From assembly GCA_964511785.1 (NCBI GenBank), contig CAZEIB010000001.1, forward strand, positions 1 to 51,674: a stretch of 51,674 nt of DNA. Direction: 5' to 3'. The notes beneath the pieces were generated by a model. It was not told where the DNA came from, ran no database searches, and worked only from the letters and a program-made list of their open reading frames with translations. The stretch is from an uncultured Oscillospiraceae bacterium. GTDB lineage: Bacteria > Bacillota > Clostridia > Christensenellales > Aristaeellaceae. This document shows, one piece after another, positions 1 to 51,674 of the stretch (positions are counted from its first letter, which is position 1; every line of letters begins with the position of its first letter). The position numbers and the translations under genes were made by a program.

Positions 1-27
1 CCCCCCTCCTACTCCTCTGACGCTTTA

Positions 28-2766
28 ATGGCTAGAGCCTTTTTAGGCATTCTATTTATCGGTTTTGGTCTTTTAGCTTTTTTATCTATTATCGCTCCTA
101 TGGATGGTGTGGTTTTTTCTTTTGTACAAAACCTTGTCTATGGCCTTGGGGGTAGCCTTGCTTTTATTTTACCTTTGTTTTTAATATGGGCAGGTGCTTT
201 ACTGGCCCTTTCTGCAAGACGAAAACCTCCGGTTAGAAGCATTAGTCTTTCTTTTTTATTATACATGCTCTTATTAGCTTTTATTTTAGTCATTACCATC
301 TATCCCGATAATATAGATGCCAAAAACTACCCTTTAATGGCTTTTATTGGTAAACACAATGCTCGAAACCTTGTTATTAACCCTACAGGCTTTATCAATT
401 ATTTAAAGGGCAGTTATTTCCTTTGTAGTGCAACCCACCAAGGTGGGGGACTGCTGGGAATGCTTGTGGCTTGGCCCATGTATTCACTCTTAGGTCGTGT
501 CGGCAGCGTGTTACTGTTACCCATTTTAATGATTGTTACCGGTTTTTTCTTAGCACAGTTAGATTTAAAGGCCATTATTTACAATATCAAAAATCGAAAA
601 CACTTTTCCAATTTGTCTCCTGAGGAAGCCGCTTTTCAAGAATCTCAAAATCTCCAATGGCAGGAAGAAGAGGCTCAGCGTTATATGGCTATGGAACAAT
701 ATCATCAACAACAAACCCTTGCCCAGCAAAATCAGCAACGCCGTCCTCACCCTCAAGAGGAGCAAGGTTCCCTTCAGCCTCCCTATCCTAAAAACAAATT
801 TTCCTTATCTTCCCTTACCCAATTTTTAAAGAGAAATTCTTCCTCTTCTTCCCCAATATCCTCACCAGCCCCTTCCTCAAGAAATGGAGATATCCATCAC
901 CAATACAAGCGTCCTTTTCCCCAGCAGGAAGTGGATTTATACGATGAAATTATTTTGCCAACGGAACCGCTGTCGCAAGATACTACCCCCGATTTTTCTG
1001 TTCCTTCCTTTAAACGGCGGGTTGAAAAAACACGTGAGGAAGTAGACTTTTATCAAGAAGAACAGCCTCTTTTAAAGGGAAAAGGGTCTTCTTCTTTTTC
1101 TCCCTCAAAAAAACCAGTTCCCCCCCTTCCTCAAGAAACACCTCCTCCCCTTCAAACGCCTATAGAAGAGCCTTTACCTGTCAAAAAAGAAGTGGGCACC
1201 TTATCCTATTTTCCCACCAGTACAGCTACACCTTCTATGAGTGGTGAAGACTTAGGCTCTCCCAAAGTAGAGTTGCCGGAAGGCATTAGAAAAAAAACAC
1301 CTGAAAAAGCCAAACAACAAAGAGCCTACGCCTATCCTTCTTTTGATATGCTCAACCTGCCTAACCAAGCTTTAATCGATACTACTTTAGAAGATCAAAG
1401 TCGGGCCTCTATACTGGAAGAAACCCTCCAAAGTTTTGGTATTGATGCTACCGTTAAACATATAACCCGAGGGCCTGCCATTACCCGTTTTGAACTAGAG
1501 TTAGCGGCAGGGGTCAACGTAAAACGAATAACCAGCATAAGTGATAATATTGCTTTATCTATGGCCTCTAACGGGGTACGTATAGAAGCCCCTATTCCGG
1601 GAAAATCCTTGGTGGGAATTGAAGTACCCAATAAAGAAATTCAAGCCGTTACTTTAAGGGAGGTTCTCCAATCAAAAGAAATGGGTCAACAAACCTCTCC
1701 TTTGGCTGTGTCTTTAGGCAAGGATATTGCCGGTAAACCCATTGTTTGCGATTTAGCCCGTATGCCTCACATTCTCATTGCCGGTGCCACCGGTAGCGGT
1801 AAATCCGTTTGCATTAACAGCATTATTAACTCCATTATTTATCGCTCTACCCCAGAAGAAGTACGAATGATTTTAATTGACCCTAAAGTAGTAGAGTTAC
1901 AAGGATATAACGGCATTCCCCACTTGATTGTGCCTGTTGTTAGCGATCCTCACAAAGCAGCGGGGGCTTTAAATTGGGCAGTAGGGGAAATGATGGAACG
2001 TTACCAAAAGTTTACTGCAAAAGGGGTTCGAAATATTACAGGATATAACAGCGCTTTAGATACCAGTGAAGAAAAGTTACCTTTTATATTGGTAGTTATT
2101 GATGAATTGGCCGACTTGATGATGGCTGCTAAAAAAGATGTGGAAGAATATATTTGCCGTCTGGCTCAATTAGCCAGAGCCGCAGGTATTCATTTAATTG
2201 TGGCTACCCAGCGCCCTTCTGTAGATGTGATTACTGGGCTAATTAAAGCCAACATCCCCTCTCGTATTGCCTTTGCCGTATCCTCCAACATCGATTCTCG
2301 AACCATTTTAGATGCTGTTGGAGCTGAAAAATTATTGGGAAGAGGAGATATGCTCTACTCCCCCTCTGGGGCTCGAACGCCAATTAGAGTACAAGGCTGC
2401 TTTGTTTCCGATGAAGAAGTAAACCGCATTACCCAATTTGCCCGTTCCCATAGCGAAGTAGAGTATGACCCTACCGTGCTGGAACATTTGGAGCAGGATG
2501 AAAGTTCAGGCCCCTTAACTGTAGATACTACTACTGATGCCAGTGATTTAGATCCACTGTTAAAAGAAGCCATTGAAATGGCTATTACTGACGGGCAAAC
2601 CTCCATCTCTATGCTTCAAAGGCGTCTTAGAATAGGCTATGCCCGTTCCGGTCGTTTAATTGATGAAATGACCCGCAGAGGAATTATTAGCCAAGCTGCA
2701 GGTGCAAAACCCAGAGAAGTATTAATATCCCGAGAAGAATTTGAAGCCTTAGATTTAGAAAATTAA
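28..2766 (+). CDS. ftsK: DNA translocase, FtsK/SpoIIIE family
   Basis: 912-aa ORF with N-terminal TM helices and a long Q/P/S-rich low-complexity linker. Walker A GATGSGKS, Walker B VVIDELADL, and a C-terminal gamma winged-helix (SISMLQRRLRIGYARSGRLIDEM). Confidence 0.95.
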   Translation: MARAFLGILFIGFGLLAFLSIIAPMDGVVFSFVQNLVYGLGGSLAFILPLFLIWAGALLALSARRKPPVRSISLSFLLYMLLLAFILVITIYPDNIDAKNYPLMAFIGKHNARNLVINPTGFINYLKGSYFLCSATHQGGGLLGMLVAWPMYSLLGRVGSVLLLPILMIVTGFFLAQLDLKAIIYNIKNRKHFSNLSPEEAAFQESQNLQWQEEEAQRYMAMEQYHQQQTLAQQNQQRRPHPQEEQGSLQPPYPKNKFSLSSLTQFLKRNSSSSSPISSPAPSSRNGDIHHQYKRPFPQQEVDLYDEIILPTEPLSQDTTPDFSVPSFKRRVEKTREEVDFYQEEQPLLKGKGSSSFSPSKKPVPPLPQETPPPLQTPIEEPLPVKKEVGTLSYFPTSTATPSMSGEDLGSPKVELPEGIRKKTPEKAKQQRAYAYPSFDMLNLPNQALIDTTLEDQSRASILEETLQSFGIDATVKHITRGPAITRFELELAAGVNVKRITSISDNIALSMASNGVRIEAPIPGKSLVGIEVPNKEIQAVTLREVLQSKEMGQQTSPLAVSLGKDIAGKPIVCDLARMPHILIAGATGSGKSVCINSIINSIIYRSTPEEVRMILIDPKVVELQGYNGIPHLIVPVVSDPHKAAGALNWAVGEMMERYQKFTAKGVRNITGYNSALDTSEEKLPFILVVIDELADLMMAAKKDVEEYICRLAQLARAAGIHLIVATQRPSVDVITGLIKANIPSRIAFAVSSNIDSRTILDAVGAEKLLGRGDMLYSPSGARTPIRVQGCFVSDEEVNRITQFARSHSEVEYDPTVLEHLEQDESSGPLTVDTTTDASDLDPLLKEAIEMAITDGQTSISMLQRRLRIGYARSGRLIDEMTRRGIISQAAGAKPREVLISREEFEALDLEN

Positions 2767-2779
2767 AAAGGAGAATACA

Positions 2780-3079
2780 ATGGACAACAGCAGCCTATGG
2801 ATACGAGGGATTAAAAATGGCCGGATCATTAAACAGGTAACGGTACCCGCCACTTTTGAAGATCCTCAAACCCCCTTACAAGATGGCTTAAAGGAATTAG
2901 ACTTATCTACCCCTTTATGGCTTGAAAAAAACCAAAGAGAGTGGGACAGTTTTTTTCAAACTCGCTTTTATCCCCAAGATTTTGTAGATCATCTCCCCTT
3001 TGATCGTTTAGAAGTAGAATACATTAACCCCAAAGCCCCAAAACGAAAAAGTATGGATCCACGAAATGCCGTAGATTAA
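2780..3079 (+). CDS. hypothetical small protein (99 aa), probably co-transcribed with ftsK
   Basis: ORF starts 13 nt after the ftsK stop, preceded by AAAGGAGA, and is followed by a terminator hairpin. No motif recognised. Confidence 0.5.
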   Translation: MDNSSLWIRGIKNGRIIKQVTVPATFEDPQTPLQDGLKELDLSTPLWLEKNQREWDSFFQTRFYPQDFVDHLPFDRLEVEYINPKAPKRKSMDPRNAVD

Positions 3080-3096
3080 TCATAAAAAATTCCTTT

Positions 3097-3125
3097 AAAT
3101 TCCTTTTTTAAAAGGAATTTTTTTA
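3097..3125 (+). terminator. intrinsic terminator after the ftsK operon
   Basis: AAATTCCTTTT/AAAAGGAATTT hairpin followed by a T-run. Confidence 0.7.
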
Positions 3126-3203
3126 TTCTTCACTTTTTATTCTTGTCAAGGGTTTTTTCATAATGTTAGAATTTGATAATACTTTTTAATAATCCTCTCC
3201 ACA

Positions 3204-3493
3204 TGTGGATAACTTATTATTCCACAGGAAAATCTGTTCGTTTTTATAACAAATGGCCATTTTAAGCCTTTTTTACTCCTTTTTCTGTGGATAACCCTGT
3301 GGATACTGTGGATAGTTCGGGTTTTCCGTTCCCCCTCCTCTTTCTTCTTCGGACCTGCAATTATACAGTATGTCTATTCACTTTTCTTTTTTCCCTCTAT
3401 GTTTTGTGGGGTTTCCTTTTGTTTTTTTATACAAAATTTGTATGTACATTCACTTATGCATAATGAAACTTTTTTCTGTTCCCCTGTGGATAG
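3204..3493. promoter_or_regulatory. DnaA-box cluster with adjacent AT-rich tract
   Basis: Boxes: TGTGGATAA at 3204-3212 and 3286-3294 (perfect complements of TTATCCACA), TGTGGATAC at 3298-3306, and TGTGGATAG at 3307-3315 and 3485-3493. A degenerate inverted box TTATTCCACA lies at 3217-3226. A very AT-rich stretch spans about 3380-3480. Confidence 0.7.
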
Positions 3494-3547
3494 GTTCTAA
3501 AAATATGTTACAAATCTATTTTGTTCAAAAATCCTCCAGAACTTTCC

Positions 3548-3576
3548 TTGAACCTAAAGATAGGCCATGATATAAT
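3548..3576 (+). promoter_or_regulatory. sigma-A type promoter for the flavodiiron gene
   Basis: TTGAAC, 17-nt spacer, TATAAT, about 65 nt upstream of the ATG at 3642. Confidence 0.6.
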
Positions 3577-3641
3577 AACAACGCTTTCCTTTGCCTTTTG
3601 GCTGAAAGTACCAGTATTATTTTTGATTGGAGGATTCCTAA

Positions 3642-4844
3642 ATGTATTCAGTTCGCAACATCACGCAAGATACCTATTGGGTTGGGGCAAGCGACCGAAG
3701 ACTTGATAAGTTTGAAAACTTGTTTATTTTACCTAATGGGGTTTCTTATAATTCCTACATGATCTTCGATGAAAAAATCGCTTTGATTGACACTGTAGAT
3801 CCTGCTGTGCAAAGCCAATTTTTAACCAATGTAGATTATCTGCTCCAAGGCCGATCTATTGATTATTTGGTGTTAACCCACCTAGAACCCGACCACGGTG
3901 GAGGTATTGCAGAAATTATTCAGCGTCACCCGAATATTCAGTTGGTTGGTACTAAAAAAGCCCATCAATTATTAGAACAATTTTTCCCCCTTCTTCCTAA
4001 GCTCCCCTTTATTGAGGTAGATGAACAATCTGCTTTATCTTTGGGTAAACATACCCTAAAGTTTTATTTTGCCCCTATGGTACACTGGCCGGAAGTAATG
4101 TTTGCTTTGGATGAGGCTACAGGTGCCCTCTTCAGCGCAGATGCCTTTGGCACCTTTGGAGCTTTAGATGGAAATATTTTTGCTGACGAAGTAGACTTTA
4201 AACGGGATTATTTAGATGAAGCCAGAAGGTACTATTCCAACATTGTAGGGAAATACGGTCTTCCCGTTCAAGCAGCCCTTAAAAAATTGCCCTTAGATAA
4301 AATTAAGCTTATTTGTCCTTTACATGGGCCTATCTGGCGGGAAAACCTTGAGTACTTTATTGGTAAATATGATTTGTGGAGCCGTTATCAGCCGGAAGTT
4401 AAAGGAGTTGTTATGGTATATGCCTCAATGTATGGCCATACTGCCAGCATTATGCATTCTTTAGCTGAACGCTTAGCTGCCCGCGGTGTTAGGGATATTC
4501 ATATGTACGATATTTCTAAAACCAATCCTTCCTACTGTGTATCGGAACTTTGGAAGTATAGCAACTTGGTTTTAGCCTCTCCCACTTATAATTTGGGAAT
4601 TCATTTTGCTATGGACGCTTTTTTACACGAAATTTCCGCTTTGAACGCCCAAAATCGTAAAGTTTCCATTATTGGCAATCACTCTTGGGCCAGTGCCGCC
4701 ATGCGATTAATGACAGAAAAAATTTCCGCCATGAAAGATATGGAAATTATTGGAGAAAGCATTGATGTAAAATCCAATACCGGTCATTTATATGTAGATA
4801 AGCTGGATGCCATGGCTGATGCCATTGTGGCTTCTTTGAAATAA
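3642..4844 (+). CDS. flavodiiron protein (FprA-type: metallo-beta-lactamase-fold diiron domain plus flavodoxin-like domain)
   Basis: 400 aa. Diiron ligand motif HLEPDHGG (H-x-E-x-D-H), a C-terminal flavodoxin-like segment (VMVYASMYGHT), and RBS GGAGG 8 nt upstream. Confidence 0.85.
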   Translation: MYSVRNITQDTYWVGASDRRLDKFENLFILPNGVSYNSYMIFDEKIALIDTVDPAVQSQFLTNVDYLLQGRSIDYLVLTHLEPDHGGGIAEIIQRHPNIQLVGTKKAHQLLEQFFPLLPKLPFIEVDEQSALSLGKHTLKFYFAPMVHWPEVMFALDEATGALFSADAFGTFGALDGNIFADEVDFKRDYLDEARRYYSNIVGKYGLPVQAALKKLPLDKIKLICPLHGPIWRENLEYFIGKYDLWSRYQPEVKGVVMVYASMYGHTASIMHSLAERLAARGVRDIHMYDISKTNPSYCVSELWKYSNLVLASPTYNLGIHFAMDAFLHEISALNAQNRKVSIIGNHSWASAAMRLMTEKISAMKDMEIIGESIDVKSNTGHLYVDKLDAMADAIVASLK

Positions 4845-4923
4845 TTTTTTCTGTAAAGCCGGTTAAGCAACCATTTTTATGGTAATACCCCTGTTAAAAA
4901 CCCCAAAATTCTATAGAAGAAAA

Positions 4924-4959
4924 AGAGGAGTGCTCTTATAGTGGCATTCCTCTTTTTTT
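4924..4959 (+). terminator. intrinsic terminator of the flavodiiron gene
   Basis: 10-bp stem AGAGGAGTGC/GCATTCCTCT (one G-U pair), 10-nt loop, T7 run. Confidence 0.75.
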
Positions 4960-5254
4960 ATTATCTCCCTTCTCCAAGAGAGCCCTTATATTCGGGTTCA
5001 TCAAAAGAAAGATTTTAATAAAAAAATCCTCTTTCTCCATTTTTCATCACCTTTTACAAGGTGTTTTTGATGTTTTTCCTAATTTATTTTCAAATTTTCT
5101 TCAAAATCCTCTTCTTTAATTCTCTTTTTTTCATAAAAAAGAAGAGTTTTATTTGAATTTTCCCTATTTTTTGTCACTTTCACTTAAAAATTATAGAGAA
5201 AGCCTCTTCCTTTTTGGTTCTTTTGACCAAAAACAATGAAACCTCAATACTTTC

Positions 5255-5283
5255 TTGTATTTTAATTAACATAAGGCTATAAT
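5255..5283 (+). promoter_or_regulatory. sigma-A type promoter
   Basis: TTGTAT (5255-5260), 17-nt spacer, TATAAT (5278-5283). Confidence 0.65.
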
Positions 5284-5287
5284 GATT

Positions 5288-5531
5288 TTGGTTGTAGTTA
5301 CGGGTCTGTGGTTGAAAGTCCATGCCAGCTGCGGGCAAAAGGATCCACGTAAGTTACTAAAATAGTAATGAGCATAGCGCAGTCTAGAAGTAAGACCGGC
5401 CCATTTTTGGAGAGACGTGAGTGAGGGCGCGATGGCGCAGAGCAATACCATCCAGCCGGCGAGTGTGGGGGAAAAAATCAGGTCAGCCGTACAAACAGCC
5501 AATATATTATTTTTCAGGGGGTTACCTAACC
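5288..5531 (+). ncRNA. candidate structured 5' leader / cis-regulatory RNA of unknown class
   Basis: About 50% G+C by hand count against about 25% in the upstream spacer, with no credible ORF. Long-range closing helix 5288-5303/5487-5502 plus internal hairpins. Lies between the promoter and the ATG at 5532. Confidence 0.5.
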
Positions 5532-5804
5532 ATGTACGAAGACAAAACATTAGGATGCAAAGACTGTGGCGCTGAATTCACCTTCACCGCCGGTGAACAA
5601 GAATTCTATGCTGAAAAAGGCTTCCAAAACGAACCTACCCGCTGCAAAGACTGCCGCATGGCCCGTAAAGCTAACCGTGCAAACGCTCCTAGAGAAATGC
5701 ACGATGCCATCTGTGCTGAATGTGGCGCCGAAACCCAAGTACCCTTTTTGCCTAAGGAAGATCGTCCTGTTTATTGCAGTGATTGTTTTGCCGCTAATCG
5801 GTAA
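5532..5804 (+). CDS. small double zinc-ribbon protein (four CxxC pairs; N-terminal zf-trcl-like ribbon plus CxxC-x17-CxxC ribbon)
   Basis: 90 aa, MYEDKTLGCKDCG...RCKDCR...CAECG-x17-CSDC. The longer 127-aa ORF would begin inside the leader without an RBS. A paralog lies at 20231-20509. Confidence 0.85.
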   Translation: MYEDKTLGCKDCGAEFTFTAGEQEFYAEKGFQNEPTRCKDCRMARKANRANAPREMHDAICAECGAETQVPFLPKEDRPVYCSDCFAANR

Positions 5805-5833
5805 TTCCCATAGCATATAAGTGTAGACTTGCA

Positions 5834-5860
5834 AAAACCGCAGAAGCTTCTGCGGTTTTT
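5834..5860. terminator. bidirectional intrinsic terminator between convergent genes
   Basis: AAAAACCGCAGAAGCTTCTGCGGTTTTT, a perfect hairpin flanked by A-run and T-run. Confidence 0.8.
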
Positions 5861-5880
5861 GTTTTTTTATTTCTTTTTTA

Positions 5881-7545
5881 TTAAGCACTTTGGGCTTCCT
5901 TTAACCATTTCATCAATCCACTTATATCGGTTTTTCCAAAATGAATTTGTTCATCATTAATAACGGTAGCAGGCACACTCATAATATTATGTTTCTTTTG
6001 AAAATCAGGGTAATACTGTACATCGATAATCTCCAAATCCAGCCAAGGAGCCTTTGCTGCTAAAGCCTGCATCCCTTGTACAACCGGCGGGCACATAGGA
6101 CAAGATAAGGTAACCCCAACTTGTACCTTAGTAGGTTTGTTCATTTGATTAAGCCTATCCAATAGTTCTTGGGAATAATTTTGGGTAAGCCCTACAGACT
6201 GTTGCAGAGCAAACAAGAAAGATTGAAATTCATGCCCTGCGGGCAAAATATAGTAGGTTAAAGGGTTTTTAATGCTCGGATCTCCTTTAAAGGTAAAACC
6301 GGGAACTTTTTCAATTCCGATTTTTTTTCCCTCTTCTGCAGAAACTTCTTTAAAAATTACTTTATCACTTAAGCTCCCCACTTCTTCCAAGAAACTTTTC
6401 ATCTCAGAAGAAAAATCGCTTTGGTCAAACACCCCAAGAATTTCAACTTCTTGAGGAAAGCTATTAAAAACTTCTTCTACTTGTTCCGCTATTTCACGGG
6501 GTAAAAATCCTTCCTTTTCTTTTTCCTGTTCACTGGAAGAGGGCGCTTCCTTTTTCGGGGCACTTTCATTTTCTTCCATCACATCAATTTCCCATTTTTT
6601 TCTGGCTCCATGTACATAGCTTTGAGCCTGAGTAGCAGCAATGGCCCCATCCGCAGCAGCCGTTACCAATTGCCTTAAGGTTTTAGGACGAATATCTCCT
6701 GCAGCATAAACTCCCTTTACCGAAGTTTCCATGTGGTCATCAGTTAAAACATAACCTTTTTCGTCTAGTTCTACAACTCCTTTTAGCCATTGGCTTTGAG
6801 GGGTATAACCAACAAAAATGAAAACCCCAAAAGGTTCCCCATTGCCTTTATATTCCCATTCTTCCCCTGTATCGGTATTTTTAAGGCGAAGGGTTTCTCC
6901 CATAGCTTTTCCTTCTAAAGAAACTATTTGGGTATTAAATAAAGGTTCAATTTTAGGGTTGCTTAGTACTTCTTCAAGGGGAAGACCGGTGCAGCGATAC
7001 TCCTCACTACGAATCACTGCATAGACTTTTTTAGCAAAACGGCTTAAATATACCGCCTCTTCTGCCGCTGCAAAGCCTCCGCCAACAACAAATACTTCTT
7101 TGTTCGTAAATAAGGCACCATCGCAAGTAGCGCAATAGCTTATTCCCCTACCGGTAAATTCTTTTTCTCCGGGAAAACCAATGGGGGTAGGCACAGCTCC
7201 TGTGGCTACAATAATGGAAACACCTTCATATACCCCTTGGTTTGTATGTACCTGATGAATTCCTTTTTCTCCTGTAACCAGTTTTTCTACTTGGGCATTG
7301 ACAATTTTAACCCCTACCGCCTCTACCTGATTTACCATGTTTTGGGTCAATTCTTCCCCTGTAATTTTTTCAAATCCCGGGTAGTTAAATATATCGGAAG
7401 TAATACGGATTTGCCCTCCCGGCTGGCCTCCATCTAAAATCAATGTTCTTAATCTTGCTCTTCCTGCATATAAACCAGCGCTCAGTCCTGCTGTTCCGGC
7501 ACCAACAATAATTACATCATATCTATTTTTCATTAGCATCATCAC
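5881..7545 (-). CDS. thioredoxin-reductase-like flavoprotein fused to a C-terminal thioredoxin-fold CxxC domain
   Basis: FAD motif VIIVGAGTAGLSAG and redox centre CATCDG in the N-terminal ~310 aa. A charged linker is followed by a ~200-aa C-terminal domain with SCPMCPP. The true start may be the MKNRYD Met at 7530. Confidence 0.8.
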   Translation of the reverse strand: MMMLMKNRYDVIIVGAGTAGLSAGLYAGRARLRTLILDGGQPGGQIRITSDIFNYPGFEKITGEELTQNMVNQVEAVGVKIVNAQVEKLVTGEKGIHQVHTNQGVYEGVSIIVATGAVPTPIGFPGEKEFTGRGISYCATCDGALFTNKEVFVVGGGFAAAEEAVYLSRFAKKVYAVIRSEEYRCTGLPLEEVLSNPKIEPLFNTQIVSLEGKAMGETLRLKNTDTGEEWEYKGNGEPFGVFIFVGYTPQSQWLKGVVELDEKGYVLTDDHMETSVKGVYAAGDIRPKTLRQLVTAAADGAIAATQAQSYVHGARKKWEIDVMEENESAPKKEAPSSSEQEKEKEGFLPREIAEQVEEVFNSFPQEVEILGVFDQSDFSSEMKSFLEEVGSLSDKVIFKEVSAEEGKKIGIEKVPGFTFKGDPSIKNPLTYYILPAGHEFQSFLFALQQSVGLTQNYSQELLDRLNQMNKPTKVQVGVTLSCPMCPPVVQGMQALAAKAPWLDLEIIDVQYYPDFQKKHNIMSVPATVINDEQIHFGKTDISGLMKWLKEAQSA

Positions 7546-7700
7546 CTTTTTATGATTTTTATACTTTTTAAATTATTCTATTATTATATACCCACTTTTA
7601 AGGGTTTTTAAACAAATAAAGCCCTAACCCTTTACAAAAGAAGAACCTTTGCTATGCTAGAGGAAGAATTTGTTTGCTTTATTACAAAGGAGGCTTTTTT

Positions 7701-8414
7701 ATGAACAGAAAATCGTTTTTTAGTTTTCTACTGCTGGTTGCACTGCTTTTTTCCTTCACTGCCTTTAGTGAGAGCAGTCCTTTAAAAAGTTATAAAAATA
7801 ATGAAAATGCTTACCAATACGTTTCCTTTGGTATCTATCCACAAGCTCCTCACAGCCCGGCAACACCTTTACTTTGGCGGGTTCTTCAAGTAGAAGAAGG
7901 AAAAGCTCTTTTATTAAGCGAATTTATCTTAGGCAACGGGAGTATTCATTCTGATGCCAAAGAATATGAAGGTTTTCATGGGGAATGGAAAAAAACAGAC
8001 CTGTATCACTTTTTAAACCATGATTTTTTACACAGTGCTTTTATTGATAAAGAGCGAAGAATCCTCCACCTTGAGGAAGAGCTGGGGAAAATATTTTTAC
8101 TGTCCAGTGAAGATTTAAAAAATCCGGATTATGGTTTTACCTCTGACAAAGATCGTCAAGGCTACGGCAGTGAATATGCCGGGGAAAACGGCTTGTTTGT
8201 TTATTCTAAGGGTTCCAGTCCTTATTGGACCCGTACCCAGTCTACCACCCAATTATCCGGTACCCGCTGTACTAAGTCCAAAGGAAACATCGGTTATATT
8301 CGCTGTATCGTAGAAAATCTCGGTTGGCGGCCGGCAGTGTGGATTGATTTAGCAAAGATTGATATTCAATTGGGTAACGGAAGTTTAGAGGAGCCCTTTG
8401 TTTTAATTCCTTAA
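7701..8414 (+). CDS. secreted hypothetical protein (resembles DUF6273-type proteins)
   Basis: Signal peptide MNRKSFFSFLLLVALLF and RBS AAAGGAGG 7 nt upstream. The LLWRVLQVEEGKALLLSEFIL motif is typical of that family, from memory. Confidence 0.6.
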   Translation: MNRKSFFSFLLLVALLFSFTAFSESSPLKSYKNNENAYQYVSFGIYPQAPHSPATPLLWRVLQVEEGKALLLSEFILGNGSIHSDAKEYEGFHGEWKKTDLYHFLNHDFLHSAFIDKERRILHLEEELGKIFLLSSEDLKNPDYGFTSDKDRQGYGSEYAGENGLFVYSKGSSPYWTRTQSTTQLSGTRCTKSKGNIGYIRCIVENLGWRPAVWIDLAKIDIQLGNGSLEEPFVLIP

Positions 8415-8445
8415 TAGGTTTATTTGATTTATAGGAGGCCACTAT

Positions 8446-9462
8446 ATGGTTTCTTTCCGAAAAAAAGTTTTTTTCATTTTTCCTCTTATTCTTTTCTTTC
8501 TTCTTCCCTTTTCTTTGGTTCAAGGAGAAAATGAAGTATTGACCCTTATCCGTCCGGAAAAATTCCCTTCGTTGCCCCAAACCAATGAGCAAGGCTTTTT
8601 ACCTCAAGGAGAGTTTATACATGAAGATGAGGAAGAGGGCCTTTGGATTTACCTTTCTCCTACCCTTCATGTTGAAATTCAACGGGTTGTAGACCCTAAT
8701 AAACCTTTGGTTTGGTACGAGGCCAACATTTATAGCGACATTTCAAAGGGTGAAGTTTTTAAACATGTGCCAGAAAACTCGGAAAAATGGGGTAGAGGAA
8801 AACATGTAGAGGCTTCTCAAATTGCCGCCAATAACCAAGTAGTTTTTGCCATGAATAGCGATTATTATACCTATCGGGTTGCTCGAAAAACCCCGGTGGG
8901 GATTGTGATTAGGGATGGAAACATTATCAATGATAAAACCGTTCCTTCTCCCAGGCAAAGTTTCCCAAATTTGGATACCTTAGCCCTATATCCTAGCGGA
9001 GAAATGGAAGTATCCCTTTCTGACCAATACACTGCTCAAGAGTATGTAGATAAAGGGGCTTTAGATGTGATTTGCTTTGGTCCCATTCTTCTTCAAAATG
9101 GAAAAATTCCTAAAGACATTGCAGAATCTCGCTTCGGACAAAGTTTACAGCCCCGTTGTGCTATGGGCATGATAAAGCCGGGGCACTACTATGCAGTGCT
9201 TATGGAAGGGCGTTTACCTAAGGTATCCACCGGTGAAAATTTATTGTATTTGGCAACTTTAATGAAAAAAGGCGGCTGTGAAATAGCACTAAATATGGAT
9301 GGAGGGCAAACTGCTGTAATGGTATTTATGGGAAAGCAAATTACCCGTATTGGCGCCTATAGCGGTGGTAGAACCAGCCCTCGCACCACTACAGATGTAC
9401 TGGCCATCGGTACTTCCCAAAGGGTCCTTCCTTGGGAAAAACCGATACAAAAGAAAAAGTAA
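8446..9462 (+). CDS. secreted phosphodiester glycosidase family protein (NAGPA-like)
   Basis: Signal peptide, then a C-terminal NMDGGQTAVM motif resembling the DGGGS signature of the family. Confidence 0.6.
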   Translation: MVSFRKKVFFIFPLILFFLLPFSLVQGENEVLTLIRPEKFPSLPQTNEQGFLPQGEFIHEDEEEGLWIYLSPTLHVEIQRVVDPNKPLVWYEANIYSDISKGEVFKHVPENSEKWGRGKHVEASQIAANNQVVFAMNSDYYTYRVARKTPVGIVIRDGNIINDKTVPSPRQSFPNLDTLALYPSGEMEVSLSDQYTAQEYVDKGALDVICFGPILLQNGKIPKDIAESRFGQSLQPRCAMGMIKPGHYYAVLMEGRLPKVSTGENLLYLATLMKKGGCEIALNMDGGQTAVMVFMGKQITRIGAYSGGRTSPRTTTDVLAIGTSQRVLPWEKPIQKKK

Positions 9463-9486
9463 AAAAGAGCCTAGGCTCTTTTTTTA
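9462..9486. terminator. bidirectional terminator between convergent genes
   Basis: AAAAAGAGCCTAGGCTCTTTTT palindrome. Confidence 0.7.
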
Positions 9487-10608
9487 TTGTATCAACAAAT
9501 CTTTTTGAAGTTGTACTAATACTTCTAAAACTTTTTCTTGGTTTATTCGTTGATCAACAGGGATTTTACGCCAATTGATATGAATTAAATCTGCTTCAAT
9601 TAAATATTGCAAGTGATAGGTGACACTGGCACTGGTAATGGCTAAAGCCTTAGCCAGCTCTTTTGTACTGTTTACCCCTTGAGTAAGTAAAACCAGTAAT
9701 TCATAGCGAGTTCTATCTCCTAATACTTTAAATACCTCTGCCTGTTTTCGATGATCCATTTTCCGAACAAAGTTTAATAGCTTCATGGTTATTTTAATTA
9801 AATAACCTACCCCTATAAAAGGAGGGTTATTAGACATAAGGACTTGACTGGGAACCAGCATCGAAACCACTCGCACCTTATTGTTTTGGGCAACTTCCTT
9901 ATATATTTCTTTTCCCTTTAAAGAAAAGGAAATATCTAAAAAATTAATGTTTCGATTTAAGTTTTCTACCATCCAAAGGCCTGCTTTTTCTGCCTTCTTC
10001 ATCATTTTTTCTTGTTTTTCTAAAATAGGAACAAGGTTTTTGTGAAGACGGTAAAAACCCTTTAAACTTTCTAAGGGATTTATTAAAAATTGCAATATCC
10101 GCCAGCAATCTTCTTTGGGCAACTGGGTTTCCTCTAAAAACCCGCTCCATTTGGTCATATCTTGAGCTACTTGGTAGATATACTCTTTGGTTTTTTCAGA
10201 AACATCCTCTACTCTTATTTCTTCCATCTGCCGCCAAGCTTTTTCCAAAAGGTGAAAGCGTAAAGTATCTTCCTCTACTTTCATCAACTTTTCAAGCCAG
10301 GTGAAAAGGCTTTCTTCTTCAAAAAAATTACCTACCTTTTTAAAAGCATTATGTAAATCCATTTCAGTAAAAGCCTTGCCGTAATACTTTTCTATTTCTT
10401 TTCCATAAGGTTTTAAGGCTTGGCTCATTTCCTTTAGCCATAAGTTAGATGCTTCCACCTGATAAAGCTCTTCTTTTAAAGTTTTTTTCATCTGCTCTTT
10501 TTCAGAAAAACCTTCATGCTCCTGTAAATAGTCCTCTCCCCAATACAAGTGGGGAAAGTAAATTTGCTGATAAAGATTTGATCCTTTTTTGTCGTAATAA
10601 AACTCCAT
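9484..10608 (-). CDS. ArsR-family winged-HTH regulator with a ~290-aa N-terminal extension
   Basis: C-terminal LGDRTRYELLVLLTQGVNSTKELAKALAITSASVTYHLQYLIEADLI is a typical ArsR/SmtB HTH. The N-terminal helical domain is not recognised. Confidence 0.65.
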   Translation of the reverse strand: MEFYYDKKGSNLYQQIYFPHLYWGEDYLQEHEGFSEKEQMKKTLKEELYQVEASNLWLKEMSQALKPYGKEIEKYYGKAFTEMDLHNAFKKVGNFFEEESLFTWLEKLMKVEEDTLRFHLLEKAWRQMEEIRVEDVSEKTKEYIYQVAQDMTKWSGFLEETQLPKEDCWRILQFLINPLESLKGFYRLHKNLVPILEKQEKMMKKAEKAGLWMVENLNRNINFLDISFSLKGKEIYKEVAQNNKVRVVSMLVPSQVLMSNNPPFIGVGYLIKITMKLLNFVRKMDHRKQAEVFKVLGDRTRYELLVLLTQGVNSTKELAKALAITSASVTYHLQYLIEADLIHINWRKIPVDQRINQEKVLEVLVQLQKDLLIQ

Positions 10609-10674
10609 TTTTTCCTCTTTTTTATCTTTGATGATTTTATCATACCATAAGGACTACTAAAACTAAACTTCCCT

Positions 10675-11976
10675 TTAAGCTGCACTTTCTTTTTGTTGTT
10701 GCCCTTGTTCAATGGATTGGTGAACTTCTTCGGGAATTGATTTTACCAAACTTCTGGCCACCATGATAGAAAGAAGGCAACCCAGTAAAGATAAAATCAA
10801 AGGGCTTTCCACAGAAATTTTATCTGCCATGGTACCAAAAAGCATCTGCCCTAAAGGAATGGCCATGGTGGCCAACATTCCAATAATACTACTAATTCTG
10901 GACCAATACTCCTCTTGTACAATATAGGGAAAGGCAGCAGAAGTTAAAATATTAAGAACCGTGGCAAAGGTAATCATAATTCCCATTCCCAGCAGTACCA
11001 GCCCTATAACCAAAGCTTGTTGCCAGTGGAATAGGGTAAAAGAAACAATTCCCCCTAACATAGCCAAAACCCCAAGGCTAATGCCTGCAAAACCTTTAGG
11101 AATTAAACGAAACACACTCATTTTTTTTACAAAAGGAAGAAGCAATAAAGGTACAGATACAGAAAAAGCCGCCATGATGCTGTTTACAAAGCTATATTGT
11201 ATTTCGCTAATCCCCATTACCTCTAAAAGGAAATAATTTAACACAATGGTAATAGGAGAAATAAAAAAGTTTAACATAAGGGCGCTTAAAGCAAACCTCA
11301 GCATTACTTTGTTTTCTTTTAAGGCTTTTATCCCTTGGGTAAAATCTTTAATAGGAGTGGTTTTTTGTTTTTCAGCTCGTTCTTTTTTGGCTGTTTTATC
11401 TTTTTCAAGGTTAATACCCAATTTCAATCCTACAGAAAGGATAAAAAATCCCCCTGCTACTAAACAACTTCCCGTTACCCCTAAAGCGGTGTATAAAAGT
11501 GCCCCTAATACAGGAGTTAAAACCCCTACAATTCCGTCATCTACAGTAGACAAAGCATTGGCTTCTTTCAATAGCTCTTTAGGTACAATGGTAGGCACCA
11601 TACGGGCAGAAGGCCCACTGTATAAGGTTTCTACCCCTTCAAGGGCAATCACCAGTGCATAAATACCCACAAGTTTTAGTTGTCCTCCTAATAAGCCAAA
11701 AATACCATAGCCAAGAAGTAACCCTCCTGAAATAAGGCCTAAAACAATTAAGGTTGGTTTAATGGGCCAGCGGTCCCCTACTACACCTGCGATAGGGCTA
11801 AGGAAAAGCCTTGGTAAAAAAGTAATGGCCAGCATAGAGGCAAACAATGTTGCTGAACCTGTAAGGTTTAATACATATAAAGATAATACGAACTGTACCA
11901 AGTTACTAGCCGCCATAGAAAAAGTAGTAGAAAACCAATAAAGCATGTAATCCCTATTTTTTAGTAATTGTTTCAT
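10675..11976 (-). CDS. MFS transporter
   Basis: About 12 predicted TM helices and an MFS-like loop GVVGDRWPIKP. Start placed at the MKQLLKN ATG, which has a GAGGA RBS. Confidence 0.8.
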   Translation of the reverse strand: MKQLLKNRDYMLYWFSTTFSMAASNLVQFVLSLYVLNLTGSATLFASMLAITFLPRLFLSPIAGVVGDRWPIKPTLIVLGLISGGLLLGYGIFGLLGGQLKLVGIYALVIALEGVETLYSGPSARMVPTIVPKELLKEANALSTVDDGIVGVLTPVLGALLYTALGVTGSCLVAGGFFILSVGLKLGINLEKDKTAKKERAEKQKTTPIKDFTQGIKALKENKVMLRFALSALMLNFFISPITIVLNYFLLEVMGISEIQYSFVNSIMAAFSVSVPLLLLPFVKKMSVFRLIPKGFAGISLGVLAMLGGIVSFTLFHWQQALVIGLVLLGMGIMITFATVLNILTSAAFPYIVQEEYWSRISSIIGMLATMAIPLGQMLFGTMADKISVESPLILSLLGCLLSIMVARSLVKSIPEEVHQSIEQGQQQKESAA

Positions 11977-12032
11977 TTTTTTCCTCACTTGTTGATAATG
12001 GCATCAGTATACCTTTTGGATAATTAGTTGTC

Positions 12033-12068
12033 AATATAAAAATTAGATAAACATCTAATTTTTATATT
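12033..12068. promoter_or_regulatory. 36-bp perfect palindrome (16-bp arms, 4-bp spacer); candidate operator
   Basis: AATATAAAAATTAGAT-aaac-ATCTAATTTTTATATT. On the minus strand it abuts and overlaps the -35 of TTGACA-17-TATACT, the promoter of the MFS/ArsR operon. Confidence 0.6.
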
Positions 12069-12128
12069 TTGCCTTTTCCCTTTTATTCCTTTATACTTCT
12101 TCTATTAAAAGAAAAAGAGCAAAAGAAA

Positions 12129-12452
12129 ATGAAAGAAATTTTTTATCAAAAATTGGTTCGGGATAATATTCCCGAACTCATAAAAGAACAAAAAGAAATC
12201 CCTGTCACTAAAATTTTAAAGGACAGGGATTATTGGCAGGCTTTAAAAAACAAACTACAAGAAGAAGTCACAGAGTTTAATAAAGATGAAACTTTAGAAG
12301 AGCTGGTAGATATTTTGGAAGTGATTTATGCCCTTACCAAAGTCAAAGGTTACTCTCTTTGCGCTTTAGAAGAGTGCCGTGAGAAAAAAGCCCAAGAGAA
12401 AGGAACTTTTGTTAAAAGAATTTATTTAGAAAAAAAGCTTATTCAACCATAG
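12129..12452 (+). CDS. MazG-like / phosphoribosyl-ATP pyrophosphohydrolase-like NTP pyrophosphohydrolase
   Basis: 107 aa. The N-terminus KLVRDNIPELI and the acidic helix EELVDILEV are typical of all-alpha NTP-PPases. Confidence 0.6.
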   Translation: MKEIFYQKLVRDNIPELIKEQKEIPVTKILKDRDYWQALKNKLQEEVTEFNKDETLEELVDILEVIYALTKVKGYSLCALEECREKKAQEKGTFVKRIYLEKKLIQP

Positions 12453-13062
12453 TATAGCCCATTTTTTTAAAAGCTTCTATAAAAAAATATTGATATTCTT
12501 TGGCAGCTCCCCCAGGGAAAAAAGCAGGCCTGTCAAAGTAATATTTTCCGCTACTCATATCAATAGAAAGGCTATCTATTGGGTAACCTTTTCTTCTTTT
12601 TTCATGAGCAATGGCACTTATGATAAAAGGTTCTCCCGATAAATTCGGTTCCATGGAAGAATATACATGTTCCTGATCCATGACTAAACAAATAGCATTA
12701 TGGTACCGGGCAATTTTTTTGGCTATGTTGCTATAATAGGCAATCATTTCCTCATCGGTTAAAACTTCCCTGTTTATTCGCCTTACATGTACCCCTGGTT
12801 GAAGGTTTTCTTTAAGGCCTTGTATAAATAGTCCTGAATCGCAAGAAAACACAGGACATTTTAGTAGGTTGTAGTAAGTCGTTGCTTTTTCAATAGCATT
12901 ATCAAGAGGGTTTTTCCCTACTTCTTTAACAGTGGGTAAAGGGTTTAAATAAGTAATAATCCCTTCAATCACCAAAGGTAGAGGCTCAATCATTTTTCTC
13001 ATATGGGCAACCTTACTTTGATTCCCTGTACCGTATATTAATGTAAAGGCCTTTCCTTTCAT
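12439..13062 (-). CDS. Ham1/RdgB-like non-canonical purine NTP pyrophosphatase family protein
   Basis: YGTGNQSKV near the N-terminus, NPLDNAIEKA, and CDSGLFIQGL...PGVHVRR match ITPase family motifs (TGNxxK, NAxxKA, DSGL). Confidence 0.6.
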   Translation of the reverse strand: MKGKAFTLIYGTGNQSKVAHMRKMIEPLPLVIEGIITYLNPLPTVKEVGKNPLDNAIEKATTYYNLLKCPVFSCDSGLFIQGLKENLQPGVHVRRINREVLTDEEMIAYYSNIAKKIARYHNAICLVMDQEHVYSSMEPNLSGEPFIISAIAHEKRRKGYPIDSLSIDMSSGKYYFDRPAFFPGGAAKEYQYFFIEAFKKMGYTMVE

Positions 13063-13703
13063 TGTTCCTCCATCATTCTAAGCAATTCTAAGGGAGTATG
13101 AATAATTTTTTTTGCACCGTTTTCTTCCAATTCTTCTTGGGTTCTAAAACCCCAAGCAGCTCCTACTGGAAACATTTTTGCCCTATTCGCACAAATCATA
13201 TCTACTCCGGAATCCCCCACATAAATCATTTTTTCAGGGCTGATTTCCATTTCTTCCGCTACTAACCACGCCCCTTTAGGATTGGGTTTTACCGGAACCT
13301 CTTTTGTTTGACCACGAACTGCTTTAAAGGGAATATTGGGGAAAAAATGCTCTACAATTGCTATAGTGTCTTGATGGGGTTTATTCGAAAAAACACCTAA
13401 TGAAAATCCTTTTTCTTTTAATGTTTTAAGAGTTTCCATCACCCCCTCATAAGGTGCCGTTTTTACCAAATTATTTTCCTTATAGTCTTTCATATAAAGC
13501 TTAAACACTTCTTGAAAAAGCTCTTCTTTTTTTCCAACAGCTCTAAGGGCAAGTTTTTCAGCGCCATTGCCTACAAAATATTTATAAGCTTCTACTGGGT
13601 GAATAGGTAGTTTATAGGCCTCAAGGGCTCGGTTCATACTATTTGCAATATCCTCTAAGGAATTAATTAACGTTCCATCTAAATCAAAAATAAAGCCTTC
13701 CAT
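13059..13703 (-). CDS. HAD-superfamily phosphatase (phosphoglycolate-phosphatase-like)
   Basis: DLDGTL motif I at the N-terminus (MEGFIFDLDGTLINS), a later GDSGVD motif, and RBS AAGGAGAAGG. Confidence 0.8.
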   Translation of the reverse strand: MEGFIFDLDGTLINSLEDIANSMNRALEAYKLPIHPVEAYKYFVGNGAEKLALRAVGKKEELFQEVFKLYMKDYKENNLVKTAPYEGVMETLKTLKEKGFSLGVFSNKPHQDTIAIVEHFFPNIPFKAVRGQTKEVPVKPNPKGAWLVAEEMEISPEKMIYVGDSGVDMICANRAKMFPVGAAWGFRTQEELEENGAKKIIHTPLELLRMMEEQ

Positions 13704-13861
13704 TTTCCTTCTCCTTTTGTCTTTTAATGCAAATAGTATACCTTTTTCTAAAACAGATAACAACAAAGCCTTTGATTATGGTATGATGAAAAGGCCCTTT
13801 TGGTAAACTCTTTATCTATTTAAGGGCTGTCTTTAGCTATTTTATATCAAAGGAGCTTTAT

Positions 13862-14941
13862 GTGAAAAAAAATATATTATTAACTGGCGGCGGCACTGCC
13901 GGCCACGTAAGTCCCCACTTTGCCTTAATTCCTCTATTACAAGATGCAGGCTACACCGTTCATTACATGGGTAGTAAAAAAGGCATTGAGTATGAGCTTA
14001 TTTCTCAAAATTCAAGTATTGTGTTTCACCCAATACAAAGTGGCAAACTTCGTAGGTACTTAAGTTTTCAAAACTTTACAGATATTTTTCGTATTATTGC
14101 AGGGGTTTTTCAAGGTGCTTGGAAAATTTTTACCATTAAACCTACTTTGCTCTTTAGCAAAGGAGGCTTTGTATCGGTACCGGCAGTCATGGGGGCTTGG
14201 GTTAACCGAGTACCTGTATTACTTCACGAAAGTGATATGACCCCGGGGTTAGCCAACAAATTAAGTTTGCCTTTTGCAAAAAAAATAGCCACTACTTTTC
14301 CTGAATGTGCCCAAATCATTGGCGAAAAAGCCATTGTGACAGGCACCCCTCTACGAGCCAGCTTGTTTACTGGCATAAAAGAAGAAGGTTTGGCTTTTGC
14401 CGGTTTTTCAGGAAAAAAACCGGTGCTCTTAGTTACCGGTGGAAGCTCCGGCGCCCAGCGAATCAATGAAGTATTAAGAGAATCCCTCCCTGATCTTTTG
14501 ATCGACTATGATGTTTTTCACCTATGCGGAAAGGGAAATTTAGATAGAAGCCTTCAAAATACCCAAGGCTATGTACAAAAAGAGTTTATTTCTAAAGAGC
14601 TTCCCCATGTGTTTGCCATGGCAGACTTAGTCGTTTCGAGGGCAGGCAGTAATGCCATTACAGAATTACAAGCACTGGAAAAACCCATGCTCTTAATTCC
14701 CTACCCCAAAGCTCAAACCAGCAGAGGGGATCAAATGATAAATGCCGAAAATTATTATAAGCGTGGTTTAGCCCATGTTCTTTGGCAAGAGGGTTTAACC
14801 AAAGAAACCTTTCTTACTGCCATTAAACAACTTTACCTCCATAGAGAAGCTTTAATTGCCCAATTAAAAGCAGCCCCTGCGGCCAATGGTACTCAAAAGA
14901 TTTTTGATTTAATACAAGCTTTAGAAAAAAAGAAAAAATAA
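13862..14941 (+). CDS. murG: UDP-N-acetylglucosamine--N-acetylmuramyl-(pentapeptide)-pyrophosphoryl-undecaprenol GlcNAc transferase
   Basis: GGGTAGHVSP and TGGSSGAQRIN motifs, GTG start with AAGGAG RBS, 359 aa. Confidence 0.9.
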   Translation: MKKNILLTGGGTAGHVSPHFALIPLLQDAGYTVHYMGSKKGIEYELISQNSSIVFHPIQSGKLRRYLSFQNFTDIFRIIAGVFQGAWKIFTIKPTLLFSKGGFVSVPAVMGAWVNRVPVLLHESDMTPGLANKLSLPFAKKIATTFPECAQIIGEKAIVTGTPLRASLFTGIKEEGLAFAGFSGKKPVLLVTGGSSGAQRINEVLRESLPDLLIDYDVFHLCGKGNLDRSLQNTQGYVQKEFISKELPHVFAMADLVVSRAGSNAITELQALEKPMLLIPYPKAQTSRGDQMINAENYYKRGLAHVLWQEGLTKETFLTAIKQLYLHREALIAQLKAAPAANGTQKIFDLIQALEKKKK

Positions 14942-14961
14942 CTTGCTGAAGTTGGAGGAAT

Positions 14962-16341
14962 ATGATGGCCTTATTTACTAGAGACCGTTTTTTTTATCGC
15001 AGTTTTATTAAGTTGCTGGCTTTTGTAGCACTTCAAAACATTTTAATCTACAGTGTCAACTTGGCAGACACTTTAATGCTTGGAGCCTTTAGCCAAAACA
15101 GCCTGTCAGGAGCCGCTTTAGCTAACCAAGTACAATTTTTGCTGCAAATGATTGTAAATGGTATTGCCGATGGTTTGTTGGTATTGGCTACCCAATATTG
15201 GGGAACCAAGCGAACAGGTCCTATTAAAAAGGTAGTGGCTTCTGCCCTTCGCTACGGCGCTCCTTTCGTGCTGGTATTTTTTATAGGTTGTTTATTTTTT
15301 CCAAGCCAAATTATTGGTGTTTTCACTACAGATCCTTCTGTTATTTTTCAAGGAGCACAGTATTTGCGTATTTTATCTTTCACTTTTCCTTTTTTCTTTT
15401 TAACCAATATTTTTATTTCTACCCAAAGAAGTGTAGAAAACGTAGGTTTTGGTATGTGGTTATCCATTGCTGCTTTGGTAGTAAACGTTACCTTAAATGC
15501 TGTGCTCATTTTTGGTTTACTGGGCTTTCCTCCTATGGGGGCTAAAGGAGCCGCCATTGCTACCTTAATTGCCAGAATTGTAGAGTTTTTCGTAGGACTT
15601 GGCTACCTGCTAAAAAAAGATCCTCATCTTAAAATGAAAGTAAAAGACTTTTTCACCATTGATAAAATTCTTCATAAAGATTTTATGAAAATTTCCACTC
15701 CAGTGGTATTGTCAGGTGCCAGCTGGGGCATTGCCATGTCTGTCCAAACCATGATTTTAGGCCGTATGGGCTCTAATGTAGTAAGTGCCAATGCCATTGC
15801 AACAGCAGTGTTTCAAGTTTGTACCGTTATTGCCTATGGAGGTGCCAGTGCCGCAGGGATTATTATTGGTAAAACTGTTGGACAGGGAGATGTTGCTAAA
15901 ACCAAAGAGTATACCAAAACTTTACAAATTTTATTTGTTTTGCTAGGCCTTCTTACCAGCGCATTCATTCTTCTTTTTAAAAACCCCATTATTCATTTTT
16001 ACCAAAATTTTAGCGATTTTACCCCCCAGGCCTTAACCCTGGCAAATGGGTTTATTACCGTACTTTCTATTACTGCTATTGGTACGGCTTACCAGGTAGC
16101 CTGTTTAACAGGCATTGTACGTAGTGGGGGGAATACCAAGTTTGTGTTTTATAATGACCTAATTTTTATGTGGGGATTGGTTCTACCCAGTGCTCTACTT
16201 GCTGCTTTTGTTTTTCATTGGTCTCCTATGGTCATTTTTGTCATTTTAAAATCCGATCAAATTTTAAAGTGCTTTGTTGCCCTTGTATACGTAAACAGTT
16301 ATAAGTGGATTAAAAAATTAACCCGAGTTGACATAGCCTAA
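14962..16341 (+). CDS. MATE family efflux transporter
   Basis: 459 aa, 12 TM helices, typical MATE N-terminus (LMLGAFSQNSLSGAALANQV). Confidence 0.85.
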   Translation: MMALFTRDRFFYRSFIKLLAFVALQNILIYSVNLADTLMLGAFSQNSLSGAALANQVQFLLQMIVNGIADGLLVLATQYWGTKRTGPIKKVVASALRYGAPFVLVFFIGCLFFPSQIIGVFTTDPSVIFQGAQYLRILSFTFPFFFLTNIFISTQRSVENVGFGMWLSIAALVVNVTLNAVLIFGLLGFPPMGAKGAAIATLIARIVEFFVGLGYLLKKDPHLKMKVKDFFTIDKILHKDFMKISTPVVLSGASWGIAMSVQTMILGRMGSNVVSANAIATAVFQVCTVIAYGGASAAGIIIGKTVGQGDVAKTKEYTKTLQILFVLLGLLTSAFILLFKNPIIHFYQNFSDFTPQALTLANGFITVLSITAIGTAYQVACLTGIVRSGGNTKFVFYNDLIFMWGLVLPSALLAAFVFHWSPMVIFVILKSDQILKCFVALVYVNSYKWIKKLTRVDIA

Positions 16342-16364
16342 TGTTGTTAAAAGGAGGTTCCCTT

Positions 16365-17291
16365 ATGTTTTATTCTTTTCTTTCTGCTTCTACTTCTTCC
16401 CCCTCTACGGGAGATGCCATTAAGGAATTGATTGATGACGCTGTAGAAGGAACTCAAAAAATCATTTTTCTTCCCCCTTGGCTTATTCGCATAGGTATTG
16501 TTTTTCTAGCCTTAATTTTAAGTTTTTTCCTCCTTCGTATGGGAAGAAAAGCTTTACGAAATTTTATTGTAAACCCTAGCAGAAACCCCAATAGAAACGA
16601 TAAACGTACCTTAGGTCAAAAAGAGACCTTCGCCTCCTTAGCTACCAATATTTTTAGCTATCTCATGTATTTTATTATTGCTACTATTATCCTTAGTATG
16701 TTAGGCATTAATATTTCCTCTATTTTGGCTATTGCAGGAGTAAGTGGGGTAGCCATTGGTTTTGGTGCCCAAACCTTGGTAAAGGATATTATTTCAGGGG
16801 TGTTTTTATGGTCTGAAGGAAATGTAACTGTTGGAGAAAAAATTACTGTAAACAATATGCATGGAGTGGTAGAGGCCGTGACCCTACGCACCACTAAAAT
16901 ACGAGATTTTAACGGCAATTTATATGTGGTGCCCAATGGGGATATCCGCACCGTCATCAACACCAGCAGAGATTTTAAAAGAGCCATTATTGATATGCGT
17001 TTAAGCTATGAGGAAGACTTAAATTATATGCTTGATATTATAGAGCAAGAGTTGGTCTTGGCAGATAAGCAACTGGATTATATTTTAGAAACCCCTACTA
17101 TTATGGGGATAAACGCCATACAAAGTGACTGCATTATTTTACGCATTTCTGCTCTTTGTGAGGAAACCGCCTATAATGCTGTTGAACGAGAGATCAGGAA
17201 GCGGCTTTTATTGCGCTTTAAAGAAGAAAATATTATTGTGCCCCATGCCCCGGCTATTGCTACACCACGGCTGGATGCCTTAGAAAAATAA
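16365..17291 (+). CDS. small-conductance mechanosensitive channel (MscS family)
   Basis: GVSGVAIGFGAQTLVKDIISGVF pore-helix motif followed by a beta domain. Start placed at the ATG 7 nt after AAGGAGG. Confidence 0.85.
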   Translation: MFYSFLSASTSSPSTGDAIKELIDDAVEGTQKIIFLPPWLIRIGIVFLALILSFFLLRMGRKALRNFIVNPSRNPNRNDKRTLGQKETFASLATNIFSYLMYFIIATIILSMLGINISSILAIAGVSGVAIGFGAQTLVKDIISGVFLWSEGNVTVGEKITVNNMHGVVEAVTLRTTKIRDFNGNLYVVPNGDIRTVINTSRDFKRAIIDMRLSYEEDLNYMLDIIEQELVLADKQLDYILETPTIMGINAIQSDCIILRISALCEETAYNAVEREIRKRLLLRFKEENIIVPHAPAIATPRLDALEK

Positions 17292-17323
17292 AAAACCCGG
17301 AAGAGAATCTCTTCCGGGTTTTT
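17291..17323. terminator. bidirectional terminator
   Basis: AAAAACCCGGAAGAGAATCTCTTCCGGGTTTTT. Confidence 0.8.
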
Positions 17324-18503
17324 ATACCTGTTTAAAAAAGGGTTCATTTTCTTCATTTACAAGAATGTCTAGCTTGTTAAAATGAAGGGGTACAGGATCT
17401 GCAATAATATATTTTAATATTTCATCCATACGAATGCTTTGAGAATAGGTAATCAAAGAAAAAGCCACCCCATGTTTTTTGGCTCTACCAGTTCTTCCTA
17501 TGCGATGGAGGTAATATTCGTTTTCCTGTGGCAAATCGTAATTAATGACCATTTCCACATCGTCTACATCAATTCCTCTAGCTGCTACATCTGTAGCTAC
17601 CAATACATCCACTTTCCCTCGCCTAAAATTTTGCATGGTTACATTTCGCTGGCTTTGCCGCATATCTCCATGAAGGGCTTGTACACTGTAACCGGCTTTA
17701 AACAGCTGATCTTTAAGCCGTTCCGTCATGCTTTTGGTGTTGCAAAAAACCATGGTTTTTTTATACTCATCTGCATCTAACAAATATAAAAGGGCATCGT
17801 GCTTTTTCTTTTGATCAACAGTAATAACATATTGGGTAATAGAAGGCCTGTTTTCTTTGGTGGCTTCTACAACAATTTCCACAGGGTCATGCTGAAAACG
17901 CCAAGCAATGGTCATTACATCTTGGTTGGTGGTAGCAGAAAACATGACCAGTTGTTTCGTATTAGGGGCTGCTTGTATAATTTTGCTTACATCCTTTACA
18001 AAACCCATTTTCAACATTTCATCCGCTTCATCCAGCACCATTGTATGTACACCGTCCAGCCTAATGTTTCCTCTATTCATATGATCTAGCAACCTGCCGG
18101 GGGTAGCAATAATAATTTGAGGCCTTCGTTTTAATTGATTTAGCTGTTTTACAATTGGTTGCCCACCGTAAAGAGTAGCTATGCCTACTTTAGGAATAAA
18201 GGAAGCCAATTTTTTCATTTCATCGGTGATTTGCAAAGCTAGCTCCCTTGTAGGGCAAAGAACTACCTCTTGTACTCTTTGATCCTTTAAGCTTACATAT
18301 TCAAGCATAGGAATACCAAAGGCAAGGGTTTTCCCAGTACCAGTTGGCGCAATAGCCATAATATCTCTGCCGGCCATCATTAAGGGAATGGTTTCCTTTT
18401 GTATTTGGGTAGGGGTTTCAATCCCTTGTTTTTCTAAAGCTTTTATCACTTCATTGCTTAAATCCATTTGAGAAAACCGGGAAATGCTTTCGCTTTTATT
18501 CAT
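17322..18503 (-). CDS. DEAD-box ATP-dependent RNA helicase
   Basis: Q motif TPTQIQ, AIAPTGTGKT, DEAD (VLDEADEM), SAT, HRIGRTGR. Start placed at the MNKSE ATG with AAGGAG RBS. Confidence 0.9.
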   Translation of the reverse strand: MNKSESISRFSQMDLSNEVIKALEKQGIETPTQIQKETIPLMMAGRDIMAIAPTGTGKTLAFGIPMLEYVSLKDQRVQEVVLCPTRELALQITDEMKKLASFIPKVGIATLYGGQPIVKQLNQLKRRPQIIIATPGRLLDHMNRGNIRLDGVHTMVLDEADEMLKMGFVKDVSKIIQAAPNTKQLVMFSATTNQDVMTIAWRFQHDPVEIVVEATKENRPSITQYVITVDQKKKHDALLYLLDADEYKKTMVFCNTKSMTERLKDQLFKAGYSVQALHGDMRQSQRNVTMQNFRRGKVDVLVATDVAARGIDVDDVEMVINYDLPQENEYYLHRIGRTGRAKKHGVAFSLITYSQSIRMDEILKYIIADPVPLHFNKLDILVNEENEPFFKQV

Positions 18504-18765
18504 AGTTACTCCTTTTGTTTTTTTGTACATATAAGGATAGAGCTTTAGCCAATTGATCGGGGCAAGAGGTACCGTTTCTACATAAAATGCCAGAGAGTTT
18601 TTCAATGGTTTCTTCTACTTTGGTTCCTATCACCATCTGTCCCAGTCCCATAGTGTTTCCTGGGCAGCCTTTGTGAAAAATACAAGAGGTAATGATACCT
18701 TCCTCAACTTCAAAACTAATACTTGTAGCACAGGTTCCTCGGGTTTGGTATTCCACACACATCAT
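18496..18765 (-). CDS. TSCPD-domain small Cys-rich protein (TIGR03905-like)
   Basis: 89 aa with TRGTCAT..., FHKGCPGN and NGTSCPDQLAKAL. Its stop overlaps the helicase start. Confidence 0.7.
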   Translation of the reverse strand: MMCVEYQTRGTCATSISFEVEEGIITSCIFHKGCPGNTMGLGQMVIGTKVEETIEKLSGILCRNGTSCPDQLAKALSLYVQKNKRSNYE

Positions 18766-18892
18766 CCTTAAAAATAGTATTACTTTGTTAACTTCTATAT
18801 AAAACTTAAAAAACCTTTTCTCTGTTAGCCTTTACAAAGCATTTTTCCTTTTGTACAATAAGAGAAGCAATGTTTTGAGAGGAGATAAAAGC

Positions 18893-19780
18893 ATGTTACT
18901 AGGCGGTTTAGAAGCAGGGGGTACAAAAATGGTTTGTGCCATTGGTAACGAACAAGGCGAAGTAATGGAAACTCGTTCTTTTCCTACCCTTGACCCTGAA
19001 ACAACAATGAAAGAAATGATCGGATTTTTTAAAGATTTTCCTATTGAGGCTCTGGGAATTGGCTCTTTTGGCCCCTTGGACCTAAAGCCTCAATCAAAAA
19101 CCTACGGCTATATTACTTCCACCCCTAAATTAAAGTGGCAGCATTTTCCTTTACTTACTACTTTTAAAGAAGCCTTTCCCCTTCCAATGAAAATTGATAC
19201 TGATGTAAATGCCGCTGCTCTGGCAGAAGTGACTTTAGGGGCTGCAAAAGGTTTAAGTAGTTGCTTATATATTACTGTAGGCACAGGGGTTGGGGGGGGA
19301 TTAGTGGTTGAAAACAATTTAGTTCACGGCTTGGTTCATCCTGAATTTGGCCATATGTTGTTAACCCCTTCTCCTAAAGATCCTCTTCCCCAAGGGGTCT
19401 GCCCTTTCCATAAAGGCTGTTTAGAGGGTTTGGCTGCCGGTCCCTCTATTGTTGCCCGTTGGGGCGAAGCCAAAAACCTTCCCTCAGATCACGAGGCCTG
19501 GGATTTGGAAGCAACCTATTTAGCTCAAATGGCTATGAATGCACTGGTTACCTTCTCTCCTGAAAAAATTATTCTAGGAGGAGGAGTCATGCAACAATTC
19601 CACTTGTTTCCTAAAATTAGAGAAAAAACTTTAGCGCTGTTAAATGGTTATATTCAAGCCCCGGCTATTGACGAGGGATTAATTAACACCATTGTTCCTC
19701 CTGGTCTTGGAACAAAAAGCGGTATTACCGGTGCCTTTTTATTAGCTAAGCAGGCCCTTGAAGAAGAGGCTTTCAAATGA
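18893..19780 (+). CDS. ROK-family sugar kinase (fructokinase/glucokinase-like)
   Basis: N-terminal LEAGGTKM, DTDVNAAALAE, a zinc motif region (HPEFGH...CPFHKGCLEG), and RBS AGGAGA. Confidence 0.8.
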   Translation: MLLGGLEAGGTKMVCAIGNEQGEVMETRSFPTLDPETTMKEMIGFFKDFPIEALGIGSFGPLDLKPQSKTYGYITSTPKLKWQHFPLLTTFKEAFPLPMKIDTDVNAAALAEVTLGAAKGLSSCLYITVGTGVGGGLVVENNLVHGLVHPEFGHMLLTPSPKDPLPQGVCPFHKGCLEGLAAGPSIVARWGEAKNLPSDHEAWDLEATYLAQMAMNALVTFSPEKIILGGGVMQQFHLFPKIREKTLALLNGYIQAPAIDEGLINTIVPPGLGTKSGITGAFLLAKQALEEEAFK

Positions 19781-20181
19781 TTTTAGTGGTTGATGGTCAA
19801 GGCGGGGGTATTGGAAAAGCTTTAGTTCTTGCCATTGTTGAGCGTTTTCCCCAAGAAGAAGTAATTGGCAGTGGAACTAACGCCGCCGCTACAGGGGCTA
19901 TGCTTAAAAGCGGTGCCCATAAGGGAGCTACAGGAGAAAATGCCATTTGCTTTTTAGCTAAAGAAGCCCAAGTTATTTTAGGTCCTATTGGCCTTTTGCA
20001 AGAAAACGCCATGCTTGGAGAAATATCTCTTCCTATTGTCCATGGAATTTCTCAAAGTAAGGCCTGCAAAATTTTTATTCCAACCCAACGTTGTCCTATT
20101 CATATCGCAGGTACAGCACAGGGACCTCTTTCTTGGTATATTGAACAAGCCATGGATAAGCTTGAAGAAGTACTCAAATAA
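19777..20181 (+). CDS. DUF3842-like small protein
   Basis: MILVVDGQGGGIGKALV N-terminus. ATGA start/stop overlap with the ROK kinase gene. Confidence 0.55.
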   Translation: MILVVDGQGGGIGKALVLAIVERFPQEEVIGSGTNAAATGAMLKSGAHKGATGENAICFLAKEAQVILGPIGLLQENAMLGEISLPIVHGISQSKACKIFIPTQRCPIHIAGTAQGPLSWYIEQAMDKLEEVLK

Positions 20182-20215
20182 AAAACAGCCGATATTTTGT
20201 ATCGGCTGTTTTTTA
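20181..20215. terminator. bidirectional terminator
   Basis: AAAAACAGCCGATATTTTGTATCGGCTGTTTTT. Confidence 0.8.
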
Positions 20216-20230
20216 TACTAATTTCAAAAA

Positions 20231-20509
20231 TTAATATTGGCTGTTACGGTTAGAATCGAAACAATCACGGCAATAAACTGGACGATCGCCACGTGGTTGG
20301 AAAGGAACTTGGGTGGTTACGCCACATCCATCACAAATTACATCGTGCATTTGACGTTGGTTTTGTGAATGACGGCGGTTTGCACGGCAAGATTGGCAAC
20401 GGCCTGGTTCATTTTGGAAACCTTTTTCTGCAAAGAACTCTTGTTCAGAAGCGGTAAAAGGAAATTCCACGCCACAATCGCGGCAAGTTAAGGTTTTGTC
20501 TTCGTACAT
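20231..20509 (-). CDS. small double zinc-ribbon protein, paralog of 5532-5804
   Basis: 92 aa, MYEDKTLTCRDCG...RCQSCR...CDGCG-x17-CRDC, with the same four-CxxC architecture. RBS GGAGG 9 nt upstream. Confidence 0.85.
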   Translation of the reverse strand: MYEDKTLTCRDCGVEFPFTASEQEFFAEKGFQNEPGRCQSCRANRRHSQNQRQMHDVICDGCGVTTQVPFQPRGDRPVYCRDCFDSNRNSQY

Positions 20510-20636
20510 GTTAAAGTACCTCCAAAGTTTTTTACCCAAGTGCCATAAAGTTGTTTCCAGTATCCGACATCGGTAATAGGCGATGGAGGAGGAAGAACAT
20601 TGTATAGCTGTGTGGGCTACAGCGCCTATTATAACA
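20510..20636 (-). promoter_or_regulatory. extended -10 promoter plus ~110-nt structured leader of the zinc-ribbon paralog
   Basis: Minus strand carries TGTTATAAT (20636-20628). The leader has hairpins GCTGT/ACAGC and CCGA-TG-TCGG, a GGCG/CGCC long-range pair, and a UCCUCCUCC tract complementary to the GGAGG RBS. Confidence 0.5.
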
Positions 20637-20770
20637 CAGTTTTTTTTAAAAGTATACCTCTTTTTTAGCAGATTCTCTTTTCTTTGTTTTTTCTTGAATT
20701 GCTACATTTTTTCCCATATGCTATACTTTACCAAGGCACTTTATTGTGCTGAATGGAAATAAAGATGTAA

Positions 20771-21886
20771 ATGGATAGGAAAACGAGTATCATGACCAAA
20801 ACCTCAAAGCGAAATTTGTTAAATTTTCTTTTTTTATTTCTCACTTTAGCCATTGTTATTTGGATTGCTGTAGGAAATACTGAAATAGAAGATATGGGAG
20901 AAGCTTTAAAAAAAGCTTCTCCTATTTGGCTTGCCCTTGGGTTAGGCGTGTTTTTGTTTGCTGTTTTTTTCGATTCCCTTTGTTTATATTATTTTTTTAA
21001 AAAGCAAAACTACTCTGTTTCTTTAAAATATTCTTTTTACATTTCCATTATGGGAAAGTATTACGACAATGTCACCCCAGGTGCTTCAGGTGGTCAACCT
21101 TTTCAAGTATATTTTTTAAAAAAGAAAGAAGTGCCTATAGGGATTAGTTCCTCTGCCCTTGCAGTAAAGTTTTTTTGTTATCAATTTATTTATATTGTTC
21201 TTACCCTTGTTTTTTTATTTGTAAAAAAAGATTTAATTGCCCTACAATTTTCAGGCAATAGCATTTGGTTTTTAATTTTAGGCATTGTCATTCACTCTTT
21301 CAGCGTTGTTATGGTATTACTTTTAGCCATTAACACCCACTGGGTTCGCTGGCTCATTGTTTCTTTAATTAAACTATTATATAAAATAAAATTAGTGAAA
21401 GACCCTGATAAATGGATTGCTAAAAGCGAAGGAATTCTATCCAGCTTTACTGCCAGTGTTACCCTCATTCGTAAAAGACCTAAAGAACTGCTGGTTCAAC
21501 TGTTTTTATGCTTTTGTCAAATACTTTTAACCAACTCTATTGTTATTTGTGTATATAAGGCCTTTGGCCTTTCCTCTACTTCCTATATCGATCTTACTGT
21601 TTTAAGTATCCTTTTATATATTAGCACCTCCCATGCCCCTTTGCCCGGTGCAGCCGGCGCCCAAGAAGGAGGGTTTCTTTATTACTTTAGAAACATCTTC
21701 CCTACTGGGATTATTTACATTGCCGTACTCATTTGGCGTTTTATTACTTTTTATTTTTTAACTTTTTCAGGGGCTGTTTTTACCGTTATACACTCTGCCT
21801 GGTCAATAAAAAAGAAAGGTCCCTCCTCTTCCAATTCTACAACCGATATACAAGGAGACAGCATTGATGACAACTACCCTTTATAA
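20771..21886 (+). CDS. flippase-like / lysyl-phosphatidylglycerol-synthase-TM-region family membrane protein (UPF0104)
   Basis: Polytopic membrane protein with YDNVTPGASGGQPFQVYFL, typical of that family. Confidence 0.7.
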   Translation: MDRKTSIMTKTSKRNLLNFLFLFLTLAIVIWIAVGNTEIEDMGEALKKASPIWLALGLGVFLFAVFFDSLCLYYFFKKQNYSVSLKYSFYISIMGKYYDNVTPGASGGQPFQVYFLKKKEVPIGISSSALAVKFFCYQFIYIVLTLVFLFVKKDLIALQFSGNSIWFLILGIVIHSFSVVMVLLLAINTHWVRWLIVSLIKLLYKIKLVKDPDKWIAKSEGILSSFTASVTLIRKRPKELLVQLFLCFCQILLTNSIVICVYKAFGLSSTSYIDLTVLSILLYISTSHAPLPGAAGAQEGGFLYYFRNIFPTGIIYIAVLIWRFITFYFLTFSGAVFTVIHSAWSIKKKGPSSSNSTTDIQGDSIDDNYPL

Positions 21887-23027
21887 TCTTCCTTCCTTTC
21901 TTTGGGACCATTTCCCTATAAAAATTGTTTTAAGCCAAAAAAAAATAGCATCTTTTCCCTTTCAAAAAATCGTTATTCTAAAATATCCTCATTTTTATCA
22001 AGTGTAAAAACTAACAGATACTCAAGTTTTTCATGAAAATTTGAAAACCTTAGAAGATGTAAAAGCTTTGGTAGAAAAGTCTTTTCCCGAAAATTTTACA
22101 CAATTGAATCTATGGAATAATAAAGAGGAAATTCAGCTTAAAATGACTAAGAAAGGAAAACTCCTCTCTCACAGGCAGCCTGTAAAAGAAAAATTAGCAG
22201 AAAAAAACCATCATAACCGTGAAAAAAATTCTCTTCTTCCCCAAGGCATTCCCATTCCTCCCTTAGTTGATATGAAAGTAATGACCAACCAAGGAACAAT
22301 TATAAAAGGAATGGAGCATAAGTTTAGACAAATTAATCGGTTTTTAGAGATGGTGGAAGATACCATGGCTGCTTTTCCCATAGAAAAACCTATTTCCATT
22401 GTTGATTTTGGTTGTGGAAAAAGCTATTTGACTTTTGTTTTATATTATTATTTTACTCAAATTCAAAAACGGTCCGTTACTATGGTGGGCCTTGATTTAA
22501 AAAAAGAAGTTATTGAAAACTGTAACAAAACTTCTCAAAAATATGGTTATCAACACTTGTCTTTTTTACAAGGAAACATTAAAGATTATAAAACCAAAGA
22601 ACAAGTGGACATGGTTGTTTCCCTTCACGCCTGCAACACTGCTACAGATTTTGCCTTATATTTTGGCATCATCAACAAAGCAAAAGCCATTTTGTCTGTT
22701 CCCTGTTGCCAGCATGAATTAAATCAGCAAATGGAAAGTGATGCTTTTCGTATTCTAACTCGGTACGGCATTGTAAAAGAACGTACCGCCGCTCTTATGA
22801 CGGACGCTATAAGAGGAAATTTGTTAACTTATTGCGGCTACAAAACTCAATTGCTAGAGTTTATTGAATTAGAACATACCCCCAAAAATATTTTGTTAAG
22901 AGCCGTTAAAGCCCCTTTAAGTCAAAGTAGCAAAGAAGAGGCCCTAAGGGAAGTTACTCGATTATGTGAAGCTTTTTCTTTTGAGCCCACCCTTTTAACC
23001 TTAATTAAAGAAGGAAAACCCCTTTGA
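21867..23027 (+). pseudogene. class I SAM-dependent methyltransferase interrupted by one in-frame TAA (22005-22007)
   Basis: ATG at 21867 follows AAGGAGA by 8 nt and is in frame with the 328-aa ORF (22041-23027). The only break is TAA at 22005-22007. The upstream 46 codons (IKIVLSQKK...FQKIVI...YQV*KLTD) read as the family N-terminus, and the downstream part has KFRQINRFLEM and VDFGCGKSYLT (SAM motif I). Confidence 0.6.
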
Positions 23028-23083
23028 TTTTTGCGAAAACTTCTTCCTTTTTGTTTTTTTATTGTTCAACCAATTCAAATAGA

Positions 23084-23112
23084 TTGACAACCTCTCTTTT
23101 CTTCGCTACAAT
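23084..23112 (+). promoter_or_regulatory. sigma-A promoter of the T-box leader
   Basis: TTGACA, 17-nt spacer, TACAAT. Confidence 0.7.
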
Positions 23113-23118
23113 TTTTGA

Positions 23119-23354
23119 TAACCAACGCAATGAACAGGCTTAGTAAACCTTCCTTCTTGATTTAGAGAACTGCCGCTTGGTGTAAGGCAGGCTGGAAGAG
23201 GTTGAATCTCTCCTGGGAGCGGTTGCCCCAACCTTATTTATTAGTAGTAGGCGCAAACGGATTGACTCGTTATCGTCAGCCAAGTGGAGATTTTTTCTCA
23301 ACAAGAGTGGTACCGCGGAAATTTTCCGTCTCTTTTATAGAGACGGTTTTTTTT
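23119..23354 (+). promoter_or_regulatory. T-box riboswitch leader (tRNA-sensing transcription attenuator)
   Basis: Stem I spans 23126-23221 with a K-turn (CGC-AAUGA / GGA-GCG). It carries AGUA (23142-23145), the AGAGA bulge (23164-23168), a distal-loop GGUG (23179-23182) and a specifier loop GAAUCUCU (23204-23211). The T-box core AGAGUGGUACCGCGG is at 23304-23318. The terminator is CCGTCTCT/AGAGACGG plus T8 (23326-23354). Confidence 0.85.
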
Positions 23355-23374
23355 ATTTTAAAGGAGGATTTCAA

Positions 23375-25066
23375 ATGGCTATACCCTACCAAGTAAAAGA
23401 ATTAAATCAGTATACTTTGCCCGGTCTTTTAGCGCGTAATGCCAAAGAAATCCCAACAAGAGATGCTATTGTAGCCCCGGAATTTAACATGAGCTGGTCA
23501 TGGAAACAGCTGAATATTGAAACTACCAAAATTGCCCAAGGCTTACTGGCTTTAGGCATTGGTAAAGGCGACCATATTGCCATATGGGCAACCAATGTTC
23601 CCCAATGGTTGCTATTGTTGTTTGCCAGTGCAAAAATCGGCGCTATTTTAGTAACGGTAAACACCAATTATAAACAATTTGAATTGGAATATTTATTAAA
23701 ACAAAGTGATACAAAAATGTTGGTAATGACCAAGGGTGTAGGCAGCAACAACTATATTGACCACATTCAAGGGCTGTTTCCCAGCATTAACCATCACTCT
23801 TGGGAAGATGAAATTGAAAACTCTGATTTTCCTTTTTTAAAACGAATTGTTCTTATTGACCACGATATTCATTCGCCTAAAGGAATGATTGCCTTTCACC
23901 ATCTTTGTTCCTTGGGTGAAAAAATAGACCCTGAAGAGGTTGAAAAAATTTCTGCTTCCTTAAGTACTCATGATCCTGTTAACATGCAATATACTTCCGG
24001 TACAACCGGCTTTCCCAAGGGAGTAATGCTTACCCATTATAATATTGCCAATAACGGCCAGTTTATAGGAGATCGAATGAATTTTACCATGGAGGACAGA
24101 TTGCTTATTGTGGTTCCTTTATTTCATTGTTTTGGCATCGTTCTTGGCGTTATGAGTTGTCTTACCCACGGAAGTGCTATGGTGCTAATGGAAAAATATA
24201 ACCCTCTAAAAGAAATGGAAATGTTGGAAAAAGAAAAATGCACAGCCGTACATGGGGTTCCTACCATGTTTATAGGTATGTTAGAGCACCCTGATTTTAA
24301 AAAATTTGATTTCTCTTCCTTACGCACCGGAATCATGGCCGGTTCTCCTTGCCCTATTAAAACCATGGAAGATGTAACCCAAAAGATGAATTTAAAAGAA
24401 TTAACCATTGTATTTGGCCAAACAGAATCATCCCCGGGAATGACCCAATCCAGCGCAGATGACCCCTTGGCTTTAAGGGTAAGTACTGTAGGGAAGTTAT
24501 TGCCCCATACAGAGGGAAAGGTTATAGACCCCGAAACAGGTCTTGAACAGCCGCCTAATACGCCTGGTGAAATTTTAACCCGAGGCTATTTGGTTATGAA
24601 AGGCTATTATAAAATGGCGGAAGCTACCAAACAAGCCATTGACGAAGATGGCTGGCTACACACAGGGGATATTGGCACCCAAGACAAAGAAGGAAATTTT
24701 CGTATTACAGGCAGGTTAAAGGATATGATTATTCGTGGCGGGGAAAATATTTATCCTAGAGAAATTGAAGAGTTTTTATACACCCACCCTTTAATACAAG
24801 ATGTGCAAGTCATAGGGGTTCCTGACGAAAAGTATGGAGAAGAAGTATTAGCTTACTGTATTTTACGAGAAGGTGCCCAAGCCAACGAAGAGGAAATAAT
24901 TCAGTTTGTTAGAAAAGGTCTTTCTCGTTTTAAGTCTCCAAGATATATATTGTTTACAAAATCTTTTCCCATGACTGCCAGCGGTAAAATACAAAAATAC
25001 GTATTGCGTCAGCAAGCAATTGAAGTATTAGAGTTGCAAGCAGCCGAGCAGGTACAAACGGCTTAA
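23375..25066 (+). CDS. AMP-forming acyl-CoA synthetase/ligase (YngI/ACSF2-like short- or medium-chain type)
   Basis: 563 aa, AMP-binding signature YTSGTTGFPKGV, GEILTRGYLVMKGY, C-terminal SGKIQK, RBS AAGGAGG. Confidence 0.9.
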   Translation: MAIPYQVKELNQYTLPGLLARNAKEIPTRDAIVAPEFNMSWSWKQLNIETTKIAQGLLALGIGKGDHIAIWATNVPQWLLLLFASAKIGAILVTVNTNYKQFELEYLLKQSDTKMLVMTKGVGSNNYIDHIQGLFPSINHHSWEDEIENSDFPFLKRIVLIDHDIHSPKGMIAFHHLCSLGEKIDPEEVEKISASLSTHDPVNMQYTSGTTGFPKGVMLTHYNIANNGQFIGDRMNFTMEDRLLIVVPLFHCFGIVLGVMSCLTHGSAMVLMEKYNPLKEMEMLEKEKCTAVHGVPTMFIGMLEHPDFKKFDFSSLRTGIMAGSPCPIKTMEDVTQKMNLKELTIVFGQTESSPGMTQSSADDPLALRVSTVGKLLPHTEGKVIDPETGLEQPPNTPGEILTRGYLVMKGYYKMAEATKQAIDEDGWLHTGDIGTQDKEGNFRITGRLKDMIIRGGENIYPREIEEFLYTHPLIQDVQVIGVPDEKYGEEVLAYCILREGAQANEEEIIQFVRKGLSRFKSPRYILFTKSFPMTASGKIQKYVLRQQAIEVLELQAAEQVQTA

Positions 25067-25344
25067 AGAAAGTGTACAGCCCTTCGTTATGTCGGGGTGT
25101 CGCTAAAACCAATGCCCTTCAAATAAATGAAGTTTTATTTATTTGAGCATATGGACTAATTTTTCAGCATTGCTACCTTTATGCTTTTATACACATTTTT
25201 TCATAACCTTGGATAAAAGAAGGCACAATGTGCCGGGCAAATAAATCCTCCACTAGTGCCCATGTCCTAAGGTTTAATTTAAAGTGAAGGCATCTTACTC
25301 CTTCTTCCATCCCACGCTTTTAATATAGGCTTTTGAACAGTCTG

Positions 25345-25369
25345 TACACAGCTTCGGCTGTGTATTTTT
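25345..25369 (+). terminator. intrinsic terminator, ~280 nt after the acyl-CoA synthetase stop
   Basis: TACACAGC-ttcg-GCTGTGTA followed by TTTTT. Confidence 0.75.
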
Positions 25370-25504
25370 ATATTCTAATCTTTTTTAATTTATCTTTTCA
25401 TTTATTGGTTGACGTATGCCTTAAATTTAGCTACAATGAATTGTGAACAATTTGTAAATACTTTTTGCTTGAAACAAACTTTAAATAGATAGTGAGGAAA
25501 ATAC

Positions 25505-26434
25505 ATGTTTGGATTCCGTCCTGATGGAAAATTAGTTGATCTTCCCGATCCCATCGTTCGTTTTACCCCTTATATTATGCCCCAGCGAGTAGATGCTCAA
25601 GTTTTTTTAAATCACTCTGTTGATTTTGAACCTTTAGCCCGATATATTGCCGATCAAAGCCATAAGGGAAAACGTATTACTTTTATGCAAATTATTATTG
25701 CTGCCTATGTTCGCGCTATTTCTCAGCATCCTGAAGTAAATCGCTTTGTTATGAATAAAAAATTCTATTCACGTAAAGAGTTAACTTGCTCTTTTACCGT
25801 TTTAAGAGATACAAAGGACGGTAGCATTGAAGAAAGTGCCACTAAAGTACATTTTGATCCTTCAGACACTTTATATGATGTACAAAAAAGGGTGAATAAA
25901 GCGATTGAAGAAAATCGTCCGGAAGATGAAAACCCTGCAATACTTAAGCTTGTAAACGGTCTTTTTTCTATTCCTTTTTTACCTACCATGGCCATGGGAT
26001 TTATTCGTTTAGCCGATCGCTATGGTTTTCTTCCAAAAGCTATTATTGATGTTAGCCCTTTTCACACCAGTATGTACTTAACCAACATGGCTTCTATTGG
26101 TATGCACTCTGTCAACCATCATTTATACAATTTTGGTACTACCGGTATTTTTTTAAGCATGGGTTCTATTGAAAGAAAACTAATTTTAGAAGATGATGGC
26201 AGTGTAACCCGTAAACGCCTTATGCCCATTGGCATTACTGCTGATGAGCGTGTTTGCGCAGGAGCCATATATGCAAAACTTTTTGCCACCATGCTTACCC
26301 ACATTAAAAACCCTAAATTACTTGAAACCCCGCCGGAAAAAGTTGTTTTTGATCTAGGCTGTGAGTACTCCGTTCCTAAACTGCCAGATACTCCTTCCCA
26401 AGAAGAAAACATTTTTAAGTTAGAAGTGATTTAA
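25505..26434 (+). CDS. stand-alone 2-oxoacid dehydrogenase E2 catalytic-domain-like (CAT-fold) protein
   Basis: 309 aa with no lipoyl or E1/E3-binding domain. The C-terminal region aligns by eye to the E2 core, but the DHRxxDG motif reads DERVCAG. Own promoter TTGACG-17-TACAAT at 25409-25437. Confidence 0.55.
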   Translation: MFGFRPDGKLVDLPDPIVRFTPYIMPQRVDAQVFLNHSVDFEPLARYIADQSHKGKRITFMQIIIAAYVRAISQHPEVNRFVMNKKFYSRKELTCSFTVLRDTKDGSIEESATKVHFDPSDTLYDVQKRVNKAIEENRPEDENPAILKLVNGLFSIPFLPTMAMGFIRLADRYGFLPKAIIDVSPFHTSMYLTNMASIGMHSVNHHLYNFGTTGIFLSMGSIERKLILEDDGSVTRKRLMPIGITADERVCAGAIYAKLFATMLTHIKNPKLLETPPEKVVFDLGCEYSVPKLPDTPSQEENIFKLEVI

Positions 26435-26520
26435 GCTGTTTTAAGGCTTGTTTCCATTATAACCACAATTCTTTCCTATATTTATTCCTTTTTATAAAAG
26501 CATCATCATTTTTGTTGCAT

Positions 26521-26571
26521 AAAAGGTTCAACTTGCGTATGATAAAAGCAAGTTGAACCTTTTATTTTTTT
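26521..26571 (+). terminator. strong intrinsic terminator
   Basis: 16-bp perfect stem AAAAGGTTCAACTTGC/GCAAGTTGAACCTTTT plus a T-run. Confidence 0.85.
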
Positions 26572-26615
26572 GATCATTCTATTTCCTTTTATTATTTTTA
26601 AAGGAGGTTTTAAAC

Positions 26616-27596
26616 ATGAAAAAATGGAGATTCGCCATCTCCTCTACAGGCGCTATTGCCAATCGAATGGCAAAACTTCTTATACAAATGGAAGAAGTTA
26701 CTTTACAAGCCGTTTCCTCAAGAACCCTTACCAAAGCCCTTCACTTTCAACAAACTTATGAGGTGGTCTCTGCCTATGATTCCTTTGAGGAGATGGTACA
26801 AGATCCCCTAATTGATATTGTCTATATTTCTTCCCCCCATCCCTTTCATTTTGAGCAGGCAAAAAAAGCTTTAGAGGGAAAGAAGCATGTCCTTTGCGAA
26901 AAACCTCTCACCCTTACTGCCAAACAAGGTGAAATTCTCCAAAAAACTGCTCTAACAAATCAGGTTATTTGTATGGAAGGAATGTGGACCCGTTTTTTGC
27001 CTACCATTAAAAAAGCCCAAGCCCTTGTTGAAGAGGGGGCTATTGGGCCTGTTCGCCTTATTGAAGCCAGCTTTGGCGGAGCAGGATTACAGGTAGAAAG
27101 GCTTTCACAAAAAGCTTTAGCCGGGGGAGCACTTTTAGATATTGGGGTTTACCCCCTTCACTTTGCTGCCCTGTTTATAAAAGACCAGAACCCCAAAATA
27201 CAAAGTACTGCCACTTTAACCCCTGAGGGGGTAGACGGACAAAATGCCATCACCCTTACTTCCTCAAAAGGGGAGATTGCTTTATTAACCAGCAGTATTT
27301 ACCATTCTCTTGAAAACCAAGGAAAAATTTATGGCGATAAGGGTACCATTACTCTCCCTTCTTTTTGGGGTGGAGAACAAGTCATTTTACAAGTAGAACA
27401 TCAAAAGGAAAAAATATTTTCTTTTCCCCATCCTTATGGTGACGGTTTTTATTATGAAGTTAAGGGACTTATTCAAGCCATTGAAAGCCAAAAAGCAGAC
27501 TGTTCCCAGATGCCTATGGGAGAGAGCATACGCATTTTACATCAAATGGATCAAATGCGAAAAGATTGGGGAATGGTCTTCCCCGAAGAAGAATAG
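26616..27596 (+). CDS. Gfo/Idh/MocA family NAD(P)-dependent oxidoreductase
   Basis: 326 aa. N-terminal Rossmann segment plus the EKP motif region (HVLCEKPLTLT), typical of the family. Confidence 0.85.
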   Translation: MKKWRFAISSTGAIANRMAKLLIQMEEVTLQAVSSRTLTKALHFQQTYEVVSAYDSFEEMVQDPLIDIVYISSPHPFHFEQAKKALEGKKHVLCEKPLTLTAKQGEILQKTALTNQVICMEGMWTRFLPTIKKAQALVEEGAIGPVRLIEASFGGAGLQVERLSQKALAGGALLDIGVYPLHFAALFIKDQNPKIQSTATLTPEGVDGQNAITLTSSKGEIALLTSSIYHSLENQGKIYGDKGTITLPSFWGGEQVILQVEHQKEKIFSFPHPYGDGFYYEVKGLIQAIESQKADCSQMPMGESIRILHQMDQMRKDWGMVFPEEE

Positions 27597-27598
27597 TT

Positions 27599-28246
27599 TT
27601 ATAAAGCCTCTTTTACTAGTTTTTCGTAAAGTTCTTTTGGAAGAACTTTTTTAAGAATTGTCAAAGCCTTCGTATATTCATTTTCTTTTTTACGATAACG
27701 TGAAGGAATATTTTCCTCTTCAAAAAAGCCTTGATCTTTGACCAAAGAAAAGCCCAGTTTGTGGTACATAATCACCGCTTTATGACTCCAGGTTTGAGTA
27801 TGCAGATATATATTTTCCTCTGGATGATGTTCGGCAAAATAAGCAAGAACATTTTCCATTACTGCTCTGCCAAGGCCCTTTCCTTGGCAGGAGGGAATGA
27901 CAGCTACCCAATGAACCATAGGGTGTTTTTTATCGTCAATTTTTTCAAACCAGGCAGAAGCTGTAGCCACAGGATTATTCTCTTCATCAAACAGCAAGAA
28001 ACATCTTTTCACCACTTCTTCCGGTTCGCTTAAATATTCTTTTTTAAAGTAAGCTAGCGCTTTTTCCTCATCATCAAACTCTAATGCAGCTGTTTCTATT
28101 TTTGCCCAAGCCTTTTCATCATTTTTATTATAGGTAAAAGGCCGAAGGGTATAGTTAGCAGGAAGAGATAAGCCTTTCCTTCTTTTTATCGAAACAGGCT
28201 TTTTTACCATAATTAAATTACAATAAGGGATAGACTTATCTAACAT
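27599..28246 (-). CDS. GNAT family N-acetyltransferase
   Basis: Acetyl-CoA motif A QGKGLGRAVMENV. Confidence 0.75.
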   Translation of the reverse strand: MLDKSIPYCNLIMVKKPVSIKRRKGLSLPANYTLRPFTYNKNDEKAWAKIETAALEFDDEEKALAYFKKEYLSEPEEVVKRCFLLFDEENNPVATASAWFEKIDDKKHPMVHWVAVIPSCQGKGLGRAVMENVLAYFAEHHPEENIYLHTQTWSHKAVIMYHKLGFSLVKDQGFFEEENIPSRYRKKENEYTKALTILKKVLPKELYEKLVKEAL

Positions 28247-28266
28247 GTAAAAACTCCTTTAACACA

Positions 28267-28731
28267 TTATTCTTCCATCATTTCTTTTTTCAGCAATAAA
28301 AATTCTTCTTGTAAAACCGGGTCTTTAGGAAACCCGGTAATTTTACTAAGAGTATTTTTTGCCTCTTCCTTTTCTCCAATTTCCCCTTGCATCCAAGCTA
28401 AATAGTACTGTAACAAGTTTTTTAATTCAAGGCTTTCTTCTTGCCTTAAAAGGGTTTTCATTTCTTCAATTTCTTGTGTTCCTTCAGGAAACTCTTCGAA
28501 TTTTTTTACAATATCATTCATTTGGTTTAAGGTTTTTAAATAGCGTCGTCTTTTTAAACCTATTGGAACCATAGCAAAAACGCCGGTCCAACCTCCCACT
28601 ATTAATATCCCTACTAAAAAGGCCGTTCCTCTATTTGCCATTTTTCCAAAGGTAAATACAAGTATTAAAGTTAATAGGGTAACCATGCCCCATAACACCA
28701 CTAGCCCTTGACGTTTAAAGTTGTTTGTCAT
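28267..28731 (-). CDS. hypothetical membrane protein (2 TM helices plus a helical cytosolic tail)
   Basis: 154-aa ORF with two hydrophobic helices. No recognised motif. Confidence 0.5.
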   Translation of the reverse strand: MTNNFKRQGLVVLWGMVTLLTLILVFTFGKMANRGTAFLVGILIVGGWTGVFAMVPIGLKRRRYLKTLNQMNDIVKKFEEFPEGTQEIEEMKTLLRQEESLELKNLLQYYLAWMQGEIGEKEEAKNTLSKITGFPKDPVLQEEFLLLKKEMMEE

Positions 28732-28740
28732 ATTTTTTCT

Positions 28741-29199
28741 CTACTTTCTTAAATCTTTTTTGTAATATACCATGTCTATCAGCCTTTTCCCCGCTTCTAT
28801 AATGGGCTTTTCATAATGATCTGTAAAAAAATTTTTTATCCTGTGGGAATAGGTAAACCCGCATTTTATATAAAAAGGTACTGTTAAGGGGCTGTCACCT
28901 GTACCCACAAGTAATGTATCTCCTAAGCTTTGATAGCTTCCTTCTATATGTTGAATCAAAGTTTTTCCATAACCTTTCCCTTGATATTCAGGTAAAATTC
29001 CCAAGTTTTTTATTTCAAATACCCTCTCCTCTTCTTGGGTTACCACTATCACTCCTATTTTTTCAGGAATAAAAAGGGCATAAAGTCGGCCTTGATATAA
29101 ATATTTTTCAATCATTTTTTCTTCTTCATCGGCCAAAAGAAGGAGAGGAAGGTAGGCATTTTTCTCAATATCCCCCTCTATTTCTCTGATTTCTTGCAA
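28741..29199 (-). CDS. GNAT family N-acetyltransferase (TTG start)
   Basis: QGKGYGKTLIQHI motif A. TTG at 29199 lies 7 nt after AAAGGAGG. The longer 188-aa ORF adds a hydrophobic extension without an RBS. Confidence 0.7.
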   Translation of the reverse strand: MQEIREIEGDIEKNAYLPLLLLADEEEKMIEKYLYQGRLYALFIPEKIGVIVVTQEEERVFEIKNLGILPEYQGKGYGKTLIQHIEGSYQSLGDTLLVGTGDSPLTVPFYIKCGFTYSHRIKNFFTDHYEKPIIEAGKRLIDMVYYKKDLRK

Positions 29200-29306
29200 T
29201 CTTTTTCCTCCTTTAAGCCATTTGTCACTTTTCTCATTATAAGGTAAAATAGCTATAACTACAATTCTCACAATCCCCATCGGCCAACCTATATAAGGAG
29301 GTTCCA

Positions 29307-30311
29307 ATGAAACAGCATGAATTTACCCTACCGCAACCTGTACTAAATGAAAAAGGCCACCCTTCCCCAGGATGGGCATCGGAAGGTCTTCTTCAATACA
29401 ACCGCAAAGCAATTAAAGCACCTTTTTATCGAATTAAAGAATGGGACTGGTATCAAATCAACACCGATCACCTTGCCCTTCAATTTACCTATGGCCATGC
29501 CAGTTACGCAGGGCAGGTTGGGGTAATGCTTTTTGATTTTATCAAAGGAGAGCCTCTCTATCAAAAAGATCTTATTTTACCCTTGCCCTTTTCTTCTATG
29601 AAACTTGGCTCCAATGCGGAAAAAGACGGGGTTTTGCAATACCAAAAAAAAGGGGTTTTACTACGTATTGAGACAAAGAATCAAGAATATCACATTCTTT
29701 TCAAGGACGAGCATTTTTCGGTAGATGTCCAGCTAAAAAGGCTTACCCCAAAATCTTTGGTCATTAATATTCCCTTTGATGAAAATCCTAAAGCCTTTTA
29801 TTATAACCAAAAAATTAATGCTATGGAAGCGGTGGGAACGGCAAAACTTGCAGATAAAGAGTATACTTTTACTTCCACTAAAGCCTGGGGCTTATTGGAT
29901 TGGGGAAGAGGAGTATGGCCTTTTTCCAATCAGTGGTACTGGTCTAATGCAAGTGGTCTTTTAAAAGAAAAAGTTTTTGGTTTTAATTTGGGCTGTGGCT
30001 TTGGCAACACCTCTACCGCCACAGAAAATGCTCTTTTTTATGAAGGAAACATTCATAAGTTGGGAAAGGTTTTCTTTGATGTAGGAGAAAGCTATATGGA
30101 TCCTTGGCACTTACATGACGAAGAAGGACGTTTAGACCTTACCCTAACCCCTACTTACGATAGAGAAACAAAAACCAAAGTATTATGGATTGACAATAAC
30201 ACCCACCAAATGTTCGGCTATTTTAACGGCACTGTTACTTTAGACAACGGAGAAAAATTACAAGTAGAAAATTTAGTTGGCTTTGCGGAACATGCTGTAA
30301 ACAACTGGTAA
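29307..30311 (+). CDS. hypothetical protein (DUF2804-like)
   Basis: 334-aa ORF with RBS AAGGAGG. The KEWDWYQI motif resembles DUF2804, from memory only. Confidence 0.5.
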   Translation: MKQHEFTLPQPVLNEKGHPSPGWASEGLLQYNRKAIKAPFYRIKEWDWYQINTDHLALQFTYGHASYAGQVGVMLFDFIKGEPLYQKDLILPLPFSSMKLGSNAEKDGVLQYQKKGVLLRIETKNQEYHILFKDEHFSVDVQLKRLTPKSLVINIPFDENPKAFYYNQKINAMEAVGTAKLADKEYTFTSTKAWGLLDWGRGVWPFSNQWYWSNASGLLKEKVFGFNLGCGFGNTSTATENALFYEGNIHKLGKVFFDVGESYMDPWHLHDEEGRLDLTLTPTYDRETKTKVLWIDNNTHQMFGYFNGTVTLDNGEKLQVENLVGFAEHAVNNW

Positions 30312-30342
30312 AACCTGTCCTCTTTTTGCTTATTTCCAATTT

Positions 30343-30867
30343 TTACTTATTTCCATTTTTTTCTAATAATAATAAAAACTTTTTATTATTAAGCCCTCCA
30401 CTATATCCTCCCAACCCTCCTTGGCTTGCAACAACTCTGTGGCAGGGAATTACAATAGAAAAGCGATTTGCCCCATTGGCTCCCCCTACAGCCCTATATC
30501 CTTTAGGGTTGTTCACCTTTTGGGCCAATTGTTTGTAAGACCAGGTTTCTCCATAGGGAATGGTTAAGAGGGCTTTCCAAACTTTTTTTTGAAAATCCGT
30601 TCCTACAATGTTTAAGGGCAAATTAAAGGCCTTTCTCTTCCCCGAAAAATACTCTTCTAATTGCCTCATTCCTTCTTCTATTAGGCTGGTTTCCCCTTGA
30701 AGAAGGTTTTTTTTCCATTTTGTTTCAAGGCAAATATCTCTTTCTTCACCTGCTTGCAGCTGCACAAAATTCATATAATGAATTTTGTCTTCATCTGCTA
30801 TAATGATGATTGGATCTATTTTTTGATTAAAAATTTTGGTTTGCCAATAAAGATTTTGGTTTTTCAC
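30343..30867 (-). CDS. ogt: methylated-DNA--protein-cysteine methyltransferase
   Basis: Active-site IPCHRVV and the upstream helix-turn-helix region (YKQLAQKVNNPKGYRAVGGANGAN). Confidence 0.85.
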   Translation of the reverse strand: MKNQNLYWQTKIFNQKIDPIIIIADEDKIHYMNFVQLQAGEERDICLETKWKKNLLQGETSLIEEGMRQLEEYFSGKRKAFNLPLNIVGTDFQKKVWKALLTIPYGETWSYKQLAQKVNNPKGYRAVGGANGANRFSIVIPCHRVVASQGGLGGYSGGLNNKKFLLLLEKNGNK

Positions 30868-30934
30868 ATTTTCACCTGATTTCTTTTAAATAAAGGCATA
30901 TTCTCTTCCTTTAAATATAACACTTGGAGGTATT

Positions 30935-32053
30935 ATGTCAACTTACATTCAACCCATTGTACTAGGCCTTTTAGTTTCTTTAGGCTTATTATACCTGTTA
31001 TCTTTGCCTGTTGCCATTTACCAATATCGAAAACATAACGGTATCTTAATAAAAAAAAGCTTTGTTTTTGCCTCCTTTATCATTTATATGATTGTTGCTT
31101 GGTTTTTAACTTTACTCCCTCTCCCCAGTAAAGAGGCTGTGGCAGCAATGACAAAAGCTCAACATAACCCTAAGCCTTTTTTGTTTATTTCCACTTTTTT
31201 ACAAAAATCCGGTTTTCATTTTAGCCAGCCTTCTACTTGGTTAAAAGCCCTCAAGCATCCCACTTTTTACAGCCCTGCCTTTAACCTTCTTCTTACCCTT
31301 CCCTTTGGAGTGTATTTACGTAAGTATTTTAACCGTTCTTTTCTTTCTACTTTGCTTTTAGGTTTTTTACTAAGTTTTTTTTATGAACTTACCCAATATA
31401 CAGGGATTTATGGCATTTACCCTCAAGCCTACCGTGTTGCCGATGTTGACGATATTATTCTAAATACTTTAGGCACCCTTTTAGGCTTTGCCATCACTCC
31501 TATTCTAAGTCGTCTGTTACCCACCATAGAAAAAGAGCCTTTGCCTATTTCCAAGCAAATTCATGTAGGCCTTCTTCGAAGAACTTTAGCTTACATAATT
31601 GATTTATTCCTTCTATCTTTTTTTCAATCTATTTTTTCCTTCTTTTTAAATATTCTCCACCTTCCCTTCCCTCATCAAGATCTTATTTTACCTTTTATCT
31701 TTTTTGCCTTATATTTTTTTCTTTTACCCTACCTTTCAAAAGGAAAAACCCTTGGTCAGGAATTTCTTAAAATTAAGATTCTTTCTACCCGAGAAAAACC
31801 CTTAGCCCTTTGGCAATTAGTGGTTCGAAACGGTATTGTTTTGTTTTTTACAAAAATTTTCCCCTTTATCTCCAGTTACTTTTCTTCCCATCAAAACTTG
31901 CCCCTTGCCAGTGTTTTCTCCGCTGTTTTTTTCCTTTTTTCTTCTGCTTTTTTTCTTCTGCTTGTTCTTACCGGTCTTTTCAAAAAACCTCGTTATTTTT
32001 ATGAATTACTTAGTTTTACCCGTCTTACCAGTGAAGAAATTCACTCTTCTTAA
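30935..32053 (+). CDS. VanZ-like / RDD-domain fusion membrane protein
   Basis: The N-terminal half has a VanZ-like TM pattern (ADVDDIILNTLGTLLGF). The C-terminal half has an RDD-like segment (LLRRTLAYIIDLFLL). Confidence 0.6.
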   Translation: MSTYIQPIVLGLLVSLGLLYLLSLPVAIYQYRKHNGILIKKSFVFASFIIYMIVAWFLTLLPLPSKEAVAAMTKAQHNPKPFLFISTFLQKSGFHFSQPSTWLKALKHPTFYSPAFNLLLTLPFGVYLRKYFNRSFLSTLLLGFLLSFFYELTQYTGIYGIYPQAYRVADVDDIILNTLGTLLGFAITPILSRLLPTIEKEPLPISKQIHVGLLRRTLAYIIDLFLLSFFQSIFSFFLNILHLPFPHQDLILPFIFFALYFFLLPYLSKGKTLGQEFLKIKILSTREKPLALWQLVVRNGIVLFFTKIFPFISSYFSSHQNLPLASVFSAVFFLFSSAFFLLLVLTGLFKKPRYFYELLSFTRLTSEEIHSS

Positions 32054-32128
32054 GTCTTGTTTTTCTTTTTCCCTTTTCTTTCGCCCTAATATGGTGACTG
32101 AATACGAATCATAAAAGGAGTGACCTTT

Positions 32129-33499
32129 ATGCCCCCCAAACAAATTTACAGCAAATATATCTCCCAAATTCACACTCTCTCAAAATGTTTTGACCAACAA
32201 GTAATTCCCTCCCAGTTATATCATACCCATCATGTTTACCGTGGTTTAAGAGATTTAAACGGGGATGGTGTGTTGGCAGGATTAACAACTATCTCTAAAG
32301 TAACGGCTAAAAAAGTGGTAGACGGCAAAGACATCCCTATGGAAGGAAAACTTTTTTATAGAGGAATTGAAATTAACGATATTGTTTCCGGTTTTCTTAA
32401 AGAAGACCGTTTTGGCTTTGAAGAAACCGCTTATTTATTGTTATTTGGCACATTACCTTCTAAAACAAAGCTTTTGAATTTTTCTCAGCTTTTATCCGGG
32501 CTTTGTTCCTTGCCCCCCAAGTTTGTTCGGGATATTATTATGAAAGCGGCTACAAAAGACATGATGAATGCCTTGGCCAGAAGTGTGTTAATGTTGTACT
32601 ATTATGATGACAACCCTGACGATACTTCTGTAGAAAATGTTTTACGCCAATGTTTACAGCTCATTGCGCAATTTCCCTTATTGGCTGTGTACGGGTATTT
32701 AGCTTATAACCATTACGAAAAAGAAGAGAGTCTTTTTATTCACTTACCAAACCCCGCCCTTTCTTTTGCGGAAAACATTTTATATATTTTAAGGCCCGAT
32801 CACAAATTTACCAAGCTGGAAGCCAGACTGTTAGATTTGTCTTTGGTTCTTCATGCAGAACATGGAGGAGGAAATAACTCTTCTTTTACCATGCATGTTG
32901 TTTCTTCTTCCGGTACAGATACCTATAGCGCTGTTGCAGCTGCCTTGGGTAGCCTAAAAGGTCCTCGCCATGGAGGCGCCAATATTAGGGTAATGGAAAT
33001 GATGGCTGACTTAAAAGCCCAGGTTAAAAACCCTCATAATGAAAGTGAAATTATTGATTATTTAAATCAAATTCTCAACAAAGAAGCTTTTGACCGCTCC
33101 GGTCTTATTTACGGTATTGGTCATGCTATCTATTCCTTATCGGACCCAAGGGCCGAAATTTTCAAAGATTTTGTTAAACAGTTAAGCAAAGAAAAAGGAA
33201 GAGAAGAAGACTTTCTTTTGTATCAAAGTGTTGCTACCTTAGCCCCAAAACTCATTAGTGAAAAAAGAAAAATGTATAAAGGGGTTTCTGCCAATATTGA
33301 TTTTTACAGTGGCTTTGTTTATGAAATGTTGGACCTGCCTGTAGAATTATACACTCCTATTTTTGCTATATCCCGTATGGCCGGTTGGGGAGCCCATCGC
33401 ATGGATTCTTTGTTGAACGATGGACGTATCATTCGTCCCCAATACCGTTATATCGGCGACTATCATTCTTATGTTCCCTTAGAAAACCGTGACAAATAA
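32129..33499 (+). CDS. citrate synthase (Si-type citrate/2-methylcitrate synthase family)
   Basis: LKGPRHGGAN and GIGHAIY catalytic motifs. ATG at 32129 lies 8 nt after AAGGAG. Confidence 0.9.
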   Translation: MPPKQIYSKYISQIHTLSKCFDQQVIPSQLYHTHHVYRGLRDLNGDGVLAGLTTISKVTAKKVVDGKDIPMEGKLFYRGIEINDIVSGFLKEDRFGFEETAYLLLFGTLPSKTKLLNFSQLLSGLCSLPPKFVRDIIMKAATKDMMNALARSVLMLYYYDDNPDDTSVENVLRQCLQLIAQFPLLAVYGYLAYNHYEKEESLFIHLPNPALSFAENILYILRPDHKFTKLEARLLDLSLVLHAEHGGGNNSSFTMHVVSSSGTDTYSAVAAALGSLKGPRHGGANIRVMEMMADLKAQVKNPHNESEIIDYLNQILNKEAFDRSGLIYGIGHAIYSLSDPRAEIFKDFVKQLSKEKGREEDFLLYQSVATLAPKLISEKRKMYKGVSANIDFYSGFVYEMLDLPVELYTPIFAISRMAGWGAHRMDSLLNDGRIIRPQYRYIGDYHSYVPLENRDK

Positions 33500-33533
33500 A
33501 GCGATTTTCCTTTTTCCCATTAGTAGCCCTAGC

Positions 33534-33572
33534 AAAAAGAGCTTATTGTTTTTCGCAATAAGCTCTTTTTTT
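33534..33572. terminator. bidirectional terminator
   Basis: 15-bp stem AAAAAGAGCTTATTG/CAATAAGCTCTTTTT. Confidence 0.8.
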
Positions 33573-33598
33573 ATAATCGAAGGAGTTTAACAAAGAAT

Positions 33599-34480
33599 CT
33601 ATTGTTTTTTCATTAAAGATAGTTCCTCATAGATGGCTATAATATTTTTTGTGTTCCCCGCTTCGCCACCGTAAATAATCACTTTCAATCCTTCTTTAGG
33701 CACGGTAAAGTTCCAGCGATATCCCTCTTTTTCTGAAATTTCCTCTAATTGAATTGGATACGCTTCCAGTACTTCATCTTTCTCTTCATCAAATAAGCCT
33801 ATAGTTATTATATTTGTATTGCTACCCAACAAGGATGCCTTTTTCATGGTAAACACATATTCTTCTTTTTCTTCCAACAAAGGGCTTAACAGTTTATAGC
33901 TATAATCATTTTCTTCATTGTTAAGATATATACTATGTTTCTCTCCTTCAGGGAGGAGGTTTTGTTCATTTAATGCAAGTTCTTCTTTCAAGCTTTTTTC
34001 TTTTCGAATTAAGGAAACTCCTGTGGCCTCAATTCCTATCCACTCCGATTGTCCACGAAGGTTAGGGTACAGTAGTAGCTCTACTCCTTCCGTATCTTCC
34101 GGAGTAATAAAATTCCATTCCAAAGGCTCTTTTTCAAGAGAAATCACCTTTTGTGCAAGTACGGTTTGATTTCTTTGATCAAATAAAGCTGCAACCAATA
34201 CTTGTGTATCTCCTTGGGTTACCTTTACTTCTCCAAAAGAAAGCTGATAACTGGCCTTTGGTTGTAGGCTATAAGATAATACAAGGTGATTATAGCTACT
34301 GTCTTTCTCGTAAATTTCTACTTTATTTTTCTCCTCGCTTCTTAGCTCACTTTTCTCACTAAAATAACTTTGGGGAAAAATGCCGAGGATTCCTGTAATC
34401 GAAACCACCATAATTGCTAAAGCAATTAAAATAGTTATGCTTTTCAATACTTGATTTTTTTTCATAATTCCCCTTCTCAA
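33599..34480 (-). CDS. membrane-anchored hypothetical protein with two tandem ~110-aa repeats
   Basis: N-terminal TM anchor. The two halves align by eye (Y..L.S..., LFDQ/LFDE, WNFITPED/WNFTVPKE, LLLY/VIIY). Confidence 0.5.
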   Translation of the reverse strand: MRRGIMKKNQVLKSITILIALAIMVVSITGILGIFPQSYFSEKSELRSEEKNKVEIYEKDSSYNHLVLSYSLQPKASYQLSFGEVKVTQGDTQVLVAALFDQRNQTVLAQKVISLEKEPLEWNFITPEDTEGVELLLYPNLRGQSEWIGIEATGVSLIRKEKSLKEELALNEQNLLPEGEKHSIYLNNEENDYSYKLLSPLLEEKEEYVFTMKKASLLGSNTNIITIGLFDEEKDEVLEAYPIQLEEISEKEGYRWNFTVPKEGLKVIIYGGEAGNTKNIIAIYEELSLMKKQ

Positions 34481-34502
34481 AGTGTTTTTATATTTTAGCT
34501 AT

Positions 34503-34532
34503 GAACCCTGTTATTTTAACATAACAGGGTTC
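34503..34532. repeat. 12-bp perfect inverted repeat (hairpin) between mgtE and the downstream gene
   Basis: GAACCCTGTTAT-tttaac-ATAACAGGGTTC with no flanking T-run on either strand. Confidence 0.5.
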
Positions 34533-34616
34533 AACATACAACTTTCCTTTATCACAAAACGCCTTTGTTTAAAAACAAAAACCGCCTATGTTTTGCCCAT
34601 CGATTTAAGTATTTCT

Positions 34617-35996
34617 TTATATGCCCAGCAATGCAGTAGCCAAACCAAAGTAAATTAATAAAGATAGTGCATCTACAATAGTTGTAATAAACGGGCTTGC
34701 CATTACTGCCGGGTCAAAGCCTAGTTTTTCAGCTAGTAACGGAAGAATTCCCCCTACAAACTTTGCAATGAGTATGGTTAAGGCCATGGTAAGAGAAACT
34801 ACTAAAGCTACCAATATGGTTATACTATCATTTCCCAGTAAAAGCCTGTCAACAAGCAACAATTTCCCAAAAGTAGCAACTGATAAAGTTGCTCCACACA
34901 GAAATCCTACCCTGCTTTCCTTCCAAACCACTTCCAACAAATCTTTAAAAGTTAGTTGCTTTAAAGACAATCCACGAATAACCGTAACAGAAGACTGACT
35001 ACCGGCATTTCCTCCTGAGTCCATTAACATGGGGATAAAAGCTGTTAGCACAACGGAAGCTGCCAAGGCATCTTGAAAGCCTGTAATAATCATTCCGGTA
35101 AAGGTAGCGGAAATCATTAAAATTAACAACCAAGGAATACGGCTTTTCCATATTTCTACAACAGAGTTTTTCAAATATGGTTTTTCCGAAGGAGTAATAG
35201 CCGCCATTTTTTCAATATCTTCTGTGGCCTCTTCTTGAATAACGTCAATTACATCATCAGCCGTAATAATCCCCACTAAACGGTTTTCTTTATCTACTAC
35301 AGGCATTACAGAAAAATCGTATTTTCCTAGAAGATGAGCCACGGTTTCTTGATCTTCCAAGGTTTGTACCGATACTACCCGCTCTTCCATAATGCTTTCC
35401 ATAGTAGCATTTCCAGATGCAATAATAATTTCTTTTAGAGAAACCACTCCAATTAAGTGCCTGGAAGAATCAATAATATAACAAACATTAACGGTTCTCT
35501 TATCTGCTCCACTTTTTCGGATAACGTTAATGGCCTCGTCTGCTGTGGTGCTAGTGGATAAAGATACATATTCCACCGTCATTAAACTACCGGCACTATC
35601 TTTTGGGTAGTTTAAAATAGCATTAATACTGGCTCGCATTTGAGGATCGGTTGTGTTTACCAGTATTCTTTTTACTACATTGGCAGGCATTTCTTCAATT
35701 AAGGTAACAGCATCATCTACAAATAAATCGTCAATAACTTCTTGAAGTTCTTTATCTGTAAAAGTTTGTACAAGAGCGTGCTGCCCTTCTGTTTCCATTT
35801 CAATAAATACATCTGCGGCCACTTCTTTAGGAAGCATTCTAAATAAAACCGTGGTGGTTAAATGGGGAAGCTCATCAAAAATCTCAGCAATTTGGGCAGG
35901 TTGCATGGTTAACAAAAGTTCTCGAACCGTATTGATTTTTTTCTCCTGCCATAGGGATTCAATTACTTGAACAAAGTTTAAATCATTCTTCTCCAT
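34617..35996 (-). CDS. mgtE: magnesium transporter MgtE
   Basis: MgtE N-domain, two CBS domains and a TM domain with DSGGNAGSQS. Start placed at the MEKND ATG after a GGGAGGAGGGGGG RBS. Confidence 0.9.
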   Translation of the reverse strand: MEKNDLNFVQVIESLWQEKKINTVRELLLTMQPAQIAEIFDELPHLTTTVLFRMLPKEVAADVFIEMETEGQHALVQTFTDKELQEVIDDLFVDDAVTLIEEMPANVVKRILVNTTDPQMRASINAILNYPKDSAGSLMTVEYVSLSTSTTADEAINVIRKSGADKRTVNVCYIIDSSRHLIGVVSLKEIIIASGNATMESIMEERVVSVQTLEDQETVAHLLGKYDFSVMPVVDKENRLVGIITADDVIDVIQEEATEDIEKMAAITPSEKPYLKNSVVEIWKSRIPWLLILMISATFTGMIITGFQDALAASVVLTAFIPMLMDSGGNAGSQSSVTVIRGLSLKQLTFKDLLEVVWKESRVGFLCGATLSVATFGKLLLVDRLLLGNDSITILVALVVSLTMALTILIAKFVGGILPLLAEKLGFDPAVMASPFITTIVDALSLLIYFGLATALLGI

Positions 35997-36244
35997 AATC
36001 CCCCCTCCTCCCACACAAAAGCCAAAGGACAATTTTTTGCCCAATGGCCTCTAAAACTGTATAAATTGTAGTCTATAAAATAGGGGTTGTCAATTTGAAA
36101 AAAAGATTGACAATGGTTTTTTATCTCTATCTTCCCTTTCTCCTATACGCTCTTCAATGAGATTGTAAATTCCTTGACAATTTTCAAAGAGGGGATTATT
36201 ATGAAATTAATAAATTAATTACATATTTTTAGGAGGTTTTTTCT

Positions 36245-37336
36245 GTGAAAAAAATATTATCTCTGTTCTTAGTCCTACTCATGACCCTCGGTGCTTTTTC
36301 TTTTGCTCTAGCCGAAGAGAAAACTGGTGCCCTTGCCATTGATCCCGAATTGATCGCTGCTGCCCAAGCAGAGGGAGAGCTGGTAGTTTACGGTTCTTGT
36401 GAAGAGGCCTACTTGTTTGCCGCTGTCAAAAAATTTGAAGAACTTTTTGGTATTAAAGTAAGTGCTCAACGCTTATCCACAGGAGAAGTGCAAGCAAAAA
36501 TTACTGAAGAAAAAGGAAATCCTTCTGCCGACGTATGGTTTGGTGGAACCAGTGACCCTTATAACGAAAGTATCGCTGCAGGCCTGTTAGAACCCTATGA
36601 AGCCAAAAACGCCAGTCATCTCGTATCCGATATTTATCGAGATAAAGACGGCCATTGGTATGGCATTTATAAAGGACTTTTAGGCTTTATGGTAAATAAA
36701 GAAGAACTAGAATACATGAAGCTAGACCCTCCTCAAGATTGGGACGATTTACTGAAACCTGAATATAAAGACCTTATTTGGATGTCCAACCCTAATACCG
36801 CCGGTACTGCTAAAGTGGTTATTAACACCATGGTACAAATGAAGGGCCATGATGAAGCCATGAAATATTTTGTAGAATTAGATAAAAACATTGCCCAATA
36901 TACCAAAAGCGGTTCTGGTCCTTCTAAAAAAGTAGGTATTGGCGAATGTATTATCGCTATCGGCTTTTTACACGATGGCATCACCCAAATTTTAATGGGT
37001 TATGACAATGTAGAGCTGATTATCCCTTCTTCCGGCACCAGCTACGAAGTAGGTGCTACTGCCATTTTCAAAGGAGTCAAACATCCCAATGCTGCCAAAT
37101 TATGGATTGAATACGCCTTATCCCCCGATTGTGTTAATTTAGGAAAAACCAACGAATCTTATCAATTCCTAGTCATTGACAATGCAGAGCAACCCAAAGA
37201 AGCTATTGCTTTTGGCCTTGACCCTGAAAATGCAATTGACTATGACTTTGAAGATGCCAAAGCCAACACCACTAAATACGTTGAAGACTTTTTCAACGCC
37301 CTTGGCAGTGCTGATGATCGCTTTAAAACCGAATAA
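36245..37336 (+). CDS. ABC transporter periplasmic-type substrate-binding protein (Fe(III)/FbpA-AfuA-like)
   Basis: Signal peptide. GTG start after AGGAGG. First gene of an SBP / double-permease / ATPase operon. Confidence 0.75.
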   Translation: MKKILSLFLVLLMTLGAFSFALAEEKTGALAIDPELIAAAQAEGELVVYGSCEEAYLFAAVKKFEELFGIKVSAQRLSTGEVQAKITEEKGNPSADVWFGGTSDPYNESIAAGLLEPYEAKNASHLVSDIYRDKDGHWYGIYKGLLGFMVNKEELEYMKLDPPQDWDDLLKPEYKDLIWMSNPNTAGTAKVVINTMVQMKGHDEAMKYFVELDKNIAQYTKSGSGPSKKVGIGECIIAIGFLHDGITQILMGYDNVELIIPSSGTSYEVGATAIFKGVKHPNAAKLWIEYALSPDCVNLGKTNESYQFLVIDNAEQPKEAIAFGLDPENAIDYDFEDAKANTTKYVEDFFNALGSADDRFKTE

Positions 37337-37417
37337 TTTAATACTATTCTAACTATTAGGGAGGATAAATTTCCTTATCCTCCCTTTTTATACGCTTTTC
37401 AAAAAGGAGGAAAGTCA

Positions 37418-39133
37418 ATGGCTTCGCGGCAAAGTGCAAAACTTGAAAGAAGAAAATTTTACCAAGACCCTGTATTGGTTATTACCATTACAATATTGGT
37501 CGCTTTTCTTTTTTTATTTGTGCTCTACCCTTTAATTATGTTGTTAATTGACAGTGTGGTCACAAAAGAAGGGATTTTTACCCTTTCAGCCTTCCCTAAA
37601 ATTTTTAAAGATTATACCTTTAAAAATGCCTTTACCAATACCTTGTTGTTAGGGGTTATTGTGGGTATCGGTTCCACCCTTATTGGGTTGTTGTTTGCCT
37701 ATATGGATTGTTATGTAAAAGTAAACCCTCTATTAGGCAGGCTTTTTAATGTGGTTTCATTGCTGCCTGTAGTCTCCCCACCTTTTGTTCTTTCTTTATC
37801 AATGATTTTACTTTTTGGTAGGCAAGGACTAATTTCCAGAGGGCTTTTAGGTATACGTACTTCCAACGTATATGGACTATGGGGAATTGTTATTGTACAA
37901 ACCATGACCTTCTTCCCTGTTTGTTATTTAATGCTTAAAGGTTTATTAAAAAACATCGATCCTTCTATGGAAGAAGCAGCAAGAGACATGGGCGCTTCCA
38001 GATGGAAAGTGTTTACCACGGTTACTTTCCCTTTGCTTTTGCCGGGCTTAGGCAATGCTTTTCTAGTTACCTTCATTGAATCTGTAGCAGATTTTGCCAA
38101 CCCCATGTTAATTGGCGGTAGTTACGATACCTTGGCCACCACTATCTATTTACGTATTACCGGTGGTAGTTACGATACCATGGGTGCTGCGGCCATGGCA
38201 GTGGTGCTTTTAGCTATTACCTTGGGGCTGTTCTTGGTGCAAAAATACTATTTTGAAGCCAAAACCGCTGCTACTTTAACAGGAAAAGCTTCTAGAGAGC
38301 GTATACCCATTCGAGATAAAAGTGTTACCGCACCTTTAAGCACTTTTTGCATTCTTATTTCGGCTTTCGTTGTTTTAATGTATGTCAGCGTTCCCTTTGG
38401 TGCTTTATTTAAACTTTGGGGCAGAGATTATTCCCTTACTTTAGACCACTTTAGAGAAATGTTTAGGCGAAACGGTATGGCTGCCTTTAAAGACTCTTTC
38501 ACTTTATCCGCCATTTCCGCCCCTATCACCGCCCTATTATCTATGATTATTTCCTACATTGTGGTGAAGAAAAAATTCAAATTAAAAGGCTTTGTTGAAT
38601 TTGTTTCTATTTTAGCTATGGCAGTGCCTGGTACGGTACTTGGCGTAGGGTTTATTCGCGGCTTTGCCAATGGCGTGTTTAGAACAGGATTTTTACAAGG
38701 TATTTATGGCACAGGCCTTATTCTAGTTATTGTATTTATCACTAGATCCTTGCCAGTAGGTACCCGAAGTGGTATTTCTGCCCTAAGGCAAATTGATAAG
38801 TCCATTGAAGAATCTGCCTTTGATTTAGGGGCCGGTAGTGGTAAAGTATTTACCTCTATTACCTTACCTTTAATTAAAGATTCCTTCTTTAGCGGCTTGG
38901 TTACCACTTTTGTTCGATCAATTACGGCTATTAGTGCCATTATTTTATTGGTTACCCCACAATATTTCCTCATTACCGTACAGATTAATGAATATGCTGA
39001 AAAAGGGCATTACGCTATTGCTTGTGCCTATGCCACCATATTAATTTTAATTGTTTATACTGCCATTGCCATTATGAATCTGTTATTAAAATACTTTGGT
39101 ACCAGCAAAAAAGTAAAGGAGGTTAAAGGGTAA
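37418..39133 (+). CDS. ABC transporter permease, duplicated (two-module) FbpB/AfuB-like
   Basis: 571 aa, two repeated 6-TM modules each with an EAA-like loop (EEAARDMGAS and EESAFDLGAG). Confidence 0.85.
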   Translation: MASRQSAKLERRKFYQDPVLVITITILVAFLFLFVLYPLIMLLIDSVVTKEGIFTLSAFPKIFKDYTFKNAFTNTLLLGVIVGIGSTLIGLLFAYMDCYVKVNPLLGRLFNVVSLLPVVSPPFVLSLSMILLFGRQGLISRGLLGIRTSNVYGLWGIVIVQTMTFFPVCYLMLKGLLKNIDPSMEEAARDMGASRWKVFTTVTFPLLLPGLGNAFLVTFIESVADFANPMLIGGSYDTLATTIYLRITGGSYDTMGAAAMAVVLLAITLGLFLVQKYYFEAKTAATLTGKASRERIPIRDKSVTAPLSTFCILISAFVVLMYVSVPFGALFKLWGRDYSLTLDHFREMFRRNGMAAFKDSFTLSAISAPITALLSMIISYIVVKKKFKLKGFVEFVSILAMAVPGTVLGVGFIRGFANGVFRTGFLQGIYGTGLILVIVFITRSLPVGTRSGISALRQIDKSIEESAFDLGAGSGKVFTSITLPLIKDSFFSGLVTTFVRSITAISAIILLVTPQYFLITVQINEYAEKGHYAIACAYATILILIVYTAIAIMNLLLKYFGTSKKVKEVKG

Positions 39134-40207
39134 ATGAGTAATAAAAAAGGTGTTCACCTTGAAGGTGTTTCTAAAATATATAAAAACCCTAAAACTAAAG
39201 AAGATTTTTATGCAGTAAATAAGATTTTTTTACAAATTAATCCGGGAGAATTTGTTACCTTATTAGGCCCTTCCGGTTGTGGTAAAACCACCACCCTTCG
39301 AATGATTGCCGGCTTTGAAAGCCCCGATGAAGGAGAAATATATTTAGGAGAAAAAGCCATAAATGCTTTACCTCCCAACAAACGCGATACCGCCATGGTT
39401 TTCCAAAGTTATGCCCTGTTTCCCCATTATAATGTATTTGATAATGTAGCCTATGGCCTTAAATTAAAACGTTTACCCAAACAAGATATTCATACCCGGG
39501 TGATGAAAATATTAGACTTGGTAGAATTAACAGGCTATGAAGACCGAATGACCAATCAGCTATCCGGCGGACAACAACAGCGGGTGGCTTTGGCCAGAGC
39601 TTTAGTAGTGGAGCCCAGTGTATTGCTTTTTGATGAGCCTTTATCCAACTTAGATGCCAAGCTTCGGGTAACCATGCGTACGGAAATACGAAAAATACAA
39701 CAAGCCCTTGGTATTACTGCTGTTTACGTTACCCACGACCAATCGGAAGCTATGAGCATCTCCGATCAGATTGTCATTATGAATAAAGGCCTTATTGCAC
39801 AAATGGGAACACCTAAAGAAATATACTACCAGCCTAACAGCAAGTTTGTAGCCGATTTTATTGGAGAAGCCAATTTCTTGGAAGGTATCATTAAAGAGGT
39901 TCGTGGTAACGAAGCCCTTATTACTTTAATGGGAGGAGAAGTTTTAGCAAAAAAACCTGAAAACTTAACTATTGGAGACCAATGTACTTTGGTTCTTCGT
40001 CCTGAAGGAGCCACTTTAGCCGATGAGGGAGATCTTGCCTGCGAAGTAGTTCTGTCCACTTTTATGGGCGCTTACCAGTATTACCATGTTATGGTTGGAG
40101 ATACCAAGGTAATTATTGAAGAATACCACCCTGTAAATAAAAAGATTTACCAAGAAGGAGACAGGCCTTTTGTATTGTTAGACAAAAGTAGCCTTCACTT
40201 GTTATAG
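39134..40207 (+). CDS. ABC transporter ATP-binding protein (FbpC/PotA-like)
   Basis: Walker A GPSGCGKTT, signature LSGGQQQRVALARAL, Walker B LLFDEPLS. C-terminal TOBE-like domain. Confidence 0.9.
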   Translation: MSNKKGVHLEGVSKIYKNPKTKEDFYAVNKIFLQINPGEFVTLLGPSGCGKTTTLRMIAGFESPDEGEIYLGEKAINALPPNKRDTAMVFQSYALFPHYNVFDNVAYGLKLKRLPKQDIHTRVMKILDLVELTGYEDRMTNQLSGGQQQRVALARALVVEPSVLLFDEPLSNLDAKLRVTMRTEIRKIQQALGITAVYVTHDQSEAMSISDQIVIMNKGLIAQMGTPKEIYYQPNSKFVADFIGEANFLEGIIKEVRGNEALITLMGGEVLAKKPENLTIGDQCTLVLRPEGATLADEGDLACEVVLSTFMGAYQYYHVMVGDTKVIIEEYHPVNKKIYQEGDRPFVLLDKSSLHLL

Positions 40208-40218
40208 TTTCCTTAATG

Positions 40219-40266
40219 AAAAACCCCTTGGCAGGATTAGATGTTGTCTTGCCAAGGGGTTTTTTA
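40219..40266. terminator. bidirectional terminator
   Basis: AAAACCCCTTGGCA...TGCCAAGGGGTTTTTT. Confidence 0.8.
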
Positions 40267-40285
40267 TCTTAGTTTTTTTATTTGT

Positions 40286-40636
40286 CTAACTCCAGTAAGC
40301 TGCCCAGCCCTCCATTTGTTTAATGATGATTTCTCCCACGCCACTGGTTACCTTTTGTGCTGCAGGAATTAAATCCTCAAGGGTAAGGTGGTGGGCTTTC
40401 ATTGCATTATTGCAAGCTGCCAAAACAACTCCCTGGTTCATCAGTTTTTCTTGAATTTCCTGATTTTTTTTGGTAGCTAGTAGTAAGTTTATAGCTTCTC
40501 CCATAAACACCACCTCTACGGAAAGACCATGTTTCTCTTTATGGGCATGGTTTTTTAAATTATTTATTTTAAGGAGTATTTTTTCTATTTTATTCATTTC
40601 GTCTATGGGAAACAATGCTTTCAAAATCACAATCAT
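40286..40636 (-). CDS. DsrE/DsrF-like family small protein
   Basis: 116 aa. Alternating beta-alpha pattern with VVLAACNNAM, resembling the DsrE-like family, from memory. Confidence 0.5.
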   Translation of the reverse strand: MIVILKALFPIDEMNKIEKILLKINNLKNHAHKEKHGLSVEVVFMGEAINLLLATKKNQEIQEKLMNQGVVLAACNNAMKAHHLTLEDLIPAAQKVTSGVGEIIIKQMEGWAAYWS

Positions 40637-40651
40637 CCCTCCTGTTTTCTT

Positions 40652-43273
40652 TTATTTTTTGCTATGATGTTTAACTAAACCTATGGCTTTAGCCAGTTCC
40701 ATTACCAAAAATGGCACTATAGATAAACCCAGTCCAATAAGGTATAAGTGGGTAGGCAGCACCACAAGCTCAAAAGCTACCCGTACAGGGGTAAACAGTA
40801 CCAGCACCATAAGGGCAGTAGATATAAGGGCGGCCATGTTCAGCTTTTTATTGCTGAAAGGCCCTATGGTAAATAAGGAATGATCGGAACGCATATTAAA
40901 GGCCTGTACCACCTGGGAAAAAGCCAATACCATAAAAGCTAAGGTTTGGCCTCCCCCTTCTAAGCCTGTAACGGTTTCACCAATTTTAAAACCGATTAAG
41001 GTTAAAATACCAAACATAAACCCTTGTAAAAAGATTCTTACTCCGTAACCGCCAGCAAAAAGCCCTTCTTTTTTTCCTTTGGGTTTTTGGTCCATCACAT
41101 CTTTTTCTACAGCTTCCATTCCAAGGGCAATGGCAGGTAAACTATCGGTAACCAAATTAATCCAAAGTAACTGCATAGATAAAAGAGGAGATTTATGCCA
41201 TAAAAGCATAGCCCCAAGCACTGTTAATATTTCTCCAAAGTTGGTTCCTAGTAAAAAACCTACTACTTTTTTAATATTGGCGTAAATGCCTCGACCTTCT
41301 CGCACAGCATCTACAATGGTGGCAAAATTATCGTCAGTTAAAATCATATCTGCCGCCCCTTTGGCTACATCGGTACCGGTAATGCCCATAGCACAACCAA
41401 TATCTGCCGCCTTTAAGGCAGGGGCATCGTTTACCCCATCTCCCGTCATAGAAACTACCTGGTCTTTACGTTGCCATGCCTTTACAATACGAATTTTATT
41501 CTCAGGGGATACCCTTGCATAAACAGAAATTTTTTCCAGCTTTTCATCTAATTCCTGTTCATCCATCCCATCTAATTCTACCCCTGTAATAGATAAATCC
41601 CCTTCATGGAAAATTCCAATTTCTTTAGCAATGGCTGTTGCCGTTACCACGTGGTCACCGGTAATCATTACAGGTTTAATACCAGCTTTAATACACACTG
41701 CCACTGCTTCCTTTGCTTCAGGGCGTGGTGGGTCTATCATTCCTACAAGGCCCATTAAAGTTAAGCCATTTTCAAGCTCAGCCGAAGTTAAATTTTCAGG
41801 AAGAGTATCAATCACTTTATAGCCAATAGCCAGTACCCGTAAAGCTTCTTTACTTAAAGCATTGTTTACTTCTTTGGCCTTTTCAATATTTCCCTTCGTA
41901 ATACGGTTTTCCATCATATCAATGGCACCTTTTACAATAACCATCAATTTCCCGTCCATTTGGTTAATGGTGGTCATCAATTTACGGTCAGAATCAAAGG
42001 GAATCTCTCCAAGCCTTGGGTATTTTTGGTTAAGGTCTTCTTTGGTTAAGCCGTTTTTATAAGCAGCTAATACAATGGCTGTTTCCGTAGGGTCGCCAAT
42101 GTGGGTTTCTTCTTCCCCTTTAATAATAACAGAACCATTGGAACAAAGGGTTCCTAAGGTTAGTAACTCTTTTACTTTAGAAGAGTTGTTTTGATTTATA
42201 CCCTCTTCTTCCTCATTTTCGTCTATATAAGCCTTCATTAATGTCATACGATTTTGGGTTAAAGTACCGGTTTTGTCAGAACAAATCACCGATGCACTAC
42301 CTAAGGTTTCTACTGCAGGCAGCCTTCTGATAATGGCATTCTTTTTAACCATACGTTGTACTCCAATAGACAATACAATGGTCACAATAGCAGGAAGCCC
42401 CTCAGGAATGGCCGATACTGCTAAAGAAACTGCCGTCATAAAAATTTTCATCACCGGAATGTTGTTCATCATTCCCAATATAAATACTAAAGCCGAGGCT
42501 AAAATAGCCACCAGCCCTAGATATTTGCCCATTTGAGCAAGCTTTACTTGTAACGGGGTTTGGCTATCTGTTTCCCCTTCCAATAATTTGGCAATTTTCC
42601 CCATTTGGGTGTTCATCCCTGTAGCTGTAACCACAGCTACGCCAGTACCGTAGGTAATGCTACATCCTGAAAAAACCATGTTGGTTCTATCTCCTAAGGG
42701 GGCATTTTCTTTTACAGGACTGGCGGCATCTTTTTCTGAAGGAACCGATTCTCCTGTTAAGGCGGATTCTTCACTTTTAAGGCCTGCACTTTGAAGCAGC
42801 CTGGCATCTGCAGGAATAAAATCTCCCGCTTCCAGTTTAATTATATCTCCCGGAACCAAGAGAACTGCATCAATAAGGTTTTCTTCTCCGTTTCGTATTA
42901 TCCTTGCATGGGGTGCAGATAAGTTTTGTAAAGCATCTAAGGCTTTTTCCGCCTTGCTTTCCTGCATAACCCCCATTAGGGCATTAATGATAACAATGGC
43001 CATAATTAATGCAGGTTCAAAAAATTCTTTGGCATCGCCTTCAACAAGGGCAATAACAAAGGATATAATAGCAGCACCAATTAAAATTAAAATCATTACA
43101 TCTTTAAATTGGTCAATAAATCGCTCAATATTGGTTTTTTTCTTTTTTTCTTTTAATTTGTTATCACCATATTTTTGTTGCTTTTCTTTTATTTGCTCTG
43201 TGGTAAGGCCTGTATTCGGATTGGTAGAAAGTTTTTCTAATACTTCTTCTGCCCGTTCATCATAAAATGCCAA
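40652..43273 (-). CDS. cation-transporting P-type ATPase (P2-type, probably Ca2+)
   Basis: CSDKTGTLTQN phosphorylation site, TGES actuator motif (LTGESVP), MTGDGVNDAPALK hinge, 10 TM helices. Confidence 0.9.
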   Translation of the reverse strand: MAFYDERAEEVLEKLSTNPNTGLTTEQIKEKQQKYGDNKLKEKKKKTNIERFIDQFKDVMILILIGAAIISFVIALVEGDAKEFFEPALIMAIVIINALMGVMQESKAEKALDALQNLSAPHARIIRNGEENLIDAVLLVPGDIIKLEAGDFIPADARLLQSAGLKSEESALTGESVPSEKDAASPVKENAPLGDRTNMVFSGCSITYGTGVAVVTATGMNTQMGKIAKLLEGETDSQTPLQVKLAQMGKYLGLVAILASALVFILGMMNNIPVMKIFMTAVSLAVSAIPEGLPAIVTIVLSIGVQRMVKKNAIIRRLPAVETLGSASVICSDKTGTLTQNRMTLMKAYIDENEEEEGINQNNSSKVKELLTLGTLCSNGSVIIKGEEETHIGDPTETAIVLAAYKNGLTKEDLNQKYPRLGEIPFDSDRKLMTTINQMDGKLMVIVKGAIDMMENRITKGNIEKAKEVNNALSKEALRVLAIGYKVIDTLPENLTSAELENGLTLMGLVGMIDPPRPEAKEAVAVCIKAGIKPVMITGDHVVTATAIAKEIGIFHEGDLSITGVELDGMDEQELDEKLEKISVYARVSPENKIRIVKAWQRKDQVVSMTGDGVNDAPALKAADIGCAMGITGTDVAKGAADMILTDDNFATIVDAVREGRGIYANIKKVVGFLLGTNFGEILTVLGAMLLWHKSPLLSMQLLWINLVTDSLPAIALGMEAVEKDVMDQKPKGKKEGLFAGGYGVRIFLQGFMFGILTLIGFKIGETVTGLEGGGQTLAFMVLAFSQVVQAFNMRSDHSLFTIGPFSNKKLNMAALISTALMVLVLFTPVRVAFELVVLPTHLYLIGLGLSIVPFLVMELAKAIGLVKHHSKK

Positions 43274-43343
43274 AGTTAATCCCCCTTAAATAAGTTGTTT
43301 GGTATAGGTACTAGGATAATAGGAAAAATTTCCTCATTCTTTT

Positions 43344-45422
43344 TTACTCTTTAGATAGGTATAGGTTTTTCATATATCCTTTTTTCCCCGTTAAGTTATT
43401 ATACTGAAAAAATGAGTATTGTGCCAATAATGGGTCTATCTCCATATAATCTTTTTCGTAAATTTCCCCTTGCCTATCTACAATACCTAAAGTGCTTGTA
43501 ATGGGATAGGCTTCTTTACACTCAAGTAAATATTTTTCAAAGCCGGTAAAGGGAAGGTTTAAAGCCTCCTTAATTAAAACAGATAGATAGTTAACACTTA
43601 CATGGTCTGTTTCCCCTTGAATTTTTTGTAAAGGATAGTTTGCCCATATCATATAAGGAACACTGTGGTTTTGAAATGGATTTTTATCTTTAGGAGAAAG
43701 GGCTTCCAAGGCTTCTTCAAAGCCGTCTTTAATAGCAGGAAGGTGATCTCCATACATAATAATGACCACCTTTTCCTTTTTGTTTTGATAATGGTTTATC
43801 AATTTTTCAAAAGCCTTGTCTGACAGATGAAGCAAGTTAAAATACTGGTTAGCTTGAGAAAATTCGCCTTTAGGGGAGGTAACTTGTATGGTATTGGGTA
43901 CCGGGGTTCTTCCTTTTCCTAAAGTTTCATCTTCCCAAGTATAACCTCCATGGTTTTGCATGGTAACCCCAAACAAAAAAACCGGTTCTTCCATAGGGTC
44001 AATTCTATTTACCATGTACTTATAAAAAGCTTCATCTAAAGCATAGCTGCGCACCAAATCTTTTTTTTCAAAGCCCATGGTTTCTAAACTAATAAATTGG
44101 TCAAATCCCATATGGGGATAGGCTGCCGGTCTTCCCCAGCCAGAACGGGTATAAGGGTGCATAGCCAAGGTTTGATAGCCTAAGGTTTTCATGCTGTCTC
44201 CAAGGCCTGCAATTCTATTATGTACCAAGCGCTGCATAGCACTTTCATTTACCCCGTCAAGGGCCATTCCCAAAGTGCCTGTTAGGCCTTCAAATTCACT
44301 AAGGGCAGTTCCGCCTCCAAAAGCATTCACCACTAAATAGCCACTTATAACCCCTTCTTCTTGAGAAAGTTTATGCCAAAAAGGCAAAGGATCTTGGTTG
44401 GTTTCGAAGCCTTCTACCATCCTATAATCGGCAAAAGCTTCGTTCATAATAAAAATCATTTTATCAGGCAATTGGCTTTGATCCAGCCCTTGGATAGAAT
44501 CGGAAGGGTATTTTTCTTCTAAAAGAGCTACATTTTCTTCATAACCCGGCGGTGCTTCTATAGACATATAGGGAATTACCCCTAAAAAATTTAATACAAA
44601 GGTATGTTTAGCACTGGAGTCGTTTGGATTCCAATATTCTGAACGAATACTTGTTTTTTCCCAAAAACCGGGGGATAATATAAGTATTACTACAACTACT
44701 CCATAGGCCAAAAAGCCTAAACACTCTAGCCCCTTTCTCTTCCCTTTCTTTTTTACAGAAAAAAGAGCATCTATTTTAAAAGACAGCATCCATAGAAGAA
44801 TAAGTATTTGTATAGTGGAAAATACAATAGGGGTAATGGAAAGAGTATATTCTCCTATTACATTGGCCGCGGTTTGAGCCGCATAAAAATCGTGGGGTAA
44901 AAAGGTACGGTCCCTAAACATCAACATATAATAATTTACAAGGGAAAGAAGGATTAATACCGTTCCCCCTAAGGTTAAAGCAAAGGCTTTTTTTCCTGTT
45001 ATTCCGTAAATCAACCCGCAAAAGCCTATAAAAATCAAAACAGCTACAATAAAGCATTTAATATAGGTAAAGGTAAAATGGCTATTGTTTGTTAACCAAA
45101 AACTTCTAAGGTTAAGGCTTTCACTTAAGGTAAGAAAGAGAATCGCAATAAAAAGCAAATAGATTCCCTGATGAAAAGAAGTAACTTTTCCTTTGGTTTT
45201 TTCAGCCTGCTTTTTATTTTTAGGCAATACCGTCAAAATTCCCAGTGTAAAAACCAAAGTAAAAACCATTGATATAGGAAAGGCTTTTTTTGTAAAAACA
45301 GTAAAAAGAATATATCCCATCTGAAAAGCAGCGGTAATGATTAAATAGTATACAGTTTTTATATTGATTTTATCTTCATCAATCGGTGTTTTTTTGCCAC
45401 CTTTTGCTGAGGAAAGTTCCAT
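43344..45422 (-). CDS. LTA synthase (LtaS)-family sulfatase-domain membrane protein
   Basis: Multi-TM N-terminal half plus an extracytoplasmic sulfatase-like domain (IFIMNEAFADY..., MYGDHLP). Confidence 0.7.
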   Translation of the reverse strand: MELSSAKGGKKTPIDEDKINIKTVYYLIITAAFQMGYILFTVFTKKAFPISMVFTLVFTLGILTVLPKNKKQAEKTKGKVTSFHQGIYLLFIAILFLTLSESLNLRSFWLTNNSHFTFTYIKCFIVAVLIFIGFCGLIYGITGKKAFALTLGGTVLILLSLVNYYMLMFRDRTFLPHDFYAAQTAANVIGEYTLSITPIVFSTIQILILLWMLSFKIDALFSVKKKGKRKGLECLGFLAYGVVVVILILSPGFWEKTSIRSEYWNPNDSSAKHTFVLNFLGVIPYMSIEAPPGYEENVALLEEKYPSDSIQGLDQSQLPDKMIFIMNEAFADYRMVEGFETNQDPLPFWHKLSQEEGVISGYLVVNAFGGGTALSEFEGLTGTLGMALDGVNESAMQRLVHNRIAGLGDSMKTLGYQTLAMHPYTRSGWGRPAAYPHMGFDQFISLETMGFEKKDLVRSYALDEAFYKYMVNRIDPMEEPVFLFGVTMQNHGGYTWEDETLGKGRTPVPNTIQVTSPKGEFSQANQYFNLLHLSDKAFEKLINHYQNKKEKVVIIMYGDHLPAIKDGFEEALEALSPKDKNPFQNHSVPYMIWANYPLQKIQGETDHVSVNYLSVLIKEALNLPFTGFEKYLLECKEAYPITSTLGIVDRQGEIYEKDYMEIDPLLAQYSFFQYNNLTGKKGYMKNLYLSKE

Positions 45423-45440
45423 ATGAAAAGCTCCTTTAGT

Positions 45441-45983
45441 TTATTTTCTCTCTTCTTTTAGCTCTGAAGGGGTAGGGAATTTTTGGTTTTCCCCCATGGA
45501 AAAAACCATGGACAGTAGACCTTGATGATAGGGAATAAAGGTTCCCTCTGCCAAAAGAGCAAAAGCCTCTTCTTTTGTAGCCCACTTCACCTTTTGTACT
45601 TCCTTCTTTTGCAAAATAGCTTCTTCTGCCTTAAAATCTTCTTTTACAATATAATAATCGGTAAAACCTTTTGCAAAATGAGCTGTAAAAAAAGGGCGTA
45701 TATAGGTAAAGTCTTTTTGAAAACCAATTTCTTCAAAGCTTTCCCTTTCAATGGCTTGCTGGCTGGTCTCTCCCGCTAGGGCTCCTCCTCCTGCAGCAAA
45801 GTCCCACTTGTTGGGCCAAATACGGGCGTCTTTTTGCCTTTGTTGTAAAAATACTTCTCCACTGCTATTTAACAAAACCAGTTTTACAAACAAATAATAT
45901 TCTCCTTTTTTATAAGGTTCTTTCCTTGGTTTAACCTTACCGGTTTTTACTTTATGTATATCGTAAACATCTCTTTCTTCCAT
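45441..45983 (-). CDS. NUDIX hydrolase
   Basis: Nudix box GGGALAGETSQQAIERESFEEIG. Confidence 0.85.
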   Translation of the reverse strand: MEERDVYDIHKVKTGKVKPRKEPYKKGEYYLFVKLVLLNSSGEVFLQQRQKDARIWPNKWDFAAGGGALAGETSQQAIERESFEEIGFQKDFTYIRPFFTAHFAKGFTDYYIVKEDFKAEEAILQKKEVQKVKWATKEEAFALLAEGTFIPYHQGLLSMVFSMGENQKFPTPSELKEERK

Positions 45984-46152
45984 TTTCCTCCTCCTCTATA
46001 ACCATTAGCCTATTTTATCTTATTCTTTTGCAAATATCCACGATTGAAGAAAAAATTAATGAGATTTTTATCTTTTGTTTTATTCCTTTCATGTTATAAT
46101 CAACAAAACACTTTCATTTTTACTTATTCTTTCCTAAATAAGGAGGGGTTTA

Positions 46153-46704
46153 ATGGAAACCTTAACCACCAAGCGAATCATTTTAAGAGACTTTGCCCCT
46201 ACTGATGCTGAAGATTTTTTTGCCTATGCAAAAAGCCCTAAGGTAGGCCCTATGGCAGGGTGGATACCTCATGAAAACATGGAAGAGAGTAAAAAATGGA
46301 TCCGGTCTTTTAATGAAGCACAGGAGGTATGGGCCATTGAACACCGAAAAACCGGAAAAGTCATTGGCTCCATTGGCCTTCATCGGGAAACTTTTCGCAA
46401 TTATCCAATGGCCATGACTTTGGGTTATGTACTCTCAGAAGATTTTTGGGGACAAGGGCTTATGGTAGAAGGCTGCCAAAGAATACTTGCTTATGGATTT
46501 AACACTCTTCAACTAAACCTGATTGAAGTTCATCATTTTGCCTTTAACCTTCAATCTAAAAGAGTTATTGAAAAACTGGGCTTTACCTATGAGGGAACCC
46601 TTCGCCAAGGAAATTTGCTACCTGACGGAAGTTATACAGACTTATGTTGCTACTCCATGACCAAAGAAGAATATTTTACCTTATCCCCATTGATTAACCT
46701 TTAA
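46153..46704 (+). CDS. GNAT N-acetyltransferase (RimJ/RimL-like)
   Basis: N-terminus TKRIILRDFAPTD, WGQGLMVEG and KRVIEKLGFTYEG, typical of the RimJ-like subfamily. Confidence 0.8.
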   Translation: METLTTKRIILRDFAPTDAEDFFAYAKSPKVGPMAGWIPHENMEESKKWIRSFNEAQEVWAIEHRKTGKVIGSIGLHRETFRNYPMAMTLGYVLSEDFWGQGLMVEGCQRILAYGFNTLQLNLIEVHHFAFNLQSKRVIEKLGFTYEGTLRQGNLLPDGSYTDLCCYSMTKEEYFTLSPLINL

Positions 46705-46713
46705 GGAGTTTTT

Positions 46714-47277
46714 ATGGATTATACCGCTTTTTTAACCCTATTACATCAAGTGGAAAACTTAAAAAACACTACCCGCCACAGTTGGACCAGTAAAGATCGC
46801 CATGAAAGTGTAGCAGAACATAGTTTTCGTTTGTGTATGATGGCTTATTTTTTACAAGATGAGTTTCCGGAAATTCAAATGGATAAGGTGATGAAAATGT
46901 GTCTCTTTCATGATATAGGAGAGGCTTTTACCGGAGATATTCCTTCTTTTGAAAAAAAAGATCAAGATGAAAAAAAAGAGGAGGAGGCCATTCATCTATG
47001 GCTTACCTCTTTGCCTGCACTATATCAAGAAGATTTGATTCCTCTTTTTGAGGAAATGCTGAAAATGAATACCCCTGAAGCCAAATTTTATAAAGCCTTA
47101 GATAAGTTGGAAGTAGTTTTACAACATCAGGAAGGGCCTTTACACCGCTGGCTTCCCATAGAATACGATTTAAATTTTACCTATGGAATAGAAGAAGTCG
47201 AGGCTTTTGACTATTTAAAAAACTTGCGGAAAATTCTTAATAAAGAAATGAAAGAAAAAGTTGAAAAAGGGGAATAA
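46714..47277 (+). CDS. HD-domain phosphohydrolase (YfbR-like 5'-nucleotidase type)
   Basis: ESVAEHSFRL ... LFHDIGEAFTGD (H...HD...D pattern). Confidence 0.75.
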   Translation: MDYTAFLTLLHQVENLKNTTRHSWTSKDRHESVAEHSFRLCMMAYFLQDEFPEIQMDKVMKMCLFHDIGEAFTGDIPSFEKKDQDEKKEEEAIHLWLTSLPALYQEDLIPLFEEMLKMNTPEAKFYKALDKLEVVLQHQEGPLHRWLPIEYDLNFTYGIEEVEAFDYLKNLRKILNKEMKEKVEKGE

Positions 47278-47370
47278 TTCCCTATTTTCCTCCTCCCTTC
47301 TCTTTCTTTTTTTCATAAAATTAGGTATAATTACGGTAATTCGTATTTTTTTAACATAGGAGGAATTGTT

Positions 47371-48552
47371 ATGGATTATAATAAGCTTAGTTTAGAACTA
47401 TCTGAAAAGCATCAAGGAAAGTTGGAAGTGGTTTCTAAGATTTCTGTAACCACCAAAGAAGAACTCTCTACTGCCTATACCCCAGGTGTCGCCGAACCTT
47501 GTAGAAAAATTCATGCCAATAAGCATGATGCCTATAAATACACCATTAAAGGCAGAACTGTAGCGGTTATTTCCGATGGCACCGCCGTACTTGGTTTAGG
47601 AGATATAGGCCCCGAAGCTGCTATGCCCGTAATGGAAGGTAAATGCCTTTTGTTTAAAGAGTTTGGTAATGTAGATGCCTTCCCCATTTGTTTAGATACC
47701 AAAGATACGGAAGAAATTATTAAAACCGTTAAATACTTGGCCCCTACCTTTGGCGGTATTAACTTAGAAGATATTTCTGCCCCAAGGTGTTTTGAAATTG
47801 AGCGCAGATTAAAAGAAGAATTAGATATTCCTGTTTTCCACGATGACCAGCACGGTACCGCCATTGTGGTATTGGCAGGGTTAATCAATGCCTTAAAGCT
47901 TATTAAAAAAGATTGGAAAGATGTACGCATTGTAATTAATGGTGCCGGTTCTGCCGGTATTTCCATTGCGAAATTACTGCTTCAAATGAACCCTAAAGAC
48001 ATTGTAATGTTAGACATTGAAGGAGCCTTATACGAAGGTAAAGAAGATTTAAATTCTGCCAAAGCCGAAATTGCCACTTTAACCAATAAAAATAAAGAAA
48101 GCGGTAATTTGGCCGACGTGATTAAAGGAAAAGATATTTTTATCGGGGTTTCCGCTCCTAACTTGTTAACTGCCCAAATGGTTTCTACCATGGCAGAAGA
48201 TTCTATTGTTTTTGCTTTGGCCAACCCTATTCCTGAAATTATGCCAGAAGAAGCCAAAAAAGGCGGAGCAAGAATTATTGCTACTGGCAGAAGCGATTTC
48301 CCTAATCAAATTAATAACGTATTAGTGTTCCCCGGTATTTTTAAAGGAGCGTTAATGGTAGAAGCCACCAACATTACCGAAGAAATGAAATTAGGTGCTG
48401 CTAAGGCCATTGCCTCTTTATTAGATGAAAAAGATTTGAATGAAGAAAATATTATCCCCGGTGTATTTGATAAACGGGTAGCCGATGTGGTAGCAAATCA
48501 AGTGGCTCAAGTGGCTCAAGATTTAGGTATTGCCAGAAAACCTATGAAATAA
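47371..48552 (+). CDS. NAD(P)-dependent malic enzyme (short, MaeB N-domain type)
   Basis: TPGVAEPC, GTAVLGLGDIGP, FGGINLEDI, HDDQHGTAIV, INGAGSAGI motifs. Confidence 0.9.
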   Translation: MDYNKLSLELSEKHQGKLEVVSKISVTTKEELSTAYTPGVAEPCRKIHANKHDAYKYTIKGRTVAVISDGTAVLGLGDIGPEAAMPVMEGKCLLFKEFGNVDAFPICLDTKDTEEIIKTVKYLAPTFGGINLEDISAPRCFEIERRLKEELDIPVFHDDQHGTAIVVLAGLINALKLIKKDWKDVRIVINGAGSAGISIAKLLLQMNPKDIVMLDIEGALYEGKEDLNSAKAEIATLTNKNKESGNLADVIKGKDIFIGVSAPNLLTAQMVSTMAEDSIVFALANPIPEIMPEEAKKGGARIIATGRSDFPNQINNVLVFPGIFKGALMVEATNITEEMKLGAAKAIASLLDEKDLNEENIIPGVFDKRVADVVANQVAQVAQDLGIARKPMK

Positions 48553-48566
48553 ACAGCTTTCAATTA

Positions 48567-48603
48567 AAAGAGTGAGGGGAAAAATTCCCCTCACTCTTTT
48601 TTT
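48567..48603 (+). terminator. intrinsic terminator after the malic enzyme gene
   Basis: 11-bp stem GAGTGAGGGGA/TCCCCTCACTC plus T7. Confidence 0.85.
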
Positions 48604-48846
48604 CATACTCTTCTTTTACAGGAACATTCCTAATCTCAATAATTTCTCTACCTATCCCTATTTTAAATTGTTTCTCAAACCTCTTTTTTCCTATTCACTC
48701 CTCCCGGTTTTTTTGTATTTTAATAAACCTCTCTTCTTATGATAGTATCATCTATCTTTCCATTTTCCCAGGTTAACCCCCTGTCTCTTTACCTTTTGAG
48801 GGCAACATGCTAAAATGGGAAGAATTCTGTTATAAAGGAGCTTTGT

Positions 48847-50226
48847 ATGGCAAAACATTCATCTATGAAGCCTGTGGTACGTTGGGATAAAGCCTTTACC
48901 AAAACCTTGTTTACCATTGCCTTACCTATGATTATACAAAACTTGGTGGCTTCTACTTTAAATATTGTTGATAATGTGATGATTGGCACTTTAGGCTCCT
49001 CGGCCCATGCCGGGGTCAGCCAAGCCTTAAATTTCACTTTTTTATTTAATATTTTTCTTTTTGGCATTGGTTCCGGTGCCAGCATTTACTTTGCCCAATA
49101 TTGGGGCAAAAGAGATGCCAAGCAAATTCATCGAGTTATGTCCCTGGCTTTTAAATTAACCATTCCTTTAGCCCTTTTATTTGTAGGGGGCTTTTATTTG
49201 TTTTCCGACCAAATTATCAGCCTTTTTATTAACCCCGTTACAGCCAGCGAAAGTTTTTACCAGTGTAAACTTTATTTGCGCTGGGCAGTGTTAGGCTTTT
49301 TTATTCAGGCTATTGATGCCATTTATGCCTCTGTTTTAAAGGCCACTAATAAACCTTACGTTCCCATGTTTTCCGGTATTGTAGCCATTTTATCCAATGT
49401 TGTTTTAAACTATGTTTTAATTTTCGGTCGCTTCGGCTTCCCTTCCTTAGGAGTACAAGGGGCTGCCATTGCCACCATTGTAGCTTCTTTCATGTCACTG
49501 ATGATTAACACCCTTGTTTCTTACCGAAAAAACTTGCCTTCCGCTTTTTCTCCCTTTAAAAAGTATCCCCCCATTAAAGGCTATAACAAGCAATTTTACA
49601 AAACTGTTTCTCCCGTAGTATTTAATGAAGGCCTGTGGGCCCTTGGAATGACCGTATACAGCATGTTTTACGGTACCATGGGGGAAGCTGCCATGTCTGC
49701 TATGGGTATTTATAAAAGCATGGAGCAAATTACCTTTGTTACCATATATGGTTTAATGGGGGCTTGCAGTGTTATTGTAGGACAAGCCTTGGGCACAGGC
49801 GATAAAGATAAGGCTTACCTTTATGCCCAGCGAATGCTCTTTGCCAGTGTTATATTAGGGGTGGTTATGGGCCTTGTTTTAATTCCCTTACGTCATCCCA
49901 TTGTATCCTTTTTCAATGTAGGAGCCGAAGCTAAAGAAAAAGCCCTAAAGGTCATCCTCCTTTCTGCTACCTTTGTATGGCTTAGGTCTTTTAACTCCAT
50001 TAACGTAGTGGGCATTCTTCGCTCCGGTGGAGATACCTTCTTCAGTTTGCTATTGGATACAGGCACCGTTTGGCTTATTGGGGTCCCTTGCGTATTTGTT
50101 GCCTCTGTGCTTTTTAAATGGCCCATTGAATACGTGTTTTGGGCAACAGCCATTGAAGGCTTGGTAAAAGCTGCCATTGGATTTCCCCGTATGCTTAGCA
50201 AAAAATGGATTAACGACTTAACCTAA
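48847..50226 (+). CDS. MATE family efflux transporter
   Basis: 459 aa, 12 TM helices, MATE-like N-terminus (PMIIQNLVASTLNIVDNVMIG). Confidence 0.85.
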   Translation: MAKHSSMKPVVRWDKAFTKTLFTIALPMIIQNLVASTLNIVDNVMIGTLGSSAHAGVSQALNFTFLFNIFLFGIGSGASIYFAQYWGKRDAKQIHRVMSLAFKLTIPLALLFVGGFYLFSDQIISLFINPVTASESFYQCKLYLRWAVLGFFIQAIDAIYASVLKATNKPYVPMFSGIVAILSNVVLNYVLIFGRFGFPSLGVQGAAIATIVASFMSLMINTLVSYRKNLPSAFSPFKKYPPIKGYNKQFYKTVSPVVFNEGLWALGMTVYSMFYGTMGEAAMSAMGIYKSMEQITFVTIYGLMGACSVIVGQALGTGDKDKAYLYAQRMLFASVILGVVMGLVLIPLRHPIVSFFNVGAEAKEKALKVILLSATFVWLRSFNSINVVGILRSGGDTFFSLLLDTGTVWLIGVPCVFVASVLFKWPIEYVFWATAIEGLVKAAIGFPRMLSKKWINDLT

Positions 50227-50238
50227 AGGAGTAATTAT

Positions 50239-51063
50239 ATGGACTATACTTTTGATTTGGTAGGAAAAATCGGTTCTATGGCCCTTATTCGTAAGGAAGA
50301 CAATGATATTGATTATAATATTTTCTCCCGTATAGGCAACGAACTGCGTCCTGGTATGCTTTGGGTTACCTCAGGGGCCACAGAAATTGGCCGATTAGAC
50401 TATATTAAGCGTACAGGGGTTGAGCTTTCGGGAGACATGGATCAGGACAAGGCAGATTATGCCGCCCAAGGACAGGCCATTTTAATGCAAACCTATAGGC
50501 AATTTATTCGTCCGGAATACGGTATTCGCCAAGTTCTGTTAGAGCACCAACATTTTAATGATGATGAAAAAAGGGAGCATATTCAAAAGCTCCTTATCCG
50601 GGCTGCCAAACAAAAAACCATTCCCATTATTAATTATAACGACCCAGTAAGTGATGAAGAAAACCGAAAAATGGAATTATCTATCCGAAGAAAAGCTGGA
50701 GAAATTGTTCATGAATGTGTAGACAATGACGAAACTGCCGCTGTAGTTGCAGACTTAGTAAAAGCCAAAAACCTACTTCTTTTAACTTCTACCGAGGGGA
50801 TTTACCAAGACCCTACCGACCCTAGCACTTTGGTTAGGGAAGTAGTATATAACAATAAAGAAGATTTAATAAAAGCCATACATACTTTACAGGAAAGCTG
50901 TATAGGGGCTAGTCGAAAAGGGGCCAATGGGGCCAGGGCAAAATTAGGGTTTGCTTTAAGCAGCGCCTTAAAAGGTACCACTGTTATTATTGGCCATGCT
51001 AAGTACTCCCTTAATGACTTACTACAAAATAACGTACCTTGTACCCGTATAGGCTTAGTATAA
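50239..51063 (+). CDS. amino-acid-kinase-fold protein (glutamate 5-kinase-like, no PUA domain)
   Basis: KIGSMAL, VTSGATEIG, AAQGQAILMQ, INYNDPV, DNDETAAVVA and GANGARAKL align by eye with ProB motifs (KxGSxxL, SGA, AAxGQ, NEND, DND, GTGGMxxK). Confidence 0.6.
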   Translation: MDYTFDLVGKIGSMALIRKEDNDIDYNIFSRIGNELRPGMLWVTSGATEIGRLDYIKRTGVELSGDMDQDKADYAAQGQAILMQTYRQFIRPEYGIRQVLLEHQHFNDDEKREHIQKLLIRAAKQKTIPIINYNDPVSDEENRKMELSIRRKAGEIVHECVDNDETAAVVADLVKAKNLLLLTSTEGIYQDPTDPSTLVREVVYNNKEDLIKAIHTLQESCIGASRKGANGARAKLGFALSSALKGTTVIIGHAKYSLNDLLQNNVPCTRIGLV

Positions 51064-51067
51064 GCAT

Positions 51068-51098
51068 AAAAAACCGCTGAAAATTTCAGCGGTTTTTT
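51068..51098. terminator. bidirectional terminator
   Basis: AAAAAACCGCTGAAAATTTCAGCGGTTTTTT. Confidence 0.8.
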
Positions 51099-51603
51099 AT
51101 GCCAATTCTTCTATTACTTGCTCTAAAGCCCGTAACCCTAAATGATAGCCTCTGGAATTATCCAACACTTCATCTGCCAGTAGGCGATAAATAGGCATCC
51201 GTTCTTTGTATAAATCCACTACCCCTTGCATGCCTTTTTCTGCCAACATAGGCCTTCTGTCCAATTTAATATCTGACAAAATTTGCTCAATAGGTCTATC
51301 TACAAGCACAATAATGCCGGCATTTTTCATAATATCACAATTTTCTTTTCGTAATACCGCCCCTCCTCCGGTAGAGATAATGGCCGGTTGTTCATCTACT
51401 AAATGGATTAGTAGATTTGTTTCAGCATTACGAAAAGCCTGCTCTCCATATTTTTCAAATATTTCGTATATGGTCGCCTCTGCCTTTTGTGAAAGTATTG
51501 TATCCATATCAATATAGGGAATTCCCAACCGCTTGGCTGCTCTTTTTCCAAGACTGCTTTTGCCGCTGCCTGGCATACCAATAAGAAAGATGTGTCTTTC
51601 CAT
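51097..51603 (-). CDS. aroK: shikimate kinase
   Basis: Walker A GMPGSGKSSLG, then STGGGAV. Start placed at the MERHIF ATG after AGGAGGGG. Confidence 0.9.
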   Translation of the reverse strand: MERHIFLIGMPGSGKSSLGKRAAKRLGIPYIDMDTILSQKAEATIYEIFEKYGEQAFRNAETNLLIHLVDEQPAIISTGGGAVLRKENCDIMKNAGIIVLVDRPIEQILSDIKLDRRPMLAEKGMQGVVDLYKERMPIYRLLADEVLDNSRGYHLGLRALEQVIEELA

Positions 51604-51674
51604 GATATATCCCCTCCTTATACTGAACACTAATCATCTTAGTTAAATATTCTACACATCTATGTCTTTTCCCT

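Follow-up and report, generated by a model that had tools for sequence, protein, structure and literature searches.

The window analysed here, 51,674 nt of DNA from an uncultured Oscillospiraceae bacterium (contig CAZEIB010000001.1 of assembly GCA_964511785.1), contains a short GC-rich stretch between a promoter-like sequence and a small gene for a double zinc-ribbon protein. The question raised by this locus is what RNA that stretch encodes, and whether the RNA governs the gene behind it or acts elsewhere in the cell. The original prediction, made from the sequence alone, described it as a promoter-driven, structured leader of unrecognised class, laid out like the expression platform of a riboswitch.

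Membership of the raiA motif family

When the entire window was scanned with the covariance models of Rfam 15, two matches came back, one of which, at the leader, was to RF03072 (raiA RNA; 5295-5495, forward strand) at 151 bits, well clear of the gathering score of 101.3. The E value was 1e-37 in the whole-window scan and 1e-39 in a separate scan of the sub-region, and the match spans model positions 1-209 of 209 without truncation. The stretch 5288-5502 (+) is a full-length member of the raiA motif, or ModT, family, which was already known. The assertion that the leader matched no known riboswitch or non-coding RNA is contradicted by this result. A confident Rfam match was the outcome that the original prediction itself had named as telling against an unrecognised class, and because the match found is a confident one (151 versus 101.3 bits), that class assignment is refuted. 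Pursuing a 'new riboswitch class' here would be to follow a false lead, as a routine Rfam search annotates the RNA. What had been said of its general nature, a promoter-driven, non-coding and highly structured RNA with a long-range closing helix, is borne out.

The raiA family was first described by Weinberg et al. 2017 (PMC5737381) and had grown to approximately 2,400 distinct sequences from approximately 2,700 species in the survey of Soares et al. 2024 (PMC10861870), while Lence et al. 2024 (PMC11706538) introduced the name ModT for it in C. difficile. The three-dimensional structure is known from cryo-EM (PMC11751092, PMC12286853, PMC12968392), and the genes have been reported to be single copy and to lack an expression platform (PMC10861870).

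As had been described, there is a step in G+C, from 0.22-0.29 across 5000-5299 to 0.48-0.57 across 5300-5499, and a G+C content far above that of the surrounding DNA is a trait that the window RNA shares with the family. A T-box was also noted, its specifier codon not being readable with confidence. A weak match to Proteo-phage-1 scored 22 bits, the gathering score being 42, and was dismissed as chance.

A covarying fold of the P2-less subtype

The fold was assigned from the published cryo-EM descriptions together with the covariance-model alignment to RF03072 (Table 1). The window RNA has the same helices as the family, with P8 represented by a P8-like arm of low posterior probability, both pseudoknot positions, of which PK2 keeps one of its two Watson-Crick pairs, and the conserved single-stranded linker; it has no P2 and therefore belongs to the P2-less subtype. 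It is in this respect like Ca-raiA of C. acetobutylicum, which has the same three-way junction and the same GAA(A) turn (PMC11751092, PMC12968392), the role of the GAA(A) junction being taken from the cryo-EM papers (PMC12968392, PMC11751092). Adding 5294 to the Ca-raiA numbering gives the window coordinate, and this offset stays constant through P1c, the junction and P3, such that G20/A21/A22 correspond to 5314-5316, A28 to 5322, A33 to 5327 and A43-A46 to 5337-5340. The linker CUAGAAGUAA at 5384-5393 agrees with the family form UAGAnGUAAG and corresponds to the conserved linker UUAGACGUAA (PMC12968392). In contrast, the E-loop consensus AGUA/GAA in the P8 arm, a feature of 68% of family members, is not evident in this sub-clade.

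Table 1 Coordinates of the features assigned at the raiA RNA and zinc-ribbon locus
Feature	Position	Strand	Basis or remarks
-35 element TTGTAT	5255-5260	+	Sigma-A type promoter of the RNA; from sequence
-10 element TATAAT	5278-5283	+	17-nt spacer after the -35 element; from sequence
raiA motif (ModT) RNA, P2-less subtype	5288-5502	+	RF03072 match 5295-5495; comparative pairing
5' strands of P1, whole stretch	5288-5313	+	
P1a	5288-5295/5495-5502 and 5299-5303/5487-5491	+	Duplex in 32/32
GU bulge (P1a/P1b)	5304-5305	+	Family feature, present
P1b	5306-5308/5484-5486	+	Invariant or covarying
P1c	5309-5312/5477-5480	+	Invariant or covarying
GAAA of discontinuous GAA(A) tetraloop-like junction, P1c to P3a	5314-5317	+	G and last two A invariant
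P3a	5318-5321/5341-5344	+	Region 5318-5344, 100% of cells paired
A-rich asymmetric internal loop in P3	5322-5323 and 5337-5340	+	AU and AAAA
P3b	5324-5326/5334-5336	+	Region 5318-5344, 100% of cells paired
PK1	5328-5333 (in 7-nt P3b apical loop) with 5378-5383	+	Paired in 100% of cells over six pairs
P4	5345-5348/5465-5468	+	Invariant 32/32
P5 hairpin	5349/5373; 5353-5358/5364-5369	+	Two-sided changes in all five stem pairs
Conserved single-stranded linker CUAGAAGUAA, 3' part of pk-loop	5384-5393	+	Nearly invariant
P6	5396-5400/5455-5459	+	100% paired, three pairs change on both sides
P7, short	5401-5403/5408-5410	+	Covariance-model alignment
P8 arm	~5414-5452; inner hairpin 5427-5430/5435-5438	+	Covariance-model alignment, low posterior probability
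J4-1c linker GGGAAAAA	5469-5476	+	Holds PK2 partners
GGU bulge (P1b/P1c)	5481-5483	+	Family feature, present
A/U-rich spacer	5503-5531	+	T-run 5510-5514; Shine-Dalgarno AGGGGG 5516-5521, 10 nt before ATG
90-aa zinc-ribbon protein gene	5532-5804	+	zf_Tbcl + zf_Tbcl_2; CxxC-x17-CxxC
Intrinsic terminator	5831-5872	+	14-pair stem then T-run

The evidence for this structure is comparative and does not come from single-sequence folding. The minimum free energy of 5288-5502 is not exceptional (z = -1.08), a value that carries little weight for a pseudoknotted RNA, and the corresponding fold recovers P1a, P5, P7 and the inner P8 hairpin while mispairing the core. For the comparison, 80 species-level loci encoding homologs of the 90-aa protein were collected and searched for raiA-like sequences with a profile (nhmmer). 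Such sequences were found at 31 of the 80 loci, always on the same strand and immediately upstream of the zinc-ribbon gene, and when the Rfam model was applied it confirmed all five of the nhmmer positives checked (165-182 bits) and none of 15 negatives. The published architecture was coded as 40 pairs, those of the two pseudoknots among them, on a MAFFT alignment of 32 instances (A2). Standard pairs form in 98.4% of cells, compared with 28-45% when the partners are slid by 1-3 columns. Sixteen of the 40 pairs change on both sides, among them three in PK1, five in P5, three in P6 and two in P3a (GUCC/GGAU in the window, with GCC/GGC in P3b), and the observed covariation score was reached by none of 500 shuffles. 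The region upstream of the 90-aa protein homologs is thus conserved and covarying across the 32 instances, the fold is that of the published architecture, and membership of the family is secure since both the comparative pairing and the covariation hold.

Set against this fold, the helices drawn in the original prediction fared unevenly. The long-range closing helix coincides in both of its segments with P1a, and the hairpin at 5353-5369 is P5. The proposed pairing of GTGG (5308-5311) with CCAC (5345-5348) does not stand, as GUGG lies in P1b/P1c and CCAC pairs with GUGG at 5465-5468 to form P4 in 32 of 32 instances, while GATGG/CCATC (5431-5435/5448-5452) clashes with the inner hairpin of P8. 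That the leader holds no credible open reading frame was correct: the sequence is a conserved RNA, and relatives bear 1-nt and 7-nt indels there.

No other member of the set diverges as far as the window copy (151 bits versus 165-182 for the five relatives scored), which departs from the family in two places. P7 is very short and has 7 nt fewer than its counterpart in the closest relatives. PK2, which in raiA/ModT RNAs has two Watson-Crick pairs, retains U5375-A5473, while the usual G-C is replaced by A5376/A5472 (A.A). The G-C is present in 31 of the 32 instances, the window being the sole exception among the 32. The A.A is common to four distinct closest relatives (L201-L206), and P1c covaries among them (G-C, A-U and G.U), so the A.A is a trait of the lineage and not an error.

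A conserved unit with a zinc-ribbon gene

The -10 element of the promoter is a perfect consensus and the -35 element agrees with TTGACA at three of six positions, which is why the promoter is absent from the list returned by a consensus scan. Its description as near-consensus holds for the presence of both hexamers, the 17-nt spacer and the -10 element, and is too generous for the -35. An exact TATAAT occurs 17-25 nt before the GU bulge in 31 of the 32 related instances, and a hexamer starting with TTG lies 16-18 nt 5' of the -10 element, likewise in 31 of 32, demonstrating that the promoter is conserved. Transcription is predicted to start at approximately 5289-5291. A sigma-A promoter immediately 5' of P1 in a clostridial host is a further likeness to the family, and the ModT literature likewise describes a SigA promoter that is conserved (PMC11706538).

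As had been stated, there is an ATG at 5532, where the 90-aa reading frame begins. The distance from the end of P1 to this ATG is 28 nt in the window and 22-54 nt (median 29.5) over the 32 instances, in which a G-rich Shine-Dalgarno sequence stands 7-12 nt before the ATG; the anchor CAGGUCAG lies 45-61 nt before it in 31 of 32. In 29 of 32, a terminator hairpin with a T-run comes no more than 150 nt after the stop codon; the one in the window is strong and was placed at 5831-5862, or at 5831-5872 as delimited in Table 1. In the window, the consensus scan gave no promoter-like site between the RNA and the reading frame, and a TATATT at 5503-5508 may be a weak internal promoter. The zinc-ribbon gene therefore very probably shares a transcript with the RNA, as had been supposed, judging from the arrangement of the sequence; this is the simplest reading, there being no evident promoter or terminator between the two and the arrangement recurring in 31 of 80 species.

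The genes on either side are far less constant. The window locus is flanked by the gene of a flavodiiron protein (3642-4844) and by an oppositely oriented AhpF homolog (5881-7545), and this synteny is retained in the closest relatives, whose zinc-ribbon proteins are 91-93% identical. The comFC and raiA/hpf flanks, a frequent though non-defining family feature, are absent here. Across the 32 pairs the flanking genes vary widely and include those for ClpC-like, thymidine kinase, AraD-like, TIGR01440 and CshA-like helicase proteins. The conserved unit consists of promoter, RNA, reading frame and terminator, because these are the parts that persist while the flanking genes vary.

The 90-aa protein matches Pfam PF13451 (90 bits) and PF23477 (76 bits) as well as TIGR04272 (CxxC-x17-CxxC), and is predicted from its sequence to consist of two zinc-ribbon (treble-clef) domains. 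It has 7692 homologs at E <= 1e-10, and an exact-sequence look-up of the window protein gave 0 matches. A search of the PDB with the protein profile returned only weak cysteine-rich matches, the best being LIM proteins (E 0.004), and Foldseek against the PDB with a confident AlphaFold2 model (pLDDT 87.4) gave nothing significant (best E 0.12). Small CxxC-x17-CxxC proteins of Methanosarcina mazei bind zinc (PMC12704099). The other 49 of the 80 species carry the gene without a raiA RNA beside it, downstream of sigH in the order ruvAB...sigH - zinc-ribbon - trmK - nif3. Many database entries stretch the zinc-ribbon reading frame back into the RNA, which is an annotation artefact.

To place this context within the family at large, an independent sample of raiA RNAs was drawn from metagenomes by the conserved RNA pattern alone, giving 120 loci, all of them raiA by profile, of which 109 have at least 350 nt of downstream sequence. 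The zinc-ribbon gene starts 41-53 nt after the anchor in 17 of the 109 loci (16%). The commonest downstream gene, serving as a positive control, is that for the hibernation factor hpf (Pfam Ribosomal_S30AE; 62 loci), others being the zinc-ribbon gene (17-18), that for a response regulator (17) and secA (17), and the commonest upstream gene is ComFC-like (50 loci). These figures for hpf and ComFC-like genes match the published contexts of raiA RNAs (raiA/hpf 66%, comFC 74%). Offsets of downstream genes from raiA range from approximately 40 to more than 1300 nt. Approximately 20 of the 62 hpf genes likewise possess a Shine-Dalgarno sequence and begin no more than about 100 nt from the anchor, so close coupling to a reading frame is not unique to the zinc-ribbon context, and the 'hundreds of nucleotides' given in the literature for the distance between RNA and gene is a tendency only. 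No locus of the metagenome sample combines the zinc-ribbon context with that of hpf, and comFC is upstream in two zinc-ribbon loci; the zinc-ribbon gene thus occupies the usual place of hpf, as the contexts are exclusive and comFC is kept in two loci.

The window arrangement differs from that of other described members in several respects. raiA/ModT RNAs usually lie between comFC and raiA/hpf, whereas the window RNA lies 28 nt before a zinc-ribbon reading frame and lacks a terminator of its own. Ca-raiA, so similar in fold, stands alone as a gene beside raiA and comFC, has a terminator of its own and was seen as the short isoform only. A parallel is the long isoform ModT(L) of C. difficile, C. 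perfringens and P. sordellii, which arises from the same promoter as the short form by read-through past P1 to a downstream intrinsic terminator (PMC11706538). However, the ModT(L) extension is approximately 45 nt long and non-coding, whereas that predicted for the window is approximately 370 nt and holds the 90-aa reading frame with its Shine-Dalgarno sequence. The only point here that appears even mildly new is that, in this lineage, a raiA RNA gene seems to be joined with a zinc-ribbon gene in one transcription unit. The association is unmentioned in the main texts of those raiA papers that the analysis covered.

Trans-acting RNA, cis-acting leader or RNA-protein pair

The locus is very likely to encode a P2-less raiA/ModT RNA that has its own sigma-A promoter, acts in trans as its homologs do, and is joined by read-through to the mRNA of the zinc-ribbon gene. 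A compact, pseudoknotted RNA of approximately 215 nt would be made from the promoter at 5255-5283 and, by homology with the C. acetobutylicum and C. difficile members, would most likely be abundant and stable. The literature on the family reports trans complementation, abundance, short and long isoforms and binding by KhpA/KhpB (PMC10861870, PMC11706538, PMC12968392), and it is on this basis that we infer trans action and abundance for the window RNA. Its action would be on the passage from growth into stationary phase and on sporulation, with KhpA/KhpB-type proteins as its probable partners. In this lineage a short mRNA is attached to the RNA gene, in the order promoter, raiA RNA, 28-nt A/U-rich spacer, Shine-Dalgarno sequence, 90-aa reading frame and terminator (5831-5872), and the zinc-ribbon gene would for that reason be expressed by read-through from the promoter of the RNA. 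The mature RNA would then be freed either through processing of its 3' end or through partial termination at the U-run that follows P1, comparable to the short and long ModT isoforms. Both co-transcription and processing we infer from the anatomy of the locus.

The closeness of the two genes is also what would be expected of a cis-acting leader. The RNA would in that case sense a ligand or condition, and P1 would compete with a helix at the start codon to control the zinc-ribbon gene. Like translational riboswitches, the RNA is a 5' element closed by P1 shortly before a Shine-Dalgarno sequence and an AUG on the same strand; the 22-54 nt spacer of the 32 instances contains neither an evident terminator nor a promoter, a third or so of the hpf genes in the metagenome sample (the approximately 20 of 62 above) are as closely placed, and Rfam gives RF03072 the type 'Cis-reg; riboswitch'. 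This label is out of step with the later literature on trans action, and the layout of an expression platform is not supported by comparison. The alternative helix that had been proposed, between UGGUUG (5289-5294) and UAACCA (5527-5532), can be drawn, but it is at chance level in the window (z = -0.3 versus shuffles; -2.3 to +1.8 over the 32 instances) and is not conserved, being shortened in the closest relatives because U5527 is A there. When the 5' strand of P1a is matched with the AUG region in each of the 32 instances, the best duplex averages -7.4 kcal/mol, compared with -6.5 for shuffled targets, whereas P1a itself is far stabler (-15.7 kcal/mol in the window, mean -16.9 over 32 instances) and is an integral, conserved part of the raiA fold (PMC12968392). 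Partition-function folds gave the Shine-Dalgarno sequence no conserved, sequestering partner, the predicted ones being scattered, and a terminator hairpin was found in the spacer of 0 of the 32 instances. P1 followed by a U-run was considered as a terminator and rejected as not conserved, a T-run of at least 4 following P1 in only 12 of 32. Neither an alternative helix nor a terminator coupled to the aptamer is therefore conserved over the 32 instances. Riboswitches are also expected to precede functionally related genes, and no such link across lineages was found in the raiA sample, where the downstream genes are unrelated and lie at very different distances. Added to this, raiA RNAs showed no small-molecule binding in vitro (Weinberg 2017, PMC5737381), the window RNA has, unlike a riboswitch, no known ligand, and trans action has been shown for family members by complementation in two species, C. 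acetobutylicum and C. difficile (PMC10861870, PMC11706538). Control of the zinc-ribbon gene in cis by a riboswitch is, on balance, improbable. Still more doubtful, to a degree that makes it scarcely credible, is the idea that the window RNA is a decaying paralogue that now merely forms the structured 5' end of an mRNA. It has the lowest covariance-model score of those scored, the A.A in PK2 and the short P7 in its favour. Against it, the RNA is full length and 50 bits above the gathering score, the other core helices and the conserved single-stranded nucleotides are intact, the A.A and the promoter are common to four distinct relatives among which P1c covaries, and the literature describes the family as single copy (PMC10861870).

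A further account is compatible with the trans-acting RNA preferred here and extends it to the protein: the zinc-ribbon protein could be a dedicated partner of raiA, by binding or through the same pathway, with the amounts of the two coupled by co-transcription. The pair stays adjacent while its surroundings vary, 31 of 80 species and 16% of the independent raiA sample show it, the zinc-ribbon gene, never found together with hpf and with comFC kept upstream in two loci, takes the position usual for hpf, a gene for a CshA-like DEAD-box RNA helicase adjoins the pair in 7 of 32 loci, and relatives of the domain bind zinc (PMC12704099). However, 49 of the 80 species have the protein without adjacent raiA, in the sigH/trmK/nif3 context, a zinc-ribbon gene is missing from the vicinity of most raiA RNAs, and pulldowns gave KhpA/KhpB and no zinc-ribbon protein (PMC12968392). 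Neither sequence nor fold comparison gave any sign of nucleic-acid binding, and adjacency may simply reflect the use of a strong constitutive promoter. A dedicated partnership is thus rather unlikely and, because of the 49 species without adjacent raiA, should be treated only as a lead. The same doubt attaches to its more specific form, in which RNA and zinc-ribbon gene would be one unit in a sizeable uncultured gut/rumen clade of Clostridia because they cooperate, the protein either binding the RNA or replacing the hibernation factor gene; we consider this unlikely too. Published synteny analyses have yielded no strong candidate protein partner for raiA/ModT, and if the partnership were true, the zinc-ribbon protein would be the first genetically linked protein partner for the family. 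For the named relatives, the NCBI taxonomy gives only 'Eubacteriales incertae sedis'. For work on the raiA/ModT family, the recurrent unit of promoter, RNA, reading frame and terminator provides a concrete lead.

raiA RNA and the reading of downstream genes

In about 20 of the 62 metagenomic raiA-hpf loci, which were sampled by conserved RNA pattern, the hibernation factor gene starts 48–106 nt past the CAGGUCAG motif of the RNA and is preceded by a Shine-Dalgarno sequence (L100, L114, L126, L128, L139, L141, L163, L185 and others). This close spacing differs from the literature generalisation of 'hundreds of nucleotides', and in these lineages the raiA RNA may be co-transcribed with hpf too.

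Among the database entries homologous to the 90-aa zinc-ribbon protein, many have a recorded length of 114–146 aa (P0019, P0025, P0028, P0039, P0043, P0048 and others), likely because the open frame extends upstream into the raiA RNA, as it does in the window, where a GTG-start ORF of 127 aa overlaps the 3' portion of the RNA. The start-codon miscall is probably systematic wherever raiA RNA precedes the zinc-ribbon gene.

Variation within the RNA

The pseudoknot PK2 contains a G-C pair in 31 of 32 raiA instances. In the window (5376/5472) this pair is replaced by A opposite A, a variant shared with its closest relatives (L201–L206) in which both partners are altered without a restored Watson-Crick pair. 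The short helix P7 of the window is 7 nt shorter than in these relatives. One raiA instance (L019) carries an insertion of ~75 nt in the P7 region and despite this scores 172 bits across the full Rfam model.

Genes flanking the RNA and the zinc-ribbon gene

Two oxidative-stress-type genes, encoding a flavodiiron protein and an AhpF homolog, bracket the RNA and zinc-ribbon unit in the window. All six closest relatives have the AhpF homolog after the unit; an upstream flavodiiron gene was confirmed in L203 only, as the contigs of the other relatives stop there or lack annotation. A CshA-like DEAD-box RNA helicase gene adjoins the unit in 7 of 32 loci (L001, L003, L004, L009, L010, L022 and L023).

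The zinc-ribbon gene occurs without upstream raiA RNA in 49 of 80 species, mostly Oscillospiraceae-like (loci L014, L016, L020, L021 and others among L001–L080). There it usually lies downstream of the gene for the sporulation sigma factor SigH, with RuvA/RuvB-like genes farther upstream of the latter. Downstream of the zinc-ribbon gene lie putative genes for TrmK- and Nif3-like proteins, assigned by visual inspection of the sequence.

Features of the window and of two zinc-ribbon homolog loci
Feature	Location	Strand	Remark
Flavodiiron protein gene	window 3642-4844	+	metallo-beta-lactamase + flavodoxin
GTG-start ORF, 127 aa	window 5421-5804	+	
AhpF-homolog gene	window 5881-7545	-	thioredoxin-reductase fusion
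T-box leader	window 23121-23336	+	full-length; 123.9 bits, gathering score 93
ORF, 563 aa	window 23375-25066	+	best match fatty-acid/acyl-CoA ligase (AMP-binding) family
CshA-like DEAD-box RNA helicase gene	L001:5350-6528	-	example locus
P7-region insertion	L019:4798-4874		

A T-box leader elsewhere in the window

The T-box leader lies 38 nt upstream of the 563-aa ORF, which best matches the ligase family rather than an aminoacyl-tRNA synthetase, a transporter or a gene for amino-acid biosynthesis. A ligase-family ORF of this kind is an unusual T-box target.
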